Source of the DNA: a virus
Lineage: Duplodnaviria; Heunggongvirae; Uroviricota; Caudoviricetes
Virus record (IMG/VR): IMGVR_UViG_3300014893_000043
Direction: 5' to 3' (one strand)
Length of the DNA: 8,799 nucleotides
Shown here: positions 1 to 8,799 of the stretch, in pieces
How the letters are laid out: each line of letters begins with the position of its first letter
Position numbering within the stretch: the stretch's first letter is position 1
The notes under the pieces: model-generated
What the model was told of the DNA's origin: nothing
The model's input: the letters and a program-made list of their open reading frames with translations, nothing else
The model's database searches: none
Translations under genes and position numbers: made by a program

Positions 1-761
1 AGTTTATCGGTTAGATGCAGTTCATCAATAATAAATAGCGGCATATTTATCATGTAGAGATTATTCGCCGCCCACATCATTGAACAGACCACAAAAAGTA
101 GCCGCGTATCCCGCTTCCTGTGGGTGGAGGGTAAAATTTCTATGGGTTGGGTAACGACAGGAATATTTCTTTGTATTGATGGCAAAAACAACCAGACTAT
201 CAGTCCGCAAACAACAAATGCGATGGCAGCGGTGAGATACATCACTTTAAAACTAAATCCCATTGCCAGTTCATAAGCGAGCGGTGGCCCGATAACCCAG
301 GCAAGCGAGATCTGAGCACGTAAAAATGTACTGAACATGACCGTCTCACGGCCTGTTCTGTCGGCGTGTTCACGGGCGAGGGCGAACATTTGCGGGTTTG
401 CAGTGGAAGCAAAACTACTCAGAAGTACGCCCGTTGAGAGGAGAATGAAGTAGTTGCGATTCCACGCAAAAAGCGTGCAGGCCAGCACTCCAAATAAGCA
501 ACATAGCAGGATCAGTAATTTACGGTCGCCTTGTTTATCGGAGTGTCTTGCCAGAAATTGACTGACAAGAATTCCCATAATAGCGCTACCGGTGAAGAAA
601 AAACCTACCATTATAGGACGGGCTTTCAGTTCATCTGCGAGGAATATACTTAGGGTAGGAGTCTGGAGAGCGCCCGCAATACCCGTCAGAAAGGCGACAA
701 GTAAAAATGCCGCGGCAGTGAGATCAAGTATTTTTGATGGAGTGGTAGCCGTTTTTTGCAT
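1..761 (-). CDS. setC: Sugar efflux MFS transporter, Set family (likely SetC), N-terminal part; gene continues past the window start
   Basis: Minus-strand ORF, ATG at 761..759, open to position 1. Translation begins MQKTATTPSKILDLTAAAFLLVAFLTGIAGALQTPTLS... and contains ...HSDKQGDRKLL..., ...FALAREHAD... and ...AQISLAWVIGPPLA..., closely parallel to my recollection of E. coli SetA. Adjacency to a selC 3' end copy supports setC specifically. Confidence 0.6.
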   Translation of the reverse strand, partial: MQKTATTPSKILDLTAAAFLLVAFLTGIAGALQTPTLSIFLADELKARPIMVGFFFTGSAIMGILVSQFLARHSDKQGDRKLLILLCCLFGVLACTLFAWNRNYFILLSTGVLLSSFASTANPQMFALAREHADRTGRETVMFSTFLRAQISLAWVIGPPLAYELAMGFSFKVMYLTAAIAFVVCGLIVWLFLPSIQRNIPVVTQPIEILPSTHRKRDTRLLFVVCSMMWAANNLYMINMPLFIIDELHLTDK

Positions 762-1398
762 TCTTCTGAATCACCGGGCGACAAAATATAACTGAGTTAC
801 AAATAAGTACCAGTCGAATGAGTATTGTATTAAGAATTTTTGAGTGTCGCTGATACAACCAGAAAGCAATGCTAGCGCAATATTATAGGGCCAGCAATTG
901 AGATTATTAGCAAAAGCATGTTAAGAATTAATCACCGAATTTATATATTAATTATAGTAAGGCAATGAGCTATTTTTGATAGTAAAAATAAAACAAGTTG
1001 ATTTGATATATTAAATGAAAAAATTAATCTTGATGACAGTCTGATTATTGGTGAAGTTTACAGGTCAGTTTTTTTCGCCAGCTGTTAAAGGAATAGAATC
1101 GTCGTATAAAAAAGGGTGTTATGGAGCGTGTAAAACAATATCTTCACCTTAATGGCGATACAGTTGGCTGAGAGCCAGCAGGGGGCAAATCACCTGCAAA
1201 TAAACACGGCACATGCTGGCGCGCATATCGCGGATGCGTTCGAGGACAGAAGAACCGACAGGCGGATTCTTCAGTCGCTCATCGTCCATCACAAAACTTT
1301 TGATCAGGTATTCCTGAAGCCGATTGAATATTGAGCAGATAGAAAATCTCTGGAATGACAGTATTACAAGGGGTTGGAGAATGTCAGAAGAGGCTAAT

Positions 1399-1419
1399 TG
1401 GCGGAAGATCACAGGAGTC
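1399..1419 (-). other. att core: 21-bp copy of the tRNA-Sec (selC) 3' end, prophage/chromosome junction; no complete tRNA present
   Basis: TGGCGGAAGATCACAGGAGTC is the reverse complement of the selC 3' end GACTCCTGTGATCTTCCGCCA. Flanking sequence (AT-rich 1420..1500) does not continue the tRNA, so this is the partial duplicate expected at the island end distal to the integrase. Confidence 0.6.
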
Positions 1420-1540
1420 AAAATTGCCATATAACCACTTGATTCAAATCGTTTATATTTTTCTATTCTAATTCATTTATACACATCCTTATACATATAA
1501 TATCTATCGATTAATTGTTACACGTATCTTCACGCACGTT

Positions 1541-1845
1541 AACTCAGGAAAAAAATTTTTTTTCGGAAGAACTGTTCACACTGTTCACCTTTCTGTTTTC
1601 TCCTTTTATTTCAGTTTGATAGGTGGTGAATAATGGGTGAAGGGTGAACATTCGATTCTTCACCTCCGGCATTCTGCCGATGTGACTCATACCGGTGATT
1701 AATCCTCCGCACTGAAATCACTCAGGAAGAAAAAAGTTTTTTTTGATTTGATTGTTCACACTGTTCACCTTTCGTTTTTCTCTTTTAATTTCAGTGTGAT
1801 AACGGGTGAACATACGGTGAAGGGTGAACAGTGGATTGTTCACCT
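1541..1845. repeat. crr (cis replication region): two ~125-bp direct repeats (about 1541..1667 and 1719..1845), each with alpha-binding octamer iterons TGTTCACC / GGTGAACA
   Basis: Both units read ACTCAGGAA-A/T run-TGTTCACACTGTTCACCTTTC...GGTGAA...GGTGAAGGGTGAACA...TTCACC, with a ~50-bp spacer. Position just 3' of alpha matches P4 crr. Confidence 0.75.
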
Positions 1846-1863
1846 TCGGGGGATTCAGGGATG

Positions 1864-1887
1864 AAAAAAGACCGGCAGATGCCGGTC
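1864..1887 (-). terminator. Rho-independent terminator of the leftward alpha operon
   Basis: On the minus strand, 17 nt after the alpha stop codon: 7-bp stem GACCGGC / GCCGGTC with a 4-nt loop (1870..1887), followed by a run of six T (plus-strand A at 1864..1869). Confidence 0.6.
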
Positions 1888-1903
1888 AGATGAGTCATGA
1901 GGG

Positions 1904-4236
1904 TCAGGTTGTTGCAGGGTCGTCACATTTTGGCAGCCAGTCGCCGTAGCTTTCCTCTTTCAGCGTCAGGTTGGTCTGTATCCCCTGTTTGGTATGGCGC
2001 TTCTCGTAATTCAGCCCGTATTCCTTCAGCATCACCGGCAGCCCCAGCCCGAACATTTTCAGACTGAGTACATTCCGGTAGCCGTTTGCCTCCATGTAGG
2101 CCAGATAGGCGTGATAGAGGTATTTACGGTAGTTACGCGGGATGATACTGGCGTTCCCCATATACATGCCGCTGGTCTGCGGCAGGGGTTCCAGATAGCC
2201 GATAAAATCAAACGTCGGGTCGGCATCCCGTTTGATGTTCAGTGCCTCGTCTGAGTTCTGCTGGGACTGAAGCAGTGACCGGGCGAGCATCGGGTCGCTG
2301 AACTTCTGCATCAGGTGACGCACGATGACCGCCAGCTCGCGGGTGATTTTGTCCTTAAGTTGCGGGTCGCGCTCCTGCGGGGCTATCTGTTCCGGGAAGT
2401 GAATAATCACCCGCCGGCGTGACACGCCGCCGCTGCGGTCGGTGAAGCGCATCGGGTTATTGTTCACGGCCAGAATCACCGCCGGGATGTGCGTGGAGTA
2501 CGCATCCCGGTATTTCGGGTCAACGGACACTGCATCGCCGCCGGTGATGGCCTTGAGTCCGGCTCCGTCGCCGCTCCATTTTTCCTGGTCCGGCAGGCGT
2601 ATCAGTGAGAAGCCAGTTAACGCGGCACGTTCACGCGGGGATTCCAGCGTCTCGATGGTGGCCGACGTGGCGTTATCCTCACCGGCCAGCAGGGTGGCGA
2701 TTTCGGCCATGATACTTTTGCCGCTGCCGCCGGGACCGGTCACCTCCAGAAAGAGCTGCCAGTCGTAGCGGTTTGCCAGCACCATAAACAGTGCGGCCAG
2801 AATCACGTCGCGTTTTTCCGCACGGCCACCGGCGGCACGGTCAAGCCAGCGCCAGAACGCGGGGGCGTGGGTCTCCAGCGTTTCACCGTCCACCGGCGGG
2901 GTGAAATCCACATCGCACAGGGTGCGCATCCAGTGTGACGGACTGTGCGGATGGAACGTGCCGTTCTGCGTGTCGAGCACGCCGTTACGAAAGCCAATCA
3001 GGCGGCGGGAGGGGGCTTCCTGCTGCGGAATAATCAGTTTCAGGGTGTCCACCACGGAGGCCACCTTCCCGGAGGAGAACGGCGCGCGCAGACGCTGAAA
3101 CAGCCCGGCCACATCCCGGGCAAAGTCCTGTGGCGGCAGCACCTTCCAGACACCATTTTCATAGCGGGACAGAAGCTGGCCGTTGGCATCGACCGCGAGC
3201 GCCTCGCCGTAATGCTCATAGATACGCATGGCCTTTTCGCTGGTACTCATGGCGGAAAACTCTGCTTCGCTCATGGTGTCGAACGGGCTTTCAGCCGGTG
3301 GCCGGATGGCATCGTAAATGGCCTTACGGGTGGCCTCCCCGCCGTACTGCGTGAAGGCATCATTCCAGTCACCGAAGACCGGCGGCAGGGCAACAACGCC
3401 CTCACACGCATCTGCGGCTGCGGCGGCTTTTTTCTGGCCGTCACCGCTGAGGTCACGGTCTGCGGCAAGGACAATCTGACAGGCCGGATGCTTCTGCCGG
3501 GCAAGGCTGGCCAGAGAAAGGAGGTTCACGGAAGAAAGCGCCACCATCACCGTTTCACCGGTCAGGTGATGCACGGTAAGTGCGGTCGCGTATCCCTCCG
3601 CTATCCACAGACGTTTTCCGGCCTGATTCTGTCCTTCAAGGGTGTGACAGGTGCCCCTGACCTGTCCGCCTTTCAGGGTGCGCTTACGGCCGTCAGCACT
3701 GATTAACTGAAGGTTAACCAGTTCGCCGCTGTCGTCATACAGTGGCACCACAAGGTCACCGGCACGCCAGCTCACGCCACCGGCTCTGTGTGTGCCGGTC
3801 AGCATCCGGCATTCCCGGCCGGGAAAGCCCTTGCGGGTCAGGTAGGCGTTACCGGTTCCGGGACGGGTTTTCGCCATCAGGGTTTGTGCCAGTGCGGCGG
3901 CGTTCTTCCGGGCAGCGTCTGTTTCAGCACCGGCGGCGGCCGTCACTGCCGGGTCAGCCGGGGGCAGGCTGCCGGTCACGGCAGCCACCTTTGCGGCCGC
4001 GTCGGACGGAGAGACACCAAACACCTTTCCAACCAGTTTCAGGCCGTCACCGGCACCACACTGATTGCAGTACCAGGTGCCGCGCCCCTCCCTGTCATCA
4101 AAACGGAAGCGGTCACTCCCGCCACAGACCGGACAGGGCTGATGACGGTTTTTCAGCACCTGAATCCCCAGCGCCGGGAGANNNNNNNNNNNNNNNNNNN
4201 NNNNNNNNNNNNNNNNGCGGTTACGTTCATTTTCAT
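1904..4236 (-). CDS. alpha: P4 alpha: bifunctional DNA primase/helicase with origin-binding domain; interrupted by N-run 4182..4216
   Basis: 751-codon ORF 1904..4159 continues in frame to the N-run. Beyond the gap, ATG at 4236..4234 (MKMNVTA...) is preceded by AGGAGA. Zinc motif CPVCGG...CNQCG, primase acidic motif LAADRDLSGDG, Walker A GPGGSGKS. The span is 2333 nt, so the N-run length is not frame-preserving. Confidence 0.93.
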
Positions 4237-4250
4237 GGTGTTGTTCTCCT

Positions 4251-4571
4251 TCAGTGCAGTACCGGCGCTTTTATGTGACGGGCACAGAGTTCATCCATCA
4301 CAACCAGCCCGAGAAAGGACAGCGACGGCGCGGCCTTCAGGGGGCCGGATTCCATTAAATCTTCCAGCAGGGCACAGGCTATCTGACGCCCTTTTTCCTC
4401 ACCGTGCTGGCGCAGATAAAAGCCTTCCAGCTCAGCGGCGATGGCCGCCTCCAGTGACTCAAGGGTGAGATGCGGGTAGCGGTGCTGACGTTCGCACACG
4501 GTCAGCCAGGCACAGGCGACAGCGCGACGGTAAAGGGCAGCACGTAAGACGGGCGGTAAGGGTGTTTTCAT
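4251..4571 (-). CDS. Hypothetical protein, 106 aa (P4 orf106-like), immediately upstream of alpha
   Basis: ATG at 4571..4569 preceded by GGAGG with a 7-nt spacer. Stop at 4251..4253 lies within the alpha RBS region, indicating translational coupling. Confidence 0.7.
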
Positions 4572-4652
4572 TTGTTTTCCTCCCTGTGACAGATGACTGC
4601 ATTCCGTGCCGGTTGCATTAACTGATAAGGCATATCTGCGTCTCCTGAAGAC

Positions 4653-4690
4653 GTGCGTATCCCTGCGCGAATACGCACATTTAATTTTTC
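4653..4690 (+). terminator. Terminator-like hairpin plus T-tract, oriented for the + strand, in the orf151-orf106 intercistronic gap
   Basis: Perfect 8-bp stem GTGCGTAT / ATACGCAC (4653..4660, 4671..4678) with a 10-nt loop, followed by ATTTAATTTTTC on the + strand. On the minus-strand mRNA it is preceded, not followed, by the U-rich run. Confidence 0.3.
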
Positions 4691-4706
4691 GGGTGTCGTT
4701 TTTTAA

Positions 4707-5162
4707 TTACAGATAATTGCGGTAACTGTTATCCGGGGTGATTTCCGGGTCAGGCTCCGTGCGGGGAATTTCCCGCCATTCCCGCGCCACCGGTGCCGCC
4801 CGGCTGACCGGAACAGGGGCCTGCGGGTAAATATCCAGATATTTCTCCCGCCATTTCTGTAATTCCGGGTCTCCGGCCATTTCTTTCAGTACCGCATGCC
4901 GGTTTACGGGGCTGCGTTTAAACAGGTCAGGACGGTCACAGGTAAATTCCCGCAGAAAACGCCCCAGCGGGATGTCTGTGGTGCGCCCGTCAGCGAGGAT
5001 ACGCACAAGGATACTGAATTTACGGCGGTACGGATTCCAGACAATGTCCGGGCAGCGGTACGGCATTTCCCACGGAATACCGTCTTCCAGAATGCCGACC
5101 ACGGCCACATCGGGAAAACCGGCAGAACGGTAAATCTCACCGGGCTGGGGAAAATCAAACAT
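4707..5162 (-). CDS. Hypothetical protein, 151 aa (P4 orf151-like)
   Basis: Minus-strand ORF with typical enteric codon usage, in operon order with its neighbours; its ATG overlaps the stop of the upstream 95-codon ORF (8-nt overlap 5155..5162). Confidence 0.7.
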   Translation of the reverse strand: MFDFPQPGEIYRSAGFPDVAVVGILEDGIPWEMPYRCPDIVWNPYRRKFSILVRILADGRTTDIPLGRFLREFTCDRPDLFKRSPVNRHAVLKEMAGDPELQKWREKYLDIYPQAPVPVSRAAPVAREWREIPRTEPDPEITPDNSYRNYL

Positions 5163-5442
5163 GCGTCCTGTCTCCCCGGTCTTTCTGCTGGGCGAGAAAA
5201 TCGCGGCACAGGCCTTTGGCTTTCAGCTCATTCAGCACAAAATCAATATCTTCATTCAGGTAACTGAAAATATGCGGAATGTAGAGCTGATGCAGGCCGG
5301 AGAGTTCACGGTGAATCAAATCATCCCCAACAAACTGGGATACGGCGCTGGCGCGGTTGAGCTTATGGTAAGCCTCAATGCTGAGGTGTTCACGGGCGTC
5401 ATGACGCGCTGAGACGGTCTGAGGGGCTTTTTTATTACGCAC
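5155..5442 (-). CDS. 95-aa protein; candidate P4 epsilon (E) antirepressor by size and position. Name is tentative
   Basis: GTG at 5442..5440 preceded by GGAGG with a 6-nt spacer. Product [32 protein letters not shown]...[11 protein letters not shown]. The 190-aa form in the ORF track extends upstream across another ORF's RBS and is not preferred. Confidence 0.5.
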
Positions 5443-5632
5443 GGGACACCTCCACCACCGGCAGACGGGCAGCAAGGGAGAGCACATAGTCACGGACAAG
5501 GGAACGGCGGGCACTGCGTTCATCACCGGCGACGGTGCGAAGCATACAGATACGGGGATGACGGTCTGTGCGACGGACAGCCGCAAACACAAAGACAAAT
5601 TCAGGGTGTGAGGGGGTAAGGGTTGTAGCCAT
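5435..5632 (-). CDS. 65-aa small ORF, first cistron after the leader; candidate kil-like function. Name is tentative
   Basis: ATG at 5632..5630 preceded by AGGAGG with an 8-nt spacer. Product [65 protein letters not shown]. Stop overlaps the downstream GTG start. Confidence 0.45.
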
Positions 5633-5662
5633 GATGGCAGCCTCCTGTGAATAGCAAATAAC

Positions 5663-5698
5663 GCTATCGCCGGAGTTTCCACGCTCGATGGCGATAGC
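5663..5698 (-). other. Stem-loop in the leftward leader, immediately 5' of the first ORF's RBS; candidate attenuator/terminator or part of the immunity RNA structure
   Basis: 9-bp inverted repeat GCTATCGCC (5663..5671) / GGCGATAGC (5690..5698) with an 18-nt loop. On the minus transcript it is followed by GUUAUUUGCUAUU and then the AGGAGG RBS. Confidence 0.3.
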
Positions 5699-5977
5699 CC
5701 AGACGGGGGTGGAAATACCGGCTTCACAGGATACCGGCCAGCCCGGAGGCTGCCCCGCCTGAGCTACCATTGACTCTGCGGCATAATGAGCGGACGCGGG
5801 CAGGATGCACGGAGTTCCATCTGCTCNNNNNNNNNNACGACTGACCACACACCACACCATAATCTGGCGCTCTGTGGCGTTGATTGCGACACAAAAAAAG
5901 ACGCATGGCGCGTCATATGTCGCCTGTGAATTGCTCGGGTTTCCACGCCCGGCTGCCGATTTTGCGGCAGCGGAAAA

Positions 5978-6007
5978 ACTATATCCGCAAATGCCGGAAA
6001 AAGGCAA
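5978..6007 (-). promoter_or_regulatory. Candidate sigma70 promoter for the leftward early operon (PLE-like)
   Basis: Minus strand reads TTGCCT (plus 6002..6007), an 18-nt spacer, then TATAGT (plus 5978..5983). Predicted start near 5971, about 395 bp downstream of the predicted PLL start, consistent with my recollection of roughly 400 bp PLL-PLE spacing in P4. Confidence 0.35.
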
Positions 6008-6042
6008 GCCAGAAAAAGGGAGTTTTTGCAGAGCGGGCATCA

Positions 6043-6309
6043 TCATGCGTCGTACCCCCGTTTGCGTCCGGCAATGCGCCCGGCCATCCATGCAGTGACT
6101 TCAGAGTGCAGCCAGGCCACATTTTTACCGCCAAGACTCACCTGCGGCGGAAATTCCCCCTTACGGATGAGTTCGTAGATGGTCGAGCGTGACAGGCCGC
6201 ACAGGTGCATCACTTCCGGAAGACGTAAAAAACGCTCCTGTGTGATGTCCGGCAGCGGCATCAGTGGCGTCACAGGGGCGGGAGACGGGGAAGAAAAAAC
6301 AGCTTGCAT
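6043..6309 (-). CDS. vis: Vis (orf88): AlpA-family helix-turn-helix regulator/excisionase, 88 aa
   Basis: ATG at 6309..6307 preceded by GAGGT. The protein carries an AlpA-like HTH (RFLRLPEVMHLCGLSRSTIYELIRKGEFP). Size and position (first gene leftward from the late promoter) match P4 vis. Confidence 0.8.
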   Translation of the reverse strand: MQAVFSSPSPAPVTPLMPLPDITQERFLRLPEVMHLCGLSRSTIYELIRKGEFPPQVSLGGKNVAWLHSEVTAWMAGRIAGRKRGYDA

Positions 6310-6411
6310 CGGGCTACCTCGTTAATGTCCATACAGCACCGGATAAGTCCGTCCGGCTTCGGGTAGCGCTTTATTTTGTGAATATTTTCGGCAGACGCAA
6401 CAGGGGGGATT

Positions 6412-6429
6412 TGTTCCGGCAGCCTTACA
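6412..6429 (-). promoter_or_regulatory. Delta/Ogr-type activator site TGT-N12-ACA; candidate leftward late promoter PLL
   Basis: TGTtccggcagccttACA. Placing the dyad at about -55 gives a leftward start near 6365 with a -10-like CAAAAT on the minus strand, about 55 nt upstream of the vis ATG. Confidence 0.5.
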
Positions 6430-6588
6430 ATGGCTGTGCATTTTTTGTACATCAGCACCAGATAGCTTTAAAACGCTCTGGAAGGAGCTGGAAAAAATTA
6501 TAGTGAAATACAAATTGTTTTTTCTTATTTATTTCAGTGAATTAATAAAAATAAAAAGTAATAAACAGCACAAAAAGCCCATCAACGG

Positions 6589-6692
6589 GTGAACAGTGGT
6601 GAACAGACGGTGAACAGTCATTACTGCGATTGTTCACCCTTTAACTTACTGTATTACTTATCTTTTTTCTTATTGTGAACAGAGGTGAACAG
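6589..6692. repeat. ori: iteron cluster of alpha-binding octamers in an AT-rich setting
   Basis: GTGAACAG repeated at 6589, 6599 and 6610 (10-11 bp phasing); inverted TTGTTCACC at 6630..6638; GTGAACAG / GGTGAACAG at 6675..6692. AT-rich flanks at 6510..6580 and 6640..6720. It lies about 4.8 kb from crr, matching the P4 ori-crr arrangement. Confidence 0.7.
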
Positions 6693-6772
6693 TAAAATAT
6701 AAAAAAAAACAAACAGTAAGCCGGTTTTTCCTGCGACCTTTTCCTGGCTTGCCGGTCTGAGGATGAGTCTCC

Positions 6773-6790
6773 TGTGTCAGGGCTGGCACA
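6773..6790 (+). promoter_or_regulatory. Delta/Ogr-type activator site TGT-N12-ACA; candidate rightward late promoter Psid
   Basis: TGTgtcagggctggcACA. A dyad at about -55 gives a start near 6837 with a -10-like CACAAT at 6825..6830, upstream of the sid ATG at 6863. Confidence 0.6.
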
Positions 6791-6862
6791 TCTGCAATGC
6801 GTCGTGTTGTTGTCCGGTGTACGTCACAATTTTCTTAACCTGAAGTGACGAGGAACCGGAAA

Positions 6863-7597
6863 ATGTCTGACAACACCATCCCTGAATATCTGCAACCCGC
6901 GCTGGCACAACTGGAAAAGGCCAGAGCCGCCCATCTTGAGAACGCCCGCCTGATGGATGAGACCGTCACGGCCATTGAACGGGCAGAGCAGGAAAAAAAT
7001 GCGCTGGCGCAGGCCGACGGAAACGACGCTGACGACTGGCGCACGGCCTTTCGTGCAGCCGGTGGTGTCCTGAGCGACGAGCTGAAGCAGCGCCACATTG
7101 AGCGCGTGGCACGCCGGGAGCTGGTACAGGAATATGACAATCTGGCCGTGGTGCTGAATTTTGAACGCGAACGCCTGAAAGGGGCGTGTGACAGCACGGC
7201 CACCGCCTACCGGAAGGCACATCATCACCTTCTGAGTCTGTATGCAGAGCATGAGCTGGAACACGCCCTGAATGAAACCTGTGAGGCGCTTGTCCGGGCA
7301 ATGCATCTGAGCATCCTGGTACAGGAAAATCCGCTCGCCAACACCACCGGCCATCAGGGCTACATCGCACCGGAAAAGGCTGTCATGCAGCAGGTGAAAT
7401 CATCGCTGGAACAGAAAATAAAACAGATGCAAATCAGCCTCACCGGCGAGCCGGTTCTCCGGCTGACCGGACTGTCAGCGGCAACACTTCCTCACATGGA
7501 TTATGAGGTGGCAGGCACACCGGCACAGCGCAAGGTGTGGCAGGACAAAATAGACCAGCAGGGAGCAGAGCTTAAGGCCAGAGGACTGCTGTCATGA
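6863..7597 (+). CDS. sid: Sid: external capsid size-determination scaffold protein, 244 aa
   Basis: ATG at 6863 preceded by AGGAA. Product MSDNTIPEYLQPALAQLEKARAAHLENARLMDETV... matches P4 Sid as I recall it. The ORF track's 250-aa form starts at an upstream GTG lacking a comparable RBS. Confidence 0.93.
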   Translation: MSDNTIPEYLQPALAQLEKARAAHLENARLMDETVTAIERAEQEKNALAQADGNDADDWRTAFRAAGGVLSDELKQRHIERVARRELVQEYDNLAVVLNFERERLKGACDSTATAYRKAHHHLLSLYAEHELEHALNETCEALVRAMHLSILVQENPLANTTGHQGYIAPEKAVMQQVKSSLEQKIKQMQISLTGEPVLRLTGLSAATLPHMDYEVAGTPAQRKVWQDKIDQQGAELKARGLLS

Positions 7598-8094
7598 TTT
7601 ACTGCCCGTCGTGTGGACATGTTGCTCATACCCGTCGCGCACATTTCATGGACGATGGCACCAAGATAATGATTGCACAGTGCCGGAATATTTATTGCTC
7701 TGCGACATTTGAAGCGAGTGAAAGCTTTTTCTCTGACTGTAAAGATTCAGGAATGGAATACATTTCAGGCAAACAGAGATACCGCGATTCACTGACTTCT
7801 GCCTCCGGCAGTATGAAACGCCCGAAAAGAATGCTTGTTACCGGATATTGTTGTCGGAGATGTAAAGGCCTTGCACTGTCAAGAACATCGCGGCGTCTGT
7901 CTCAGGAAGTCACCGAACGTTTTTATGTGTGCACGGAGCCGGGCTGTGGTCTGGTGTTTAAAACGCTTCAGACCATCAACCGCTTCATTGTCCGCCCGGT
8001 CACACCGGACGAACTGGCAGAAAGCCTGCATGAAAAACAGGAACTGCCGCCAGTACGGTTAAAAACACAATCATATTCGCTGCGTCTGGAATGA
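7594..8094 (+). CDS. delta: Delta: late-gene transcriptional activator, tandem Ogr-type zinc-finger protein, 166 aa
   Basis: ATG overlaps the sid stop (ATGA at 7594..7597), preceded by GAGGA. Two C-X2-C...C-X4-C motifs: CPSCGH...CRNIYC and CRRCKG...CTEPGC. Confidence 0.93.
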   Translation: MIYCPSCGHVAHTRRAHFMDDGTKIMIAQCRNIYCSATFEASESFFSDCKDSGMEYISGKQRYRDSLTSASGSMKRPKRMLVTGYCCRRCKGLALSRTSRRLSQEVTERFYVCTEPGCGLVFKTLQTINRFIVRPVTPDELAESLHEKQELPPVRLKTQSYSLRLE

Positions 8095-8167
8095 GGGCTG
8101 CCGGTTAACCCCGGCCGTCGCCGCACACCGTATTTTTATTCTTCAGCATGATGAGAAAGAGATAACG

Positions 8168-8740
8168 ATGGAAAGCACAGCCTTACAGCAGGCCTTTGAC
8201 ACCTGTCAGAATAACAAAGCAGCATGGCTGCAACGCAAAAATGAGCTGGCTGCGGCCGAACAGGAATATCTGCGGCTTCTGTCAGGAGAAGGCAGAAACG
8301 TCAGTCGCCTGGACGAATTACGCAATATTATCGAAGTCAGAAAATGGCAGGGGAATCAGGCCGCCGGTCGTTATATTCGTTCGCATGAAGCCGTTCAGCA
8401 TATCAGCATCCGCGACCGGCTGAATGATTTTATGCAGCAGCACGGCACAGCACTGGCGGCGGCACTGGCACCGGAGCTGATGGGCTACAGTGAGCTGACG
8501 GCCATTGCCCGAAACTGTGCCATACAGCGTGCCACAGATGCCCTGCGTGAAGCCCTTTTGTCCTGGCTTGCGAAGGGGGAAAAAATTAATTATTCCGCAC
8601 AGGATAGCGACATTTTAACGGCCATCGGATTCAGGCCTGACGCAGCTTCGGTGGATGACAGCCGTGAAAAATTCACCCCTGCGCAGAACATGATTTTTTC
8701 GCGCAAAAGTGCGCAACTGGCATCACATCAGTCTGTGTAA
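8168..8740 (+). CDS. psu: Psu: polarity suppression protein (Rho antagonist) and capsid decoration protein, 190 aa
   Basis: Product MESTALQQAFDTCQNNKAAWLQRKNELAAAEQEYLRLLSGEGRNVSRLDELRNIIEVRKWQ... and its 190-aa length match P4 Psu as I recall it. Last gene of the sid-delta-psu operon. Confidence 0.93.
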   Translation: MESTALQQAFDTCQNNKAAWLQRKNELAAAEQEYLRLLSGEGRNVSRLDELRNIIEVRKWQGNQAAGRYIRSHEAVQHISIRDRLNDFMQQHGTALAAALAPELMGYSELTAIARNCAIQRATDALREALLSWLAKGEKINYSAQDSDILTAIGFRPDAASVDDSREKFTPAQNMIFSRKSAQLASHQSV

Positions 8741-8799
8741 AACTCCCCGAAAATCCGCCCGTTTTTACTGAAAAAAGCCATGCATCGATAAGGTGCATG

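What the first reader, a model, noticed from the sequence alone, without database searches (positions are those of the whole stretch)
1399..1419. P4-type satellite prophage integrated at tRNA-Sec (selC), not at the classical P4 leuX site
A 21-bp exact copy of the selC 3' end sits between crr/alpha and a Set-family transporter gene, defining the island boundary. The replication and late modules otherwise look like canonical P4. The integrase and the complete selC should lie beyond the right edge, past psu.
Basis: partly seen in the sequence, partly recalled or inferred. Interest (0 to 1): 0.45.

Follow-up and report, generated by a model that had tools for sequence, protein, structure and literature searches.

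The report
P4 satellite prophage boundary at selC
The 21-base copy of the tRNA-Sec (selC) 3' end is the real outer boundary of a P4 satellite prophage inserted at selC, but this kind of element has been known since 1991 and occurs in about 6% of complete E. coli genomes, so it is ordinary.

Summary
Window 1399-1419 (TGGCGGAAGATCACAGGAGTC) is the exact reverse complement of the last 21 nt of E. coli selC. It is unique in the window and is not part of a complete tRNA. To its left (1-1398) the window is colinear with the empty K-12 site (setC, then the yicT/rhuM remnant). To its right the sequence leaves selC and becomes element DNA: a 130-bp non-P4 attachment arm with two arm-type repeats, then 7.25 kb that is 97.5% identical to phage P4 (crr, alpha, orf106, orf151, epsilon, CI RNA, vis, ori, sid, delta, psu).

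It holds in all seven complete relatives examined: 2-3 kb beyond psu lie a variable defence-cargo slot, a tyrosine integrase (38% identical to P4 Int, same domain architecture) and a second copy of the core, which lies within a complete tRNA-Sec in the five loci that extend far enough. The attP layout mirrors P4's position for position, but with selC-specific sequences, so int and attP were exchanged as one unit.

This is not new. Retronphage phiR73 (1991) is a P4-like, P2-mobilised element at selC. The same junction occurs in about 330 of 5,426 complete E. coli genomes, including O157:H7 and O26:H11. Interest is low.

The parts
1..761 (-). setC (sugar efflux transporter), 5' part of the gene with start codon at 761. 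Chromosomal backbone, not part of the element.
   Evidence: Annotated as setC in L001/L002 at the matching position. Translates without stops from MQKTATTPSK. Colinear with K-12 setC.
1191..1319 (-). yicT / RhuM-family pseudogene remnant. Backbone, also present in the empty K-12 site.
   Evidence: PGAP annotation in L001/L002. K-12 yicT pseudogene lies between selC and setC. Pfam RhuM match 1.8e-10 in ORF 1149-1430.
1399..1419 (-). att core at the alpha-proximal, integrase-distal junction: a copy of the last 21 nt of selC (tRNA-Sec), read on the minus strand.
   Evidence: Exact match to the K-12 selC 3' end. Unique in the window, 0 expected by chance. A second copy lies within selC in relatives.
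1420..1549 (.). Element-side attachment arm, specific to the selC-type integration module and not homologous to P4.
   Evidence: P4 identity begins only at 1550. The sequence next to the core is constant in all junction copies.
1478..1498 (+). Two tandem arm-type repeats TATACA(C/T)AT (1478-1486 and 1490-1498, 12-bp spacing), inferred binding sites for the integrase arm-binding domain.
   Evidence: 2 matches against 0.04 expected. The same motif occurs as a tandem pair at -131/-119 and as an inverted copy over the int ATG at -164 in the attP reconstructed from L001/L002. This mirrors P4's annotated arm repeats at -136/-124, +54/+66 and -163. Binding is inferred, not shown.
1550..1849 (+). crr (cis replication region): two 120-bp direct repeats (1550-1669, 1730-1849) carrying type-1 TGTTCACC iterons.
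   Evidence: Maps to P4 crr 4291-4590. Repeat family D1.
1863..1887 (-). Putative rho-independent terminator of alpha.
   Evidence: Maps to the P4 t-alpha feature 4604-4628.
1904..4236 (-). alpha primase-helicase gene, interrupted by a 35-N masked run at 4182-4216.
   Evidence: 99.1% aa identity to P4 alpha residues 20-776. The N-run is 1 nt shorter than the 36 nt found in P4/L001/L002, so the reading frame cannot be confirmed.
4251..4571 (-). orf106 (DUF5375).
   Evidence: 100% aa identity to P4 ORF106.
4707..5162 (-). orf151.
   Evidence: 98% aa identity to P4 ORF151.
5155..5442 (-). epsilon (helper derepression protein).
   Evidence: 97.9% aa identity to P4 epsilon.
5687..5774 (-). CI immunity RNA (Rfam C4 antisense RNA).
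   Evidence: RF01695, 76.6 bits against a gathering score of 45.
5894..5984 (-). Leader region with the CI RNA target sites (Rfam isrK 5894-5971 and c4-a1b1 5932-5984).
   Evidence: RF01394 at 74.9 bits and RF03163 at 50.2 bits.
6043..6309 (-). orf88 / vis (AlpA-type excisionase and regulator).
   Evidence: 98.9% aa identity to P4 ORF88.
6455..6691 (.). ori: type-2 repeats (6455-6484) and type-1 iterons (6588-6691).
   Evidence: Mapped from P4 annotation 9176-9413.
6863..7597 (+). sid (capsid size determination).
   Evidence: 99.2% aa identity to P4 Sid.
7594..8094 (+). delta (Ogr/Delta late activator).
   Evidence: 97% aa identity to P4 Delta.
8168..8740 (+). psu (polarity suppression / capsid decoration).
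   Evidence: 97.9% aa identity to P4 Psu.

Best explanation
The 21-mer is the integrase-distal attachment junction of a P4 satellite prophage inserted at the 3' end of selC.

Inferred mechanism: a P4-family tyrosine integrase, encoded beyond the right edge of the window, recombined the element's attP core with the identical last 21 nt of tRNA-Sec. Because the core is duplicated, selC is regenerated intact next to int. The displaced copy of its 3' end is left at the far junction, still attached to the original downstream DNA (yicT remnant, setC). That displaced copy is the one in the window.

The 130 bp between the core and crr form one arm of attP. They carry two tandem arm-type sites for the integrase's N-terminal arm-binding domain. 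Everything from crr to psu is essentially P4 (97.5% nt identity). The element should therefore replicate through alpha/ori/crr, hold immunity through CI RNA, and exploit a P2-type helper through epsilon, delta, sid and psu.

Compared with P4, int and attP have been exchanged as one unit. The layout is the same but the core and arm sequences differ, which retargets the element from leuX to selC.

Shown here: the sequence identities, junction structure, repeat geometry and organisation in relatives. Inferred: integrase binding, recombination activity, and the presence of int and selC on this particular contig.
For: - Core is the exact selC 3' end, unique in the window, and not a tRNA.
- The left flank is colinear with the empty K-12 site. 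The right flank is constant element DNA in all junction copies, while the chromosomal flank has at least 3 variants.
- Window 1550-8799 is 97.5% identical to P4, with all nine P4 proteins at 94-100% and the CI RNA and its targets found by Rfam.
- Seven of seven relatives spanning the element have an integrase 163 bp from a second core copy. tRNA-Sec is complete in the five that extend far enough.
- In relatives without IS insertions the two core copies are 10.7-11.2 kb apart, close to P4's 11.6 kb.
- The integrase is 38% identical to P4 Int, with the same Arm-DNA-bind_3, Phage_int_M and Phage_integrase domains.
- Arm motif positions are -164, -131/-119 and +57/+69, against P4's -163, -136/-124 and +54/+66.
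- P4's core is the last 20 nt of leuX, the equivalent position in that tRNA.
- Literature: phiR73 is a P4-like element at selC, packaged with P2 help and re-integrating at selC.
Against: - The window ends about 60 bp after psu and its source contig was not recovered. Integrase, cos and the complete selC are therefore inferred from relatives that are 96-99% identical, not seen directly.
- The masked run in alpha is 35 N where relatives have 36 nt, so alpha could carry a frameshift and this copy could be replication-defective.
- No experiment shows excision or integrase binding for this copy.
Confidence: 0.93

Rival explanations
1. The element is a selC-integrated P4-like prophage, but this particular copy is a decayed, immobile remnant. 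For example, alpha may be frameshifted, or the integrase or far junction may be lost or disrupted. The 21-mer would then be a fossil boundary.
For: The 35-N run replaces 36 nt in the alpha N-terminus. Some relatives are visibly damaged: an IS66-family insertion in the O26/O103/O111 copies, and an inexact alpha-side core with IS debris in O157:H7.
Against: All other genes are intact at 97-100% identity to functional P4. The core is exact. The length mismatch may be an artefact of masking. All seven complete relatives keep integrase and selC.
Confidence: 0.15
2. This is a composite or tandem island: further foreign DNA, such as another selC island, lies between psu and selC. The integrase next to selC would then not belong to this P4-like element.
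For: selC is a well-known hotspot for several islands. In O157:H7 the satellite lies directly next to LEE, though on the alpha side.
Against: In all seven relatives only a 1-2 gene cargo slot separates psu from int and selC. In the window the alpha side joins clean backbone.
Confidence: 0.05
3. The 21-mer is unrelated to the P4-like element. It could be a chance match, part of a real tRNA, or the boundary of an older rhuM-containing island.
For: A RhuM remnant lies 80 bp to the left. From my own knowledge, RhuM is a gene of the selC-linked island SPI-3 in Salmonella.
Against: Chance expectation is 0 and there is no tRNA. The rhuM remnant is also present in the unoccupied K-12 site, where the same 21 nt continue into intact selC. 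Divergence from selC begins exactly where the element arm begins. There are no degenerate extra core copies.
Confidence: 0.01

Closest known systems
Enterobacteria phage P4 (NC_001609 / X51522)
   Same: Window 1550-8799 is 97.5% nt identical to P4 4291-11519. Gene order and content are identical (crr, alpha, orf106, orf151, epsilon, CI RNA, orf88/vis, ori, sid, delta, psu). The attP layout matches: the core is the 3'-terminal 20-21 nt of a tRNA, with 12-bp-spaced tandem arm sites on both sides and an inverted arm site over the int start codon.
   Different: The target is selC, not leuX. The core and arm-site sequences are unrelated: TATACAYAT here against GGGGGCA-type repeats in P4. The arm between core and crr is 130 bp instead of 193 bp and is not homologous. 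The integrase in relatives is only 38% identical to P4 Int. The psu-int cargo in relatives differs from P4's gop-beta-cII.
Retronphage phiR73 (Sun, Inouye & Inouye 1991, J Bacteriol 173:4171; Inouye et al. 1991, Science 252:969)
   Same: It is a P4-like prophage integrated in the selenocystyl-tRNA gene of E. coli. It is packaged with P2 as helper and re-integrates at selC in new hosts. This is the same kind of element at the same site.
   Different: phiR73 carries retron Ec73 as cargo. The cargo of the window's element is unknown because it lies beyond the edge. Relatives carry a UG17 reverse transcriptase with SLATT, a DEAD/DEAH helicase pair, or PDC-M18.
P4-family prophage next to LEE in E. 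coli O157:H7 (933L), and the 'Selc*B / Selc*Cr (CP4)' prophages of E. coli B and Crooks
   Same: O157:H7 strain 7.1_Anguil has the same satellite: selC, int, helicase cargo, psu, delta, sid through alpha, then the core. CP4-type prophages at selC are tabulated for E. coli B and Crooks. [quoted passage not shown]
   Different: In O157:H7 the alpha-side junction abuts IS debris and LEE instead of yicT-setC, and that core copy is not exact. The name 933L for this element comes from my memory of Perna et al. 1998, which I did not read here.
P4-like satellite family as surveyed by Moura de Sousa & Rocha 2021 (PMC8628076) and Rousset et al. 2022 (PMC9122126)
   Same: Conserved core order int-psu-delta-sid-alpA-epsilon-alpha. 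Integrases are often exchanged, so the elements are scattered across chromosomal sites. There is a variable defence hotspot between psu/cos and int. The window and its relatives fit all of this.
   Different: Nothing substantive. This is one of the lineages closest to P4 itself within that family.

Membership tests
P4-like phage satellite (core components per PMC8628076: int, psu, delta, sid, alpA, epsilon, alpha) | psu, delta and sid hijacking operon present and in P4 order | tested here: met
   97-99% aa identity to P4 Sid, Delta and Psu at 6863-8740, with no internal stops.
P4-like phage satellite (core components per PMC8628076: int, psu, delta, sid, alpA, epsilon, alpha) | alpA/vis (orf88) and epsilon present | tested here: met
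   98.9% and 97.9% aa identity to the P4 proteins.
P4-like phage satellite (core components per PMC8628076: int, psu, delta, sid, alpA, epsilon, alpha) | alpha primase-helicase, with ori and crr iterons | tested here: met
   Alpha residues 20-776 are 99.1% identical. crr and ori map onto P4 features. Caveat: the first ~19 codons are masked and the N-run is 1 nt short.
P4-like phage satellite (core components per PMC8628076: int, psu, delta, sid, alpA, epsilon, alpha) | CI RNA immunity system | tested here: met
   Rfam C4 (76.6 bits), c4-a1b1 (50.2 bits) and isrK (74.9 bits), all above their gathering scores.
P4-like phage satellite (core components per PMC8628076: int, psu, delta, sid, alpA, epsilon, alpha) | Tyrosine integrase adjacent to the target tRNA, on the psu side | not testable with these tools
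   It lies outside the window and the source contig was not found. Met in 7 of 7 relatives that span the element.
P4-like phage satellite (core components per PMC8628076: int, psu, delta, sid, alpA, epsilon, alpha) | cos site and a packageable size of about 11 kb | not testable with these tools
   The window ends at the position equivalent to P4 11519, about 105 bp before cos. In relatives without IS insertions the two core copies are 10.7-11.2 kb apart.
phiR73-type selC-integrating P4-like prophage | Insertion at the 3' end of selC, with duplication of the tRNA 3' end | tested here: met
   The 21-nt core equals the selC 3' end at the alpha-side junction in the window, and a second copy lies within selC in relatives.
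phiR73-type selC-integrating P4-like prophage | Retron Ec73 cargo | not testable with these tools
   The cargo slot lies beyond the window. Relatives carry other systems. The retron is an accessory feature and does not define the integration type.
phiR73-type selC-integrating P4-like prophage | Integrase orthologous to phiR73 Int | not tested
   The phiR73 sequence is absent from the collections searched (one search returned only P4 records). The names in the integrase cluster are generic.
phiR73-type selC-integrating P4-like prophage | P2-dependent packaging and re-integration at selC | not testable with these tools
   This needs an experiment. It is reported for phiR73.
P4 Int-type attP (tRNA 3'-end core plus arm-type sites) | Core identical to the 3'-terminal ~20 nt of the target tRNA | tested here: met
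   21 of 21 to selC here, and 20 of 20 to leuX for P4.
P4 Int-type attP (tRNA 3'-end core plus arm-type sites) | Repeated arm-type sites on both sides of the core, plus one over the int start codon | tested here: met
   TATACAYAT at -164 (inverted), -131/-119 and +57/+69, against P4's -163, -136/-124 and +54/+66. Protein binding was not tested.

The most novel reading that the evidence does not exclude
The only mildly novel reading is about how the module was exchanged. A backbone 97.5% identical to P4 is joined to a foreign int-attP unit exactly at the left edge of crr (window 1550). The unit keeps P4's attP geometry to within about 5 bp while every recognition sequence is replaced. That would suggest the crr border (the A/T run at 1549-1564), together with the cos-proximal hotspot, are preferred recombination points. 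These would let P4 satellites swap chromosomal target as a self-contained unit. This was not tested beyond the one breakpoint seen here.
Probability: 0.3. Interest if true: 0.2.

Novelty: already known. Interest (0 to 1): 0.08.

Why it matters
It matters little as a discovery. P4-like prophages at selC were described in 1991 (phiR73), and they occur in hundreds of sequenced E. coli genomes, including reference EHEC strains. The practical value is in annotation. The 21-mer marks the exact prophage boundary. The 130-bp arm with its two TATACAYAT sites belongs to the attachment site. The yicT/rhuM remnant belongs to the chromosome, not to the element. The locus is also a clean textbook example of modular exchange of integrase and attP between otherwise near-identical satellites.

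Tried and rejected
- **Finding the source contig.** I scanned genome contigs with the core-plus-arm 38-mer and got 0 hits. Viral contigs gave 2 hits and metagenome contigs 14, but none is identical to the window (96-99%). The extension was therefore done on relatives only.
- **Reading the founding paper.** Sun et al. 1991 (PMC208067) is not held, so phiR73 facts come from papers that cite it.
- **Naming the integrase.** The exact-cluster look-up returned only generic names. I ran no further search on this.
- **An older att copy near the rhuM remnant.** There is none with up to 6 mismatches.
- **The 93-aa ORF 1149-1430 that spans the core.** It is a RhuM fragment (profile positions 50-108 of 252) whose first ~11 codons run by chance through the core and arm. 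It is annotated as a pseudogene in relatives.
- **The 21-mer as part of a tRNA.** Rejected by ARAGORN.

Full report
**1. The observation**

Window 1399-1419 reads TGGCGGAAGATCACAGGAGTC. It occurs once in the window, even with 3 mismatches allowed, and none is expected by chance. No degenerate copy exists with up to 6 mismatches. It is the exact reverse complement of the last 21 nt of E. coli K-12 selC, ending at the CCA terminus. Beyond the 21st base, identity to selC falls to 8 of 19 and then to background. ARAGORN finds no tRNA in the window.

**2. What lies on each side**

- **Left of the core (1-1398).** This is E. coli backbone. It holds setC (1-761, minus strand) and a RhuM-family remnant (1191-1319), which K-12 annotates as the yicT pseudogene. 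Order and spacing match the unoccupied K-12 site, where the same 21 nt continue into an intact selC.
- **Right of the core (1420-1549).** These 130 bp match neither selC nor P4.
- **From 1550 to the window end.** This is 97.5% identical to phage P4 coordinates 4291-11519. P4 identity starts exactly at the left edge of crr.
- **Gene content.** All P4 genes in that interval are present: alpha, orf106, orf151, epsilon, the cI-region ORF, orf88/vis, sid, delta and psu. Their amino-acid identity to P4 is 94-100%. Rfam finds the CI immunity RNA and its target sites above gathering scores. crr and ori iterons map onto the P4 annotation.

**3. The prediction about the far side**

I could not recover the window's own contig. 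The genome-contig scan gave no hit. The 16 viral and metagenome loci carrying the same core-plus-arm 38-mer are 96-99% identical to the window, not 100%. The test was therefore made on relatives.

- About 330 of 5,426 complete E. coli genomes contain the same junction of backbone, core, arm and crr (335, 326).
- Seven loci span the whole element: strain 51489 (L001), O26:H11 11368 (L002), O157:H7 7.1_Anguil (L021), Combat2C1 (L022), one IMG/VR contig (L006) and two metagenome contigs (L016, L019).
- In all seven, a variable 1-2 gene slot follows psu, then a tyrosine integrase whose start codon lies 163 bp from a second exact copy of the core.
- That copy lies within a complete tRNA-Sec in the five loci that extend far enough. 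L016 and L019 end inside selC.
- The two core copies are 10.7-11.2 kb apart, or 14.0 kb with an IS66-family insertion. P4 is 11.6 kb.
- The element-side sequence next to the core is constant in all junction copies. The chromosomal side comes in at least three backbone variants. This is the pattern expected of site-specific insertion.

**4. Mechanism**

The integrase in relatives has the same three Pfam domains as P4 Int (Arm-DNA-bind_3, Phage_int_M, Phage_integrase) but is only 38% identical to it. P4's annotated attP core is exactly the last 20 nt of leuX, so the two cores occupy the same position in different tRNAs.

I reconstructed the selC element's attP from L001 and L002. A 9-mer, TATACA(C/T)AT, occurs at positions that closely match P4's annotated arm repeats:

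| Arm site | P4 | selC element |
|---|---|---|
| Inverted copy over the int start codon (from core start) | -163 | -164 |
| Tandem pair, int side (from core start) | -136 / -124 | -131 / -119 |
| Tandem pair, alpha side (from core end) | +54 / +66 | +57 / +69 |

In the window the alpha-side pair lies at 1478-1486 and 1490-1498. That is 2 matches where 0.04 are expected.

The best explanation is a P4 satellite whose integrase and attP were exchanged as one unit, retargeting it from leuX to selC. Integration through the 21-bp core regenerates selC next to int. It leaves the displaced 3'-end copy at the alpha-proximal junction, which is the copy in the window. The sequence relationships are shown here. 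Integrase binding and recombination activity are inferred.

**5. Comparison with what is known**

[quoted passage not shown] It is packaged with P2 help and re-integrates at selC in new lysogens (citing Sun et al. 1991 and Inouye et al. 1991).
- CP4-type prophages at selC are tabulated for E. coli B and Crooks.
- In O157:H7 the same satellite lies between selC and LEE. [quoted passage not shown]
- Surveys of P4-like satellites report frequent integrase exchange with scattered integration sites. They also report a defence-gene hotspot between psu/cos and int.
- The relatives fit that hotspot model. Their cargo is RT_UG17 with SLATT, a DEAD/DEAH helicase pair, or PDC-M18.
- The integrase belongs to a single 90%-identity cluster of 2,979 members across Escherichia, Salmonella, Citrobacter, Enterobacter and Klebsiella.

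**6. Caveats**

- Integrase, cos and the complete selC were not seen on this contig.
- The masked run in alpha is 35 N where P4, L001 and L002 have 36 nt between identical flanks. Alpha's reading frame cannot be verified, so a defective copy remains possible (rival 1, about 0.15).
- The phiR73 sequence itself was not available for a direct alignment.

**7. Verdict**

The feature is a textbook att junction of a common, long-known type of element. Novelty: already known. Interest: low (0.08).

Noticed in passing
window 4182-4216: The masked run is 35 N, whereas P4, L001 and L002 all have 36 nt between identical flanks. As given, alpha (1904-4236) is 2333 nt and out of frame. Either the masking does not preserve length or a 1-nt deletion is hidden there.
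   Followed up: partly
window 1149-1430 (ORF) / 1191-1319 (pseudogene): A RhuM-family remnant (K-12 yicT) sits just outside the prophage boundary and is part of the empty-site backbone. Other E. coli backbones (L022 14933-15970; IMG/VR L005, L006, L017) carry a full-length 345-aa rhuM directly next to the same core, in place of yicT and setC.
   Followed up: partly
L021 (O157:H7 7.1_Anguil) 12949-27397: The same satellite lies between selC and the LEE island. The alpha-side junction there has IS66/IS3 debris and an inexact core copy, so satellite and LEE form a composite selC island.
   Followed up: partly
L001 29005-31250; L002 31764-34045; L022 23641-25260: The slot between psu and int holds different candidate defence systems in different strains: RT_UG17 with SLATT (DRT), a DEAD/DEAH helicase with a 141-aa protein, and PDC-M18A/B. 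The window ends before this slot, so its own cargo is unknown.
   Followed up: partly
GenBank MG065686.1 68894-70320 and MG065691.1 103803-105220 (phages collection): Two 'Campylobacter phage' genome records contain 1.4 kb of E. coli setC-yicT-selC DNA, 97% identical to window 1-1428 and 1-1419. These are probably chimeric or contaminated assemblies.
   Followed up: no
window 5760-5886 vs L001 25760-25829 and L019: Just upstream of the CI RNA, the window and P4 have 127 bp where L001 and L019 have about 70 bp that do not align. This may be an immunity-region variant among otherwise near-identical satellites. The window's second N-run (5827-5836) lies inside this stretch.
   Followed up: no
L002 24726-27341 (and O103/O111 relatives): An IS66-family element (ISCro1) is inserted between orf106 and orf151 in the O26/O103/O111 copies of the satellite. 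The window's copy lacks it.
   Followed up: no
window 1420-1430 vs selC: Immediately past the 21-bp core, the element arm keeps partial similarity to selC (AAAATTGCC against GAACCTGCC, 6 of 9). This suggests an originally longer region of homology between attP and the tRNA.
   Followed up: no

What the first reader, a model, noticed from the sequence alone, without database searches (positions are those of the whole stretch)
5633..6042. Immunity/leader region: candidate PLE, structured untranslated leader and a hairpin abutting the first ORF's RBS; partly N-masked
About 340 nt separate the predicted PLE start (near 5971) from the first RBS (5641..5646) with no credible ORF, which fits the P4 leader encoding the small immunity RNA (CI) that causes premature termination. 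A 9-bp stem-loop (5663..5698) followed by a U-rich tract lies just upstream of the RBS, and a 7-bp hairpin (5952..5971) sits at the predicted transcript 5' end. I could not place the CI RNA or its complementary sequences exactly; a 10-nt N-run (5827..5836) falls inside this region.
Basis: partly seen in the sequence, partly recalled or inferred. Interest (0 to 1): 0.45.

Follow-up and report, generated by a model that had tools for sequence, protein, structure and literature searches.

The report
P4-type antisense-RNA immunity leader
This stretch is the well-known RNA-based "immunity" switch of a P4-like satellite prophage: a small antisense RNA (CI), its two target sites, a promoter and a terminator. 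It is near-identical to phage P4 itself, so it is real but ordinary.

Summary
Window 5400-6320 (minus strand) is 96.6% identical to phage P4 and 98.2% to E. coli P4-like prophages.

- CI RNA (C4 family) at 5774-5687.
- The seqA/IsrK-like 5' leader RNA at 5971-5894, which ends in an intrinsic terminator (P4 t1 equivalent).
- P_LE is TTGCCT-18-TATAGT at 6007-5978.

CI carries two exposed patches, b' (5730-5723) and a' (5715-5709). They are complementary to a1/b1 upstream and to a2/b2 downstream, and b2 covers the kil Shine-Dalgarno. In 115 distinct related leaders all four contacts are 99-100% paired, with compensatory changes at 6/7 and 6/8 positions.

Corrections:
- The leader is not ORF-free. 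It is open in the kil frame (P4 eta, 203 codons), and that frame is kept in 81/84 relatives.
- The 9-bp hairpin is real and covaries, but its 5' arm is CI's own 3' strand and its U-tail is not conserved.
- The N-run sits in a 12-nt insertion found in no relative, in a variable spacer of a draft-quality assembly.

Relative to P4, the window carries a 2-nt swap at site a, compensated at all three sites.

The parts
5978..6007 (-). P_LE promoter: -35 TTGCCT (6007-6002), 18-nt spacer, -10 TATAGT (5983-5978). Predicted start is near 5971.
   Evidence: Promoter scan. Identical in P4. The -10 coincides with the 'consensus -10' annotated in P4 record X02534. The Rfam isrK model starts at 5971.
5894..5971 (-). 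seqA / IsrK-like 5' leader RNA (78 nt): hairpin H1, hairpin H2 displaying a1, single-stranded b1, then terminator t1.
   Evidence: Rfam RF01394 isrK at 74.9 bits (cut-off 50); RF03163 c4-a1b1 at 5984-5932, 50.2 bits. Fold. PMC3632133 and PMC4825925 equate IsrK-like RNAs with P4 seqA.
5952..5971 (-).
   Evidence: 99.5% paired in 115 leaders, with one-sided changes only.
5936..5951 (-). H2: 4-bp stem CGGG/CCCG whose loop displays target site a1 (GUGGAAA, 5946-5940).
   Evidence: a1:a' is 99.9% paired with 6/7 compensatory positions.
5923..5930 (-). Target site b1 (UUCACAGG), single-stranded, between H2 and t1.
   Evidence: b1:b' is 98.9% paired with 6/8 compensatory positions.
5893..5914 (-). 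Intrinsic terminator: GACGCG-CCA-UGCGUC plus U7. It is the equivalent of P4 t1.
   Evidence: Terminator scan. It is the 3' hairpin of the isrK model. 98.6% paired in 115 leaders. That t1 lies between P_LE and cI is from Briani 2000, recalled from memory; the paper is not held.
5775..5892 (-). Variable spacer between t1 and CI. It contains the N-run 5827-5836 inside a 12-nt insertion (5825-5836) relative to all relatives.
   Evidence: Alignments. The insertion is absent from 83 related loci, from the listed E. coli genomes and from the genome, viral and metagenome collections. The spacer shows in-frame indels among relatives.
5687..5774 (-). CI immunity RNA (Rfam C4 antisense RNA): 17-bp basal stem and two hairpins. 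b' (CCUGUGAA, 5730-5723) lies in the loop of hairpin 2. a' (UUUCCAC, 5715-5709) lies in the single-stranded joint. The mature RNA is probably about 5768-5690.
   Evidence: RF01695 at 76.6 bits (cut-off 45). MFE -49.3 kcal/mol, z = -5.0. The basal stem is 99.9% paired with 8/17 compensatory pairs. The mature ends are inferred from the P4 literature (from memory).
5663..5698 (-). Its 5' arm (5698-5690) is the 3' strand of the CI basal stem and its 3' arm is 5671-5663. Its 18-nt loop displays target site a2 (GUGGAAA, 5682-5676). It is a conserved alternative to the CI stem.
   Evidence: 98.9% paired, 4/9 compensatory, slid controls 22-67%. a2:a' is 100% paired with 6/7 compensatory positions. The U-tail is not conserved.
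5641..5651 (-). Target site b2 (UUCACAGGA, 5651-5643), overlapping the kil Shine-Dalgarno AGGAGG (5646-5641).
   Evidence: b2:b' is 99.2% paired with 6/8 compensatory positions.
5435..5632 (-). kil: 65-codon ORF, the first gene translated from P_LE transcripts. A C-rich, G-poor tract (5651-5592; 16 C against 4 G in 40 nt) lies at its start and looks like a Rho-loading site.
   Evidence: The 65-aa length matches P4 kil (Forti 1999, as summarised in PMC10111431). The Rho-loading reading is an inference.
5435..6046 (-). eta: 203-codon frame. Its ATG overlaps the vis stop codon (ATGA). It runs through P_LE, seqA, CI and seqC and ends as kil.
   Evidence: open in 81/84 relatives, with lengths of 183-203 codons that all differ by in-frame indels. 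Pfam Phage_ASH at 92.1 bits. PGAP annotates the equivalent ORF in E. coli. PMC10111431.
6043..6309 (-). vis/orf88 (AlpA-family HTH), upstream of P_LE. It is transcribed from the late promoter and translationally coupled to eta.
   Evidence: Pfam Phage_AlpA at 74.2 bits. P4 ORF88 annotation.

Best explanation
This is the immunity (lysogeny-maintenance) control region of a P4-like satellite prophage, and it most likely works as in P4.

The constitutive promoter P_LE (6007-5978) starts a transcript near 5971. Its first 78 nt, the seqA/IsrK-like RNA, end at the intrinsic terminator t1 (5914-5893). Transcripts that read through carry the about 80-nt CI RNA (5774-5687), which is cut out of the leader and accumulates.

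CI exposes two short single-stranded patches, b' and a'. They base-pair with a1/b1 just upstream of t1, which raises termination there and so autoregulates CI. They also pair with a2/b2 downstream, where b2 covers the kil ribosome-binding site. Without kil translation, the C-rich start of kil is free for Rho, and transcription stops before the replication genes (epsilon, cnr, alpha).

Transcripts from the upstream late promoter instead translate vis and then eta straight across the leader, which overrides the block.

Shown here:
- Homology to P4 and membership of the RNA families.
- The promoter and the terminator.
- The exact complementary patches and their three-way covariation.
- The nested kil/eta frames.

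Inferred from P4 work, not tested here:
- CI processing by RNase P and PNPase.
- CI-dependent termination and the role of Rho.
- Read-through from the late promoter.
For: - Identity to P4 is 96.6% over 921 nt, and 98.2% to E. coli prophages. Relatives covering at least 80% of the query occur in 973 of 5426 complete E. coli genomes.
- Three Rfam families score above their gathering cut-offs, in P4 order, and P4 gives the same hits.
- Promoter and terminator were found by scan.
- The CI fold has z = -5.0.
- Across 115 distinct leaders the contacts are paired as follows: a1:a' 99.9%, a2:a' 100%, b1:b' 98.9%, b2:b' 99.2%. Compensatory double changes occur at 6/7, 6/7, 6/8 and 6/8 positions. Slid controls give 37-60%.
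- 109 of 115 leaders have all four contacts perfect. With shuffled partners, the number perfect at any single contact never exceeded 44.
- The window differs from P4 at site a by AG->GA in seqA, CU->UC in CI and AG->GA in seqC.
- The kil (65 aa) and eta frames are conserved.
- The gene context is that of P4.
- Literature: PMC3632133, PMC4825925 and PMC10111431.
Against: - There are no expression data for this element.
- The leader carries an unresolved N-run and a 12-nt insertion, although these lie in a length-variable spacer and keep the eta frame.
- The conserved hairpin 5698-5663 competes with the CI basal stem, and the simple model above does not account for it.
- The original P4 mapping papers (Sabbattini 1995, Forti 1999, Briani 2000) could not be read here. 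The positions of t4 and timm therefore could not be transferred.
Confidence: 0.9

Rival explanations
1. IsrK-type logic, in place of or in addition to P4 logic. The 78-nt t1-terminated RNA acts in trans as a small RNA. It pairs with the a'/b' patches of the long transcript or of free CI, frees the kil ribosome-binding site and so activates downstream expression, acting as an anti-antisense or decoy.
For: - The 5' RNA matches Rfam isrK at 74.9 bits.
- In Salmonella Gifsy-1, IsrK made in trans opens an inactive structure of its own long mRNA and activates translation of the downstream ORF (PMC4825925).
- The 150-nt fold of CI plus seqC pairs a' with a2 and b' with b2 in cis and buries the Shine-Dalgarno. 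An excess of a1/b1 RNA could in principle compete with that pairing.
Against: - In P4 itself (96.6% identical) seqA is described as a target that promotes termination, not as an activator (PMC4825925 discussion; PMC10111431).
- The downstream genes here are P4 replication genes, not anrP/antQ.
- There is no test of trans activity here.
Confidence: 0.15
2. The immunity factor is a protein encoded by the long open frame (the historical P4 'cI/ash' 137-aa product, Pfam Phage_ASH), and the RNA matches are incidental.
For: - The frame is open and conserved in 81/84 relatives.
- Pfam Phage_ASH scores 92 bits.
- The old P4 records and RefSeq still annotate a 'cI gene product' or 'transcriptional repressor' here.
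Against: - The variable positions change in step at three separate RNA sites so as to keep base-pairing. Selection on a protein does not predict that.
- The CI stems covary.
- P4 genetics assigns immunity to the RNA (PMC4825925, PMC10111431).
- No Shine-Dalgarno-preceded start lies between P_LE and kil.
Confidence: 0.03
3. The region is an inert remnant of a decayed prophage. The sequence is P4-like but no longer regulates anything.
For: - Many P4-like islands are cryptic.
- This assembly has N-runs and small indels.
- The alpha ORF as listed is shortened by the N-run at 4182-4216.
Against: - Every element is intact: promoter, t1, CI, all four contacts, kil, eta, vis, epsilon, cnr, sid, delta and psu.
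- The apparent defects coincide with N-runs and homopolymers, which are typical of assembly quality rather than decay.
Confidence: 0.07

Closest known systems
Phage P4 immunity region (P_LE - seqA - t1 - cI - seqC - kil/eta)
   Same: - 96.6% nucleotide identity.
- Identical promoter and identical site b.
- Same order and spacing of all elements, same 65-aa kil nested in eta, and same flanking genes.
   Different: - Site a carries a 2-nt swap (GUGAGAA->GUGGAAA), compensated in CI and in both targets. Predicted cross-pairing with P4 CI at a2 falls from -13.5 to about -7 kcal/mol.
- There is a 12-nt insertion with an N-run in the spacer.
- The first pair of hairpin H1 is G-C here but C-C in the P4 records.
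P1/P7 immI: c4 antisense RNA with a1/b1 and a2/b2 targets upstream of icd-ant
   Same: - Same Rfam family (C4, clan CL00128).
- Same two-patch (a', b') logic, with one target pair upstream and one downstream that covers the ribosome-binding site of a small Icd-like toxic ORF.
- The CI segment shows 69-73% identity to the P1-like phages D6 and RCS47.
   Different: - There is no ant antirepressor downstream. The controlled genes are satellite replication genes.
- An eta-type overlapping frame and a late-promoter override are P4 features.
- Details of the P1 system are recalled from memory (Citron and Schuster 1990).
Salmonella Gifsy-1 IsrK / STnc1160 - orf45 - anrP locus
   Same: An IsrK-like 5' RNA ending at an intrinsic terminator, followed by a processed RNA of about 80 nt that shares complementarity with it, followed by a small ORF whose ribosome-binding site is structurally controlled (PMC4825925).
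   Different: - The outcome there is trans-activation of an antiterminator cascade and growth arrest.
- The downstream genes are different.
- Here the sequence is P4, not Gifsy-1.
C4-like RNAs of linear plasmid-prophages (N15 group: phiKO2, PY54) and other Klebsiella/Enterobacter phages
   Same: The CI and seqA segments match at 75-79% identity, and phiKO2 annotates a terminator there.
   Different: Only the RNA module is shared, covering 12-23% of the query. The rest of the locus is unrelated.

Membership tests
P4-type satellite immunity region | Nucleotide homology of the leader to P4 cI/seqA/seqC | tested here: met
   96.6% identity over 921 nt to X51522 8133-9041.
P4-type satellite immunity region | CI RNA with the C4-family cloverleaf-like fold | tested here: met
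   RF01695 at 76.6 bits against a cut-off of 45. Fold z = -5.0. Stems are 99.9-100% paired, with 8/17 and 4/5 compensatory pairs.
P4-type satellite immunity region | CI is complementary to one target upstream (seqA) and one downstream (seqC) in the same leader | tested here: met
   a1/b1 at 5946-5940 and 5930-5923; a2/b2 at 5682-5676 and 5651-5643. Three-way covariation in 115 leaders.
P4-type satellite immunity region | Constitutive promoter P_LE and intrinsic terminator t1 between the promoter and cI | tested here: met
   Sequence-level match only: TTGCCT-18-TATAGT, and GACGCG-CCA-UGCGUC plus U7. Both are identical or near-identical in P4. Activity was not tested.
P4-type satellite immunity region | The downstream target overlaps the ribosome-binding site of kil (65 aa), which is nested in eta starting upstream of P_LE | tested here: met
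   b2 overlaps AGGAGG. kil is 65 codons. eta is 203 codons from the ATG at 6046, and the frame is conserved in 81/84 relatives. PMC10111431.
P4-type satellite immunity region | P4 gene neighbourhood (vis; epsilon, orf151, cnr, alpha; sid, delta, psu; ori and crr iterons) | tested here: met
   ORF sizes of 88, 95, 151 and 106 aa, plus alpha at 751 aa or more, then 250, 166 and 190 aa. Pfam AlpA and Derepression. PGAP names in relatives. 11 TGTTCACC octamers against 0.31 expected.
P4-type satellite immunity region | CI accumulates as a stable processed RNA (RNase P, PNPase) | not testable with these tools
   This needs a northern blot or RNA-seq. A CCA follows the basal stem (5691-5689) in most relatives, which fits an RNase P substrate; that reading is an inference.
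P4-type satellite immunity region | CI-dependent premature termination (t1, t4, Rho-dependent timm) that keeps the replication genes off | not testable with these tools
   The only support is a rut-like C-rich tract at the kil start. The t4 and timm coordinates could not be transferred because the papers are not held.
P1/P7 immI (c4-icd-ant) | C4 RNA with a'/b' and duplicated a/b targets | tested here: met
P1/P7 immI (c4-icd-ant) | The antirepressor gene ant downstream of icd is the controlled output | tested here: not met
   The downstream genes are epsilon (Pfam Derepression), orf151, cnr and alpha primase-helicase. This is therefore not a P1-type immI, although it works like one.
Salmonella IsrK locus | IsrK RNA fold | tested here: met
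   RF01394 at 74.9 bits against a cut-off of 50.
Salmonella IsrK locus | Downstream orf45-anrP-isrJ operon; trans-activation by the short RNA | tested here: not met
   The gene content is that of P4. Trans-activation is not testable here.

The most novel reading that the evidence does not exclude
There are three linked possibilities.

1. Among natural P4-like satellites the CI RNA and its two targets form a two-site combinatorial 'address'. In 115 distinct leaders there are 5 alleles of site a and 17 of site b, reassorted into at least 31 combinations, and each is matched at all three places. I found no description of this population-level code in the searchable literature.

2. The window's type (a = GUGGAAA, b = UUCACAGG) shares site b with P4 but not site a, so it may be only partly cross-immune with P4. 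The two co-resident satellite pairs I could check differ in at least one site.

3. The CI 3' strand has a second, covarying partner (5671-5663). This implies an undescribed conformational switch between 'CI folded' and 'hairpin displaying a2'. It may be the atypical terminator t4, or a control on CI maturation.
Probability: 0.3. Interest if true: 0.45.

Novelty: already known. Interest (0 to 1): 0.18.

Why it matters
As an annotation, it fixes what automated pipelines miss. In related genomes PGAP annotates only an 'Icd-like protein' here, and the old P4 records still list a 'cI protein'. The functional elements are in fact RNAs, now placed to the nucleotide in this window.

The element itself is textbook biology, so it opens no new question. 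The side results could be useful to people engineering or typing P4-like satellites:
- a clean natural three-way covariation data set for an antisense RNA and its two targets;
- a catalogue of reassorting specificity alleles;
- a conserved helix that competes with the CI stem.

These side results would need experiments to become findings.

Tried and rejected
- **Canonical terminator reading of the 9-bp hairpin: rejected.** Its 5' arm is the CI 3' strand, and its U-tail is absent in most relatives.
- **Helix between the CI 5' strand (5770-5762) and the kil SD/AUG (5642-5634), suggested by the 150-nt MFE: rejected as unsupported.** It is 91.5% paired with 1/9 compensatory pairs, and a slid control reaches 79%.
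- **Small hairpin 5667-5662 x 5656-5651: rejected.** It is 77% paired.
- **Looking for what lies under the N-run: nothing found.** The 24-mer right flank and the pattern GTGGTCAGTCGT-N10-GAGCAGATGG gave nothing in the genome or viral collections. The two metagenome hits are unrelated sequences. No listed E. coli genome carries the insertion.
- **Reading the primary P4 papers: not possible.** Sabbattini 1995, Forti 1999 and Piazza 1996 are not held, so the t4 and timm positions and the mapped CI ends rest on memory and on secondary summaries.
- **First regex-based site extraction: failed.** It was too strict and was replaced by alignment-based extraction.
- **RNAduplex on whole CI against its flanks: uninformative.** The flanks share strands with CI.

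Full report
**What is there.** Read on the minus strand, window 6309-5435 runs as follows:
- An 88-codon AlpA-type gene (vis, 6309-6043).
- A sigma-70-like promoter, TTGCCT-18-TATAGT (6007-5978).
- A 7-bp hairpin (5971-5952).
- A 4-bp hairpin (5951-5936).
- A GC-rich hairpin followed by seven U (5914-5893).
- A spacer of about 120 nt containing ten N (5836-5827).
- A strongly structured 88-nt segment (5774-5687).
- A 9-bp hairpin (5698-5663).
- AGGAGG (5646-5641).
- A 65-codon ORF starting at the ATG at 5632.

**Identity.** The 921 nt from 6320 to 5400 are 96.6% identical to phage P4 (X51522 8133-9041) and 98.2% identical to prophages in E. coli chromosomes. 973 of 5426 complete E. coli genomes hold a copy that covers at least 80% of the query. 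Rfam, at curated thresholds, places three families:
- C4 antisense RNA at 5774-5687 (76.6 bits, cut-off 45).
- isrK at 5971-5894 (74.9 bits, cut-off 50).
- c4-a1b1 at 5984-5932 (50.2 bits, cut-off 46.7).

P4 itself and five divergent relatives give C4 and isrK hits in the same order. Published work equates the IsrK-like RNA with P4 seqA and the C4-like RNA with the P4 CI immunity RNA (PMC3632133; PMC4825925).

The rest of the window is the P4 gene set:
- epsilon (Pfam Derepression, 169 bits), orf151, cnr (106 aa) and alpha downstream.
- sid, delta and psu divergently upstream.
- 11 copies of the P4 iteron octamer TGTTCACC, clustered at 1582-1844 and 6588-6691, against 0.31 expected.

**Placing the antisense contacts.** CI folds into a 17-bp basal stem carrying two hairpins (MFE -49.3 kcal/mol, z = -5.0). 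Two patches are left exposed: b' (CCUGUGAA, 5730-5723) in the loop of the second hairpin, and a' (UUUCCAC, 5715-5709) in the joint before the basal stem.
- Their exact complements occur upstream. a1 (GUGGAAA, 5946-5940) is displayed in the loop of the second 5' hairpin, and b1 (UUCACAGG, 5930-5923) lies just before the terminator.
- They occur again downstream. a2 (5682-5676) comes first, then b2 (UUCACAGGA, 5651-5643), which covers four of the six bases of the Shine-Dalgarno.

**Is this more than chance?** I collected 160 related loci from IMG/VR through the Vis protein, plus P4 and E. coli prophages. That gave 115 distinct leaders.
- The four contacts are 99.9%, 100%, 98.9% and 99.2% paired. 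Compensatory double changes occur at 6/7, 6/7, 6/8 and 6/8 positions. Sliding the partner by 1-3 nt gives 37-60%.
- 109 of 115 leaders have all four contacts perfect. In 2000 shuffles of partners, the number perfect at any single contact never exceeded 44.
- The difference between the window and P4 is itself such an event. AG->GA in seqA, CU->UC in CI and AG->GA in seqC are the only changes inside these sites.

The pairing is therefore as well supported as sequence analysis can make it.

**How it most likely works.** Given near-identity to P4, the P4 mechanism is the best explanation.
- P_LE fires constitutively.
- Many transcripts stop at t1, which yields the 78-nt seqA RNA.
- Read-through transcripts yield CI after processing.
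- CI pairs with a1/b1 and raises termination at t1.
- CI also pairs with a2/b2 and blocks kil translation. The start of kil is C-rich and G-poor (16 C against 4 G in 40 nt), so an untranslated kil is a plausible Rho-loading site.
- Transcription then ends before epsilon, cnr and alpha.

The summary in PMC10111431 gives the same logic. It adds that eta, translationally coupled to the alpA homologue, is translated only from the late promoter, and that its translation prevents termination.

What I have shown is the anatomy, the homology and the covariation. Processing, termination and Rho dependence are transferred from P4 and were not tested.

**Correction 1: the leader is not ORF-free.** The kil frame is open all the way up to an ATG at 6046 that overlaps the vis stop codon (ATGA), which gives 203 codons. 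In 81 of 84 related loci the same frame is open. Lengths are 183, 184, 192, 195, 196, 199 or 203 codons, so every indel in the spacer is in frame. Residues 22-150 match Pfam Phage_ASH, and PGAP annotates the ORF in E. coli as 'Icd-like'. This is P4 eta with kil nested at its end.

**Correction 2: the 9-bp hairpin.** It is real and conserved: 98.9% paired, 4 of 9 pairs with compensatory changes, slid controls 22-67%. However, its 5' arm (5698-5690) is the 3' strand of the CI basal stem, which covaries just as clearly with the CI 5' strand (99.9% paired, 8/17 compensatory). The two helices exclude each other.

The U-rich tail that made it look like a terminator is present in the P4 lineage, but 69 of 115 leaders have at most 2 T in the first 8 nt. 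It is therefore not a generic intrinsic terminator. It displays a2 in its loop, much as the 5' hairpin displays a1.

It may correspond to the atypical Rho-independent site t4, which Briani et al. (2000) placed between cI and timm. That is my recollection, since the paper is not held. Alternatively it may act as a switch on CI maturation, because it would sequester the CCA that follows the CI stem. I could not decide between these.

**Correction 3: the N-run.** Relative to P4 and every relative examined, the window has 12 extra nucleotides here (N10 plus GA) and two substitutions within 11 nt of the run.
- The insertion is absent from 83 loci, from the listed E. coli genomes, from 185,579 species-representative genomes and from IMG/VR. 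The two metagenome matches are unrelated.
- The window has a second N-run (4182-4216) and several homopolymer-length differences from its closest relative.
- Relatives of the L036 type read GTCAGTCGAGCAGATGGCACTCC. The window therefore looks like two sequence ends joined across a gap of about zero length.

I read it as an assembly or masking artefact, although a real 12-nt in-frame insertion is not excluded. Either way it lies in the length-variable spacer between t1 and CI and touches none of the mapped elements.

**Beyond the finding.** The related leaders carry 5 alleles of site a and 17 of site b in at least 31 combinations. The alleles are reassorted rather than linked.
- The window's type shares site b with P4 and differs at site a. 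Predicted a2 pairing falls from -13.5 kcal/mol (cognate) to about -7 kcal/mol with the P4 partner, while site b is unchanged at -12.5 to -15.6 kcal/mol. Partial cross-immunity is the likeliest outcome.
- Two pairs of satellites that share a genome differ in at least one site.
- A few leaders (L022, L071, L021, L029, L100, L163) have a seqA or seqC module that does not match their CI.
- I found no description of this allele structure in the searchable literature. The primary P4 papers, which compared P4 with phiR73, could not be read.

**Verdict.** It is real, precisely placeable and conserved, and it is already known.

Noticed in passing
window 4182-4216: A second N-run (35 N) lies inside the N-terminal part of the alpha primase-helicase gene. 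It replaces real sequence of nearly equal length in the closest relative, with a 1-nt indel beside it. This is why ORF listing reports alpha as 751 aa rather than the 777 aa of relatives. Homopolymer-length differences at about 1185, 1729 and 6705 also point to a draft-quality assembly.
   Followed up: partly
window 1582-1844 and 6588-6691: The P4 iteron octamer TGTTCACC occurs 11 times (0.31 expected) in two clusters. One lies downstream of alpha, within two direct repeats of about 130 nt (1542-1669 and 1720-1849, about 80% alike), and looks like P4 crr. The other lies upstream of vis and looks like P4 ori. The 'terminator-like' hairpin at 6609-6638 reported by the scan is an inverted pair of these octamers, not a terminator.
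   Followed up: partly
window 5690-5698 with 5663-5671 and with 5753-5769: The CI 3' strand has two mutually exclusive partners, and both are supported by compensatory changes. The function of the second helix is unexplained.
   Followed up: partly
L022, L071, L021, L029, L100, L163 (leader regions): These are natural chimeric leaders in which the seqA (a1/b1) or seqC module does not match the CI allele. In L022, for example, a1/b1 are of one type and CI and seqC of another. They are predicted to have lost CI control at t1 or at kil, and they suggest recombination breakpoints between t1 and CI.
   Followed up: no
L001/L002 (P4 records), equivalent to window 5971-5972: Only the two P4 database records read GC where the window and all 80 IMG/VR relatives read CG. 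This makes the first pair of the 5' hairpin a C-C mismatch in P4. It is either an error in the 1980s sequence or a laboratory-strain change.
   Followed up: no
window 5435-6046; L001 758-1174: Pfam Phage_ASH, and the 'cI gene product' or 'transcriptional repressor' annotations in P4 records, are built on the translation of a stretch whose conserved features are largely RNA elements (seqA, CI, seqC). The protein family may partly reflect RNA conservation.
   Followed up: no
L033/L078 (same IMG genome 2531839450); L084/L087 (E. coli E1): Co-resident P4-like satellites carry different immunity alleles. They differ at both sites in the first pair and at site b only in the second. Two cases are too few for a conclusion.
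   Followed up: partly
L084 11916-13415 (relative of the window, beyond its right end): In the closest E. coli relative, a retron St85-type reverse transcriptase sits between psu and the integrase, in the known P4 defence hotspot (PMC9122126). The window ends at 8799, just after psu, so its own cargo is not visible.
   Followed up: no
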